DNA of 64,000 nucleotides from an uncultured Verrucomicrobiae bacterium (lineage in GTDB: Bacteria > Verrucomicrobiota > Verrucomicrobiia > Limisphaerales > UBA11358). The DNA is taken from the NCBI GenBank assembly GCA_963754775.1, contig CAVWHM010000023.1, forward strand, positions 19,734 through 83,733, given 5' to 3'. The translations under genes and the position numbers were made by a program. Positions 1 through 64,000 of the stretch are shown in pieces; the first letter of the stretch is position 1; every line of letters begins with the position of its first letter. The notes under the pieces were generated by a model. The model had not been told where the DNA came from, made no database searches, and saw nothing but the letters and a program-made list of their open reading frames with translations.

Positions 1-229
1 AGCCAAGCTGGGCGAGCATCTCCGCGCGTTTCTTTTCGTAATCGGTCAACCCCATCCACTGATGCACCACGAGTACGCCGGGGCGTTTGCCCTGGATGGC
101 GTCGTCATAGGCAACGAAGCCTTCGAGCGTGGCGTCGCCCTGTTTGTATTCAACAGTCTCGGTATGGATGGCCGCGCGCACGGTCATGGCGCAACTTAAT
201 GCCAGAAAAACGGGAATCAAATTTTTCAT
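1..229 (-). CDS. Dienelactone hydrolase family protein, N-terminal part (runs off window)
   Basis: Manual translation MKNLIPVFLALSCAMTVRAAIHTETVEYKQGDATLEGFVAYDDAIQGKRPGVLVVHQWMGL...; signal peptide plus DLH-type VLVVHxWxG motif. Confidence 0.8.
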   Translation of the reverse strand, partial: MKNLIPVFLALSCAMTVRAAIHTETVEYKQGDATLEGFVAYDDAIQGKRPGVLVVHQWMGLTDYEKKRAEMLAQLG

Positions 230-354
230 GCGGGTTTACCAATAAACCACCTCGCATAAAATTGCCAGTTCGTTTCAAACCTGCGCTTCATGCACGGCGT
301 AGCGGACGTCTCGACAAGCGCGCTGCTGACTCCTAAGCTGGCGGGTCGCAAGCC

Positions 355-1557
355 ATGACGCGCACGGAAAAACTTCTGGCTGAACTCATCGCGCTCCCCA
401 GCGTGAATTCCGCCTTCGCTCCATCCGATGGAGCTTCGGCGCGACAGGCTCGCCTTCGTCAATCGTATTATGGCGAGAAGAATGTCGCGGATTTTCTGGC
501 TGCCACCGCCGCGCGCGCCGGACTCGAAGTGGAATTTCAGAAGGTTTTACCGGGCCGTCCCAATCTTATCGTGCGGCTCCTTCCGCGGAATAGAATCCGC
601 CAGACCATCTTGCTTGCGCCGCACCTGGACACGGTCGGCGCCGACGATTCACAATTCGTCCCGCGCCGGAAAAACGGGCGGCTGCACGGACGCGGCGCGT
701 GCGACACAAAAGGCTCCGTCGCCGCCATGCTCGCCGCGCTTTGTGAATTGGCGAACGCCTAATCGCGTCCGAACGAAACCGAAATTGTTTTCGCCGGTTT
801 GATTGACGAAGAAAACGCGCAGGCCGGTTCCCGCGCGCTCGTAGCGCAGGCGTCCCGCCTGCGACTTGTGGAAAAACAGCGCAACAGGCGAGACGCCTGT
901 GCTACGACGCTGGCAATTGTCGGCGAACCGACACGATTGCAGGTGGTCACCGCGCACAAGGGCAGCTTGTGGCTGCAACTCGAAACGCGCGGCAAGGCGG
1001 CACACGGCGCAGCGCCCCATCTCGGCCAAAACGCCGTCCACGAAATGGCGCGCATCGTGGACGCGCTCGAAACGGATTACGCCGCGCGGTTGCGGAAGCG
1101 AAAACATCCGCTGCTCGGCATGGCGACGGTGAACGTCGGCACGATTTCCGGCGGTGCGCAACCCAATATTGTGCCCGACCGCTGTACCATCACGATTGAC
1201 CGGCGGACGCTGCCGGGCGAAACGGAAACCGGTGTTCGCCGTGAAATGGCCGCGTTCCTGAACTCGCAAAATCTGTCCGCAAAAATTTCCGACACGAAGC
1301 TCGCGCCAGCGCTGGCGCTGGAAACGGACCCGCAGCTGCCGCTCGTCCGGCAGTTTTTACGGAGTGTCGGCCAGTCGAGACCGGTGGGAGTGGATTATTT
1401 TTGCGACGCGGCGGTGCTGGCCGGCGCCGGCATTCCGAGCGTGGTGTTCGGCCCCGGCGACATCGCGCAGGCGCACACGGCGGACGAATGGATTTCACTG
1501 GCATCGCTGGAACGCGGCAAAAATCTGCTTTTGACCTTCCTGAAATCGCTTCCCTGA
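355..1557 (+). CDS. M20 family metallopeptidase (ArgE/DapE-like) with an in-frame TAA at 760-762 and two repeat-derived inserts
   Basis: ORFs 355-762 and 799-1557 are in the same frame; HLDTV, GRGACDTKG, DEE, VGEPT, AHTADE motifs. Confidence 0.8.
408..458 (+). repeat. CCTTCG..GCT(A/T)CGG palindromic element, in frame in the M20 gene
   Basis: tccgccttc-gctccatc-c-gatggagc-ttcggcgcgacagg; encodes part of APSDGASARQARLRQ. Confidence 0.6.
841..905 (+). repeat. GTAG REP-like doublet (family A), in frame in the M20 gene
   Basis: GTAGCGCAGGCGTCCCGCCTG...CAGGCGAGACGCCTGTGCTAC; peptide VAQASRLRLVEKQRNRRDACAT; homologous to 44935-44989. Confidence 0.85.
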
Positions 1558-1587
1558 ACCAGCCGGTTCTTTTATTGTCCTACGCCC

Positions 1588-2856
1588 ATGCCCGCAGCCA
1601 CAACCGAGACGACCCCGGCAGGTTCCACTTCGCATCATGCCGCCTTTTTTCGCCAGAGCGGCTGGCTGATGATTGCGAATGTGGCCAGCGGCTTGTTGAT
1701 GTACGCAGTCCATTTGTTGAACAAAAAGATCCCGCCGGCGGAATACGGCGTTTTCGGCGTGTTGCTGGCAGTGGTGATGTTCGTGCCGAACATGCCGCTG
1801 CAAATGGTGTTTGCCCAGCAGACGGCCCGGGCGCTGGCCACGAACCGGGAGCGCGAACTGGCGGGGATGATCCGGCTGGCCTGGCTGGGAACGCTTGGAC
1901 TGTGTCTCTTGTTGGCCATCGGCGTGGGGATCTGGCAGGCGGAGATTCTGGCGGCCTGGAAATTGGCGAACCCGGCCGGCTTGTGGATTACGCTGTTGGT
2001 GGTGTTGCTTTCGTTTTGGCTGCCGCTGTTCTGGGGTGTGTTGCAGGGGCAACAGGATTTTTTCTGGCTGGGCTGGTCGAACATTTTCAACGCCGCCGGC
2101 AGGCTGGGCCTGGCGTCGTTCATCGTGCTGCTGCTCGGTGGTTACGCGGCGGGAATGATGGTGGGAGTTTGCCTGGGGCTGGTCACGGCGGTCGGCATCA
2201 GCATCTGGCAAACGCGGTCCCTGTGGCTGAGGCACGCGCAACCGTTCGACTGGCGCCGCCTGCTGGCGCAAATCGGCCCGCTGATGCTGGGGTTTGGCGC
2301 GGTGCAATTTTTTTTCACAGCCGATACAATGTTCGTGAAGGCATATTTCTCCGGCGATGATGCGGCGTTTTATGTGAGCGCCGGGACTTTGTCGCGCGGA
2401 CTTCTGTGGCTGGTGGTGCCGCTGGCGACGGTAATGTTTCCAAAAATTGTTCACAGCGTCGCGCGATCGGAAAAGAGCAACCTGCTGGGCATCGTGCTGC
2501 TCGGCACAGCCGTTCTGGCGGCGGGCGGCGCGCTGGGGCTGACGGTGCTGGGACCGTTGGTCATCAAGCTGGCTTACTCGAAAGACTATGTTTCCGTCGC
2601 TGCGGCGGTGTTGCCGTGGTATGCGTGGGCGATGGTGCCGCTGTCCCTGGCCTACGCGCTCGTCAACAACCTGCTGGCGCGGTCGCAATTCCGCATCGTG
2701 CCGGTGCTGTTGCTGCTCGCCGCGGTGTACGGTGTTGCGTTGACTCAATTTCACGACAGCCTGATAACGGTGCTGAAAACCCTCGGTGTTTTCAACCTGC
2801 TGCTGCTGGGCGCGTGTGTGTGGTTCACGTGGGGCAAAATAGGAGATAGGAAATAG
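1588..2856 (+). CDS. Polysaccharide flippase/Wzx-like (MOP superfamily) membrane protein
   Basis: 422 aa, about 12 hydrophobic segments, EYGVFG motif, next to a GT2 gene. Confidence 0.7.
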   Translation: MPAATTETTPAGSTSHHAAFFRQSGWLMIANVASGLLMYAVHLLNKKIPPAEYGVFGVLLAVVMFVPNMPLQMVFAQQTARALATNRERELAGMIRLAWLGTLGLCLLLAIGVGIWQAEILAAWKLANPAGLWITLLVVLLSFWLPLFWGVLQGQQDFFWLGWSNIFNAAGRLGLASFIVLLLGGYAAGMMVGVCLGLVTAVGISIWQTRSLWLRHAQPFDWRRLLAQIGPLMLGFGAVQFFFTADTMFVKAYFSGDDAAFYVSAGTLSRGLLWLVVPLATVMFPKIVHSVARSEKSNLLGIVLLGTAVLAAGGALGLTVLGPLVIKLAYSKDYVSVAAAVLPWYAWAMVPLSLAYALVNNLLARSQFRIVPVLLLLAAVYGVALTQFHDSLITVLKTLGVFNLLLLGACVWFTWGKIGDRK

Positions 2857-2934
2857 CAGATGGGAGCTGGGGAATAAAAACTTGGTTCTCCAAATCTGTG
2901 CCCTAACTCCCAACTTCTATCTGCCATCTCCTAA
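2840..2934. repeat. Inverted 7-mer tandem arrays (ATAGGAG-like / CTCCTAA-like) at a convergent gene junction
   Basis: ataggag ataggaa atagcag atgggag ctgggga ... ccctaac tcccaac ttctatc tgccatc tcctaa. Confidence 0.7.
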
Positions 2935-3738
2935 TTTTGGGCCGGGCAACGGCGCCGGCGCGCGCAGTTTTTTGTAAATCCAGCCTTCCAATGGGCGCAA
3001 CGGACGGAGCCATCGGTAAAACGGCGAATAAATCAGCCGCACGCGCAATGTGGAGAGGAACATCGTCAACGAGGAGTGAATCAGCACCACCTTGGACCCG
3101 GCCTGGTCCGTCCACTCGGTCGGCGCCTCGAGGATGCGAAAGCCCGCGCGCTTGATGGACACCAGGAGATTGATGTCGAACGCCATGTCGGCAATGCGGA
3201 GGAATGGATGAATTTTTTCGACGACCTCGCGTTTCATCACCTTCGCGCCGCACTGTGTGTCGTGGATGTTCATCCAGAAGAAGAACTGCACAATCTTGTG
3301 AAACGCCCGGCTGGCGAATTGCCGGTGACTGGCTTGTGATTGATGGATGACTGCCCCTGGCATCCAACGCGAGCCAATGACGCAATCCGCTTCGCCAACG
3401 CGGCGGACCAGTTCGAGAAAGGCGCGCGGCGGCGTCGCCCCATCGGCGTCGGTGTAACCGATCAAATCCGCGTGCGCCGCAAGTTTCAGCCCTTCGATGA
3501 GCGCGCCGCCCTTGCCGATGGCCTCGCGGAATTCCAGCGCGTGGACCGTTGGAAATTCCGCCGCCACGCGCCGGACCACGCCGAGCGTGTCGTCGGTGCA
3601 ACCGTTGAGCACGACAACGATTTGAAATTCGCCGGAATAATTTCGCCCGAAAAATTCCGCGTAATCGCGCAGCACCGGTTCGATGCGCGCTTCTTCGTTG
3701 TACGCCGGAATCAGGATGAGCAGGCTCGGGTCGGGCAC
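2917..3738 (-). CDS. Glycosyltransferase family 2 (dolichyl-phosphate glucosyltransferase-like)
   Basis: IPAYNEE, GKGGA, DADG, DTQCGAK motifs. Confidence 0.9.
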   Translation of the reverse strand: MPDPSLLILIPAYNEEARIEPVLRDYAEFFGRNYSGEFQIVVVLNGCTDDTLGVVRRVAAEFPTVHALEFREAIGKGGALIEGLKLAAHADLIGYTDADGATPPRAFLELVRRVGEADCVIGSRWMPGAVIHQSQASHRQFASRAFHKIVQFFFWMNIHDTQCGAKVMKREVVEKIHPFLRIADMAFDINLLVSIKRAGFRILEAPTEWTDQAGSKVVLIHSSLTMFLSTLRVRLIYSPFYRWLRPLRPLEGWIYKKLRAPAPLPGPKLGDGR

Positions 3739-3793
3739 GCAAAATCAGTAACAGAAACCAATGAGGCAGGCAATCTTGGGAACGACAATGCGT

Positions 3794-4294
3794 TCAATTG
3801 TTGGTCTCTGATGGAGCAACCAAAGCCCTTTGAAATTCCTTACTTCCTAATGCGCGGATAAATCCATCCTGAAATTCCTTTTCTGTCAACGGACGGAGAA
3901 TTATGACTTGCGTGAAATTTTTGTCGCGAACAAATTGAATGGCACCACCTTTGGGTGTGAGCCGATAAACGCCCAGTTCGCCCCCATTGTTTGTATCTAT
4001 CGGTTCAATATTTGGCGTGCCAAAGGCTTCCCGCAAGAAAACTTCCACTGAAGGATAACACTCCTTCGGCATACGAATTACAGTTCCATATTGGTCATCC
4101 GAATATCGCCATCTCTGGCTGATTTTCGGCAAATCGTTGGTAGCAATCAGCCGTGCATTTGGAACCAATGTCAACGTCCGCTGCAGGACAAAGTCAGCAA
4201 CTTCGCCGTGACCGCGTTTGAATTCGTCATGAGCGCACCCGAAAAGAAAACATGCGAGCAAGATTGAAATCTGACTTATTCGGCGCATGCTCAA
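3794..4294 (-). CDS. Hypothetical lipoprotein (lower GC)
   Basis: LFGC lipobox-like N-terminus, 166 aa ORF. Confidence 0.55.
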   Translation of the reverse strand: MSMRRISQISILLACFLFGCAHDEFKRGHGEVADFVLQRTLTLVPNARLIATNDLPKISQRWRYSDDQYGTVIRMPKECYPSVEVFLREAFGTPNIEPIDTNNGGELGVYRLTPKGGAIQFVRDKNFTQVIILRPLTEKEFQDGFIRALGSKEFQRALVAPSETNN

Positions 4295-4346
4295 TGGATA
4301 CTCGATTTCGTCTTTTCTTTCAATAACTAACGTTTAACCTTGCCGC

Positions 4347-5453
4347 ATGGATTCCCGCGAAGCCCTAATCGCGCTCAATCTCATCGAACACGTCGGGCCA
4401 GTGCGCGCGCGGCTGTTGCTCGAACATTTCGGCGACGCGCCCCAAATTCTGGCCGCCTCCAGATCCGCGTTGCTCCGCGTCCGCAATGTCGGCGAGGAAA
4501 CCGCCGACGCGATTGCCGGATGGGAAAAATCCATTGACCTGGCGGGTGAACTCAAGCGCATTCAGGAATTCGGCTGCCACATTTTGATCCAAAGCGACAC
4601 CGATTATCCCGAAATGCTCCGGCAAATTTATGACCCCCCGCTCGTGCTGTACGTGAAAGGCGCGCTGACGGCGAAGGACAAAAGCGCCGTGGCGATGGTC
4701 GGCTCGCGGATGACGACGCATTACGGCATCGAGACGGCGCGCAAGCTGGCCTACCAACTGGCCTACGTCGGCGTGACGGTCGTGAGCGGCGGTGCGCGCG
4801 GGATTGACACGGCGGCGCATCAGGGCGCGCTGGCGGCGAAAGGCCGGACGGTGTGCGTGCTGGGCACGGGCATCAACATCGTGTTCCCCCCGGAGAACCG
4901 GGATTTGTTCGCGCGCATCGCCGAATCCGGCGCGGTCATCACGCAATTTCCCTTCAACCGCAACGGCGACAAACAATCCTTTGCCATCCGCAACCGCATC
5001 ATTGCCGGCATGACGCTGGGCACGGTGGTGGTCGAGGCCGACCTGCACAGCGGCGCGCTCATCACGTCGAATTTTGCGACGGAATACGGCCGGCAGGTCT
5101 TCGCCGTGCCGGGCCGGATTGATTCGCCCCGCAGCAAGGGCTGCCACGATTTGATCAAAAAAGGCGCGAAGTTGTGCGAAGGCGCAGAGGACATTTTGAG
5201 CGAGTTTGAGTATTTGTTCCCGGCCAGCAACCGTCCGCCGTCGCCGGGCGAAACCGGCGTGCTGCCCGCGCTCGAACTGGGTGATAACGAGCAGAAAGTC
5301 TATGACGCGCTGAACCACGAGGAATCTTCCATTGACGAAGTGATCCGGCGCAGCGGCCTGCCGAGTTCGGCGGTAAGCGTAGCGTTGCTCGGTTTGGAAA
5401 TGAAGCGTGTGGTGAAGCAACTGCCGGGAAAATTATTTGTGCGGAACACCTGA
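4347..5453 (+). CDS. dprA: DNA-processing protein DprA
   Basis: YDPPLVLYVKG, VGSR, VSGGARGID, RNRIIAG, SGALIT, C-terminal winged helix. Confidence 0.95.
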   Translation: MDSREALIALNLIEHVGPVRARLLLEHFGDAPQILAASRSALLRVRNVGEETADAIAGWEKSIDLAGELKRIQEFGCHILIQSDTDYPEMLRQIYDPPLVLYVKGALTAKDKSAVAMVGSRMTTHYGIETARKLAYQLAYVGVTVVSGGARGIDTAAHQGALAAKGRTVCVLGTGINIVFPPENRDLFARIAESGAVITQFPFNRNGDKQSFAIRNRIIAGMTLGTVVVEADLHSGALITSNFATEYGRQVFAVPGRIDSPRSKGCHDLIKKGAKLCEGAEDILSEFEYLFPASNRPPSPGETGVLPALELGDNEQKVYDALNHEESSIDEVIRRSGLPSSAVSVALLGLEMKRVVKQLPGKLFVRNT

Positions 5454-5514
5454 ACGTTTCCGGGCTTGCACGGCCGGTTGCAATGGACTAGAACACGCTC
5501 AATCCAGTGCGCTT

Positions 5515-6402
5515 ATGGCAAACTACACACTCATCGGAGGCGATCAAAAACAATATGGCCCAGTGACGGAGGAACAGTTGCGCCTGTGGATTCTCGATGG
5601 CCGGCTCACCCTGCGATCCCAGGTCAAGGCGGAGAGCGATGCGGAATGGCGTCCGCTCTCGGCGTTTCCCGAATTCGCCGCCGCGCTCGCCACCAGGTCC
5701 GCCGCCGCCGGCACGCCGCCGCCGTTGCCATCCACCGTGCCGCCCCTGCCGGCAAAAACCAGCGGCCTGGCCATCACCTCGCTGGTGCTGGGGATTTTGG
5801 GCCTGTTCACCTGCGGCATCACGGCGTTGTTTGGGTTGATTCTGGGAGTCGTGGCCATGGTCAAAGCGAAACAGCCGGGCCGGGGCGCGGCGGGCGGAAG
5901 CGGCATTGCGCTGGCCGGCGTGATCGTGTCCGCGATCTTTCTGCTCATGATTCCGATTTTTGCCGCCATGCTGCTGCCGGCGCTGGCGGCGGCAAAGCAA
6001 AAAGCCCAGGAGATCAATTGCATGAACAATGAAAAGCAACTGGCCCTGGCGGTGCGGATTTATTCGGATGATCACACAAATCAACTCCCGCCCGCCGCGA
6101 CCTGGTGTGACGCCATCCGGTCTTACGTTGGCTCGGAAAAAACTTTCCTGTGCCCGGCCGGCGATCCAGGCAAGCGTTGCAACTTCGCCTTCAACGCCAA
6201 ATTGGGCGGCATGGACGAAAGCAAAATCGCCCCGGACAGCGTGCTGATTTTTGAGTCAGACGGCGGCTGGAATGCGAATGGCGGCCTGGAACAGATGATT
6301 GGCAAACCGCGGCACGCCGGACGGTTCGTGGTCGCTTTTGCGGATGGCCATGTGGAAGCCGTGACCGATTCCCGACTGAGCACCCTGCGGTGGAACCCAT
6401 GA
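5515..6402 (+). CDS. GYF_2/DUF4339 + DUF4190 + H-X9-DG domain membrane protein
   Basis: YGPVTEEQLRLWILDGRL; TSGLAITSLVLGI; LLPALAAAKQKA..CMNNEKQL; FADGHVE. Confidence 0.75.
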   Translation: MANYTLIGGDQKQYGPVTEEQLRLWILDGRLTLRSQVKAESDAEWRPLSAFPEFAAALATRSAAAGTPPPLPSTVPPLPAKTSGLAITSLVLGILGLFTCGITALFGLILGVVAMVKAKQPGRGAAGGSGIALAGVIVSAIFLLMIPIFAAMLLPALAAAKQKAQEINCMNNEKQLALAVRIYSDDHTNQLPPAATWCDAIRSYVGSEKTFLCPAGDPGKRCNFAFNAKLGGMDESKIAPDSVLIFESDGGWNANGGLEQMIGKPRHAGRFVVAFADGHVEAVTDSRLSTLRWNP

Positions 6403-6441
6403 ACCGGAAACAACCCAATTCCCGTTTAACTTAAAATAGCT

Positions 6442-7080
6442 ATGATGTATACAATCATCGGCGGCGACCAAAAAGAATACGGCGCGCTCACGGCGGAAGA
6501 TATGCGCAAGTGGATTGCCGAAGGACGGCTCAACGCGCAGACGTTGACCAAGGCGGAAGGCGATGAGGCATTTCGTCCGCTCGGGGGGTTTCCGGAATTC
6601 GTTGACGCGCTCGCGGCCGCAACGGCGGAACCAATCCAACCCATAACACCCATTCAGCCTGCCAACAACGGGAACCGCGATGCCGCCTTGCGACAGGTCA
6701 AGGGCCCGGCCATCGGACTTAAAGTGACTGCCGTGATTGGTCTGATGTTGGTTGCGGTGAGTTTGGTGATTAATGTTCTGATGTTGAGCGGTATTCAAAC
6801 CGGCTTGCAGCAAATCAATGATCCTCAAGTCCAGAAACTGTTAAGCTCGATGGGCGGCGGCCTGGGAATCGTTCAGAACCTTATCGGCGCTGTCGCGGGT
6901 GTCATCGTTCTAATGGGTGCGGCCAAAATGCAGAAACTGCAGAATCATCAGTTTGCGCTCACGGCCGGCATTGTGGCCATGTTGCCGTGCATTTCGCCTT
7001 GTTGTGTGTTCGGGCTGCCCATTGGCATCTGGGCGTTGGTGATTTTGAACAAGCCGGAAGTGAAGTCACAATTCAGTTGA
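6442..7080 (+). CDS. GYF_2/DUF4339 domain membrane protein
   Basis: MYTIIGGDQKEYGALTAEDMRKWIAEGRL followed by hydrophobic segments and PCISPCC. Confidence 0.75.
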   Translation: MMYTIIGGDQKEYGALTAEDMRKWIAEGRLNAQTLTKAEGDEAFRPLGGFPEFVDALAAATAEPIQPITPIQPANNGNRDAALRQVKGPAIGLKVTAVIGLMLVAVSLVINVLMLSGIQTGLQQINDPQVQKLLSSMGGGLGIVQNLIGAVAGVIVLMGAAKMQKLQNHQFALTAGIVAMLPCISPCCVFGLPIGIWALVILNKPEVKSQFS

Positions 7081-7086
7081 AGCATA

Positions 7087-7488
7087 ATGACCGCCCGGAC
7101 CGCACGACCGTTAAGCCGCGCCCGCGTCGTGAGTTGCGTGCTGGTCAATCTGGCCGCCACCCCGGGGCTGGGTTCGCTGATGGCGCGCCGGGTTGTGGCC
7201 GGAACCGGTCAATTGTTGCTCGCGGTTGTGGGATTTTGTTTGATTGTCGTCTGGATGTTTGAATTGTTTCATCGCGTTATTCTCGAACAACTCGGTGAAC
7301 CGGTTTCGCCAAATTCATCCGGCTGGATGGGGCAGTGGGGATTAGTTTGTTTTGGTGCAGGCTGGTTGTGGTCGCTGGTCACGAGTCTGAGTCTGTTGCG
7401 TCAGGTCAAAGCGGACGAGCTGGCCGGACAAAAACCTGTTCCGCCGCGACTGGCGGATTTGGCTGGCAAACCTCCCGAACAATCGTGA
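7087..7488 (+). CDS. Hypothetical membrane protein
   Basis: 133 aa ORF within the operon, NLAATPGLGSL and 3 TM segments. Confidence 0.6.
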   Translation: MTARTARPLSRARVVSCVLVNLAATPGLGSLMARRVVAGTGQLLLAVVGFCLIVVWMFELFHRVILEQLGEPVSPNSSGWMGQWGLVCFGAGWLWSLVTSLSLLRQVKADELAGQKPVPPRLADLAGKPPEQS

Positions 7489-7526
7489 AATTTCCGTGAC
7501 GGCGACCAAAACAAGAAAGGCGAGTT

Positions 7527-7985
7527 ATGTATAAAATCATCGGGACCGACGGCCGGCAATACGGGCCGGTGAACGCGGAGCAGCTCCGGCGCTGGCTCGC
7601 CGAGAACCGCGTCCATGCCCTGACCCTCGTTCAAACGGAAGGCGCCCAGGACTGGAAACCGCTGAGTGCCTTCCCTGAATTCACCGCCGAGTTGAATGCC
7701 GTCCCGCCGCCGATCATCCCGGCAGCGAGCACCGTGGCCGCGCGGGCCTCGCACAAAATTCCGGCTGGCATCCTGGGGATTTTGCTGGGTTCACTTGGCA
7801 TCCATAAATTCATTTTGGGCTACACTGGCGCCGGTTTGATTATGCTCCTGGTCACCGTGCTTTCCTGTTTCATCCTTTCGCCCATCATGCACATCATCGG
7901 TCTCATCGAAGGTATCATCTATCTGTGCAAGCCCGACGAGGAATTCGTGCGGGTTTACGTGGACAGCCGCAAGGAATGGTTTTGA
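7527..7985 (+). CDS. GYF_2 + TM2 domain protein
   Basis: YGPVNAEQLRRWLAENR; KIPAGILGILLGSLGIHKFILG (TM2 motif). Confidence 0.8.
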   Translation: MYKIIGTDGRQYGPVNAEQLRRWLAENRVHALTLVQTEGAQDWKPLSAFPEFTAELNAVPPPIIPAASTVAARASHKIPAGILGILLGSLGIHKFILGYTGAGLIMLLVTVLSCFILSPIMHIIGLIEGIIYLCKPDEEFVRVYVDSRKEWF

Positions 7986-7987
7986 CC

Positions 7988-8272
7988 ATGAAAAAATTCA
8001 CCGCCGCCCAAATCAAAACCGCGCTGGCCGCCCGGCCGGAGTGGAAAAAGCAGGGCGTGTTGATTACACGGACGTTTCAATTCAAGGATTTTCCCGCCGC
8101 GATAAAATTCGTGGACACCGTCGCCGAACTTGCCGAACAGGCCTGGCATCATCCGGACATTGACATCCGCTGGAACAAGGTGACGCTTACGCTCACGACG
8201 CATGACGCGGGCGGATTGACGAAAAAGGATTTTGTGCTCGCGCGAAAATTTGATGAATTGTCACTTCGCTGA
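7988..8272 (+). CDS. phhB: 4a-hydroxytetrahydrobiopterin dehydratase
   Basis: AEQAWHHPDI, TTHDAGGLT motifs. Confidence 0.9.
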   Translation: MKKFTAAQIKTALAARPEWKKQGVLITRTFQFKDFPAAIKFVDTVAELAEQAWHHPDIDIRWNKVTLTLTTHDAGGLTKKDFVLARKFDELSLR

Positions 8273-9802
8273 ATCAGCGCGCGGCACCGTCGCTGGTATG
8301 GTTGGTGGCGCTCCTTGCGGGGGGGCGTTGGTGCGCGGCAGCCGCCCAATCCAGATGTCGCTGACACCGTAATTCCATTCGAGCTGCGGGATGTTGGGCG
8401 GGCTGCTGCGTCCACCGCTGATGACCAGCCGGTCTTCCGGTCGCATTTTTTCCACCCACGGCGCGTAGGTTTTGGAATCGCCGAAATTCCACAGGATTTT
8501 GTGATATACCCGGAAATCTTCGTCGGGCATCAGCGCGGGTTCATAACCCAGAATGTATCGCCAGTCACCGTTGGGATTTTTGAAAAAGGTTTGATAGAAA
8601 ATCGCCATGTCCGAAGAATAAAGGATGCCGCCTTTGTCCGGCAGCCAGCCCGTGAGGCTCTTGTCGTCGGGGGTGAGATATTGTTGGGTTAGATTATACG
8701 TCCAGCGGCTGTTAAAGTCGTTGGTCGTGGCAAGAAAGGTCGTTACCGCCAATCCACCAACCAGCGCCAGGCGCTTGAAAGAATCCGCCGCGAAACGCGC
8801 TTCCAAAAGCAACTGCAAATCGCACGTTATTAAAACCATCAACGCTGGCCAGCCCCAGTCGGCCGTGAACCGCACCGCCTTGAAACCGAGCACCCAGGTA
8901 AGCGTGGCGAGCCAGAAAGCCGGATTGGTAGTCAGTGCTCGCGCTTTCAATCCGGCCAGCTGGCGCAAAATCAGCAGCCCGCCCAGAATGATCAGCCCGA
9001 AAACATCGCCGGATGACGAACGAAATTCGGTGACCATGGTGCGTTGGGTAAGGTGCATTCCAAAAGCGCGATAGGCCATTACGACGGCCTGGTAAAGGGA
9101 TTCAAACGGATGGCCGGTAAAGGAAGCGCCCAGAAATACACCCGCCAGCCATCCTACTATCAGCGCCAATCCCCAACGAAACTGTCCGGCGAGGAAGAAG
9201 GCCGCCACCGGGAGCGCCCAGAGATACCACACCCCGTGCACAAACGAGCAAATCGCAATCAACAGGGCCATCCACACTGCCGTCCACCATCTTGGCGGAG
9301 TTGAACCCCGGATTTGCCAGGCGAAAAGAATGATCAAGAGTCCGGCGATCGTCACCAGAAACGGACGCCCGAGCAGCAGCCGCCCCAAAACTCCCGAAGT
9401 GAGGGCGGTGGCTGTCAACGCTATCAACCACGCTTCCGGCCGCTTTAACCACGGCAGCGCCGACCATCCCACCAGCGTGAACAGCGCCACGACGGCAAAT
9501 ACAACCAGTCCTTCGGTGCTGCAGTTGGTCCAAAGGTGAATTTGCCGCAGCAGGAAATGCCAGCCATAGTTGTGATCAATCTGGAATGCGGGGCCAAGCA
9601 CCAGAATTTCCGGCCAGGGTTTGCCGCTCACCGCCTTCGCCGCGTGCCGCAGTGCGTCGTCCGGCGGCAGATAGCCATAGCTGATGATCTTCAAAGGAAT
9701 GGCCAGAATGACCAGAACGACAATGACCCAGGCCGCCAGCGGAACGTAACGCCGCAGCGCGTTTAAGCGCGTCGCATAAAAATTGTTCTGGCCGTTTGTC
9801 AT
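8261..9802 (-). CDS. Polytopic membrane protein, tandem paralogue 1 (possibly GT-C fold)
   Basis: 513 aa, PPDDALRH luminal motif, RP motif, many TM segments. Confidence 0.65.
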   Translation of the reverse strand: MTNGQNNFYATRLNALRRYVPLAAWVIVVLVILAIPLKIISYGYLPPDDALRHAAKAVSGKPWPEILVLGPAFQIDHNYGWHFLLRQIHLWTNCSTEGLVVFAVVALFTLVGWSALPWLKRPEAWLIALTATALTSGVLGRLLLGRPFLVTIAGLLIILFAWQIRGSTPPRWWTAVWMALLIAICSFVHGVWYLWALPVAAFFLAGQFRWGLALIVGWLAGVFLGASFTGHPFESLYQAVVMAYRAFGMHLTQRTMVTEFRSSSGDVFGLIILGGLLILRQLAGLKARALTTNPAFWLATLTWVLGFKAVRFTADWGWPALMVLITCDLQLLLEARFAADSFKRLALVGGLAVTTFLATTNDFNSRWTYNLTQQYLTPDDKSLTGWLPDKGGILYSSDMAIFYQTFFKNPNGDWRYILGYEPALMPDEDFRVYHKILWNFGDSKTYAPWVEKMRPEDRLVISGGRSSPPNIPQLEWNYGVSDIWIGRLPRTNAPPQGAPPTIPATVPRADSAK

Positions 9803-9823
9803 CGGGGCATCACGCGGAAATCT

Positions 9824-11341
9824 TTACGGGGGCGCCGTGGCTGGAATGGTCGGTGCCGGCGGCGGCGCGTTAGTGCGCGGCAGCCGCCCAATCCAGATGC
9901 CGCTGACACCATAATTCCATTCGAGTTGTGGAATGTTGGGCGGGCTGCCGCGTCCGCCGCGGATGACCAATCGGTCAGCCGGCCGCATTTTTTCCACCCA
10001 CGGCGCGTAGCCTCTGGCGTCGCCGTAATTCCACAATATTTTCTGGTAAATCTCGAAATCTTCCTTCGGCATCCACGTTGGCTCGAAACCAAGCATGTAT
10101 CGCCAGTCGCCCTTGGGATTTTTGAAGAAGGTCTGGAAAAACACGGTCACGTCTGCCGTGTAAAAAATGCCGCCCTTGTCCGGCAGCCAGCCTTTGAGGT
10201 CGGGATTGTCGGCGGTCAGGTATTGACTCACGAGGGTTGAGGACCAGCGGCTGTTGAGATCGCTGGTCAAACACAGAAACGCCAAAGCCCCCAGCCCGCA
10301 CACCAGCCCCAGCCGTTTGAACGAATCCACCGCGAACCGCGCCTGCAAAAGCAACTGCAAATCGCACGTCATCAAAACCATCAATGCCGGCCAGCCCCAA
10401 TCCTCCCAGAAACGCGAGATGGTGAAGCCGAGCACCCAGCAGACACAAACGAGCCAGAATGCCGGGGTGGCGGTCAACGGCCGCGCGTTTAATTTCGCCA
10501 GCCGGCGCAAAATCAGCAGCCCGCCCAGGATGATCAGCGCCAGCACGTCGCCACCAAACGGCACCAATTCCGACGCCATCGTGCGCGTGGTGGAGTGCAT
10601 CCCGCCGGCGAGCAGTGCCAGTTTCACCGCTTGCACCGGATAACCCACGGGATGCCCCGTGAGCGCTGAGCCGAGCAAAACCCCCGCCACCCAGCCCGCC
10701 GTCAGTGCCAGCCCCCCGCGGAACTGTCCGGCGAAGAAAAACGCCGCGATGGGCAACACCCACAAATACCAGGCTCCGTGCACAAATGTCGAAAGGGTGA
10801 ACAAGCCGGTCATCAATACAATCACCCGCCATTTCGGCGCCGATGCCCCGTACATCGGCCACAGCAGCAGCGTCATCAAAACAGTCATGGACACCAGGAA
10901 GGGCCGTCCGAGCGTGAACCGCTGCGGCAGGTCCGAAACAATCATCGTCACCGTCAACGTGATCAGCCATGCCTCCGGGCGCTTCAACCACGGCAGCACC
11001 GATCCGGCCGTGAGAAAAAAAAGCGCCACGACGGAAAAAATCACCAGCGCCTCGGCATCCCAGTTTTCCCAAAGATGAATTTTTTTTAGCAGCAAATTCC
11101 ACCCGAACTCATGGTCAATCCGGTAGGCGTGGTTGAGCACGAGGATGGCCGACCACGGCTTGCCGCTCACCGCCTTCGCTGCGTGCCGCAACGCGTCGTC
11201 ACCCGGCAAATAGCCGTAGCTGATGATTTTTAAGGGGATGGCCAGAATGACCAGAATGACAATCACCCAAACCGCCAGCGGAATGTAGCGCCGCAGCGCC
11301 TCAAGTGGCGATGCCTGGTGATTGCCGTGGTCGTCGGTCAT
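9824..11341 (-). CDS. Polytopic membrane protein, tandem paralogue 2
   Basis: Collinear with 8261-9802; shared GYLPxDDALRHAAKAVSGKPW and PQLEWNYGVS. Confidence 0.65.
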   Translation of the reverse strand: MTDDHGNHQASPLEALRRYIPLAVWVIVILVILAIPLKIISYGYLPGDDALRHAAKAVSGKPWSAILVLNHAYRIDHEFGWNLLLKKIHLWENWDAEALVIFSVVALFFLTAGSVLPWLKRPEAWLITLTVTMIVSDLPQRFTLGRPFLVSMTVLMTLLLWPMYGASAPKWRVIVLMTGLFTLSTFVHGAWYLWVLPIAAFFFAGQFRGGLALTAGWVAGVLLGSALTGHPVGYPVQAVKLALLAGGMHSTTRTMASELVPFGGDVLALIILGGLLILRRLAKLNARPLTATPAFWLVCVCWVLGFTISRFWEDWGWPALMVLMTCDLQLLLQARFAVDSFKRLGLVCGLGALAFLCLTSDLNSRWSSTLVSQYLTADNPDLKGWLPDKGGIFYTADVTVFFQTFFKNPKGDWRYMLGFEPTWMPKEDFEIYQKILWNYGDARGYAPWVEKMRPADRLVIRGGRGSPPNIPQLEWNYGVSGIWIGRLPRTNAPPPAPTIPATAPP

Positions 11342-11365
11342 GTTGGCGCGGCGCAATTTTGAAGA

Positions 11366-12295
11366 TCAAAACACCGTCGGCACGCCTTCGTCAAGCATTC
11401 GCAATTTGGAAGTGAGATTTTCCTTCGCGGCTATCTCGCGCAGCCAGCGCGGCGGCTCGTCCATTGCCTCGAACGACAATTTGAAGGTCCCGTAATGCAT
11501 CGGCACCAGCCAACGCGCCCGCAAATCCCGGAATGCCCGCACCGCTTCATCCGGTCCCATGTGCACGCGACGGAACGATTCCGGGTGATACGCGCCGATG
11601 GGCAACAGCGCGATTTCCGGATAAAGCCTTCTCCCGATGTCCTTGAAGCCGTCGAAATAGGCGCTGTCGCCCGCGTGATAAATTCTCCGGCCTTGATACT
11701 CCAGGACGAACCCGCCGTAACCGCGATGGTGATCGTGCAACGTGCGCGCGCCCCAGTGCTGGCTGGGCGTGAAGGTGACCTCCCAATTGCGTTGCGAAAA
11801 ACTCTCCCACCATTCCAGCTCGATGATGCGTGCGAAGCCGAGGTTCTGGGCCAGATCGCCGACGCCCCGCGGCATCACGCCGATTTTCGGACGCGGCAGG
11901 CGGCGCAACGTCGGTTTGTGGAAATGATCGAAGTGCGCATGCGTCAGCAGCACCAGATCAATCCGCGGCAGGTCGCGGATTTTCAAGCCGGAACGCTTGA
12001 TGCGCTTCAGGAGGAACAGCCAGTTCGCAAAATTCGGGTCAATCAAAACGTTCAGGTCCGTAAATTGGATTAAAAACGAGGCGTGACCAATCCAGGTGAT
12101 GGCCACCTGCCCGCGTTTGAGCTTCGGGAAAACCGGGTGGCGCTGCTGCCCGGTCCGCGGCGTGAGCCAGGCCTTCCAGATCAGTTCGCGAAAAAACGTG
12201 CGCGGATTGAAATGCTTCGACGGCGTCAAATCCTTGAACGAGCGCGGCAACTTCCGGCGCGGCGGCGCGGGTGGTGGTGAAACCGGTTTCGTCAT
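11366..12295 (-). CDS. MBL-fold metallohydrolase (NAPE-PLD/RomA-like)
   Basis: WIGHASFL, THAHFDH, AGDS, PIGAY, PMHYGTF. Confidence 0.9.
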   Translation of the reverse strand: MTKPVSPPPAPPRRKLPRSFKDLTPSKHFNPRTFFRELIWKAWLTPRTGQQRHPVFPKLKRGQVAITWIGHASFLIQFTDLNVLIDPNFANWLFLLKRIKRSGLKIRDLPRIDLVLLTHAHFDHFHKPTLRRLPRPKIGVMPRGVGDLAQNLGFARIIELEWWESFSQRNWEVTFTPSQHWGARTLHDHHRGYGGFVLEYQGRRIYHAGDSAYFDGFKDIGRRLYPEIALLPIGAYHPESFRRVHMGPDEAVRAFRDLRARWLVPMHYGTFKLSFEAMDEPPRWLREIAAKENLTSKLRMLDEGVPTVF

Positions 12296-12384
12296 ACAAC
12301 ACTTGCATTCTAACCCCGGCGCGCGCCGAGTGAAATGGAAAATCAATCCGCGACAACCGCGATGATCGCCGTTAAATTTCCCGC

Positions 12385-12939
12385 GTGAAAAATACGGCGA
12401 AGCAACTCGGCACCTTCCTGCGCAAACAGCCGAAACTCGGCATAGGTGTTCACATCGCCAAAACCGCTGTCGTGCTCGGCGACGTGACGCTCGGCGCGCA
12501 TTCCAGCGTCTGGTATGGCGCGGTGCTGCGCGGCGACATCAACCGCATCGTCGTCGGCCACCATTCCAACATCCAGGACAACGCCGTGCTGCATCTCGCG
12601 GACGATTTCCCGTGCATCGTCGGCAATTGGGTGACCGTCGGTCACGGCGCCATTGTTCACGCGTGTAAAATCGGCGACGAAGTGCTGGTGGGCATGGGCG
12701 CGGTAATATTGGACGGCGCGGTCATCGGCAAACAGACGATCATTGGCGCGAAGGCGCTCGTGACGCAGGGAATGAAAATCCCGCCCGGCTCACTCGTCCT
12801 CGGTGCGCCGGCAAAGGTCGTGCGCAAACTGACGAAGCAAGAACGCACCCGACTGAAATGGTGGGCGCAAAAATACGTGGACAACGGAGCGTATTGCCTG
12901 AAACACAAAATCAATGTGGGCAGGCCTTTGCTGAGTTAA
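12385..12939 (+). CDS. Gamma carbonic anhydrase family protein (YrdA-like)
   Basis: VLRGDIN, NIQDNAVLH, VTVGHGAIVH hexapeptide repeats. Confidence 0.9.
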   Translation: MKNTAKQLGTFLRKQPKLGIGVHIAKTAVVLGDVTLGAHSSVWYGAVLRGDINRIVVGHHSNIQDNAVLHLADDFPCIVGNWVTVGHGAIVHACKIGDEVLVGMGAVILDGAVIGKQTIIGAKALVTQGMKIPPGSLVLGAPAKVVRKLTKQERTRLKWWAQKYVDNGAYCLKHKINVGRPLLS

Positions 12940-12940
12940 C

Positions 12941-13021
12941 GTAGGAGTCGAGGTAACGAGACTCTGAAATTAATCCCGGTTGAGACGCGAGAAATTAGAG
13001 ACTCCTCACGTCGTCTCCTAC
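12941..13021. repeat. GTAG REP-like doublet (family C)
   Basis: GTAGGAGTCGAGGTAACGAGACTC...GAGACTCCTCACGTCGTCTCCTAC; related copy at 35342-35427. Confidence 0.75.
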
Positions 13022-13034
13022 GATTTTCCAAGAC

Positions 13035-13083
13035 AACGCACCGGCCTGAAATGGTGGGCGGAAAAATACGTGGACAACGGAGC
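13035..13083 (+). repeat. Direct-repeat copy of a 3' segment of the gamma-CA gene (12842-12890)
   Basis: 46/49 nt identical by eye. Confidence 0.85.
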
Positions 13084-13111
13084 TTGATATTCTGCATCGC
13101 CCATAAGGTTC

Positions 13112-14458
13112 TCACCTTCGCAACATCCCCGGTAAACCACCGCCCATCTTGGCCATCATTTTCTGGAGCTTGCCCATCTTCTTCATCATCTGCTGCATTT
13201 GCCCGAACTTGTTCAGCATCGTGTTCAATTCCGTCACGCTCACGCCGCTGCCCTTGGCAATGCGGATGCGGCGCTTGGCGTTCAGGAGAGCCGGGTTTCT
13301 GCGTTCCTGCAATGTCATCGCGCAAATCATCCCCTCCATGTGTTTGAATTCCTTTTCCTGCTTCGACAGGTCGCCCTGCTTTTTCAACATCTCCGTGCCG
13401 CCCGGCAGCATCCCCACAACGCTTTCGAGCGAGCCGAGCTTTTTCATCTGGCGCAATTGCTCAAGAAAATCCTCCAGCGTGAACTGGCCTTTGCGCATCT
13501 TTTCTTCCATGCGCTTCGCATCGTCCAGGTCCACCGCTTCAACGGCCTTCTCGACGAGGCTGACGACGTCGCCCATGCCGAGAATCCGTGACGCCATGCG
13601 TTCGGGATGAAACGGCTCGAACTCGTCGAGCTTTTCGCCCACGCCGGCAAACTTGATGGGTTTGCCGGTGACGGCTTTCATGCTCAACGCTGCGCCGCCG
13701 CGCGCGTCGCCGTCGAGCTTCGTTAAAATGGAACCGGTGATTTGCAGTGCCCGATCGAAATGCGTGGCCACGTTCACCGCTTCCTGGCCGGTGGCGGCGT
13801 CCAGCACGAGCAGGATTTCCTGCGGCTTCACCAGATCGCGCAGACGGACCAGTTCCTGCACGAGCGGCTCGTCAATCTGCAACCGGCCGGCGGTGTCGAA
13901 AATCAGAACGTTGCGGTTGTTTGTTTTCGCGAAATCGAGCGCTTCACGCGCGATCTTCGAAACGTCCGTTTCGCCACGTTTCACAAACACCGGCAACTCA
14001 AGCTGTTTGCCGAGCGTATCCAACTGGTCCATGGCCGCCGGACGGTAAACGTCCGCCGCGACGAGCAGCGGCTGGCGGCCTTGTTTCTGGAGCAGCCGCG
14101 CAAGCTTGCCGCTGGAGGTGGTTTTGCCCGAACCGTGCAAACCGACCATCAGGATGCAAGTCGGGTTGGCGTTCAAATTCAGCCCCGCGTTTTGCGAGCC
14201 AAGCAGGTCCACAAGTTCGTCGTGGATGATTTTGACAATTTGCTGGCCGGGCTGGATGCTTTGGACGACTTCCGCGCCGACCGACTTGGTTTTGACGCGT
14301 TCGATGAAATCGCGGGCGACCTTGAAATTTACATCGGCCTCCAGCAAGGCCATGCGGACTTCCCGCAGGGAATCGGCCACGTTGGCCTCGGAAATCTTTC
14401 CGAGCCCGCGCAGGTTCCGGAAGGCGTTCTGGAGCTTGCCGCTTAACGAATCGAACAT
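13112..14458 (-). CDS. ffh: Signal recognition particle protein Ffh
   Basis: LLEADVN, GSGKTT, DTAGRL, TKLDGDARGG, Met-rich M domain. Confidence 0.97.
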   Translation of the reverse strand: MFDSLSGKLQNAFRNLRGLGKISEANVADSLREVRMALLEADVNFKVARDFIERVKTKSVGAEVVQSIQPGQQIVKIIHDELVDLLGSQNAGLNLNANPTCILMVGLHGSGKTTSSGKLARLLQKQGRQPLLVAADVYRPAAMDQLDTLGKQLELPVFVKRGETDVSKIAREALDFAKTNNRNVLIFDTAGRLQIDEPLVQELVRLRDLVKPQEILLVLDAATGQEAVNVATHFDRALQITGSILTKLDGDARGGAALSMKAVTGKPIKFAGVGEKLDEFEPFHPERMASRILGMGDVVSLVEKAVEAVDLDDAKRMEEKMRKGQFTLEDFLEQLRQMKKLGSLESVVGMLPGGTEMLKKQGDLSKQEKEFKHMEGMICAMTLQERRNPALLNAKRRIRIAKGSGVSVTELNTMLNKFGQMQQMMKKMGKLQKMMAKMGGGLPGMLRR

Positions 14459-14529
14459 CGCATCAAACTAACAAGCGCGGGCGAATTGACAAGCGCGCGG
14501 CGGCGTGGCTTAATATCCGGCCACGCATT

Positions 14530-14585
14530 GGTAGGGCGGCGCTGCTGCGCCGCAATGGCAGGCCGCGCGGCAGCACGGCCCTACC
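14530..14585. repeat. GGTAGG double-hairpin REP-like element (family B), intergenic
   Basis: GGTAGG GCGGCG ctgctg CGCCGC ... GCCGCG cggcag CACGGC CCTACC. Confidence 0.8.
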
Positions 14586-14593
14586 TTTTGGTT

Positions 14594-14678
14594 GGTAGGT
14601 TACCCAAGTGGCCAACGGGGGCAGACTGTAAATCTGCTGGCTATGCCTTCGATGGTTCGAATCCATCACCTACCACCA
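14594..14678 (+). tRNA. tRNA-Tyr(GTA)
   Basis: GGTAGGT acceptor stem pairing with ACCTACC, anticodon arm GCAGA-CTGTAAA-TCTGC, GGTTCGAATCC T-arm, encoded CCA. Confidence 0.95.
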
Positions 14679-15014
14679 CTTCCAAATATCGGGGGAAACA
14701 CCCGTTTTTATTCAATATTATCACACGATAACCAGTTTTATCGCTGCCAGAATGAAACAGCGGGGTTGAGCCGTGCTGTCCGCAATCATTTCGTCCCGCG
14801 TGCTTTTAACGACGGGTTCCGTTAGTCCAAACCCGGTCCTGGGAATATTTCCAAATGGCTTTTCTTGCATGGTGAATGCAATTACATTCCGGCCGGTGAA
14901 GTGAGGCAATACGCTCCTGGCAGCCTTTCTTCTGCGCGGCGATGGCATTGGGAATTGCTCACAGTGGATTGTTGTCCCTGCTTTGGACGCCGAAGTAGTT
15001 TATTATCCGATTTT

Positions 15015-15752
15015 ATGTCAACGACCCTTGGCCGCAAGGCGGCTGTGATTGCGGTTTACGCCGAGAAATACGTGTTGTCTCTCGTCTTTTTATATGCCGC
15101 CCAAAACGAGTTCCATAAACTCTGGGTTGGCTGGTCCGGGCCTCCAGGTACAGCCAGCGCCGTGTTTGTTGGAGTTGTCCGTCACGTAATTTTTTTCCTG
15201 CTGAACTTATTCGTCGGTCTGCTGTTGTTGCTCGGGCGCCGGGCTGTCGTGCCGCCGCAAAAGCTCAAAGACATTCTCATCCCTTTGGCCTCGTCTTTGG
15301 CCCCCCTCATGTACCAGACCATTCCATGGTTTCCGATATCGCTTCAAAAAAGTCTTTGCCCGCCTGATTTGCAAATGCCTCTCGCTGCCGTCGGCTTGTT
15401 TCTTGGCATCACCGGGCCGGTGGTGGCAATCTGGAGCGTTCTGTATCTGGGGCGGTCTTTCGGCATTCTGGTTGTGGTGAGAAAGGTGGTTCTGGGCGGG
15501 CCTTACAAATGGGTGCGCCACCCGATGTATCTGGGTTATATTTGCCAGTTGGCCGGCCTTGTTCTCGCGATCTTTTCTTGGGCTTGTTTCATTCTCGTCC
15601 CAATTCACGTTTTTCTGTTGCTTTACCGGGCACGTCTGGAAGAAGCGCGGCTTTCCGAATACAGCGCGGAATATCGGGAATCCATGAAGCGCACCGGCTT
15701 CATTTTCCCGAGACTCCGGCGCCTTGCCGGCAGTTCGCTGGAAGCGGAGTGA
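15015..15752 (+). CDS. Isoprenylcysteine carboxylmethyltransferase/PEMT family membrane protein
   Basis: GPYKWVRHPMYLG and RARLEEARL motifs. Confidence 0.8.
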   Translation: MSTTLGRKAAVIAVYAEKYVLSLVFLYAAQNEFHKLWVGWSGPPGTASAVFVGVVRHVIFFLLNLFVGLLLLLGRRAVVPPQKLKDILIPLASSLAPLMYQTIPWFPISLQKSLCPPDLQMPLAAVGLFLGITGPVVAIWSVLYLGRSFGILVVVRKVVLGGPYKWVRHPMYLGYICQLAGLVLAIFSWACFILVPIHVFLLLYRARLEEARLSEYSAEYRESMKRTGFIFPRLRRLAGSSLEAE

Positions 15753-16155
15753 AAGGAACTGTCTGGAAGGCCCAAACGGCAGCGCGTCGCCAGCCGACCG
15801 GCGGCTCGCACCGGGAACATGCCCCCACACTCCTTTCGGGGCGGGCGTCCAACATCACCCATCCTTCGTAACAGTTCTGCGGGGCACGGAAACGCCGAAT
15901 GCCGAATTTTCCTCCTCGTGAACAATTTAAATTTCGATGTTCGTTATTTGATGTTTTTGACAAAAAACCCACGAGCGAGCCGCCCAAGCGAGCCGCCTGC
16001 GCCGAAATCAGCGGGTTACACGATCATTTTGGGGCAGAATCGTCATTTGCCTAAAAATGGACTTAAAATTTGGCAATCTTGGGCAAAGCCTCCAGAAGCA
16101 GAAAAGGCTCCAAGCAATTTGCCTTGGAGCCTTTCGACAATTATTTGATTTGTGA

Positions 16156-17121
16156 CTAATCAAATGCGTGACCGGCGCAGCAGAGCACGTCTTTGATTTT
16201 GTGCCGGACAAGGTCTTTTACTTGTATCCGGGCCGGACCGAGATACTTGCGCGGATCAAATTCCTTCGGATTTTCAAACAGCGCTTTGCGGATGGCCGCC
16301 GTCATGGCCAGGCGCAGATCAGTGTCAATGTTCACTTTCGTGCAACCGGTACGGCGTGCGACTTCAATGTCAGCCTCCGGCACGCCGGCGGTGTCAGTTC
16401 CCAGTTTGCCGCCGTATTTGTTGATTTCCTCGGCCAGCTCTTTCGGCACACTCGATGCGCCATGCAGCACGAGCGGATAATCGCCGAGGCCGGCATCCAT
16501 GAGCGCCTTTTTGATGGCTTTGAGCCGTTCCAGGTCGAGATGCTGTTCGCCTTTGAACTTGTAGGCGCCGTGGGAATTGCCGATGGCGACGGCGAGTGAA
16601 TCACAACCGCATTCCTTGACAAATTTCACCGCTTCCTCCGGATGCGTGTAATGGCCGCCATGCGAAAAGTTTCCGCCCGCCTCGCCTTCATCGAACTGCG
16701 CCCCCACAAGTTGGCCAAGTTCGGATTCCACCACGCAATTGTGTTTGTGGGCGTATTCCACGACTTTTTTGGTGATTTCGACGTTTTTCTCGAACGGCTC
16801 GTGGCTGGCGTCAATCATCACACTGGTGAACCCTTCGTCAATGCAGTCCTTGCACAGTTCGAACGTGTCGCCGTGGTCGAGATGCACCGCGATCGGGATC
16901 GTGGAGAGGCTGACGGCTGCCTCGATCAGCTTCTTGAGATAGACCGGGTTGGCGTATTGGCGCGCGCCCTTGGAAATCTGGAGCATCACCGGCGCCTTTT
17001 CTTCTTCACACGCCTCAACAATGGCCTGAAGCAATTCCATGTTGTTGACGTTGAACGCACCAAGGGCGTATTTGCCCTTCAACGCCTTCGCGAAAAGTTC
17101 TCTGGTGTGTGTCAGTGGCAT
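16156..17121 (-). CDS. fba: Class II fructose-bisphosphate aldolase
   Basis: GAFNVNN, HLDHG, SVMIDASH, GNSHGAYK, LVLHGAS, KVNIDTD. Confidence 0.95.
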   Translation of the reverse strand: MPLTHTRELFAKALKGKYALGAFNVNNMELLQAIVEACEEEKAPVMLQISKGARQYANPVYLKKLIEAAVSLSTIPIAVHLDHGDTFELCKDCIDEGFTSVMIDASHEPFEKNVEITKKVVEYAHKHNCVVESELGQLVGAQFDEGEAGGNFSHGGHYTHPEEAVKFVKECGCDSLAVAIGNSHGAYKFKGEQHLDLERLKAIKKALMDAGLGDYPLVLHGASSVPKELAEEINKYGGKLGTDTAGVPEADIEVARRTGCTKVNIDTDLRLAMTAAIRKALFENPKEFDPRKYLGPARIQVKDLVRHKIKDVLCCAGHAFD

Positions 17122-17293
17122 AAGCTTTCCATGTTGTTTGTTGTTGAATCGAATTCGGATTTTTCCAACAGCGGGCAATCATAGCCTAACCCGCTCAAAA
17201 GGAAATAAAAAATACAACCGGCAACGGCACGTTGTTTGTCATTTTTTGGATAAATTGCTTTGCGACCGGGCGACTTTGGACAAAAAATCCCGT

Positions 17294-20200
17294 GTGCAGG
17301 CGCGCTTCCTTCTCGGTCCCGCCGGCAGCGGCAAGACATTCCGCTGCCTTGCCGAAATTCGCGCCGCCTTGCAGGAAGACGCGGAGGGTTCGCCGTTGGT
17401 CCTGCTCGCGCCCAAACAGGCCACCTTTCAGCTCGAACGGCAGTTGCTCAATTCCGAATGGTGGGGCGAACGGCCCGTCCCGCCCGGCGGCGATCCGCGC
17501 GATCCAAAAGCAACTTCATCCGGCGGCTCGCCGGGCCTTCGCCGCGACGAAGCGGCTTCGCCCGCGCAGGCGGGAGTCTCGCCCCACCAGCTTTCGGGCT
17601 ACACGCGACTCCAAATTTTTTCATTCGAGCGGCTCGCACTGTTCGTCTTTGAAAAACTGCGGGTCGCGCCGCCGCAACTGCTCACCGAGGAAGGCCGCGT
17701 GATGGTCTTGCGTGCCTTGTTGATGCTGCATGAAAATGAATTGAAGTTGTTCCGCCGAAGCGCCCGCCGGCCGGGTTTCGCCCGGGAACTCAGCCGGTTG
17801 CTCGGTGAATTGCAGCAACACCAATTCACATCCGCCAAACTCCGCGCCCTCGCCTCCCGCCTGGCCGACCAACGCGAATTGCAGGATAAACTCCAAGACC
17901 TCGCGCTGCTGCTCGATGCTTATGCACACTGGTTGACCGAACATGAATTGCAGGATGCGAACCGGTTGCTGGATTTCGCAACGGACGCCTTAAGGGAACT
18001 CCGAACTCCCATCCTTCGCCCAGGAGCTACGGAGGGCAGGCCGAACTCGGAACTCCGATGTTCCGCCCTGTGGCTCGACGGCTTCGCGGAAATGACGCCA
18101 CAGGAATTGGACTTGCTCGCCGCCATCCTGCCGCATTGCGGGCGCGCGACACTGGCGTTCTGCCTCGAAAATGAACCCAAAGCCGAAACTACATGGTTTT
18201 CCATCTGGTCGTCCGTCGGCAAGACCTTTCAACAATGCCGGGAACGGCTCGCGAATCTGCCGCGTTGTGAAATCAGCGTTGAAATCCTCAAACGCCATCC
18301 GCAAAAAAACCGCTTTGCCCGGGATTCTGCGCTGCGGCATTTGGAGGCCGGCTGGCAAAGCAGCACGCGCGTCCCGCCTGCGAAATCCGAGGCCGACGAG
18401 GCTGCGCTGCCTTCGGTCCAAATTACAGTCTGTCAAAATCCCGAAGCCGAGGCCGCGTTCGCCGCGCGCGAAATTGTAAAATTTGTCCGCGCCGGCGCGC
18501 GGTTCCGCGACTGCGCCGTGCTCGTGCGGAACCTGGACGGATATCACAAACCGCTGGCGCGCGCATTTCGCCGCTATGGTGTCCCGTTTTTCCTGGATCG
18601 CCGTGAATCCGTCGCCCATCACCCGCTGGCCGAACTCACCCGCAGCGCATTCCGCACGGCGGCCTTCGATTGGCCGCACGACGACTGGTTTGCCGCGCTC
18701 AAGGCCGGATTCTCCGGGGTTGAAGAAATCGAAATTGACCGGCTCGAAAATGCCGCACTTGAATTCGGCTGGCGCGGCAATAAATGGCGCGAACCATTGC
18801 CGACCGGGGACCCTTCGCTTGAATGCCTGCGCAAAAAGATTTTCCCGCCGTTTGGGGATTTCGCCGTGCGGCTCACGCGACATAAAAACCAGCCGACCGG
18901 CGAGCAATTGGCTGAAGCCTTGCGCGAGTTTTGGGACGCACTCGACGTGGAAAAGACACTCGAAAAATGGAGCCTGCCCGAACGGGAAACCGCGTCACCC
19001 GTCACCCGTCACCAGTCACTTCATTCGACCGTCTGGGAACAAATGAACGTGTGGCTGGACAACGTAGCGCGCGCGTTTTCACGCGAAGCGCTGCCCTTGC
19101 GCGACTGGCTGCCGGTTTTGGAGGCCGGGCTGGCAAATCTGACCGTCGGTGTGATCCCTCCCGTGCTCGATGAAGTGCTGGTCGGCGCCATTGACCGCGC
19201 CCGCAATCCAAACTTGAAATTCACGCTGGTGCTCGGTGTGAACGAATCCGTCTTTCCCGCCGCGCCCGCCGCGCCCCCCATTTTGACGGACGCTGACCGC
19301 GATGAACTGGAACAAGGGGGCGTCACGCTCGGCCCGGATTTGCGTGAACGGCTGGCGCGGGAACGTTTCTACGGTTACATCGCCTGCACCCGCGCCAGCG
19401 AAAAACTGGCCGTGACCTTTGCCCGTCACGATGCCGATGGCAAAACCCTGAATCCATCGCCGTTTGTCTCGCAGTTGCAGCGGTTGTTTCCCAAACTGGA
19501 AATCGAGGAATTCAGCGGCGAAATCGGCCTGGCGGAAGTGGTGCATCCCATCGAAATCGCCTCGCCGCTCGTAGAACTAAACTCCCCTCACCCGGCCTTC
19601 GGCCACCCTCTCCCCGCCATGCGGCGCGAGGGACGGGGTGAGGGGCTCGACGACCAATGGTCTGAATTGCTTGAACTCCCGATGTTAAAAAAGTTCGCCG
19701 AGCGTTTACGCCGGTTGCGTGAGCCGGATCCAGCAGAAGATTTGTCGCCGGGACTGGCGGAAAGGCTTTTTGGCCCGGGGCTGCGGACTTCGGTGAGCCG
19801 GCTCGAGGAGTTTGCCCAATGCCCGTTCCGGTTTTTTGTCCGCAGCGGTTTGCGGGCCGGCGAGCGGAAGATTTTTGAACTCGACGCGCGGGAACGGGGC
19901 AGTTTCCAGCACGACGTGTTGAAAGTTTTCCATGAACGATTGGCCGCCGAAGGCAGACGCTGGCGCGATTTGACGCCGCCCCGGGCGCGGGAACGGATTC
20001 GCGCCATCGCGGTTGAATTGACGGAAAATTTCCGCGGCGGATTGATGCGCGACACGGCGCAGACCCGGTTCGAGGCGCGGGCGATGGCCGAATCATTGCA
20101 GGATTTCATCGAGGTCGTGGTGACGTGGCTGCGGGAGCAGAACGAATTTGATCCGGCGGCGGCGGAAATGGATTTCGGCGGTGACGACGCTCGCGCGCCG

Positions 20201-20887
20201 GCGCTGGAATTGGATTTGGGCGATGGCCACCAGCTCGCGCTACAGGGACGGATTGACCGTGTGGATTTGTGGCGTGAGCCAGGCAGCGATGCCGCACTGG
20301 CATTGGTGCTGGACTACAAATCCAGCGGCAAAAAGCTCGATGCGATATTGGTGGAGCACGGCGTGCAGTTGCAGCTGTTGACGTATTTGAACGTGCTGCG
20401 GCATTGGCCGGACCCGCACGACGTGCTCGGCGTCGCGCGTCTGGTTCCGGCCGGTGTTTTTTACGTGAACTTGCGCGGCCAGTACGAAAGCGGCAACACG
20501 CGGGCCGAGGTGCTGGACGATGCCGGCGACGCGCGCAAACGCGCCTACCGCCACACGGGCCGCTTTGACGCCAGCGTGCTGCCGAAACTGGATCGCTTGG
20601 GAGCGGCGGACCAATTCAGCTATCAACGGAACAAGGACGGCTCGTTGCGCAAAGGGTCGGTTGAGGCCCTGCCGCGTGCGGAATTCGAAAAATTGCTGGA
20701 TCGGGTGGAGACGCAATTGCGCGGAATGGGCCGCGCGATTTTTTCCGGCGTGGCGAAGGTGGACCCGTATCGCAAGGGCAGCGAAACGCCATGCGAATAT
20801 TGCGATTACCGCGCGGCGTGCCGGATTGATCCCTGGACGCACCATTATCGCGTGTTGCGCGCGCCGCCGAAGGAAACGGGTGCATGA
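17294..20887 (+). CDS. addB: AddB/RexB helicase-nuclease subunit (PD-(D/E)xK nuclease, Fe-S cysteines) with five repeat-derived inserts
   Basis: GPAGSGKT, SVSRLEEFAQCPF, GRIDRVD, LDYKSS, CEYCDYRAAC; GTG start inferred. Confidence 0.85.
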   Translation: MQARFLLGPAGSGKTFRCLAEIRAALQEDAEGSPLVLLAPKQATFQLERQLLNSEWWGERPVPPGGDPRDPKATSSGGSPGLRRDEAASPAQAGVSPHQLSGYTRLQIFSFERLALFVFEKLRVAPPQLLTEEGRVMVLRALLMLHENELKLFRRSARRPGFARELSRLLGELQQHQFTSAKLRALASRLADQRELQDKLQDLALLLDAYAHWLTEHELQDANRLLDFATDALRELRTPILRPGATEGRPNSELRCSALWLDGFAEMTPQELDLLAAILPHCGRATLAFCLENEPKAETTWFSIWSSVGKTFQQCRERLANLPRCEISVEILKRHPQKNRFARDSALRHLEAGWQSSTRVPPAKSEADEAALPSVQITVCQNPEAEAAFAAREIVKFVRAGARFRDCAVLVRNLDGYHKPLARAFRRYGVPFFLDRRESVAHHPLAELTRSAFRTAAFDWPHDDWFAALKAGFSGVEEIEIDRLENAALEFGWRGNKWREPLPTGDPSLECLRKKIFPPFGDFAVRLTRHKNQPTGEQLAEALREFWDALDVEKTLEKWSLPERETASPVTRHQSLHSTVWEQMNVWLDNVARAFSREALPLRDWLPVLEAGLANLTVGVIPPVLDEVLVGAIDRARNPNLKFTLVLGVNESVFPAAPAAPPILTDADRDELEQGGVTLGPDLRERLARERFYGYIACTRASEKLAVTFARHDADGKTLNPSPFVSQLQRLFPKLEIEEFSGEIGLAEVVHPIEIASPLVELNSPHPAFGHPLPAMRREGRGEGLDDQWSELLELPMLKKFAERLRRLREPDPAEDLSPGLAERLFGPGLRTSVSRLEEFAQCPFRFFVRSGLRAGERKIFELDARERGSFQHDVLKVFHERLAAEGRRWRDLTPPRARERIRAIAVELTENFRGGLMRDTAQTRFEARAMAESLQDFIEVVVTWLREQNEFDPAAAEMDFGGDDARAPALELDLGDGHQLALQGRIDRVDLWREPGSDAALALVLDYKSSGKKLDAILVEHGVQLQLLTYLNVLRHWPDPHDVLGVARLVPAGVFYVNLRGQYESGNTRAEVLDDAGDARKRAYRHTGRFDASVLPKLDRLGAADQFSYQRNKDGSLRKGSVEALPRAEFEKLLDRVETQLRGMGRAIFSGVAKVDPYRKGSETPCEYCDYRAACRIDPWTHHYRVLRAPPKETGA
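17460..17588 (+). repeat. Nested GTGG REP-like element (family D), 129 bp in frame in addB
   Basis: GGTGGGGCGA...TCGCCCCACC terminal inverted repeats with an internal ccttcgcc..gcttcg element. Confidence 0.8.
17996..18058 (+). repeat. (AACTCCG)n array interrupted by a CCTTCG..GCTACGG element, in frame in addB
   Basis: Near-identical to the reverse complement of 24902-24976. Confidence 0.85.
18994..19021 (+). repeat. (GTCACCC)x4 heptamer array in addB
   Basis: gtcaccc gtcaccc gtcacca gtcactt; peptide SPVTRHQSL. Confidence 0.7.
19584..19645 (+). repeat. CCCCTCACCC..GGGTGAGGGG palindromic element in frame in addB
   Basis: Terminal inverted repeat cccctcaccc/gggtgagggg; peptide PHPAFGHPLPAMRREGRGEG. 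Confidence 0.8.
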
Positions 20888-21561
20888 CGCTCCACGGAAA
20901 ATCCGATCCCGGCTGGTCCGCGCTCGTGGAAGAATGGAAGGCCACCCAGGAACGCCTGCGCGAACGGATGATTCTCGCAGCATTGAAACCGCTTCCACGA
21001 TTCGTCGCCGGGGCGGATTGCGCGTTCTCCAACGACAAACAAACTATCTTCGCCGCTGCCGTCATTTATGACCGCGAAACGCAGCGCATCATCGAAGTCG
21101 CCCACGCCACCCGGCCGGCGGAATTCCCCTATGTTCCCGGTTTTCTCAGTTTCCGTGAAGGCCCGGCCATAAAACAGGCGATTCGTTCGTTGAAACATGC
21201 ATTCGGCGCGATTCTTTTTGACGGACAAGGCTTCGCGCACCCGCGACGCTGCGGCATCGCGTCGCATCTGGCGATTGAACTGGACAAACCCGGCGTCGGC
21301 GTCGCCAAGAGCCGGCTGATTGGAACTTTTGGGAAACTGGCATCAAGTGCCGGAGCAACGACGCCGCTCAATGATGGCGATGAACAAATTGGCGTCGTGC
21401 TGCGGACGCAGAAGGGAATTCGACCGGTTTTTGTGAGCGTCGGGCACCGCGTAGATTTGGTGTCGGCAATCAAACTGGTTCTGGCCTGCTGCACCCGCTA
21501 TCGCATTCCCGAACCAACGCGGCAGGCGGACATCGAAGTGGCGAAGTTGAAACGGCAATGA
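20884..21561 (+). CDS. nfi: Endonuclease V
   Basis: FPYVPGFLSFRE, DGQGFAHPRRCGIASH, GVAKSRL, SVGH, RIPEPTRQAD. Confidence 0.95.
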   Translation: MTLHGKSDPGWSALVEEWKATQERLRERMILAALKPLPRFVAGADCAFSNDKQTIFAAAVIYDRETQRIIEVAHATRPAEFPYVPGFLSFREGPAIKQAIRSLKHAFGAILFDGQGFAHPRRCGIASHLAIELDKPGVGVAKSRLIGTFGKLASSAGATTPLNDGDEQIGVVLRTQKGIRPVFVSVGHRVDLVSAIKLVLACCTRYRIPEPTRQADIEVAKLKRQ

Positions 21562-21563
21562 AA

Positions 21564-21847
21564 GTAGGACAGGCATCTTGCCTGTCTCTGAATTTAACCA
21601 CGAAACACACGAACGACACGAAAACTTTGAGCCGCAAAAAAAGGCGTGGAAGGCACAAGGCCAAAATTCTGGAGGGCGGATCTCTGCGACTCCCAAGTTT
21701 TTATCCGCGAATTTCGCGAATTGACGCAAATTTTTGGGGTGGGGCAAGCGTACTCGCGAGCCGAAAGTTTTTGCTCCGTAGCGGCGCGTCGGCAGACCGC
21801 CGGTGATCGAATTCAAAAAGGCGGCGCTCTGCCGAGACGCCGCTACG
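21564..21847. repeat. Mosaic of about 7 different short repeat units ending in a CGTAG doublet (family E, 21777-21847)
   Basis: gtaggacaggcatcttgcctgtc; aaccacgaaacacacgaacgacacgaa; ccgcgaatttcgcgaa; gtggggcaagcgtactcgcgagcc; cgtagcggcgcgtcggcag..ctgccgagacgccgctacg. Confidence 0.75.
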
Positions 21848-21852
21848 CCCGC

Positions 21853-23394
21853 TCAATAAACAAGAACGAGAACCGCCGCCTGCTGTGCCGACTTCACCAC
21901 ATCCTCAAATTTTTCATCCTTCGTGTTCGGCGCTTTGAGTTTGGCCGACACGTCCGGCACGGATTCGAGGAAGCTCAACAGAAAACTGCTCTTGATCGCG
22001 TAATTGACATTCTCCGGCAACGCGCCACTCGCCGCCAGCGCCACTGACGCATCCAGCTTGGCTGATACGATGCCGATGACGTTGCCATGTTCGTCCACCA
22101 GCGCACCGCCCGAATTGCCGGGCTGCACCGGCACGCTGATTTGAAAATAGCGCGGGTCGTCACTTGCGCCGGACAGCGACGCGATTTCCCCTTTGGCCAG
22201 CTTGGGCGCGAACCCCTGCAACCCGATGTCAGGAAACCCCACCGTGGCTACCGTGCTGCCCAGTTTCACCGTGCGACTTGCTGCGATGGGCAATGGAGAG
22301 AATTTCCCATCCGCTTTCAGCAGGGCCAAATCATTGGCCGCGTCCACGCTTATCACCTTGGCGGCGATCATTCCTGCGCTCGTGACCAAACGAATCTGTG
22401 CACCATCTTTAACAACATGATTGTTCGTAAACAAATAACCATCGTCCGTAATGAAAAAACCCGTGCCGGTGGCCGATGGCTGGGAATTCACAATGTCGTT
22501 GCCAGAAACAGACGGACCTGATTCCGGTGTTTTGCGCGGTTTAAACTCACGAACCAATTGTTGCGCTTTGGCGATCTGCTCCGGTGTCATCAATCGTTCA
22601 ACACGAGCGAGATTACGTTTTGCAAGTTTGCTGCCTTGAGCAGCTGCAAGATCATCCCATTTGTAAGCTTCTACATAATCCTTCGGGACACCGTCGCCGT
22701 TGTGGTAAGAAGCACCTAACTCTGACTGGCCACTTGCATCTCCTTGTTCTGCGGCCCTGCGAAACCATTTTGCTGCTTCAACTGCATCTTGAGTCACACC
22801 GTCACCTTGGGTATAACAAACTCCGAGGTCATGTTGGGCTAAAGCAACGCCTTGCTCTGCAGCTTTGTGCCACCATATCGCAGCTTCCACATAATCCTTT
22901 TCCACACCTTGGGCGTTGGCATAGCAGAAACCCAGCATGTATTGAGCCTTGGCATAATTCTGATCGGCGGCTTTGCGATACCACTTCACCGTTTCCGTTT
23001 CATCCTTCACAACGCCTTCGCCCAAATCAAAACAGAAGCCGAGAGCATATTCAGCTTCGGCATTTCCCTGTTCAGCAGCCTTACGAAACCATTTGGCAGC
23101 TTCAGAATAATCCTGAGCGACGCCCCTACCATGAGAATAAAGTGTGCCGAGGACATATTGTGCGATTACATCGCCATTTTCTGCTTGAGGCTTTGCTGCT
23201 TCGAATAGTTCACGATCTTTTTCACTCTGTTGGGCAGATGAATCTGGTGAAGGGTGTATCCTGTTGGTCTCAACAATTTCGAAGTCTGACGGGTTAACCT
23301 TTGCAGAGTTTGTCTTATCCGCATTCTGGCATTTGCCTATTGAAGCCGAAGCCAGCACCAATGCAAGTGCACATATTGCCCAGTTTGTTTTCAT
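21853..23394 (-). CDS. Exported Sel1-repeat protein with a C-terminal trypsin-like serine protease
   Basis: Repeated AQYxLG..A.KWFRKAAEQG; GTGFFI, TNNHVV, DLALLK, GNSGGAL. Confidence 0.9.
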   Translation of the reverse strand: MKTNWAICALALVLASASIGKCQNADKTNSAKVNPSDFEIVETNRIHPSPDSSAQQSEKDRELFEAAKPQAENGDVIAQYVLGTLYSHGRGVAQDYSEAAKWFRKAAEQGNAEAEYALGFCFDLGEGVVKDETETVKWYRKAADQNYAKAQYMLGFCYANAQGVEKDYVEAAIWWHKAAEQGVALAQHDLGVCYTQGDGVTQDAVEAAKWFRRAAEQGDASGQSELGASYHNGDGVPKDYVEAYKWDDLAAAQGSKLAKRNLARVERLMTPEQIAKAQQLVREFKPRKTPESGPSVSGNDIVNSQPSATGTGFFITDDGYLFTNNHVVKDGAQIRLVTSAGMIAAKVISVDAANDLALLKADGKFSPLPIAASRTVKLGSTVATVGFPDIGLQGFAPKLAKGEIASLSGASDDPRYFQISVPVQPGNSGGALVDEHGNVIGIVSAKLDASVALAASGALPENVNYAIKSSFLLSFLESVPDVSAKLKAPNTKDEKFEDVVKSAQQAAVLVLVY

Positions 23395-23398
23395 TTCG

Positions 23399-23911
23399 TC
23401 AGAGGTTAGTTGGTTTTGGTTGACCGACAAGCGAAACGCCCCCTACTTTAGGAATTAGTTTGAGCTTCTTCTCGCTAATTTCGTGCAGTTCCTCCTCCAA
23501 ATTGTAAAGTTCACATTTCTTTGAATTTATTAAACATTCCAATCGCCCAATCCTGGCAATGCACTGTTTGAGTTCCTGAATTATTTGGTGTTCGGAAGGC
23601 AGCATGGGCCGATGACCTACAGTTGGAACAAATTCAGCCGATGTGGATTCGGGGGATACGCCTACAAGCAACGCTTCGAGCCTGCGCCGTTTCTGTTCGG
23701 TTTGTTTATAGACAGTTGGATCACACAAAAGTGCGACGATGTTCCCGTTGTGCGTCAGCGCTATCGGTTTTCCTTCCGTTTCAATTTTCTTAGCAATATC
23801 TTCGGGATTGTCTTTGAGGGACGAAACTGAACATTTTTTCATCATCTTAAAGTCAATAAGTGGGGTGAGTAATTCGATTATTTCGCTTAGTTGCAACTCG
23901 CGCTTTTTCAT
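23399..23911 (-). CDS. Hypothetical protein with a Phd/YefM antitoxin-like segment
   Basis: SVSSLKDN..IAKKIETEGKPIALTHNG..VALL; low GC. Confidence 0.5.
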   Translation of the reverse strand: MKKRELQLSEIIELLTPLIDFKMMKKCSVSSLKDNPEDIAKKIETEGKPIALTHNGNIVALLCDPTVYKQTEQKRRRLEALLVGVSPESTSAEFVPTVGHRPMLPSEHQIIQELKQCIARIGRLECLINSKKCELYNLEEELHEISEKKLKLIPKVGGVSLVGQPKPTNL

Positions 23912-23992
23912 GCTTGTTATCTAAAGTTAAACATTCAAACGCTATAAAGCCCGTATCGTCCGTCCCAAAACGAATTTAAGAAACTCGTCCTG

Positions 23993-25852
23993 CTAGTGAT
24001 ACTCCTGCAACGTCTTCACGCCGTAGCCCGATTTCTTGAGCGCCGCGATGCCGAGCGCGGCCGCTTTCGCGCCGCTCAATGTCGTCATAATCGGCGTGCC
24101 GGTATAGACGGCCGTCGTGCGGATTTTGATTTCGTCGGCGCGCGGCGTGGCGCCGCTCGGCGTGTTGATGACGAACTGGATTTCCTTGTTCTTGAGCAGG
24201 TCAATCGCATTGGGTCGGCCCTCGGCGAGCTTGAAAATGCGCTGAACTTTCAGCCCGGCCTTTTCCAAAACGGTGGCGGTGCCGCTGGTGGCGACCAGCT
24301 CAAAGCCCAGTTCGACAAACTGTTTTGCCACCGCCGTGGCCTGCTTTTTGTGCGCGTCGCTCACGCTGATGAAAATCTTCCCGCTCAGCGGCAGGGACGC
24401 GCCGGCGGCGATTTGCGATTTCGCGTAGGCGATGCCGAGGTCGGCGTCCAGGCCCATGACCTCGCCGGTCGAGCGCATTTCCGGCGAGAGCAAAATGTCC
24501 TGCCCGCGAAAACGGTTGAACGGGAAAACCGACTCCTTCACCGTCCAATGTTTCGGCCGGATTTCCTTCGTGAAGCCGAGTTCCTTGAGCGTCTTGCCGG
24601 CCATGACTTTCGCCGCGAGCTTAGCCAGCGGCACGCCGATGGCCTTGGATACGAACGGCACGGTGCGCGACGCGCGCGGATTCACTTCGAGCACGAAAAC
24701 CTTTTCGTCCTTGACGGCATATTGCACGTTCATCAGGCCGATGACCTTCAATTCACGCGCCATGGCGTGGGTGTAATCGCGGATCGTTTCGATGACCTTT
24801 TTGGAAAGCGTGTGCGGCGGCAGTACCATCGCCGCATCACCGGAGTGTACGCCGGCAAATTCGATGTGCTCCAGTATTCCACCAATGACAATGGTGCCTT
24901 TTTCGGAGTTCGGAGTTCGGAGTTCGGCCTGCCCTCCGTAGCCCCTGGGCGAAGGATGGGAGTTCGGAGTTTCGAACTGGCCGACATCCGCAATGCAATC
25001 CACGTCCACTTCTGCCGCGTCCTCCAAAAATTTGTCCACGAGCACCGGGCGTTTCGGCGATGCCTCGACCGCGAAGCGCATGTAATGTTGAAGCTCGGCG
25101 TCGGAATAAACGATTTGCATCGCGCGGCCGCCCAGCACAAAAGACGGACGGACCAGGATGGGGTAACCGAGTTTTTGGGCGACCTTGAGCGCCTCGGTTT
25201 CGTTGGTGGCAATGCCGTTGGGCGGTTGCGGAATCTCGAGTTTGTCGAGCATCGCGGCGAAGAGCTTGCGGTCCTCGGCAATTTCGATGCCCTGCGGCGA
25301 GGTGCCGATGATGTTGACGCCGTTTTTCTGGAGGCCGAGCGCGAGGTTGAGCGGCGTCTGGCCGCCGAATTGCGCAATGGCGCCCCAGCACTGTTCGCGT
25401 TCGTAAATGTGCAGCACGTCTTCGAGCGTGAGCGGCTCGAAGAAAAGCTGGTCGCTCGTGTCATAGTCGGTGGAGACGGTTTCCGGGTTGGAGTTGACCA
25501 TGATGGTCTCGAACCCGTCTTCCTTGAGCGCGAACGCGGCGTGGACGCAGCAGTAATCGAATTCAATGCCCTGCCCGATGCGGTTCGGCCCGCCGCCCAG
25601 GATCATCACCTTTTTCTTCGGCGTCTTTCTGACTTCATCGTCGCCGCGGTCGTAGGTCGAATAATAATAGGGCGTGTAAGCCTCGAACTCGGCGGCGCAG
25701 GTGTCCACGAGCCGGTAACTGGGCACGAGGCCGAGCTTTTTCCGCCGGGCGCGGATTTCATCCTCGGTGGCGCCGGTCAAATGGGCGATCTGCCGGTCGG
25801 AAAAACCCAAACCTTTTGCTTTGGCCAACAATTCAGGATTCAGTGGCGCCAT
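23993..25852 (-). CDS. carB: Carbamoyl-phosphate synthase large subunit, C-terminal half only
   Basis: Begins at the oligomerisation domain (AKGLGFSDRQIA); VDTCAAEF, GGGPNRIGQGIEFDY, EVNPRASRT, MGS domain. Confidence 0.9.
   Translation of the reverse strand: MAPLNPELLAKAKGLGFSDRQIAHLTGATEDEIRARRKKLGLVPSYRLVDTCAAEFEAYTPYYYSTYDRGDDEVRKTPKKKVMILGGGPNRIGQGIEFDYCCVHAAFALKEDGFETIMVNSNPETVSTDYDTSDQLFFEPLTLEDVLHIYEREQCWGAIAQFGGQTPLNLALGLQKNGVNIIGTSPQGIEIAEDRKLFAAMLDKLEIPQPPNGIATNETEALKVAQKLGYPILVRPSFVLGGRAMQIVYSDAELQHYMRFAVEASPKRPVLVDKFLEDAAEVDVDCIADVGQFETPNSHPSPRGYGGQAELRTPNSEKGTIVIGGILEHIEFAGVHSGDAAMVLPPHTLSKKVIETIRDYTHAMARELKVIGLMNVQYAVKDEKVFVLEVNPRASRTVPFVSKAIGVPLAKLAAKVMAGKTLKELGFTKEIRPKHWTVKESVFPFNRFRGQDILLSPEMRSTGEVMGLDADLGIAYAKSQIAAGASLPLSGKIFISVSDAHKKQATAVAKQFVELGFELVATSGTATVLEKAGLKVQRIFKLAEGRPNAIDLLKNKEIQFVINTPSGATPRADEIKIRTTAVYTGTPIMTTLSGAKAAALGIAALKKSGYGVKTLQEYH
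24902..24976 (-). repeat. (AACTCCG)n + CCTTCG..GCTACGG composite, in frame in carB
   Basis: Peptide FETPNSHPSPRGYGGQAELRTPNSEK between VDCIAD and GTIVIGGI. Confidence 0.85.
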
Positions 25853-25949
25853 TTTGCCCGAACAGTAAGCCGCAAAATATACGTCGTGTCCAGTGCGATT
25901 GCCCAAATCCGCTTGCCGCCCGGGGCCGTTTGCGTTACGAAAAGCGGCG

Positions 25950-27167
25950 ATGAAAAAATTTGGGCGCGCGCTGTTCTGGCTGACGTTGTTTGCCCCCACC
26001 TTTGCTTCCGCGCAAATTGATCCCGTCAAGCGCGATCTGGTTCAGATTGGCTACAATGCCGCGTTCGAAGGTCATGCCCCGCTGGCTGCCTACGCGTATT
26101 TTTATCATAACCAGCCGGATTTTCTGCGCACGAACCTCACCTTGCGGCTGGCCCTCGCGCCGACTTATCTTGACTCAGAGCTGGGCTTCGTCGGCGGACT
26201 GGGGCCGAATACGGATTTTGCCCTCGGAGTGGCTGGCGGCGGTTATGCGGACGATTATTCAGAAATTCGCGGCGGCACGTACTATCCCAGCGAATCTTTT
26301 GACGGCAATGGCGGGGAAATTTCCGCGAGCATTTATCATCTGTTCGATCCCGGCGACGAAATTCCGCTGAACTTTGTCTTGCGCGGCACGGCGCATTATT
26401 CCTTTTACAACCGCAGCGACGATACGGCGTCCAGCTTTGCACTGCCCGCCGACCACGGCGATTTCAGCGTGCGCACCGGTCTGCGCTGGGGCGGTGTTGA
26501 GCCGACCTTGTTTCCGCCGCTCGCCATGGAATTGTCCGTCTGGTATGAAGGCCATCTGCGCAGCGATTCCGGCGCGTACGGTAATTTAACCAGCGATGGC
26601 TACGATCGCGAACTCAACGAGCAATCGCATCTGTTTTGGGCGGAAGCGGCGCTGGCTTACACGCTGCCCCAAAGCCAGCAAAGTTTTTACGTCCGCCTGA
26701 CTGCCGGCACGAGCGTGGACGCCGACCGTTTCAGCGCTTACCGGATCGGCGGATTTCTACCGCTCATCGCGGAATTTCCGCTGTCGCTGCCCGGCTATTA
26801 TTTTCAGGAAATCAGCGCGCGCCAGTTTGTGCTGCTCAATGCCAATTACCTTTTGCCACTCGACCCCCAAAAGCGATGGAACATTGACGTCAACGTCGCC
26901 AGCGCATTCGTGGATTATCTGCCCGGCGAATCGCAGCCCGGCAACTGGCTTAACGGCGTAGGCGGCGGAATTTTATATCACTCGCCCTCTGACCGCTGGA
27001 AAATCATGCTCAATTACGGCTACGGCATTGACGCCATCCGCTCGCACGGGCGCGGCGCGAACAGCCTCGGCCTGCTGGTGCAATTCGATCTCGGCCGCAA
27101 GCACAGTCAGAATTTCAATCCCACGCAGCCGTTGCTCTGGCGCGGGTGGGAGCGAATCTTCGATTGA
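25950..27167 (+). CDS. Putative outer-membrane beta-barrel protein
   Basis: Signal peptide, alternating aromatic strands, NYGYGIDA near the C-terminus. Confidence 0.6.
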   Translation: MKKFGRALFWLTLFAPTFASAQIDPVKRDLVQIGYNAAFEGHAPLAAYAYFYHNQPDFLRTNLTLRLALAPTYLDSELGFVGGLGPNTDFALGVAGGGYADDYSEIRGGTYYPSESFDGNGGEISASIYHLFDPGDEIPLNFVLRGTAHYSFYNRSDDTASSFALPADHGDFSVRTGLRWGGVEPTLFPPLAMELSVWYEGHLRSDSGAYGNLTSDGYDRELNEQSHLFWAEAALAYTLPQSQQSFYVRLTAGTSVDADRFSAYRIGGFLPLIAEFPLSLPGYYFQEISARQFVLLNANYLLPLDPQKRWNIDVNVASAFVDYLPGESQPGNWLNGVGGGILYHSPSDRWKIMLNYGYGIDAIRSHGRGANSLGLLVQFDLGRKHSQNFNPTQPLLWRGWERIFD

Positions 27168-27243
27168 AAATTGGCCGCCGCCATTTCAAAATTCAAAATC
27201 TGCTTGCGCGTCATCACGTGGACTGCATCATGATGCCATCAGA

Positions 27244-27328
27244 GCGCATATGGTGGAATTGGCAGACACGCTACTTTGAGGTGGTAGTGGGGCAACCCGT
27301 GCAGGTTCAAGTCCTGCTATGCGCACCA
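27244..27328 (+). tRNA. tRNA-Leu(GAG)
   Basis: GCGCATA/TATGCGC acceptor, D-loop GGAATTGGCAGAC, anticodon loop TTGAGGT, long variable arm, GGTTCAAGTCC, CCA. Confidence 0.93.
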
Positions 27329-27434
27329 ACTTTTACCGCAGCGATGCAAGGACGAAGGCTGCCGCGCCGAAGCTCGTGGAGCACAAGCGGGCTGATCTGA
27401 CGAAGTGCGGGCGGCTACGGCTTGGCAGGCCAAA

Positions 27435-28037
27435 TTATTTTCCCGTTAAAAATTTCTCCGCGTATTTGCCGAGCAGATCGGCTTCGAGGTTCACCGCGTC
27501 GCCTACTTTGCGCTCACGCAACGCCGTGATTTCGTAGGTGTGCGGAATAATCCAGATGCGGAAACTCTTTTTGTTCACGCCCGCGACCGTCAGGCTGATG
27601 CCGTCCACGGCCACCGAGCCTTTGAAAACGATGTAACGCATTACCTCCGGCGGCGCGGCGATGTCCAGCACATGGTCCTGGCCGGCGCGCTCCCAGCGGA
27701 CGATTTTGCCGACGCCGTCAATATGGCCGGTTACGAAATGCCCGCCAAATTCGCCGCTGGCACGCAGCGGCCGCTCCAGGTTCACGAGTGAACCGGCCTT
27801 CGCGAATTGCAGGTTGGTGCGCCGCCACGTTTCTTGGAGCAAATCAAATTGAACCAGTTTGAATTTGCCGCGCGTGGAAACTTTTACGGCGGTGAGGCAA
27901 CAGCCGTTCACCGCCAGGCTGCCTCCGGGCTTCAGGCCGCGACCGGTCGCGTTGGCGCGCACGGTCAGTTCAATGGATTTCGCCGCCGGTTTGATGCGCT
28001 CGACGATGCCCGCTTCTTCGACAATGCCTGTGAACAT
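27435..28037 (-). CDS. ribE: Riboflavin synthase (alpha chain)
   Basis: MFTGIVEE start, NGCCLT, VNLER, GHFVTGHIDG. Confidence 0.95.
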   Translation of the reverse strand: MFTGIVEEAGIVERIKPAAKSIELTVRANATGRGLKPGGSLAVNGCCLTAVKVSTRGKFKLVQFDLLQETWRRTNLQFAKAGSLVNLERPLRASGEFGGHFVTGHIDGVGKIVRWERAGQDHVLDIAAPPEVMRYIVFKGSVAVDGISLTVAGVNKKSFRIWIIPHTYEITALRERKVGDAVNLEADLLGKYAEKFLTGK

Positions 28038-28080
28038 TTCCACCAACTTAATGGTGGGGCGAGACTCCGTCGAGCCGTGT

Positions 28081-29301
28081 TTACGCCACCCGCGCCGTCA
28101 GCAACAAATCCGGGCCGAGCCGTTTCCACTCGACGTCGCGAAGCGGAAGCGCATCCGCCAGGGATTTCGCACCTTCGCCCGCCACGGCCTTTCGTGAATC
28201 GCGTCCGCCCAGAATTTTCGGCGCATAAAAAAACGCCACGCGGTGCGCGAGTCCGCCGAGCAAAAATGATGCATTCACCTCGCCACCGCCTTCGACCAGC
28301 AGGCTCATGACGTTTTCGGCGGCGAGTTTTCGAAGCAACCAGGGCAAGTTGATTTGTGGGTGGGACGGGGCTGCTGACGAGCCGGCTCGCGAGGACACTC
28401 GCCCCACCTTGATTGTGGGCGCAACCATGACGTTCACGCGTTTGGCCAGTGTTGCCACGCGGGGCTTCGGCGCACGATTGCACACGACAATCGTCGTCAG
28501 CGCGGCATATTTGTCGCTCACGACTTTGGCCTTCAACGGCGTCCGCGCCAGCGAATCCAAAACAATCCGGCGCAGTCGCGGATTGTGGACTGTGGACTGT
28601 GGACTGTGGACTGGCCGAAACGTCAGACTCGGATTGTCCGCCAGAATTGTGTTGATGCCCACCAGGACCGCATCGCTGCCTTGCCGGAGTTTCATTCCGT
28701 ACGCGCGTGCTTTCTCGCCGGTGATCCATTTCGATTCGCCGCTGGCAGTGGCAATTTTACCGTCCAAGGTCATCGCCGCCTTGACGGTGACAAATGGCAT
28801 GCGATGGACAATCCAGTGATTAAATGCCTCGTTCAGCCGCACACACTCATCGGCAAGTTTTTGGTGGGGCGAGGCTACTGACGAGCCGTGCTCCGGCTCG
28901 CGAGGACGCTCGCCCCACCGCGTCACATCAATCCCTGCGCGTTTCAGAATCTTGAATCCCTTTCCCGCGTGTTTCGGGTTCGGGTCAACTGCACCAACAA
29001 CCACGCGCTTGATGCCGGCGACGATGATGGCGTCGGTGCAGGGCGGCGTGCGACCGTGCGTGGAACACGGTTCGAGCGTCACGTAAAGCGTCGCTCTACT
29101 CAAATTGTGGCCGCGTTTCTGCGCATCGCGGAGCGCCTCGATTTCCGCGTGCGGCAGGCCTGCGCGCCGGTGCCAGCCACGCCCGATGATTTTGCCGCCC
29201 TTCACCAAAACCGCGCCGACCATCGGATTTGGCGAAGTCATGCCGTAACCGCGCCGGGCGAGCCGGAGGGCGAGGCGCACGAATTGATGATGATTAACCA
29301 C
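28081..29301 (-). CDS. ribD: Bifunctional pyrimidine deaminase/reductase RibD with three repeat-derived inserts
   Basis: SPNPMVGAV, HAE, TLEPCS..PPC, AMTLDGK, LVEGGG. Confidence 0.95.
   Translation of the reverse strand: MVNHHQFVRLALRLARRGYGMTSPNPMVGAVLVKGGKIIGRGWHRRAGLPHAEIEALRDAQKRGHNLSRATLYVTLEPCSTHGRTPPCTDAIIVAGIKRVVVGAVDPNPKHAGKGFKILKRAGIDVTRWGERPREPEHGSSVASPHQKLADECVRLNEAFNHWIVHRMPFVTVKAAMTLDGKIATASGESKWITGEKARAYGMKLRQGSDAVLVGINTILADNPSLTFRPVHSPQSTVHNPRLRRIVLDSLARTPLKAKVVSDKYAALTTIVVCNRAPKPRVATLAKRVNVMVAPTIKVGRVSSRAGSSAAPSHPQINLPWLLRKLAAENVMSLLVEGGGEVNASFLLGGLAHRVAFFYAPKILGGRDSRKAVAGEGAKSLADALPLRDVEWKRLGPDLLLTARVA
28359..28408 (-). repeat. GTGG REP-like doublet (family D) in frame in ribD
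   Basis: Peptide VGRVSSRAGSSAAPSH; arms match 28863-28919. Confidence 0.75.
28584..28611 (-). repeat. (TGTGGAC)x4 perfect heptamer array in ribD
   Basis: Four exact copies; peptide VHSPQSTVHN. Confidence 0.85.
28863..28919 (-). repeat. GTGG REP-like doublet (family D), 57 bp in frame in ribD
   Basis: GGTGGGGCGAG...CTCGCCCCACC; peptide WGERPREPEHGSSVASPH; a half copy lies at 28053-28077. Confidence 0.85.
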
Positions 29302-29800
29302 GGCTAATTTTTTTCTTCAGAAATTTCCCGAATTCGTCAATGTCCGCAGCTTGTTTGAATTCGTATTTGAAAATGGGGAATTCAGCCTGACCAAATCGCA
29401 GCCAAAATGCGTTGTGGCGTTCGTCAAAGCCAGTTAGCAACCGCCAGTTTTTATTTTCGCTCCAGAAATCTTTTATCCCGCGCTCGTAACCATCATCGCT
29501 TAGAATCACGTAATAATGCCCCGTTGCCGGCGCCATGTGACTCTTTTGTTCTTTCCGCTTTTTGTATGTGTTGATCAGAACAACACACAGTAAAATGAAA
29601 CCACAAAGGGAAAAACCCCCTCCGATAAAGGTCGTGCCAGATTCGTTTGCAGTCTGATTCAGGTAATATGACTCGCAGGCGAGCAAAAGCAGAAAAATAA
29701 CCACACAGATTAACAGCGCAGGTGTTTGCAAAAGCATCAGGAAAAAATCCCACTTTTGTTTCGGGTAGTCGCAGACTGGCTTCTGAATTTCAATCCGCAT
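29294..29800 (-). CDS. Hypothetical membrane protein (lower GC, YcxB-like topology)
   Basis: Two TM segments and a soluble C-terminus; inserted between ftsY and ribD. Confidence 0.5.
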   Translation of the reverse strand: MRIEIQKPVCDYPKQKWDFFLMLLQTPALLICVVIFLLLLACESYYLNQTANESGTTFIGGGFSLCGFILLCVVLINTYKKRKEQKSHMAPATGHYYVILSDDGYERGIKDFWSENKNWRLLTGFDERHNAFWLRFGQAEFPIFKYEFKQAADIDEFGKFLKKKISRG

Positions 29801-29815
29801 AAATATTGTTTCCTT

Positions 29816-30760
29816 TCATTCCTCAAACAACGCCTGCGCGAATTGTTTGGCATCGAAAGGTTGCAAGTCGTCCGGCTGCTCGCCGAGACCGATGAATTTG
29901 ATGGGCAGACCGAGTTCCTGCTGGATGGCCACGACCATGCCGCCTTTGCTCGTGCCATCGAGCTTGGTCACGACCAGGCCGGTAATGGGCACGGCTTTGT
30001 TGAACTCACGCGCCTGGTTGAGCGCGTTCATGCCGGTCGTCGCGTCGAGCACGAGCAGCACTTCGTGCGGCGCCCCCGGCAGTTGCTTGCCGATGACGCG
30101 ATGCAGTTTCTGCAATTCCTGCATCAAATTGTGCTTGGTGTGCAGGCGGCCCGCCGTGTCAATGAACAGGTAATCCGCCTTGCGCGCCTGCGCCGCCGTG
30201 ACCGCGTCGTGCGCCACGGATGCCGCGTCCGCGCCGTAAGCGCCCGCAACGACCTCGACTTTCAATCGTTGTCCCCACAATTTGATTTGTTCGATGGCGG
30301 CGGCGCGAAACGTGTCGCACGCTGCGAGCAAGGCGGATTGCCCGCGCAATTGAACGGCATGGGCGAGCTTGGCGGCGGCGGTGGTTTTGCCCGTGCCGTT
30401 GACGCCGACGATGGAAACCACGGTCGGGCCATGTGCCGCTTTGATCAAATCAGTTTTATTCGAGCCCCCGGTCTCCGCCAGAGGCTTCGACGCGGCAAGC
30501 AGACTCTTCTCCACTTCCGCCCGTGCCACGCTGAAAACATCCAGTCCTGCGCCGCCCTGGGTTTCGTAGGTATGTTTGACTGCGGCGATGATTTGCGCGG
30601 TTACGGTCAGGCCGAGGTCGGCGGCGATGAGCGCAGCTTCGAGTTCTTCCAGCGACGCCGCGTCCAGCTTCGGCGAGCGCGTGACAATGCGTTTGATTTC
30701 GTGGGCCAGCTTGCTGTGCGTTTTTTGCAGGCCGGCGCGAAATTTCTGGAAAAGTCCCAT
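29816..30760 (-). CDS. ftsY: SRP receptor FtsY
   Basis: GVNGTGKTT, DTFRAAA, DTAGRLH, TKLDGTSKGG; short repeat-like insert at about 30466-30500. Confidence 0.95.
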   Translation of the reverse strand: MGLFQKFRAGLQKTHSKLAHEIKRIVTRSPKLDAASLEELEAALIAADLGLTVTAQIIAAVKHTYETQGGAGLDVFSVARAEVEKSLLAASKPLAETGGSNKTDLIKAAHGPTVVSIVGVNGTGKTTAAAKLAHAVQLRGQSALLAACDTFRAAAIEQIKLWGQRLKVEVVAGAYGADAASVAHDAVTAAQARKADYLFIDTAGRLHTKHNLMQELQKLHRVIGKQLPGAPHEVLLVLDATTGMNALNQAREFNKAVPITGLVVTKLDGTSKGGMVVAIQQELGLPIKFIGLGEQPDDLQPFDAKQFAQALFEE

Positions 30761-30763
30761 GAG

Positions 30764-31665
30764 TTAATGCGGAGTGCGCCCGTTCTCCGCAGCAGGGCCG
30801 CTGCGGCGAGGGGAGTGTGCGGAGCGCGAAATTTCCGCCCCCGACTTTCGACTCTCGACCCGCGACTTGAGCCTTTCCACGTGTTCATAGGGCAGTTTGA
30901 CGGTGCCGATGAGCGGCTTGCCCTTGCTGAAGCCGTGGCAGTCGGAGCCACCCGTTACGAGCAAGTGAAATTTATCGGCGATTTCCAAATAGCGCCCGGA
31001 CGCCGCCGTCGAGTGTTTTGTGTGAAAACATTCAATGCCGTCCAGCCCGGCGTCCACGAGCATGGGAATGATATCGTCCGTGCGATTCAAACCGGGGTGT
31101 GCCATCACCGCGAGGCCACCGGCCTGATGAATCAACTCGACGCCTTCGAGCGCGGACATCTTGGCTTTCGGGACCCATGCCGGACGGCCTTTTTTCAGAA
31201 AACGGTCGAACGCTTCGTCGAGTGATTTGCACAGGCCGGCCTTCACGAGGGCGCGCGCGACGTGGGGCGCCCCGGTGATTTGCAATTGGCCAGCGCAAAA
31301 ACCGTTTCCACCTCCAGCGGCACATTCAATTCGTTGAGCTGCGCCACCATTTCCCGGATGCGATCCTGCCGGACGGCCTGAAACCGGGCGATATCCACGA
31401 GCAATTTTTCGTTTTGCGTGTCCACGAAATAGCCGAGCAGGTGAAGCTCGGTGTCGTTGTGTTCGGCGGTGAGTTCCGTGCCGGTAATAAATTCAATCCC
31501 CGCGGCCCCGCAAGCTGCCGCCATGCGCGCGCAGCCTTCGACCGAATCGTGGTCCGTCAACGCCATCGCCGCGAAGCCGAGCCGCTGGCCGTGCCCGGCC
31601 AGTTCCTCCGGTGAAAACGTGCCGTCGGAAAAATGCGTGTGCAGATGGAGATCGGCGAATTTCAT
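30764..31665 (-). CDS. PHP domain protein (TrpH/YciV-like); apparent frameshift at about 31265
   Basis: DLHLHTHFSDG, LTDHD, AHP, GGSDCHG split across two ORFs; one extra base in the G run restores GRPHVA. Confidence 0.8.
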
Positions 31666-32162
31666 TTCACAATTCTGGCAGGGCGCATCAATTCGCCGCG
31701 CACTTTGTCCAGAATGCCGTTGACGAACTTCCCGCTGTCCTGCGTGGAGAACTTTTTGGCGATGTCCACCGCCTCGTTGATGCTGACCACGGGCGGAATG
31801 TCCTCGCGGAACAGCATCTCGTAAATCGCCAGCCGCATGATATTGCGGTCCACTGTGGCGATGCGGTGGAAATCCCAGTTTTTCGCGTGCTGCCGGATGC
31901 GTGTGTCAATTTCCTCGCGGCGCTCGATGACGCCGCGAATGAGCGGGTCGGCAAACAATCGCGTCTCGGCCTCCTCGGCGGTCGGCGGCGGCAGTTCATG
32001 GGGCTGGCCCCACGTCGCCGGGCCTTTTTCCTCGGCGATGGCCGCCGCGCGCTGTGTGCCCCAGAATTCATCGAGCGCCCGATTCAAATCCTCCGGTGGA
32101 TTCAAATCGTGCTGAAACAGAAATTGCACGGCGCGTTCGCGCGCCTCGCGGCGTTTGCCCAT
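31662..32162 (-). CDS. nusB: Transcription antitermination factor NusB
   Basis: RREARERAVQFLFQ, DRNIMRLA, INEAVDIAK, FVNGILD. Confidence 0.95.
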   Translation of the reverse strand: MGKRREARERAVQFLFQHDLNPPEDLNRALDEFWGTQRAAAIAEEKGPATWGQPHELPPPTAEEAETRLFADPLIRGVIERREEIDTRIRQHAKNWDFHRIATVDRNIMRLAIYEMLFREDIPPVVSINEAVDIAKKFSTQDSGKFVNGILDKVRGELMRPARIVK

Positions 32163-32244
32163 AAATCAACTCAATGATGCCGCAGAAAATCGTGTGGGGG
32201 AAATGAAAAATTGCGCGTGGGCGGGCCTGCGCTATTTTGTTCGC

Positions 32245-32640
32245 ATGAGCAAAGTGAACAAACTGTTGCACACGCGCTACCGGGTGAACGATCTGGAACG
32301 CACCGTCAAATTTTACCGCGACGTGCTGGGCCTTCAGGAAATCAAGCGGCACAAATCGCCGCGCGGTTCGGAGCTGGTTTTTTTCAAGGCGCCGGAAGGC
32401 GACGAGGAAATTGAAATCTGCAGTTTCCCGGCCGCCGGCCCGGTGCAGGTGCAGGCCGACCTCACGCATCTTGCGTTTGAAGTGGACAGCCTCGAGGAAT
32501 TCGGCAGACACCTGGCGAAGCACGGCCTGAAATATTCCGACGGCCCGACGAACACTTCCACCGGCACGGTCTTCGCGTTCATTGACGCGCCGGAAGGCTA
32601 CGAAATCGAACTCATCCAAAAAGGCAAAGGGAACTACTGA
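32245..32640 (+). CDS. VOC/glyoxalase family protein
   Basis: LLHTRYRVNDLE, HLAFEV, PEGYEIELI. Confidence 0.85.
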   Translation: MSKVNKLLHTRYRVNDLERTVKFYRDVLGLQEIKRHKSPRGSELVFFKAPEGDEEIEICSFPAAGPVQVQADLTHLAFEVDSLEEFGRHLAKHGLKYSDGPTNTSTGTVFAFIDAPEGYEIELIQKGKGNY

Positions 32641-32684
32641 TTTTCCCCGGACCCCAAATCCCAGATCCGAGACCCTAAACTCAC

Positions 32685-33584
32685 ATGAGCGTTTTAATTG
32701 TCGGTTCCACCGCACTCGATTCCATCAAAACTCCGAACGCGGAAAACCCGCGCCTGCTCGGCGGGTCGGCCAGCCACGCTGCCGTGGCCGCGAGCTTTTT
32801 CAGCCCGGTCAAATTGATCGGGGTTGTCGGTGACGATTTCCCGAAGAAATATCTCCAGCTTTACCGGCGGCACAAAATTGACCTTGAAGGCTTGCAAATC
32901 CGCCCCGGCAAAACGTTTCACTGGTCGGGCGAATACGAAGAAAACATGAATCGCCGCCGCACGCTCGAAACCGAACTCGGCGTGTTCGAGACTTTCACGC
33001 CCACGCTGCCGGAATCTCATCGGCGCGTGTCGTTCGTCCTGCTGGCGAATATTGCGCCTGCCTTGCAGCACCACGTGCTTGATCAGATGGCGCGCCCGCG
33101 CTTTGTCGCCGCCGACACGATGGATTTGTGGCTGAACATTGCGCTGCCGGATTTGCTGCGCCTGCTCAAGCGCGTGGACCTGTTCATCCTCAACGACAGC
33201 GAAGCGCACCAGTTGACGAAGGAAGACAACGTCATCGCCGCGCTGCCCAGGCTCCACAAGCTCGGCCCGCGTTACGTCATCATCAAAAAGGGCGAGCACG
33301 GCGCGATTTTGTCATCACCGAAAGGCCTGTTCGTTGCGCCGGCCTATCCATTGAAAAAACTTGTGGACCCGACCGGCGCGGGCGATTCGTTCGCCGGCGG
33401 TCTGATGGGTCATCTGGCGACGGCGCGAGGCCCGCTCGAAGCGAACCTCCGCCGCGCGATGATTTACGGTAGCGTTGTGGCGTCCTTCTGTTGCGAGGGT
33501 TTCGGCCTGACTCGAACCACCAAAATCAAGCGCCCCCACATTGACCGGCGCGTGAAAGAACTGGAAAAGCTTACGAGGTTCTGA
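32685..33584 (+). CDS. PfkB family carbohydrate kinase
   Basis: LGGSAS, KKGEHG, DPTGAGDSFAGG. Confidence 0.92.
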   Translation: MSVLIVGSTALDSIKTPNAENPRLLGGSASHAAVAASFFSPVKLIGVVGDDFPKKYLQLYRRHKIDLEGLQIRPGKTFHWSGEYEENMNRRRTLETELGVFETFTPTLPESHRRVSFVLLANIAPALQHHVLDQMARPRFVAADTMDLWLNIALPDLLRLLKRVDLFILNDSEAHQLTKEDNVIAALPRLHKLGPRYVIIKKGEHGAILSSPKGLFVAPAYPLKKLVDPTGAGDSFAGGLMGHLATARGPLEANLRRAMIYGSVVASFCCEGFGLTRTTKIKRPHIDRRVKELEKLTRF

Positions 33585-33596
33585 AAATCATAGGGC

Positions 33597-34484
33597 ATGA
33601 CCATTGAGCAAAAATCGGAACTCAATCGGTTTGTTGACCAATCTATTCCGCTGACTTGGGATTATCGGTGGCGGCAATTGAAAATGTTGCTGCCGCTTTT
33701 GGTTTTTACTTGTGTATGTCTTCTGGAAATGGGCGTTTGGAAAGCTTGGCTTGCCGACAAACTCTCTTTTGATTTTATCCTCACTCTTTTAGGCGGATGT
33801 CTTGTCCTGTTTCTTTTTATCTTTGGGATATTGGAAATTCAAATTCGAACCGGGCAACGTTCAAAACGAGTCATGCAGATTGAAGACAAGAGAATTATTG
33901 TCAGGCCTGCAAAAAACCAGTTCATCCGATGGAAGCGTGTTTCGAAGTTTCAGTTTGAACCTATTCCCGAAGCCCCGGGCTTGATGAAATTGAAGCTGTT
34001 TGGCCTTGCGTCAAAAAAGCCGCGCAGGGCGATTTGGTCAATGGTACTGGAAAATCCGGCACAAGTGCAGGAGTTGATCGGATCTCTGCAAAAGAGGGCG
34101 GCGGAAGTCCCGACCAATTATCAAATTGAGCTTTTGGAGAAACCGATGCCATTGGAGCATCCTGCCCGGTTTTCTTTTCTTGGATCGTCAATTTATTTGA
34201 GCGGAATGTTTTTGCTGCTTCATGGCGTGCCCATGTTGTTCGCGACATTGGGCCGAAGTCATCACGATTCGGATGGAAATTCAAAACTACCACTGGCAGA
34301 AATCGCCAAGCTCAACCATTTCTTCTTGAAACATTTTTCAAGCAAGGAAGAGTTTCGCCACTTTTTGCTGACGCTAAGTATTATTTTAATTGTTGCCGGA
34401 GTATTTCTGCTGATTTTGGGTTGGTTGCTGATGAATCGCAAAAAGGTCGGCGAGCCAAACGCGCTGACATCGACCAGCGCGTGA
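33597..34484 (+). CDS. Hypothetical membrane protein (lower GC) between direct repeats
   Basis: 295 aa ORF with 4 TM segments, flanked by copies of the pfkB 3' end. Confidence 0.6.
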   Translation: MTIEQKSELNRFVDQSIPLTWDYRWRQLKMLLPLLVFTCVCLLEMGVWKAWLADKLSFDFILTLLGGCLVLFLFIFGILEIQIRTGQRSKRVMQIEDKRIIVRPAKNQFIRWKRVSKFQFEPIPEAPGLMKLKLFGLASKKPRRAIWSMVLENPAQVQELIGSLQKRAAEVPTNYQIELLEKPMPLEHPARFSFLGSSIYLSGMFLLLHGVPMLFATLGRSHHDSDGNSKLPLAEIAKLNHFFLKHFSSKEEFRHFLLTLSIILIVAGVFLLILGWLLMNRKKVGEPNALTSTSA

Positions 34485-34513
34485 AGGAACAGGAAAAGCT
34501 GACGAGGTTCTAG
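34467..34513 (+). repeat. Second copy of the pfkB 3' end (33538-33584)
   Basis: 40/45 nt identical, still reads IDQRVKEQEKLTRF-stop. Confidence 0.85.
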
Positions 34514-34595
34514 CCGCCGATTACGTGGTTTGCGTTTAAATGTCTGGCGTGAAAAATCCGTGTTCATCCGTGTCATCCGTGGTTAAATTCCGCCC

Positions 34596-35357
34596 GTGAA
34601 AGCCGTCATTTTGGCCGCTGGCAAGGGCACGCGCATGAAGGAACTCACCAACGAGTTGCCCAAGCCCATGCTCCGCGTCCAGGGCAAACCGATCCTCGAA
34701 CACATCATTGCAGGAATTCTGGCGGTGGGCGTTCGCGACATCTTCATCGTCACCGGCTGGCGCGCTGACGTGATCGAAAACCATTTTGGCGACGGCAAGA
34801 AATTTGGCGCAAACATCGCATTCGGCCGGCAGGTGGTCCAGGACGGCACGGGCAAGGCGCCGGAAGCGGCGAAGAAATTCGCCGGCGACTCTCCATTTCT
34901 GCTGACTTACGGAGACATCCTGGTTCCGCCCGAAACCTATCCGCAAATGATACGGCGTTTTGGCGAAGGCGATTTCGCCGGGGTCATCACCGTCACGCGC
35001 GGAGAGGACGTGGCCAAGGGCGGGCTGAACTTTTTCGATGAACAATTTTGCCTGAAACGGCTGGTGGAAAAACCCTCGCGCGAACAGTTGGAACAATTGC
35101 GCCGGGACGGCTGGCTCAAGCCCAACGCGCCGGTCTGGTATAACGCGGGCATTTACATTTTCCGCCCGTCGCTGTTCGACTTCACGGCGCGCCTGCAAAA
35201 GTCGCCGCGCGGCGAATATGAATTGACTGACGCCATCAGCGCGATGATTGCCGCCGGACAAAAGCTGGCCGGGTTGGAGATTCAAGGCCGCTGGGTGGAT
35301 GTGCGCGACCCGGAAACGCTGGCGAGGTTGGATAAGGAAACGCAGGAGCCGACGTGA
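34596..35357 (+). CDS. Sugar-phosphate nucleotidyltransferase family protein
   Basis: AVILAAGKGTRM, PKPML, YGD, EKP, RGEYELTDA. Confidence 0.9.
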   Translation: MKAVILAAGKGTRMKELTNELPKPMLRVQGKPILEHIIAGILAVGVRDIFIVTGWRADVIENHFGDGKKFGANIAFGRQVVQDGTGKAPEAAKKFAGDSPFLLTYGDILVPPETYPQMIRRFGEGDFAGVITVTRGEDVAKGGLNFFDEQFCLKRLVEKPSREQLEQLRRDGWLKPNAPVWYNAGIYIFRPSLFDFTARLQKSPRGEYELTDAISAMIAAGQKLAGLEIQGRWVDVRDPETLARLDKETQEPT

Positions 35358-35427
35358 GGAGGCTCTGACTTTAATTCCGCACTCCGCACTCCGCATTTGA
35401 TTTGAGACTCGTCACCTCGTCTCCTAC
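35342..35427. repeat. REP-like doublet (family C) enclosing (TCCGCAC)x3; provides both convergent stop codons
   Basis: gcaggagccgacgtgaggaggctc...gagactcgtcacctcgtctcctac. Confidence 0.75.
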
Positions 35428-36197
35428 CCAACAAACTTTGGCTCGAACACCGGGCCGAGGCCGTGTTTCTGGAGCAATTCGGCGAATTTTGCGATGGCGC
35501 GCTTTTCGTCCGAGGCCAGGTGGTAATGCACGTGCCAGCCGAGGTAATCCCGGCGGAAATCCTCGTCGTATTCCTCGCGGGTTTCGATCAGGTAATCCAG
35601 GTTCTCGAGGCCGAATTGTTTCGCTTCCAGCAGTTCGCGGCGCAGTTCCTTGTTTTCAACGCCACGTCGCAAAGCCCACACGGCAAACACAAAGGGCAGA
35701 TGGGTCAGCTCATACCACGCCGTGCCGAGATCGAAGATTTCGTGCTCGTGCGGGGCGCGTTGGAAGTCAATCGCCGGATCGCCGATGAGCAGCACGGCGT
35801 CGTGTTCCGCCGCCCTTTGCGGGTCAGGCAGCGGCTTGAATTCCGGCTTCAACCCGCGTTCCGCCAGCAATACCTTCAATAGATTCAAGCCCGATAACGA
35901 CGCGGTATGGCAATAAATCTCCTTCAGCTTCGCGAGTGGCTGGCGATGGGCGAGCAGTACGCTGTAAACCTCGCCGAGTGACGCGATGGCAATGCCGTCG
36001 AGAATGTCATAGCGGTCGGTGAGCAAAACCTCCGCCGTGCTGACAAGCGCGGCGTCGAGTTCATCGCGCCGGAGCATTTCGGCGAGTTCAGCGGGCGTGG
36101 CAAAAATGACCGTGTCCTCGATGCCGCGCGTGAGCGGCACGGCGTTGAGATATTGCACCGAACCAATGCGGAATTTTGGAACTTCGGCGGCGGACAT
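35424..36197 (-). CDS. mqnA: Chorismate dehydratase (futalosine pathway)
   Basis: IGSVQYLNAVPL, LLIGDPA, DLGTAW..THLPFVFAVW. Confidence 0.88.
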   Translation of the reverse strand: MSAAEVPKFRIGSVQYLNAVPLTRGIEDTVIFATPAELAEMLRRDELDAALVSTAEVLLTDRYDILDGIAIASLGEVYSVLLAHRQPLAKLKEIYCHTASLSGLNLLKVLLAERGLKPEFKPLPDPQRAAEHDAVLLIGDPAIDFQRAPHEHEIFDLGTAWYELTHLPFVFAVWALRRGVENKELRRELLEAKQFGLENLDYLIETREEYDEDFRRDYLGWHVHYHLASDEKRAIAKFAELLQKHGLGPVFEPKFVG

Positions 36198-36214
36198 TTC
36201 AGGCGATAAACGGT

Positions 36215-37019
36215 TTAAGGGATGTACTGGCTCTTGGAATAACTGATCAACTCGGCTTCTTCCTCAGATGTCGGAATGGCCAGCGTGAACGCCGTGCGCC
36301 GGCTTAAAAGGACGGTGGTTTCCCGTTTGCTGAAATTGTCGAGGTAGTAAACGAACAGGTAAGTCCCGGGTTGTGGTCCGCGCTTGATGTCAATTTTCTT
36401 GTAGCCGTCGAGCCAGGTCGGGTTCTCCGTGTCCAAGAATAAAACCAACAAAGTCCCGGCCCGGTTTGGAAGTGTCTCGCATAATGCCGATGCGATGGGG
36501 AACCCGTCCGAGCATATTCCAGATGCCTTCAATCGGATCGAGGCTCCGTTGATTCGCCTTGAGGTAGGCGGCGAATTCTCCTTCCGGGATGGTGATGGTT
36601 TCCCAGGTATCCGAGTAGCGGAGCAAATCGGCCACCAGGCGAAAATCCGCGTTCGCAAAATCCGGTTGTTCCATGGTTTTGATCTGGATGGCATCGGCGC
36701 CTTTTTCCCGGGCGGCTTGCATTACTTTGAACATCTCGCTTTCGACCGAGCCTCCCCGCATCGTGAAGTGGCCGCCGCCAACGGAAACGGTCCCGATCAC
36801 TTCGCAAGGCCGGGGAACGGTCATGTCCTCCGTATAAACGAGGATGGGATAATCAGCCGGCTTTGCCGGTCCAGCGGCCGCTTTGGGTTTATACGTCATC
36901 ACGGTTGAGCAGCCGGTCAGTATCAATGTTGAAAAAAGAAACAGCACCAGATAACAAACGGGCGCGGCGCTTAAATAATGCGCCGGTCCGAGACGGAATT
37001 TTAGCGTGTCCTTAGTCAT
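36215..37019 (-). CDS. Hypothetical lipoprotein; apparent frameshift at about 36435
   Basis: LTGC lipobox; joining two ORFs gives DFVGFILDTENPTW. Confidence 0.5.
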
Positions 37020-38243
37020 GCTGTTGCCAGGTTTTCTTCGAGCACTTTCGACCGTGCAGCATTTTCACTCGCGTCTGGCGCAGGCGGATTTTCCTGCACT
37101 TTTATCGGCTCGTAGAATGTGTTGCGCTGGACCGGCGTGCGGCCGGCTTCGCGGATGGCTTTGAGCATGGCCGCCTCGGTCTGCAATTGCGGCGAGGTCG
37201 CGCCGGCCATGTGGAAAATGTGTTCCTCAATGATTGTGCCGTGCAAATCGTCCGCGCCGTAGCTCAATGCCACCTGCGCCAGTTTCAGGCCCAGGCCGAC
37301 CCAATACGCGGTGATGTGGTCGAAGTTGTCGAGGTAGATGCGGCTGACGGCAATGGTGCGCAGCGAATCGAAGCCCGTCGGCGGTTTTTCGACCGGGATA
37401 TCGTTGTCCTCCGGCTGATACGCCAGCGGCACGAAGCCGACGAAACCGTGCGTTTCGTCCTGCAACGCGCGCAACTGCCGCAGATGATCCACGCGGTCGG
37501 CCAGCGATTCGACGTGGCCGTAAAGCATCGTGCAGGTGCTGCGTCCGCCCATGCGATGCCACGTGCGATGCACGTCCAGATATTCCTCGGCGGATTCCTT
37601 GCCCTTGGCGATGGCTGAGCGGACTTCCTTGCGGAAGATTTCCGCGCCGCCACCGGTGAGTGAATCGAGTCCGGCGGCCTTCAATTCAGTCAAGGTCTGC
37701 TCGACGGATTTTTTGGCGAGCCAGGCGAGATGGAGGATTTCGATGGCGGTGAAGCATTTGAGGTGCAGACGCGTGGCAGGGACGAGCTGCTGCTCGTCCT
37801 GGCCGCGACGGCAGCGCGGCCCTACCATCGGAGTCGAGTGCACGCAGCGCTTTCAGCATGTCGGTGTAATAAGTGAACGGCAGCGACGGATGCAGGCCGC
37901 CGACGATGTGCAGTTCAGTGATGCCGATAGCCAGCGCCTCGCGCGCTTTTTGCACGATCTGATCGGTGGTGAACTCGAAGCCGTCGGCGTCGCGTTTCTT
38001 GCGCGCGAACGAGCAGAACTGGCACGACAGGATGCAATAGTTCGAGTAGTTGACGTAGCGATTGATGATGTAGCTGGCGCGGTTGCCGACTTTTTTCTGG
38101 CGCGCCAGGTCCGCGATGGCGCCGACGGCGTTCAAATCCCTGGACTCAAACAGCCGGAGCGCGTCAGTCTCGGAAATGCGTTCGCCGGCGGCGACCTTGT
38201 CATAAAGGTCACGCAACTCGCTGCGTTGAACGAAAAAGTTCAT
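37016..38243 (-). CDS. mqnE: Aminofutalosine synthase (radical SAM); frameshift inside an inserted repeat at about 37808
   Basis: NYSNYCILSCQFCSF, HIVGGLHP, GGGAEIF, SRIYLDNFDHITAYW. Confidence 0.85.
37775..37826 (-). repeat. Family B double hairpin (52 bp) inside mqnE
   Basis: GGTAGG GCCGCG ctgccgt CGCGGC cag GACGAG cagcag CTCGTC CCTGCC on the minus strand. Confidence 0.85.
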
Positions 38244-38439
38244 TTTTCAAGTAGCGCCGATGTGAATCGGCGGACCAATCCGCGCTTTGATAAGCGCGGC
38301 GACAGGGTTAGCAGCTTTCGGGCGACAAGGCAAACTCAATCGTTGAATGGACGATCCGAGTTGAGTCGGCGCTGGCAATGCGCCAAAAACCATTCATGAT
38401 CTGGCGAAATGGCTTATCACGAGGCTGCGGGATGAATTT

Positions 38440-40575
38440 ATGGAAGAGCAGATTTTAAGATTACTGGGCCGGCGGGATTATGCGCCGGCCAATGTGCCGG
38501 AATTGCTCCGGCATCTCCGGCTGGCGCCCCATCGCCAGCAGGAATTGCAGGGGGTGCTGCGCCGGCTGGAACAGTCCGGTCAGATCGCCCGCACGAAGGG
38601 GAATCGTTACATCCAGTCGCGCGAGGCGGACCTCGTCCCGGGCCGGATTCGCATCAATCGCCAGGGGAAAGGCTTTTTGCAGCCGGACGATCCGGAGTTG
38701 AAGGAGATCATGATTCCGGAAGGGGCGACATCCACGGCGCTCCACGAAGATCGCGTGCTGGTGCGGCGCGATGTCCGGGCGAAAGGGTTGAGCCCCGGGC
38801 GCCTCGAGCAGGAGACGGGCGTGGTGATTCGCATCCTGGAACGGAAACGGACGCAACTGGTCGGCACGTTGCAGCGGGGCCGCGAGTTTCTTTACGTGAT
38901 TCCCGATGACCCGCGCATGCCACACGACATTTATGTGCCGCAACCGCGCGACGTCGGCCGGCCCGCGCGCGTCGGCGACAAGGTCGTGGTGGAGTTGCAC
39001 GAATGGGAATCGCGGCACACCAACCCGGAAGGCGAAATCATCGAGGTGCTCGGCTCGCCGGACGAGGAAGGGGTGGACATGTTGTCGGTGCTGCGTCAGT
39101 ACAACCTGCCGCTGCATTTTCCGAAGGAGGCGTTGCACGAAGCGCGGGCCATCGGGACGGCTATTTCGCCGCCGGAACTGGCCGGGCGCGAAGATTGCCG
39201 GCGGCATCAGGTCGTCACCATTGATCCGGACGACGCCAAGGATTTTGACGACGCGATTTGTCTGCAGCGGGGTTCGCCGGGACATTGGAAACTGTGGGTG
39301 CACATTGCGGACGTGTCGCATTATGTGAAACCGGGCACGGCGCTGGACAACGAAGCGCGCCGCCGGGGCAATTCAACCTATCTGGTGGACCGGGTGATCC
39401 CGATGCTGCCGGAGGCGTTGAGCAACGAGTTGTGCTCGTTGAAACCGGACGTGGATCGCCTGACCAAATGCGTGGAATTTCTGGTGTCGGACGAAGGGCA
39501 CGGGTGTTGAAGGCGAGGTTTTATCCGGCGGTGATTCATTCGCAACGCCGGTTCACTTACCGGGAAGTGCTGGCGATTTTGCAGCGGAAACCAGGCGACC
39601 GGATTGAGCAGATGTTGCATGACGCGAACACTGCTGGCCCAGCGGATCCGGCGACTGCGGTTCAAGGCGGGTTCGCTGGACCTGGATTTTCCTGAAATGA
39701 AAATCCGGCTGGATGAACAGGGCCGGGTGGAGCGCATTGAGAAGGTCGAGAACGATGTTTCCCACCAGTTGATCGAGGAATTCATGTTGCTGGCCAACGA
39801 GGCGGTGGCGGGCCAGTTGATGGGCCGGAATGTGCCGGCGATTTACCGGGTGCATGAGGAGCCGGACGAACGGCGGTTGCAGGAATATCGCGAGGAAGTG
39901 CTCAGCCATCACGTGCCCTGCGCGAATTTGACGAAGCGGCCGGAAGTTCAGAAGCTCCTGCAGAAGCTCGGCACGATTCCCATCGGCGCGGCGCTCAAGA
40001 TCGGGTTTCTCCGGTCACTCATGCGCGCCCGTTACGCGGTCGAGCCGCTCGGTCACTACGGCCTGGCCAAGACCAAATACACGCATTTCACGTCGCCCAT
40101 CCGGCGGTATGCCGACCTGGTGGTGCATCGCGCATTGTTTCAAAAGAGCCACGGCCCGGTCCATTCATTAAAGGAAACCGCGGAGCATATTTCCGATACG
40201 GAACGAAACTCCGCCGACGCCGAGCGGGACAGCAAGGACGTGAAGCTGTATGCCTTCCTGAAGGCGCAGCTCAAGTCGCCGAGGCCAACGCCGTATCCGG
40301 CGCTGGTGATTGACGTGCGCAATTTTGGTTTCTTTGTGGATGTGCCGGGGCTGGCGATGAGCGGGCTGGTGCATCTTTCCTTTCTGGAGGACGATTTTTA
40401 TGTGTTCGACTCAGACCGGAGCCAGTTGGTCGGCCGGCGTACCCGCCGGGTCATCCGGCTCGGCGACAACGTGCGGGTGCAGGTGGCCAAGGTGGACAGT
40501 TTCAAGAAGCAGGTGGATTTCCGGCTGGCTCGGGATGGCGACGAAGGACGCGACACGTTCTGCGAAAGGGCGTGA
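38440..40575 (+). CDS. rnr: Ribonuclease R; apparent frameshifts at about 39500 and 39630
   Basis: TIDPDDAKDFDDA, HIADVSHYV, LIEEFMLLAN, HFTSPIRRYADL, S1 domain, across three frames. Confidence 0.88.
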
Positions 40576-40683
40576 ATCGGATTCGAAGCACCGGCGGAAG
40601 CCGGCTGCGCGCTCGCGACGGAATTGGCGATAGGACGACGTTGTTGTAAAAGTCGAGAAACTCGCTGCGTTGGCGGAAAAAAC

Positions 40684-40778
40684 TCTCAACATTCAACTTT
40701 CAACGCCCAACCTCCAATGGTTTGGCGCGGTTGGCTTTCATTGAATTTTCGATGTTGAATGTTGAGCGTTGAATGTTC
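40684..40778. repeat. Inverted 7-mer arrays (AACnnTC / GAnnGTT) without a gene
   Basis: aacattc aactttc aacgccc aacctcc ... cgatgtt gaatgtt gagcgtt gaatgtt. Confidence 0.75.
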
Positions 40779-40786
40779 TCTTATTT

Positions 40787-41684
40787 TCAACGCAGCCGGA
40801 ACCCGCCCTGAAACACTATCTCGGCCACGGTCACAATCAAAAACACCGCGCTGACGAGGGCGTTGAGGCGGAAGAAGGCGAGGTTGATCCAGTTCAAGCT
40901 GCGGCGGCGGGCAATCCAGTGTTCCAACACCAGACAGCCAACGATGACGAACCAGCCGGCGAGATACGCGATGCGGAACTGGCAGAGCAATCCGAACAGC
41001 AGCAGCAGTCCGCACATGATCATGTGCGCCAGAAACGCGGCGGCCAGCGCGTTCTTCGGTCCCCACGCCACCACGAGCGAATGCAGGCCATGGGATTTGT
41101 CGAACTCGTAATCCTGCAGCGCGTAAATGATGTCGAATCCGACCAGCCACAACACCACCGCCAGCGCGAGCGTGGTCATCTGCAAAATTTCCAGAACGGA
41201 AACGTCCGCGCCTTTCACCGCCAGCCACGCGCCGACCGGCGCGAGCGCCAGGGAAAGGCCCAGGAAAACGTGCGTGTAATCTGTGAACCGTTTTGTGAAC
41301 GAATAGAAACAAATCACCAACAATGCGATGGGCGACAGGTAAAAGCACAATGGATTGAGAAAGCAACTGGCGACGACCAACCCCGCCGCGGACAAAATAC
41401 AAAGTGCGATTGCGCTCGTCAGCGAAATTTGTCCGGTCGGGCAAATGGCGGCTGGCCGTGCGCGGATTCAGCGCATCGAATTTTCTGTCCACAATGCGAT
41501 TGAAAGCCATCGCACAGGTTCGCGCACAAATCATCGCGGCCAGAATCAGTCCGAAAATCTTCCAGCCCGGCCAGCCACGGTGATCGCGCGCCGCCACCAT
41601 CATCGCCGCCAGCGCAAATGGCAGCGCGAAAACCGTGTGCGGGAAACGCACAAACGAAGCCCATTTTTGAATGATTGAGAACAT
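40787..41684 (-). CDS. UbiA-like prenyltransferase (MqnP-type); apparent frameshift at about 41435
   Basis: HTVFALPFA, AMAFNRIVDRKFDALNPRT, GFDIIYALQDYEFD. Confidence 0.85.
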
Positions 41685-42121
41685 CGAACGTTGAACTTTG
41701 AACGCTCGAACCTCGAACTGAACAACAAAATTACGTCGCGTGCAGGTTTTTGCGATGTTGATGCGCTTTGCTTTTTGGCCAGTTTGTTTCGTTCAGCGGT
41801 CTGGACGCTGGCTTTGAAAATCCGAATCAACTCCTCGCTCTCAACCTGCACAAAGGCAAGTTGAGGATCACCCCGCAGCCAGCGCTTTCGCTCGACCAGT
41901 TTGACCCAGCGGCACGTTTCCCGCAATTCCTTGAGGCAGATCTTCATTTTGTGGATGAAATCCTCGGCGGATTCCGGCGTTTGGGCTTCGCCATGGTTCC
42001 CATAGGGCGAGGTGCCTGACCGCAAAAGTTGGCCGGAAATGTGATTCCCCGCCCGCGAGTTTGGCAATTTTTCTGAAACATCAATCACTGCCGATGCGAA
42101 TTCCAAGGGTCGCTCTTCCAA
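41600..42121 (-). CDS. Four helix bundle protein (TIGR02436/23S-IVP-like); start and stop uncertain
   Basis: YDLEERxLEFA..LP..QLLRSGTS..N.GEA..ES..DFIHKMKICLKELRET..W. Confidence 0.85.
   Translation of the reverse strand: MEERPLEFASAVIDVSEKLPNSRAGNHISGQLLRSGTSPYGNHGEAQTPESAEDFIHKMKICLKELRETCRWVKLVERKRWLRGDPQLAFVQVESEELIRIFKASVQTAERNKLAKKQSASTSQKPARDVILLFSSRFERSKFNVRCSQSFKNGLRLCVSRTRFSRCHLRWRR
41676..41724 (+). repeat. 7-mer array (nnnGAAC)n, left arm flanking the four-helix-bundle gene
   Basis: gaac atcgaac gttgaac tttgaac gctcgaac ctcgaac. Confidence 0.8.
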
Positions 42122-42159
42122 GTCATACTTTCGGCCTCTATTCCAATCGGCGCACCTCG

Positions 42160-42250
42160 TTCGAAGTTTTTTTGTTCAGAGTTCAAAGTTCGATGTTCGA
42201 GGTTCAAAGTTTCCGCCATTTGATTCGGTATCGGATGTTCGATGTTCGAT
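42160..42250 (+). repeat. 7-mer arrays (GTTCnnn)n, right arm, inverted relative to the left arm
   Basis: gttcaga gttcaaa gttcgat gttcgag gttcaaa ... gatgttc gatgttc gat. Confidence 0.8.
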
Positions 42251-42260
42251 TTTTCCCATA

Positions 42261-42818
42261 TCATTCCTTTTCCTCCGCCCAGCGCGAAACAAGTTGTTGC
42301 GGCAGCCCCAGATGGTCCAGCACACGCGCGACCACGGTGTCCACGACATCCTGGACGGTTTTCGGATTCGAGTAAAAACCCGGGTTCGCCGGCAGAATCG
42401 TCGCGCCCGCCTGCAGCAGCAATTCCATGTTTTTGACGTGGACGAGGCTCAATGGCGTTTCGCGCGGGACCAGAATCAACTTTCTTCGTTCCTTCAAAAC
42501 CACGTCCGCGGCGCGGAGCAGCACGTCCTCGCTGTAACCGTGCGCGATGCGGCCCATCGTGCCCATCGTGCAGGGGATGACGACCATGGCATCCGGCGGA
42601 TTCGAGCCGCTGGCGAACGGCGCGTTCATGCTTTTGACGTTGTGTGTCTTGACCCCGGCGGGCAGGCGCAGGCCGCCGGGCAATTCCCCGGCAATGACCT
42701 GTTGCGCGTAATTGCTCATCACGACGTGCAATTCGTGCTGGCGCGGGTCGAGATTGTCCAGCAGACGCTGCGCGTAAAGCGCGCCACTGGCTCCGGTGAT
42801 GGCGACTAAAATCTTCAC
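42261..42818 (-). CDS. ubiX: Flavin prenyltransferase UbiX
   Basis: AITGASG, ASGS, RAADVVLKERRKLILVPRETP, PGFY. Confidence 0.93.
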   Translation of the reverse strand: MKILVAITGASGALYAQRLLDNLDPRQHELHVVMSNYAQQVIAGELPGGLRLPAGVKTHNVKSMNAPFASGSNPPDAMVVIPCTMGTMGRIAHGYSEDVLLRAADVVLKERRKLILVPRETPLSLVHVKNMELLLQAGATILPANPGFYSNPKTVQDVVDTVVARVLDHLGLPQQLVSRWAEEKE

Positions 42819-42881
42819 TCCCGCAAATGATGACGGCGCAATTCATTCGCAGCAAGCACAACAAAGTTTCCGTGCCGGCAA

Positions 42882-42956
42882 ATTTGCGATATACGATTTA
42901 CGATTGACGCGATTTGCTCCGGTGCGCACGTCAATCGTAAATCGCAAATCGTAAAT
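42882..42956. repeat. Inverted 7-mer arrays (ATTTACG / CGTAAAT)
   Basis: atttgcg atatacg atttacg attgac ... gtcaat cgtaaat cgcaaat cgtaaat. Confidence 0.75.
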
Positions 42957-43001
42957 GAGGAAACAGCTTGAGTCCGACTTTGCCTTCCGCACAATGGCCG
43001 C

Positions 43002-44090
43002 GTGTTAAAACCGGCTGGCATCTTTTTTATTGCGGTATTTTTTTTGGCGGGCTGCGCAACCGCGCCATACCGCGCGCCCAACGAGCCGTTGCCGCCCAAC
43101 TGGGCGGCGACCAATGAACTTCAACAACTGCAAATTCCCCAACCGCCGCGGCCCAGCGCCCCGGTCGTTTACCCGAAGCCGCCGCCAACGAACGTCGTCC
43201 GTCCCGCGCCGGTGACAACGTGGCTCTCACTCAGCCGCTGGGCTGCCGAACACAAAACCGGCACGCCGCATTTACTGTCCAGTCTCCCGATGGCCACGTA
43301 TGCAATTGGTTCGGCAACCGGCGTGATGACTTTGGAGATCGGCAGCCGTGAAGCGACCTGGAACGGCATTGAAATCAATCTCGGCTTTGAACCGCAACTC
43401 ATCGACGGCCAGATTTTCCTGCACGAACTCGATTTGCAGAGAAACCTTGAACCGCTTTTGTGCGACCCGCCGCTGACGTTCAGCACCAACCGCGTCATCA
43501 TGATTGACCCCGGCCACGGCGGGTCGAATACCGGCACCCACAGCGTGCTCGACGGCCGGTTTGAAAAGGAATTCACGCTCGACCTGGCATTGCAGCTCGC
43601 GCCCTTGCTGGCGACCAACGGCTGGATGGTCTTCCTCACGCGCACGAACGACGTGGACGTTTCGCTGGACGACCGCGCCGCGTGCGCCGAAGCGCATCAC
43701 GCGGATTTGTTCATCAGCCTGCATTTCAATTCCGCCGCGCCGAACGAAAAACAGGCCGGCCTCGAAACGTATTGCCTCACACCGACGGGCATGTCTTCAA
43801 CTCTGATACGCGGTTACAACGATTTCTGGTCGGATAGTTTTTCCAACAACGGCTTCGACGCCGAAAATTTGCAACTCGCCGTCCGCCTGCACGCGGCACT
43901 GCTGCGGACTACCGGTCTGGAAGACCGCGGGGTGCGGCGCGCGCGGTTCATCGGGGTGCTGCACGACCAACACCGGCCCGCCGTGCTCATCGAGTGCGGG
44001 TACCTGTCCAATCCGCACGAGGCGAAATTGATTGAATCCCCGGAGTTCCGGCAGAAACTGGCGGAAGCCATTGCCAACGCGCTTAAATGA
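43002..44090 (+). CDS. N-acetylmuramoyl-L-alanine amidase (Amidase_3) lipoprotein
   Basis: LAGC lipobox; IDPGHGG, EK, FISLHFN, VLIECGYLSN. Confidence 0.9.
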   Translation: MLKPAGIFFIAVFFLAGCATAPYRAPNEPLPPNWAATNELQQLQIPQPPRPSAPVVYPKPPPTNVVRPAPVTTWLSLSRWAAEHKTGTPHLLSSLPMATYAIGSATGVMTLEIGSREATWNGIEINLGFEPQLIDGQIFLHELDLQRNLEPLLCDPPLTFSTNRVIMIDPGHGGSNTGTHSVLDGRFEKEFTLDLALQLAPLLATNGWMVFLTRTNDVDVSLDDRAACAEAHHADLFISLHFNSAAPNEKQAGLETYCLTPTGMSSTLIRGYNDFWSDSFSNNGFDAENLQLAVRLHAALLRTTGLEDRGVRRARFIGVLHDQHRPAVLIECGYLSNPHEAKLIESPEFRQKLAEAIANALK

Positions 44091-44130
44091 AAACGGACCG
44101 TTGCATCGGTGAATCGAAATTCGGAGACGG

Positions 44131-44206
44131 CGTAGCGGCTTCTCGGCAAAGAGCCGCATTCCCGATTTTTTTGAAACTACCGGCGCGCTGCCGAGGCGCC
44201 GCTACG
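44131..44206. repeat. CGTAG REP-like doublet (family E)
   Basis: CGTAGCGGCTTCTCGGCA...TGCCGAGGCGCCGCTACG; matches 21777-21847. Confidence 0.8.
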
Positions 44207-44235
44207 GTCAATTGGAAGTTTCACCCGCCTTGCGA

Positions 44236-45288
44236 ATGAAACATATTCTTGTCACAGGCGGGGCTGGATTTATTGGATCGCATTTGGTTGAACGACTGCT
44301 CAACGACGGCAGACGCGTCGTCGTCATTGACGATCTCTCGACCGGCCGGCTGGAAAATCTTGCGGCGGTGAAATCAAATCCGCGGCTGCGAATCGTCAAA
44401 TCCAAAATTTCCACGTGTGCCGAATTGCCAAAACTGGCCGCGAATGCGGAATTTATTTTCCATCTGGCTGCGACCGTGGGCGTTGAACTCGTCGTCAAAT
44501 CGGCGCTGCACGTTCTGGAAGCAAGCTTCCACGAAACACAGATTTTGCTGCGCGCCGCTGCCGCGAACCGCACGCCGCTACTGCTGACCTCGACCTCGGA
44601 AGTTTATGGCAAGAGCGCGAAGCCGGCGTTCGGCGAGGACGACGATCTGCTCATCGGCCCGCCGGGGCAATCACGTTGGAGTTACGCGTGCTCGAAACTC
44701 ACCGACGAATTTCTCGCGCTGGCCTACGCGCGCGAAAAAAACCTGCCCGTCACCATCGCGCGGCTGTTCAACACCGTCGGCCCGCGCCAGACCGGGCGTT
44801 ACGGCATGGTGCTGCCCCGCTTCATCGCCGCGGCGAAAAAAAGCGAACCGCTGAAAGTCTTTGGCAACGGCAGGCAGACGCGGTGTTTTTGTCACGTACA
44901 CGACGCGGTGGAAGCGTTGGTGCGGTTGCAAAGAGTAGCGCAGGCGTCTCGCCTGCCATTGAAATCTGCAGGCGGGACGCCTGCGCTACAGGAGAAATGC
45001 GTCTTCGGAGAAATTTTCAACATCGGCGGCACGGAGGAAATTAGCATCCTTGAACTCGCGCGGCTGGTGGTCAAAACGCTTGGCTCGAAATCGAAGATTC
45101 AAATCGTGCCGTATGACAAGGCGTATCCGGTTTCGTCCACGGGCTACGGCGTCACTGGCGTGCCGAGTTTTGACGACATGCGGCGCCGCAAGCCGCTGGT
45201 GAAAAAACTTGAACGCTTTGTGAAGTTCCGACCCGCGCACGCCGTTGCGCGAAATCATCCGGATGACGGCGAAATAAAAAATGCGTGA
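44236..45288 (+). CDS. NAD-dependent epimerase/dehydratase; likely true stop at 45277 after an indel at about 45233
   Basis: TGGAGFIGSH, STSEVYG, YACSK, RLFNTVGPRQ. Confidence 0.88.
   Translation: MKHILVTGGAGFIGSHLVERLLNDGRRVVVIDDLSTGRLENLAAVKSNPRLRIVKSKISTCAELPKLAANAEFIFHLAATVGVELVVKSALHVLEASFHETQILLRAAAANRTPLLLTSTSEVYGKSAKPAFGEDDDLLIGPPGQSRWSYACSKLTDEFLALAYAREKNLPVTIARLFNTVGPRQTGRYGMVLPRFIAAAKKSEPLKVFGNGRQTRCFCHVHDAVEALVRLQRVAQASRLPLKSAGGTPALQEKCVFGEIFNIGGTEEISILELARLVVKTLGSKSKIQIVPYDKAYPVSSTGYGVTGVPSFDDMRRRKPLVKKLERFVKFRPAHAVARNHPDDGEIKNA
44935..44989 (+). repeat. Family A GTAG doublet in frame in the epimerase
   Basis: GTAGCGCAGGCGTCTCGCCTGC...GCAGGCGGGACGCCTGCGCTAC; peptide VAQASRLPLKSAGGTPALQ. 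Confidence 0.88.
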
Positions 45289-45319
45289 AGAGCATGAAGT
45301 GAGCGGAGAAATTTGAAGG

Positions 45320-45721
45320 CTACTTGGAAACGTTCTCGTTGGTTGCCTTCAATGCTGCTGCAACCATACTGTCCATATTGGTATCATCATTGTGATGTGG
45401 ATACTTGGCGCGATACTCAGCAACCCTCCGAAGAAAATTCTGATAATTCTTGGCATGTTCAATCGCTGGATTTTCTTTCACGATTGCACTCAATGACACG
45501 ACTCCGATATCAAGCTCTTCTTCCAAATTATCAGAGACTGCATTCGTATTTCCTGACCGTAATTCATTAAGGGTGGTGTATGCATCTGCCGCCCGTCCAA
45601 ACTCATCGGTTACTATCACGCTGCTTACCGTGTGTACATAACGGGTGCGCTCAATGTAAAAACCCACAACGCCGCCCGCGATGAGCGCGCATAACGCGAC
45701 TACAAAACATGCCTTCTTCAT
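45320..45721 (-). CDS. Hypothetical exported protein (lower GC)
   Basis: 133 aa ORF with an N-terminal TM segment. Confidence 0.55.
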   Translation of the reverse strand: MKKACFVVALCALIAGGVVGFYIERTRYVHTVSSVIVTDEFGRAADAYTTLNELRSGNTNAVSDNLEEELDIGVVSLSAIVKENPAIEHAKNYQNFLRRVAEYRAKYPHHNDDTNMDSMVAAALKATNENVSK

Positions 45722-45754
45722 ACTTGGCTTATAGCATCAAAACCAAATTCATCG

Positions 45755-46277
45755 TCAAAAATTAACGCCTTCCCGCGCGAGCAAACTGCGTTTCCAATCC
45801 AATCCGCCGGAGAAGCCGCCCAGTTTTTTGTTCGCCGCCAAGACGCGGTGGCACGGCACAAAAACCGGGACCGGATTCGCCCCGCACGCGCCACCCACGG
45901 CGCGGACGGCTTTGGGCTTGCCAATCGCCTGCGCGATTTCGCCGTAGCTTTTCGTCCGGCCAGTGGAAATCTTCCGCAGGGCGTTCCAGACGCGTTTCTG
46001 AAATTCCGTTCCACCGCTCAAATCTAGCGGCGGCAAATTTTTTGGTTTGCGCCCGGCCAGGGAGCTTTTCAATCCGGCCGCTCGTCGCCCGATGCCAGCG
46101 GAGGATTTTGGCAGGGATTTTATTGGTAGGGACGCGCTGCTGCGCGTCCTGGCCGACCAGCAGGTCGGCCCTACCACCGCCAGGAAAATTGAGTTCAGCC
46201 AATCCTTTGGCGGAATAGCGTGCGATGAATTGGCCATCGGCCGTGGGAATGGACAGCTTGAAGAATTGATTCTTCAT
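45755..46277 (-). CDS. ogt: Methylated-DNA-protein-cysteine methyltransferase; apparent frameshift at about 46080
   Basis: GTEFQKRVW, SYGEIA, RAVG, VPCHRV. Confidence 0.88.
46125..46175 (-). repeat. Family B double hairpin (51 bp) in frame in ogt
   Basis: Peptide GRADLLVGQDAQQRVPT. Confidence 0.88.
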
Positions 46278-46290
46278 GGGCGTGATTCGG

Positions 46291-46809
46291 TCAGTGGTTG
46301 CGCAGATAGACCAGGAAGGTGCCGAGCAGCACCACAAACAGAAAAATGGCGAACGCGATGAAACGGTTGCGCGCCACGCGTTTTTCGTAACGCAACGGGC
46401 GCAGGCCGCGAACGCCGCCGGCGGCCAGATACGTGACCAGCCGCGGGTTGGAAGCCACCGGCCGGCTGAATCGCCGGCGAAGGCGCTGGATGAACGCGGG
46501 TAAATCGTATTTGCGCACGCCGAGTTCGTTGAATTGATCGGGCGTGGCGGTCTCGTCGTTGGCCGGGAGCGGTTTGACCTCCTCAAAGACCGGTTCTTGC
46601 GCGGGCGGGGACGGCGGCGGTTCGTGCGTGCGGTCAATGGTCGCGCCATGCGGAATGGCGGTGGAACGCAGGCGCGGCGCGGGATTGTGCTGAATTTGCG
46701 TGTCGAGCCTTTTGATTTCGGCTTCGAGCGCGGCGATCTGGCCGTTCAAGGTGCGTGCGCGGTCGGAAATCGGGTCAACCGTTTTCGCCTTTTTTTTCGC
46801 GAACGCCAT
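46291..46809 (-). CDS. Hypothetical protein (coiled coil plus C-terminal TM)
   Basis: 172 aa ORF with host-like codon usage. Confidence 0.65.
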   Translation of the reverse strand: MAFAKKKAKTVDPISDRARTLNGQIAALEAEIKRLDTQIQHNPAPRLRSTAIPHGATIDRTHEPPPSPPAQEPVFEEVKPLPANDETATPDQFNELGVRKYDLPAFIQRLRRRFSRPVASNPRLVTYLAAGGVRGLRPLRYEKRVARNRFIAFAIFLFVVLLGTFLVYLRNH

Positions 46810-46822
46810 ACGACTTCAACTT

Positions 46823-47494
46823 TCAGTGACGCAACAAAACGGCCAGCATCAAACCCAGCGCGAGCAACGCGACGAGCGCCAGCGGCCACGTCAGCGCCAG
46901 GCCGAACTTGCACAGTTCGCCGAAACTGTGCGTGGCGAAGGGTGATGCGGCGGGCGGCGGCGCGCTTTCGGTTTCCGGGTTGGCCGGGGTTTCGCCGGAC
47001 AGGATGGGAAACTTGAGCCGTGCGGCGTTCCATTCCATGCGCGCGTTTTCGATGGTGGTCAGTCCGCGCGTGAGTTCGACACTGAAATTATCCTTGTTCC
47101 AGGTTTCCTCATGGATGCCCTGGATTTTGTCGAGGGCGTCGCGGAAATCGGCGACGGTCTTGACCATTTGCTCGGCGTCGCGGCGGGCGTTGAACTCGGC
47201 TTCTTCGAGCAGACCGAGGCCGCGCGTGAGGCTGTGCACCATTTCCTGCCGGCCGGTCTGAAATTCATTCTGGCGGCGGCGCAATTCCTCGAGCGCGGCG
47301 CGTTCGCGTTCCAAACCCTCCTGCGCGCGTTTGAGTTCGGCGAGCTTTTGCTGCGCCTCGACGACCTTGCGGTCCACCTCCTCGCGCGTGGGCGCGCGGA
47401 GCGGATCGCCGGCGGGCGCGGGGTTTCCGTAAGGCGATTTCTGGGTTTGAAAATCGGTGTCCACAAATTCGGTTGTATCGTATTCAGCAGCCAT
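46823..47494 (-). CDS. Hypothetical coiled-coil protein with a C-terminal TM anchor
   Basis: 223 aa ORF, heptad-rich. Confidence 0.65.
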   Translation of the reverse strand: MAAEYDTTEFVDTDFQTQKSPYGNPAPAGDPLRAPTREEVDRKVVEAQQKLAELKRAQEGLERERAALEELRRRQNEFQTGRQEMVHSLTRGLGLLEEAEFNARRDAEQMVKTVADFRDALDKIQGIHEETWNKDNFSVELTRGLTTIENARMEWNAARLKFPILSGETPANPETESAPPPAASPFATHSFGELCKFGLALTWPLALVALLALGLMLAVLLRH

Positions 47495-47634
47495 GAAACG
47501 ACTTTAGTCCCCGCGCGCGAACCTGTAAAGCGGCGTATTGAACTTTTACCCGGCGCGTCGTCACGAAAATTTTTCATTCTGTCTGTTGATTTCCGTGTGC
47601 AGCGTTTTATAGTTCGGTCGATTCGACACATGAG

Positions 47635-64000: not shown

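Follow-up and report, generated by a model that had tools for sequence, protein, structure and literature searches.

The PF05635/TIGR02436 proteins are very numerous, and structures of members have been solved, yet to our knowledge a function is known for the family only within DGRs. In REP/REPIN-RAYT systems, inverted copies of a short repeat stand on either side of a single-copy gene for a Y1 HUH transposase, the same repeat is dispersed as gene-less hairpins, and its variants are specific to the gene and to the genome. The intervening sequence (IVS) in helix 45 of Coxiella burnetii has tandem heptamers of strain-variable copy number adjoining the S23p ORF, and in vitro cleavage by RNase III falls at the first in a series of these heptamers (PMC4990558). 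Heptamer repeats are also on record elsewhere: one report finds them over-represented in bacteria, without explanation, and the GGGAATC unit of Xanthomonas forms convergent inverted pairs, 70-75 in two genomes (PMC4692102), while another places intergenic heptamer repeats often near start codons (PMC4679880). The TAACTGA heptamers of Beggiatoaceae and the STRR of cyanobacteria are intergenic tandem 7-nucleotide repeats that are likewise unexplained.

The window analyzed here is a stretch of 64,000 nucleotides from an uncultured Verrucomicrobiae bacterium, to whose coordinates all positions refer. On its minus strand, 41676-42264 hold a TIGR02436/PF05635 four-helix-bundle (4HB) gene framed by inverted 7-nucleotide arrays and lying between ubiX and ubiA (Table 1). 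The first-pass annotation had proposed this bracketing, which profile matches, Tandem Repeats Finder (TRF) and RNA folding bear out as real. The TGA stop of ubiX overlaps the ATG that opens the cassette ORF (ATGA) and, as had also been proposed, the ubiA ATG (41684-41682) falls inside the array on that side, within its last unit, this start being backed by the relatives. The long stem that the two arrays were thought able to form is found in the predicted fold of 41660-42262(-), which pairs both arms around the gene at -200.9 kcal/mol (z -4.4, 0 of 20 shuffles equal). Both the fold and 33 covarying arm pairs have the terminal inverted repeats pairing around the ORF, as in the stem of an rRNA IVS, whereas the flanks are ubiX and ubiA rather than a helix of 23S or 16S rRNA. 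An ORF and profile search of the locus found no recombinase, nuclease or polymerase encoded in the cassette. The element is best read as an insertable cassette that is built like an rRNA IVS, and it sits in the stop/start overlap of ubiX and ubiA.

Table 1. Features of the cassette locus and the gene-less hairpins of the window (TRF, Tandem Repeats Finder, period-7 arrays; folds with range, energy and z-score where available).
Feature	Position	Strand	Unit or profile match	Context and evidence
ubiX (flavin prenyltransferase)	42261..42818	-	PF02441, E 1e-45	upstream host gene
5' arm of cassette	42160..42258	-	two 7-nt unit blocks: ATCGAAC, then TTTGAAC/CTCGAAC	ubiX-side arm, minus-strand reading (ATCGAAC/TTTGAAC)n; TRF 42174-42211 and 42234-42250
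4HB gene	41731..42264	-	TIGR02436/PF05635	limits after applying indels from independent contigs
3' arm of cassette	41676..41724	-	(GTTCGAN)n	ubiA-side arm, minus-strand reading; TRF 41679-41718
ubiA (4-hydroxybenzoate polyprenyltransferase family)	40787..41684	-	PF01040	downstream host gene; two frames in window
gene-less hairpin	40684..40778		AACATTC ... GAATGTT, unit family of the cassette	between convergent ubiA and RNase R genes; TRF; fold 40675-40790, -35.1 kcal/mol, z -4.6
gene-less hairpin	42882..42956		GATTTAC ... GTAAATC, different unit family	upstream of ubiX; TRF; fold 42870-42965, z -4.6
gene-less hairpin	50350..50435		AACATYS family	TRF; fold 50340-50445, z -2.4
gene-less hairpin	2837..2934		TAGGAGA-type unit, inverted 7-nt arrays	TRF; fold 2825-2945, -43.8 kcal/mol, z -4.5
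gene-less hairpin	49585..49655		GGAGGAT-type unit, inverted 7-nt-type arrays	fold 49575-49665, -41.5 kcal/mol, z -4.7

In the window as assembled, the 4HB ORF (41600-42121, minus strand) starts with TTG and has neither an ATG nor a nearby stop. Contigs of four other public runs (X1, X2, X4 and X20) have one base fewer at 41742 and an extra T after 42143, which leaves the 4HB frame intact, and all four lack a base at 41439, which makes ubiA a single ORF. Assembly indels are the best reading both of the defects in the 4HB frame and of the frameshift in ubiA: the notion of a decaying pseudogene was dropped in view of the intact frame in these contigs, and the frameshift near 41439 was rejected as biology on the agreement of all four runs. 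The 4HB frame is open across the 5' arm in seven orthologues, and equally so in this organism after correction for the contig indels. One X2 contig that joins 41703 to 42234, skipping the gene, was set aside, its shorter side being only 24 nucleotides; its depth is 33 as against about 6 for the strain, and it may derive from another organism or locus.

The window ORF matches PF05635 at 36.7 bits (cut-off 33.8) and TIGR02436 at 63.9 bits (cut-off 24; profile positions 4-108 of 109), and PF05635 is the sole family that the cassette gene matched in the Pfam search. An AlphaFold2 model of the closest intact orthologue (genome G022, locus L041), built on a 17-row alignment and with a core pLDDT above 90, resembles solved members of the 4HB family: a Foldseek search with the modelled core gave TM-scores of 0.90 to 2RLD and 0.85 to 2GSC, entries with five chains each. 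The same core reached 0.81 to Avd (4DWL) and 0.71-0.76 to the Avd chains of the DGR ribonucleoprotein (8UB7 and related entries), a predicted similarity of fold to the DGR accessory protein that the first-pass annotation had named as resembling this family. Judging from a dN/dS of 0.10 over 139 core codons in 21 orthologue pairs, the protein is under purifying selection. Several proteins of the subfamily have an acidic pI (5.1-6.9), which gives no hint of a simple charge-driven binding of nucleic acids.

The combination of gene and arms extends well beyond this locus. In this genome each of the 10 PF05635 genes has flanking arms; among the PF05635 loci of six genomes from the genus, 34 of 40 have an inverted-repeat score of at least 26 (nulls 14-29); and in one subfamily sampled from many phyla, 70 of 79 loci score at least 30, with 7 as the best period in 60 of 66. 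The first-pass annotation had staked its proposal on other 4HB genes being flanked in this way, and these counts go its way, showing from sequence comparison that genes of this protein family come, as a rule, as a module of gene plus arms.

The arms also vary in concert. Across the 33 arm pairs, 89.4% of 264 cells are paired and 11 pairs are altered on both sides, with none of 500 shuffles pairing as well and slid controls paired at 25-40%, which shows that in these alignments the arms remain complementary as the unit shifts between species. Across phyla, the unit of one subfamily has a core of R-G-T-Y-Y (G in 45 of 46, T in 44 of 46) with an information content of 5.71 bits, as against 2.92 +/- 0.22 in shuffled units. 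Polarity is constant within unit families (12/12 and 6/6, for example), and across genomes the unit class tracks the protein subclade. A stop codon in each unit was considered as the cause of the 7-nucleotide period and dropped, as by eye some units have stops and others have none.

Gene-less copies of the same layout had been reported nearby, and indeed all five of the sites named fold as hairpins of inverted 7-nucleotide arrays (Table 1). In relatives, the site upstream of ubiX is empty or filled by other hairpins, and contigs of X1 and X2 jump over 42818-42960. Seven is the commonest repeat period of the genome (722 of 2758 TRF rows); a custom detector found 145 period-7 arrays, as against 4-26 for each of the remaining periods between 4 and 12 and 0-1 after shuffling of the sequence, and array pairs lying at most 1500 nucleotides apart are inverted in 66 cases and direct in 17. 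Out of 54 hairpins, 38 have co-oriented genes on their two sides and just 6 have convergent ones, and by our own rough gene calls at least 13 have both flanking ORFs ending or starting within 20 nucleotides. The loops of the gene-less hairpins are mutually unrelated between copies. When nine of their central segments were compared with 22 cassette interiors, eight fell within the shuffled null; descent of the gene-less hairpins from the cassette by internal deletion is unsupported, because their centres are no closer to cassette interiors than shuffles are. The inner unit GCCCAA/TTGGGC that the two forms share occurs in no more than 3 of the 9 gene-less copies and in 9 of the 22 cassettes.

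Gene and arrays tend to occur together within the genus. All 25 of the 61 genomes that have the orthogroup show at least 10 pattern hits, and 22 of them at least 20, while among the 36 that lack it the hits number 0-1 in 23 and at least 10 in 5; these pattern counts take in the cassette's own arms, and the related genomes are non-independent observations. The dominant unit variant is species-specific within one genus (170, 46 or 162 hits of one variant, for example), and the variant in the cassette arms is the same as the dominant one of the genome in 16 of 25 cases, different in 6 and ambiguous in 3. No clean gene-array co-occurrence was seen in a second family, that of the GATTTAC arrays and their type of 4HB gene, where at least 10 hits were found in 10 of 14 genomes with an orthologue of at least 74% and in 25 of 47 without. 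Five genomes (G010, G012, G042, G047 and G061) have many AAC-family arrays and no cognate gene, and none of the 30 PF05635 loci retrieved from them is armed with such arrays.

Comparison of the junction points to insertion. In three loci of the same genus (L018, L021 and L026) the ubiX TGA overlaps the ubiA ATG and there is no cassette, which shows by sequence comparison that the cassette is inserted relative to these genomes. The ubiX|ubiA junction of 27 relatives holds a cassette in 8, is empty in 5, has short or hairpin fillings in 10 and other inserts in 4, so that the gene is not syntenically fixed, and supported clades of a ubiX+ubiA tree mix these states. The other genes found at this junction include ankyrin-repeat genes (L020, L028) and, in L036, a HicA gene that has a heptamer array to one side of it. 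Conversely, the same orthogroup is found at no fewer than three junctions, namely ubiX|ubiA, efflux MFP|RND (L045, L046, L048, L058) and elsewhere (L049, L065), with two copies each in G004, G064, G072 and G015; the MFP|RND junction of the present genome is empty, with an ATGA overlap. GAATGA, AAAATGA or ATGA stands at both ends of the cassettes, and such flanking direct repeats are indistinguishable from coincidence, since ATGA is also how the cassette starts.

The explanation that we favor, holding it at about even confidence, is that of an inserted cassette, a 4HB gene within complementary 7-nucleotide arrays, which spreads at the DNA level together with gene-less hairpins. It would belong to a widespread and apparently undescribed kind of insertable cassette. 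The transposase-free element with gene-bearing and gene-less forms that the first-pass annotation had envisaged survives in part: its presence at several junctions, the species-specific unit variant and the co-occurrence of gene and arrays speak for it, while the second family without co-occurrence, the loops without homology and the ambiguous target-site duplication set limits to it. Cassette and gene-less hairpins would then constitute one insertable family spreading by a DNA-level route through the hairpin arms, for which host functions would be needed because the cassette encodes no recombinase. The 4HB protein probably recognizes the repeated unit, a role that we set beside its kinship with Avd and the five-chain crystals of its solved relatives. 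The insertion may be tolerated because the operon stays translatable: the cassette ORF would open at an ATG overlapping or abutting the upstream stop, and the 3' arm would supply or abut the downstream start. RNase III may in addition cut the stem in the transcript, as it does in the rRNA versions, which we would regard as a side effect rather than as the purpose. Going further, we tentatively entertain a specific version, in which our belief is well short of even, whereby the 4HB protein reads the arrays, one 7-nucleotide unit per subunit of a five-membered ring, and drives transposase-free, hairpin-mediated spread of its cassette and of the gene-less hairpins with the help of host replication or repair. 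If true, this would define a new class of mobile element and would explain both the bacterial excess of heptamers and the origin of ORF-bearing rRNA IVSs.

An alternative that we consider unlikely places the function of the structure in RNA: RNase III would cut the stem of a ubiX-4HB-ubiA transcript, freeing the 4HB mRNA and parting the host cistrons, with mobility being secondary or ancient. The predicted long-range stem that encloses the gene and covaries would suit such processing, as would the presence of an RNase III gene in the genome and, in Coxiella burnetii, the in vitro cleavage by RNase III of the terminal stem of the S23p IVS (PMC4990558). An RNA-library contig, 93% alike, runs from the 3' end of ubiX across the 5' arm into the 4HB gene, half of which it covers, though transcription is not thereby proven; among public RNA data a single metatranscriptome matched, with a small share of sequence words. 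Neighboring genes have the same orientation as the cassette in 80-86% of cases against a background of 70%, but the remaining 14-20% of cassettes face a neighbor on the opposite strand. Excision by RNase III is awkward in this lineage because the 4HB frame opens upstream of the 5' arm and runs through it, while the start of ubiA lies in the 3' arm or next to it; both messages would lose their 5' ends if the stem were cut. RNA-selected stems usually carry an excess of G.U over A.C, whereas the stem mismatches on the sense strand of the 38 hairpins between co-oriented genes show no such excess (G.U 43, A.C 48). Moreover, processing alone leaves unexplained how species-specific units became homogenized at dispersed loci.

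We are more doubtful still of a purely host-regulatory origin, in which the hairpins would be elements such as terminators, attenuators, mRNA stabilizers or translational couplers born of replication slippage, and the 4HB proteins their regulators, each autoregulated through being encoded within a target of its own. Equally doubtful is the corollary that their presence and absence in relatives reflects ordinary turnover and recombination as opposed to transposition. The occupation of short intergenic gaps, the purifying selection on the protein and the tracking of its subclades by the unit class would all be expected of such a regulatory system, and the want of a mobility gene in the cassette and the unrelated loops likewise lean that way. 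Against it, the cassette of one orthogroup sits at unrelated junctions, and unrelated hairpin families and small genes swap at the same two exact sites in close relatives. The sharp differences in unit variant between species also look like bursts of copying rather than site-by-site slippage, and the arrays appear to be dispensable, because many genomes of the genus have none. Improbable, finally, is a passive association, in which palindromes arise by themselves through slippage and fold-back copying and 4HB genes are cargo that preferentially lands or survives in hairpin loops and has no action on the arrays: the abundant gene-less arrays in genomes without a cognate gene, the second family, and the ankyrin-repeat and HicA genes at the same junction would fit it, but across phyla nearly all members of this strongly conserved protein family, and specifically of this one, show the association, the conserved unit core is tied to the protein subfamily, and most genomes without the orthogroup have next to none of its arrays.

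Returning to the inserted cassette that we prefer, linking the 4HB family, the heptamer repeats and the classic rRNA IVSs gives each of them a testable partner. The cassette also illustrates how an insertion can occupy the stop/start overlap of an operon in an essential pathway without breaking that operon, and it carries a warning for annotation, in that start codons downstream of such arrays may fall inside the repeat.

Set beside the known systems, the cassette shares with REP/RAYT a gene flanked by an inverted repeat that is also dispersed as gene-less hairpins. It differs in that its protein is a 4HB protein without the HUH motif or a Y1_Tnp domain, and in that its arms are tandem 7-nucleotide arrays rather than a single palindrome; an involvement of RAYTs was rejected, as the Y1_Tnp genes of this genome are flanked by other palindromes and not by heptamer arrays. 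The likeness to Avd is weak at the level of sequence, the one match to the bAvd Pfam model coming from another 4HB copy and scoring under the cut-off. Beside the 4HB gene there are no template or variable repeats of a DGR, its neighbors being ubiX and ubiA, and a search of this genome, at 76% completeness, gave no match to the RVT_1 reverse transcriptase; a telomerase-like origin of the arrays by reverse transcription was set aside on the same grounds. The 23S rRNA IVSs of Coxiella burnetii and Leptospira have the same protein family, after which PF05635 is named, and stem-forming inverted repeats that enclose an ORF. In contrast to them, the present element lies between protein-coding genes of an operon and not in rRNA, both of its arms are arrays of the unit, in this lineage its 5' arm is translated and its 3' arm bears the start codon of the next gene, and gene-less copies are scattered through the genome; excision by RNase III has been demonstrated for the rRNA elements only. 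As for heptamers, the main texts of PMC4679880 and PMC4692102 contain no occurrence of 4HB, S23 or 23S family terms, and we found no literature that links the PF05635/TIGR02436 family to heptamer arrays outside rRNA. Unlike the heptamer repeats known from Xanthomonas, Beggiatoaceae and cyanobacteria, the arrays described here are tied to a family of 4HB proteins.

The feature in the window is an insertable cassette that resembles an rRNA intervening sequence in architecture and has gene-less hairpin relatives. A gene for a four-helix-bundle (4HB) protein of the 23S rRNA intervening-sequence family lies here between two mirror-image arrays of 7-nt units, or arms. The TIGR02436 profile is covered almost in full (63.9 bits, cut-off 24), and RNA folding pairs the arms around the gene (-200.9 kcal/mol, z -4.4), bearing out the first-pass annotation, which had placed such a gene with inverted 7-mer arrays between ubiX and ubiA and the ubiA ATG within an array. 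Five further array sites named there all fold as hairpins of inverted 7-nt arrays; three solo arrays in the window show no local hairpin fold (z 0.1 to 1.5).

Features of the cassette and solo heptamer arrays in the window
Feature	Position	Strand	Remarks
ubiX	42818-42261	-	PF02441
5' arm	between ubiX and 4HB gene	-	7-nt units
4HB gene	between 5' and 3' arms	-	PF05635 and TIGR02436 match
3' arm	41724-41676	-	units complementary to 5' arm
ubiA	ATG 41684-41682	-	ATG inside last unit of 3' arm
Solo heptamer array	18993-19019		unit CGTCACC
Solo heptamer array	24902-24927		unit TTCGGAG
Solo heptamer array	28580-28613		unit GGACTGT

As assembled, the 4HB frame lacks an ATG and continues into ubiA, ubiA itself falls into two frames, and a break within the RNB domain divides RNase R (38440-40575; profile positions 1-104 in the first ORF, 153-320 in the second). 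In independent contigs from four runs, three of DNA and one of an RNA library, aligned to 40600-43000, the base at 41439 is missing in all four runs and that at 41742 in three, and an extra T stands at 42143 in both contigs spanning that position. With these indels applied, ubiA becomes a single ORF, and the 4HB ORF starts at an ATG that shares bases with the ubiX stop (ATGA) and stays open across the 5' arm to a stop immediately ahead of the 3' arm. We accordingly withdrew a reading of the gene as a decaying copy. The frame breaks at the 4HB gene and ubiA are best read as indel errors of the metagenome-assembled genome and, since indels were found so close by, the RNase R split is probably another. 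Several orthologues (L043, L047, L050, L053, L054, L056) keep a small GC hairpin (CCGGC-GAA-GCCGG type) that spans the final codons and stop codon of the 4HB gene on the inner side of the 3' arm; the window copy lacks this hairpin.

The arms vary in concert. Eight cassettes show one of three units, ATCGAAC, ATTCAAC or ATCCAAC, each matched by its complement in the opposite arm. The 33 arm pairs comprise 264 cells, of which 89.4% are paired, and both sides have changed in 11 pairs, a degree of pairing reached by 0 of 500 shuffles and compared with 25-40% in slid controls, with the arm structure taken from the alignment on which it was tested and changes within an array not being independent events. 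In 38 hairpins between co-oriented genes, G.U is not in excess over A.C among the stem mismatches (43 vs 48). One orthologue (L058, genome G008) has a 3' arm grown to about 20 units of GTTGGAT/GTTGGTT and a short, degenerate 5' arm. At the protein level, dN/dS is 0.10 in the 4HB core as opposed to 0.47 in the array-encoded N-terminal extension, which is disordered in the structure model.

That other family members should also carry flanking inverted 7-mer arrays, as the first-pass annotation implied, is what we found, and the gene with its arms is a rule for the PF05635 family. In this genome, inverted arrays bracket all 10 PF05635 matches, with units varying by locus and a period of 8-9 in one copy. 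In a genus sample of 40 loci from six genomes, the inverted-repeat score is at least 26 in 34 (nulls 14-29) and period 7 is best in 27. An alignment search with the subfamily yielded 80 loci (79 usable), assigned by record title to Verrucomicrobiota, Acidobacteriota, Nitrospirota, Planctomycetota, Desulfobacterota, Bacteroidota, Chlorobi, Gammaproteobacteria, Chloroflexota, Armatimonadota, Gemmatimonadota, Paceibacterota and others; here, the score is at least 30 in 70 of 79 and exceeds the largest null in 58, and for 60 of 66 the best period is 7. The upstream-arm unit of this subfamily has a conserved R-G-T-Y-Y core (G in 45 and T in 44 of 46), with an information content of 5.71 bits against 2.92 +/- 0.22 in shuffled units. 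Other 4HB subclades have different unit classes, each subclade keeping one class across genomes. Within this genome, one copy (C13:12405-12530) has a very long upstream array of about 14 or more GAGTGCG units and an in-frame TAA, either real or an assembly error, while another (C41:6794-7400) is three-armed, with a full AGTCCAC/GTGGACT hairpin upstream of the gene and an extra GTGGACT array downstream.

The ubiX|ubiA junction of 27 relatives supplied the empty site proposed for comparison: the ubiX TGA overlaps the ubiA ATG in three genomes of the same genus, and the 4HB cassette is present in eight. The others have a 24-25 nt gap (2), fillings of 83-143 nt (10; several are hairpins with other repeat periods, some not clear hairpins), an ankyrin-repeat gene (2; L020:2064-2510, L028:1055-1501), another PF05635 type (1) or a HicA-domain gene with a TCCATCC-type heptamer array only on the ubiA side (1; L036:2306-2515). 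In the ubiX+ubiA tree, supported clades mix different junction states. Relative to these same-genus genomes, the cassette is an insertion between ubiX and ubiA. Six loci (L014, L024, L029, L030, L033, L037) have gene-less hairpins of period ~8-11 nt (e.g. ACACAGATGAA-type) at this same spot, a family distinct from the heptamer one. Upstream of ubiX, a hairpin of the second array family, GATTTAC, occurs in this genome and four relatives; the site is empty in four relatives and holds half arms in two, and inverted hexamer hairpins (CTCGTC-/CATCCT-type) occupy exactly this site in L012, L013, L014, L020 and L033.

The cassette gene's orthogroup is sharply set off from its paralogues (E <= 1e-44, at least 56% identity vs at most 44%) and is present in 25 of the 61 genus genomes (the 61 including the unpublished G074). 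Most copies are at ubiX|ubiA, but four lie between efflux MFP and RND genes (MFP|RND) and two at other sites; each of four genomes has two copies. The MFP|RND junction of the present genome is empty and likewise has an ATGA overlap. Short direct repeats (GAATGA, AAAATGA, ATGA) lie beside the cassette, but as its own first bases are ATGA, a target-site duplication is not established. Profile searches found no reverse transcriptase in the genome, which is 76% complete, and its two Y1 (IS200/RAYT-like) transposase genes (C50:53037-53360, C17:10344-10688) stand between REP-like palindromes that bear no relation to the heptamer arrays, so that the genome has a second, separate hairpin-repeat system. 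Besides these two results, the following count against the cassette reading: the lack of a G.U excess in stem mismatches, the co-orientation of neighboring genes with the cassette in 80-86% of calls (background 70%), the acidic character of several subfamily proteins and, as given below, the results on AAC-family arms in five exceptional genomes, on the second array family and on the centers of gene-less hairpins. The route by which the cassette spread and the role of the 4HB protein are matters on which we infer.

Period 7 is the most frequent tandem period in the 3.58-Mb genome (722 of 2758 TRF rows). A separate purpose-built detector found 145 period-7 arrays, while every other period between 4 and 12 gave 4-26 and shuffled sequence 0-1. 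Of the array pairs at most 1500 nt apart, 66 are inverted and 17 direct. About 56 paired structures were detected, a lower bound as the detector overlooked the window's own hairpins, with loops mostly of 10-60 nt and some gene-sized; by the pairing criterion used, 148 of 217 arrays have no inverted partner. Three unit variants differ sharply in count by species (e.g. 170 of one in G015, 46 in G041, 162 in G066). All 25 orthogroup-bearing genomes have at least 10 array-pattern matches (at least 20 in 22), whereas the 36 lacking it have 0-1 in 23, 2-9 in 8 and at least 10 in 5; these are matches rather than loci, include the cassette's own arms and come from related, non-independent genomes. The cassette's arm variant is the genome's dominant one in 16 of 25, different in 6 and ambiguous in 3 (chance about one in three). 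In the five exceptional genomes, arms like the cassette's (AAC family) occur on 0 of 30 fetched PF05635 loci. GATTTAC arrays and their 4HB type show no such clear association (at least 10 matches in 10/14 genomes with the gene vs 25/47 without), and eight of nine gene-less hairpin centers lack similarity to cassette interiors.

Among papers found by family names and repeat terms, none, judged by its listing, connects PF05635 with heptamer arrays outside rRNA. PMC4692102 reports 70-75 pairs of GGGAATC arrays in convergent arrangement in two Xanthomonas genomes and states that heptameric repeats have no detailed literature. PMC4679880 describes TAACTGA repeats close to start codons. Neither paper contains the terms 23S, S23 or four helix. 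The modeled 4HB core is similar to 2RLD, 2GSC and Avd. The Coxiella element described in PMC4990558 measures 428 nt, is inserted into helix 45 and has a terminal stem of 28 bp that RNase III cleaves in vitro; it carries tandem GACAGAT heptamers, in strain-dependent copy number, upstream of the S23p ATG.
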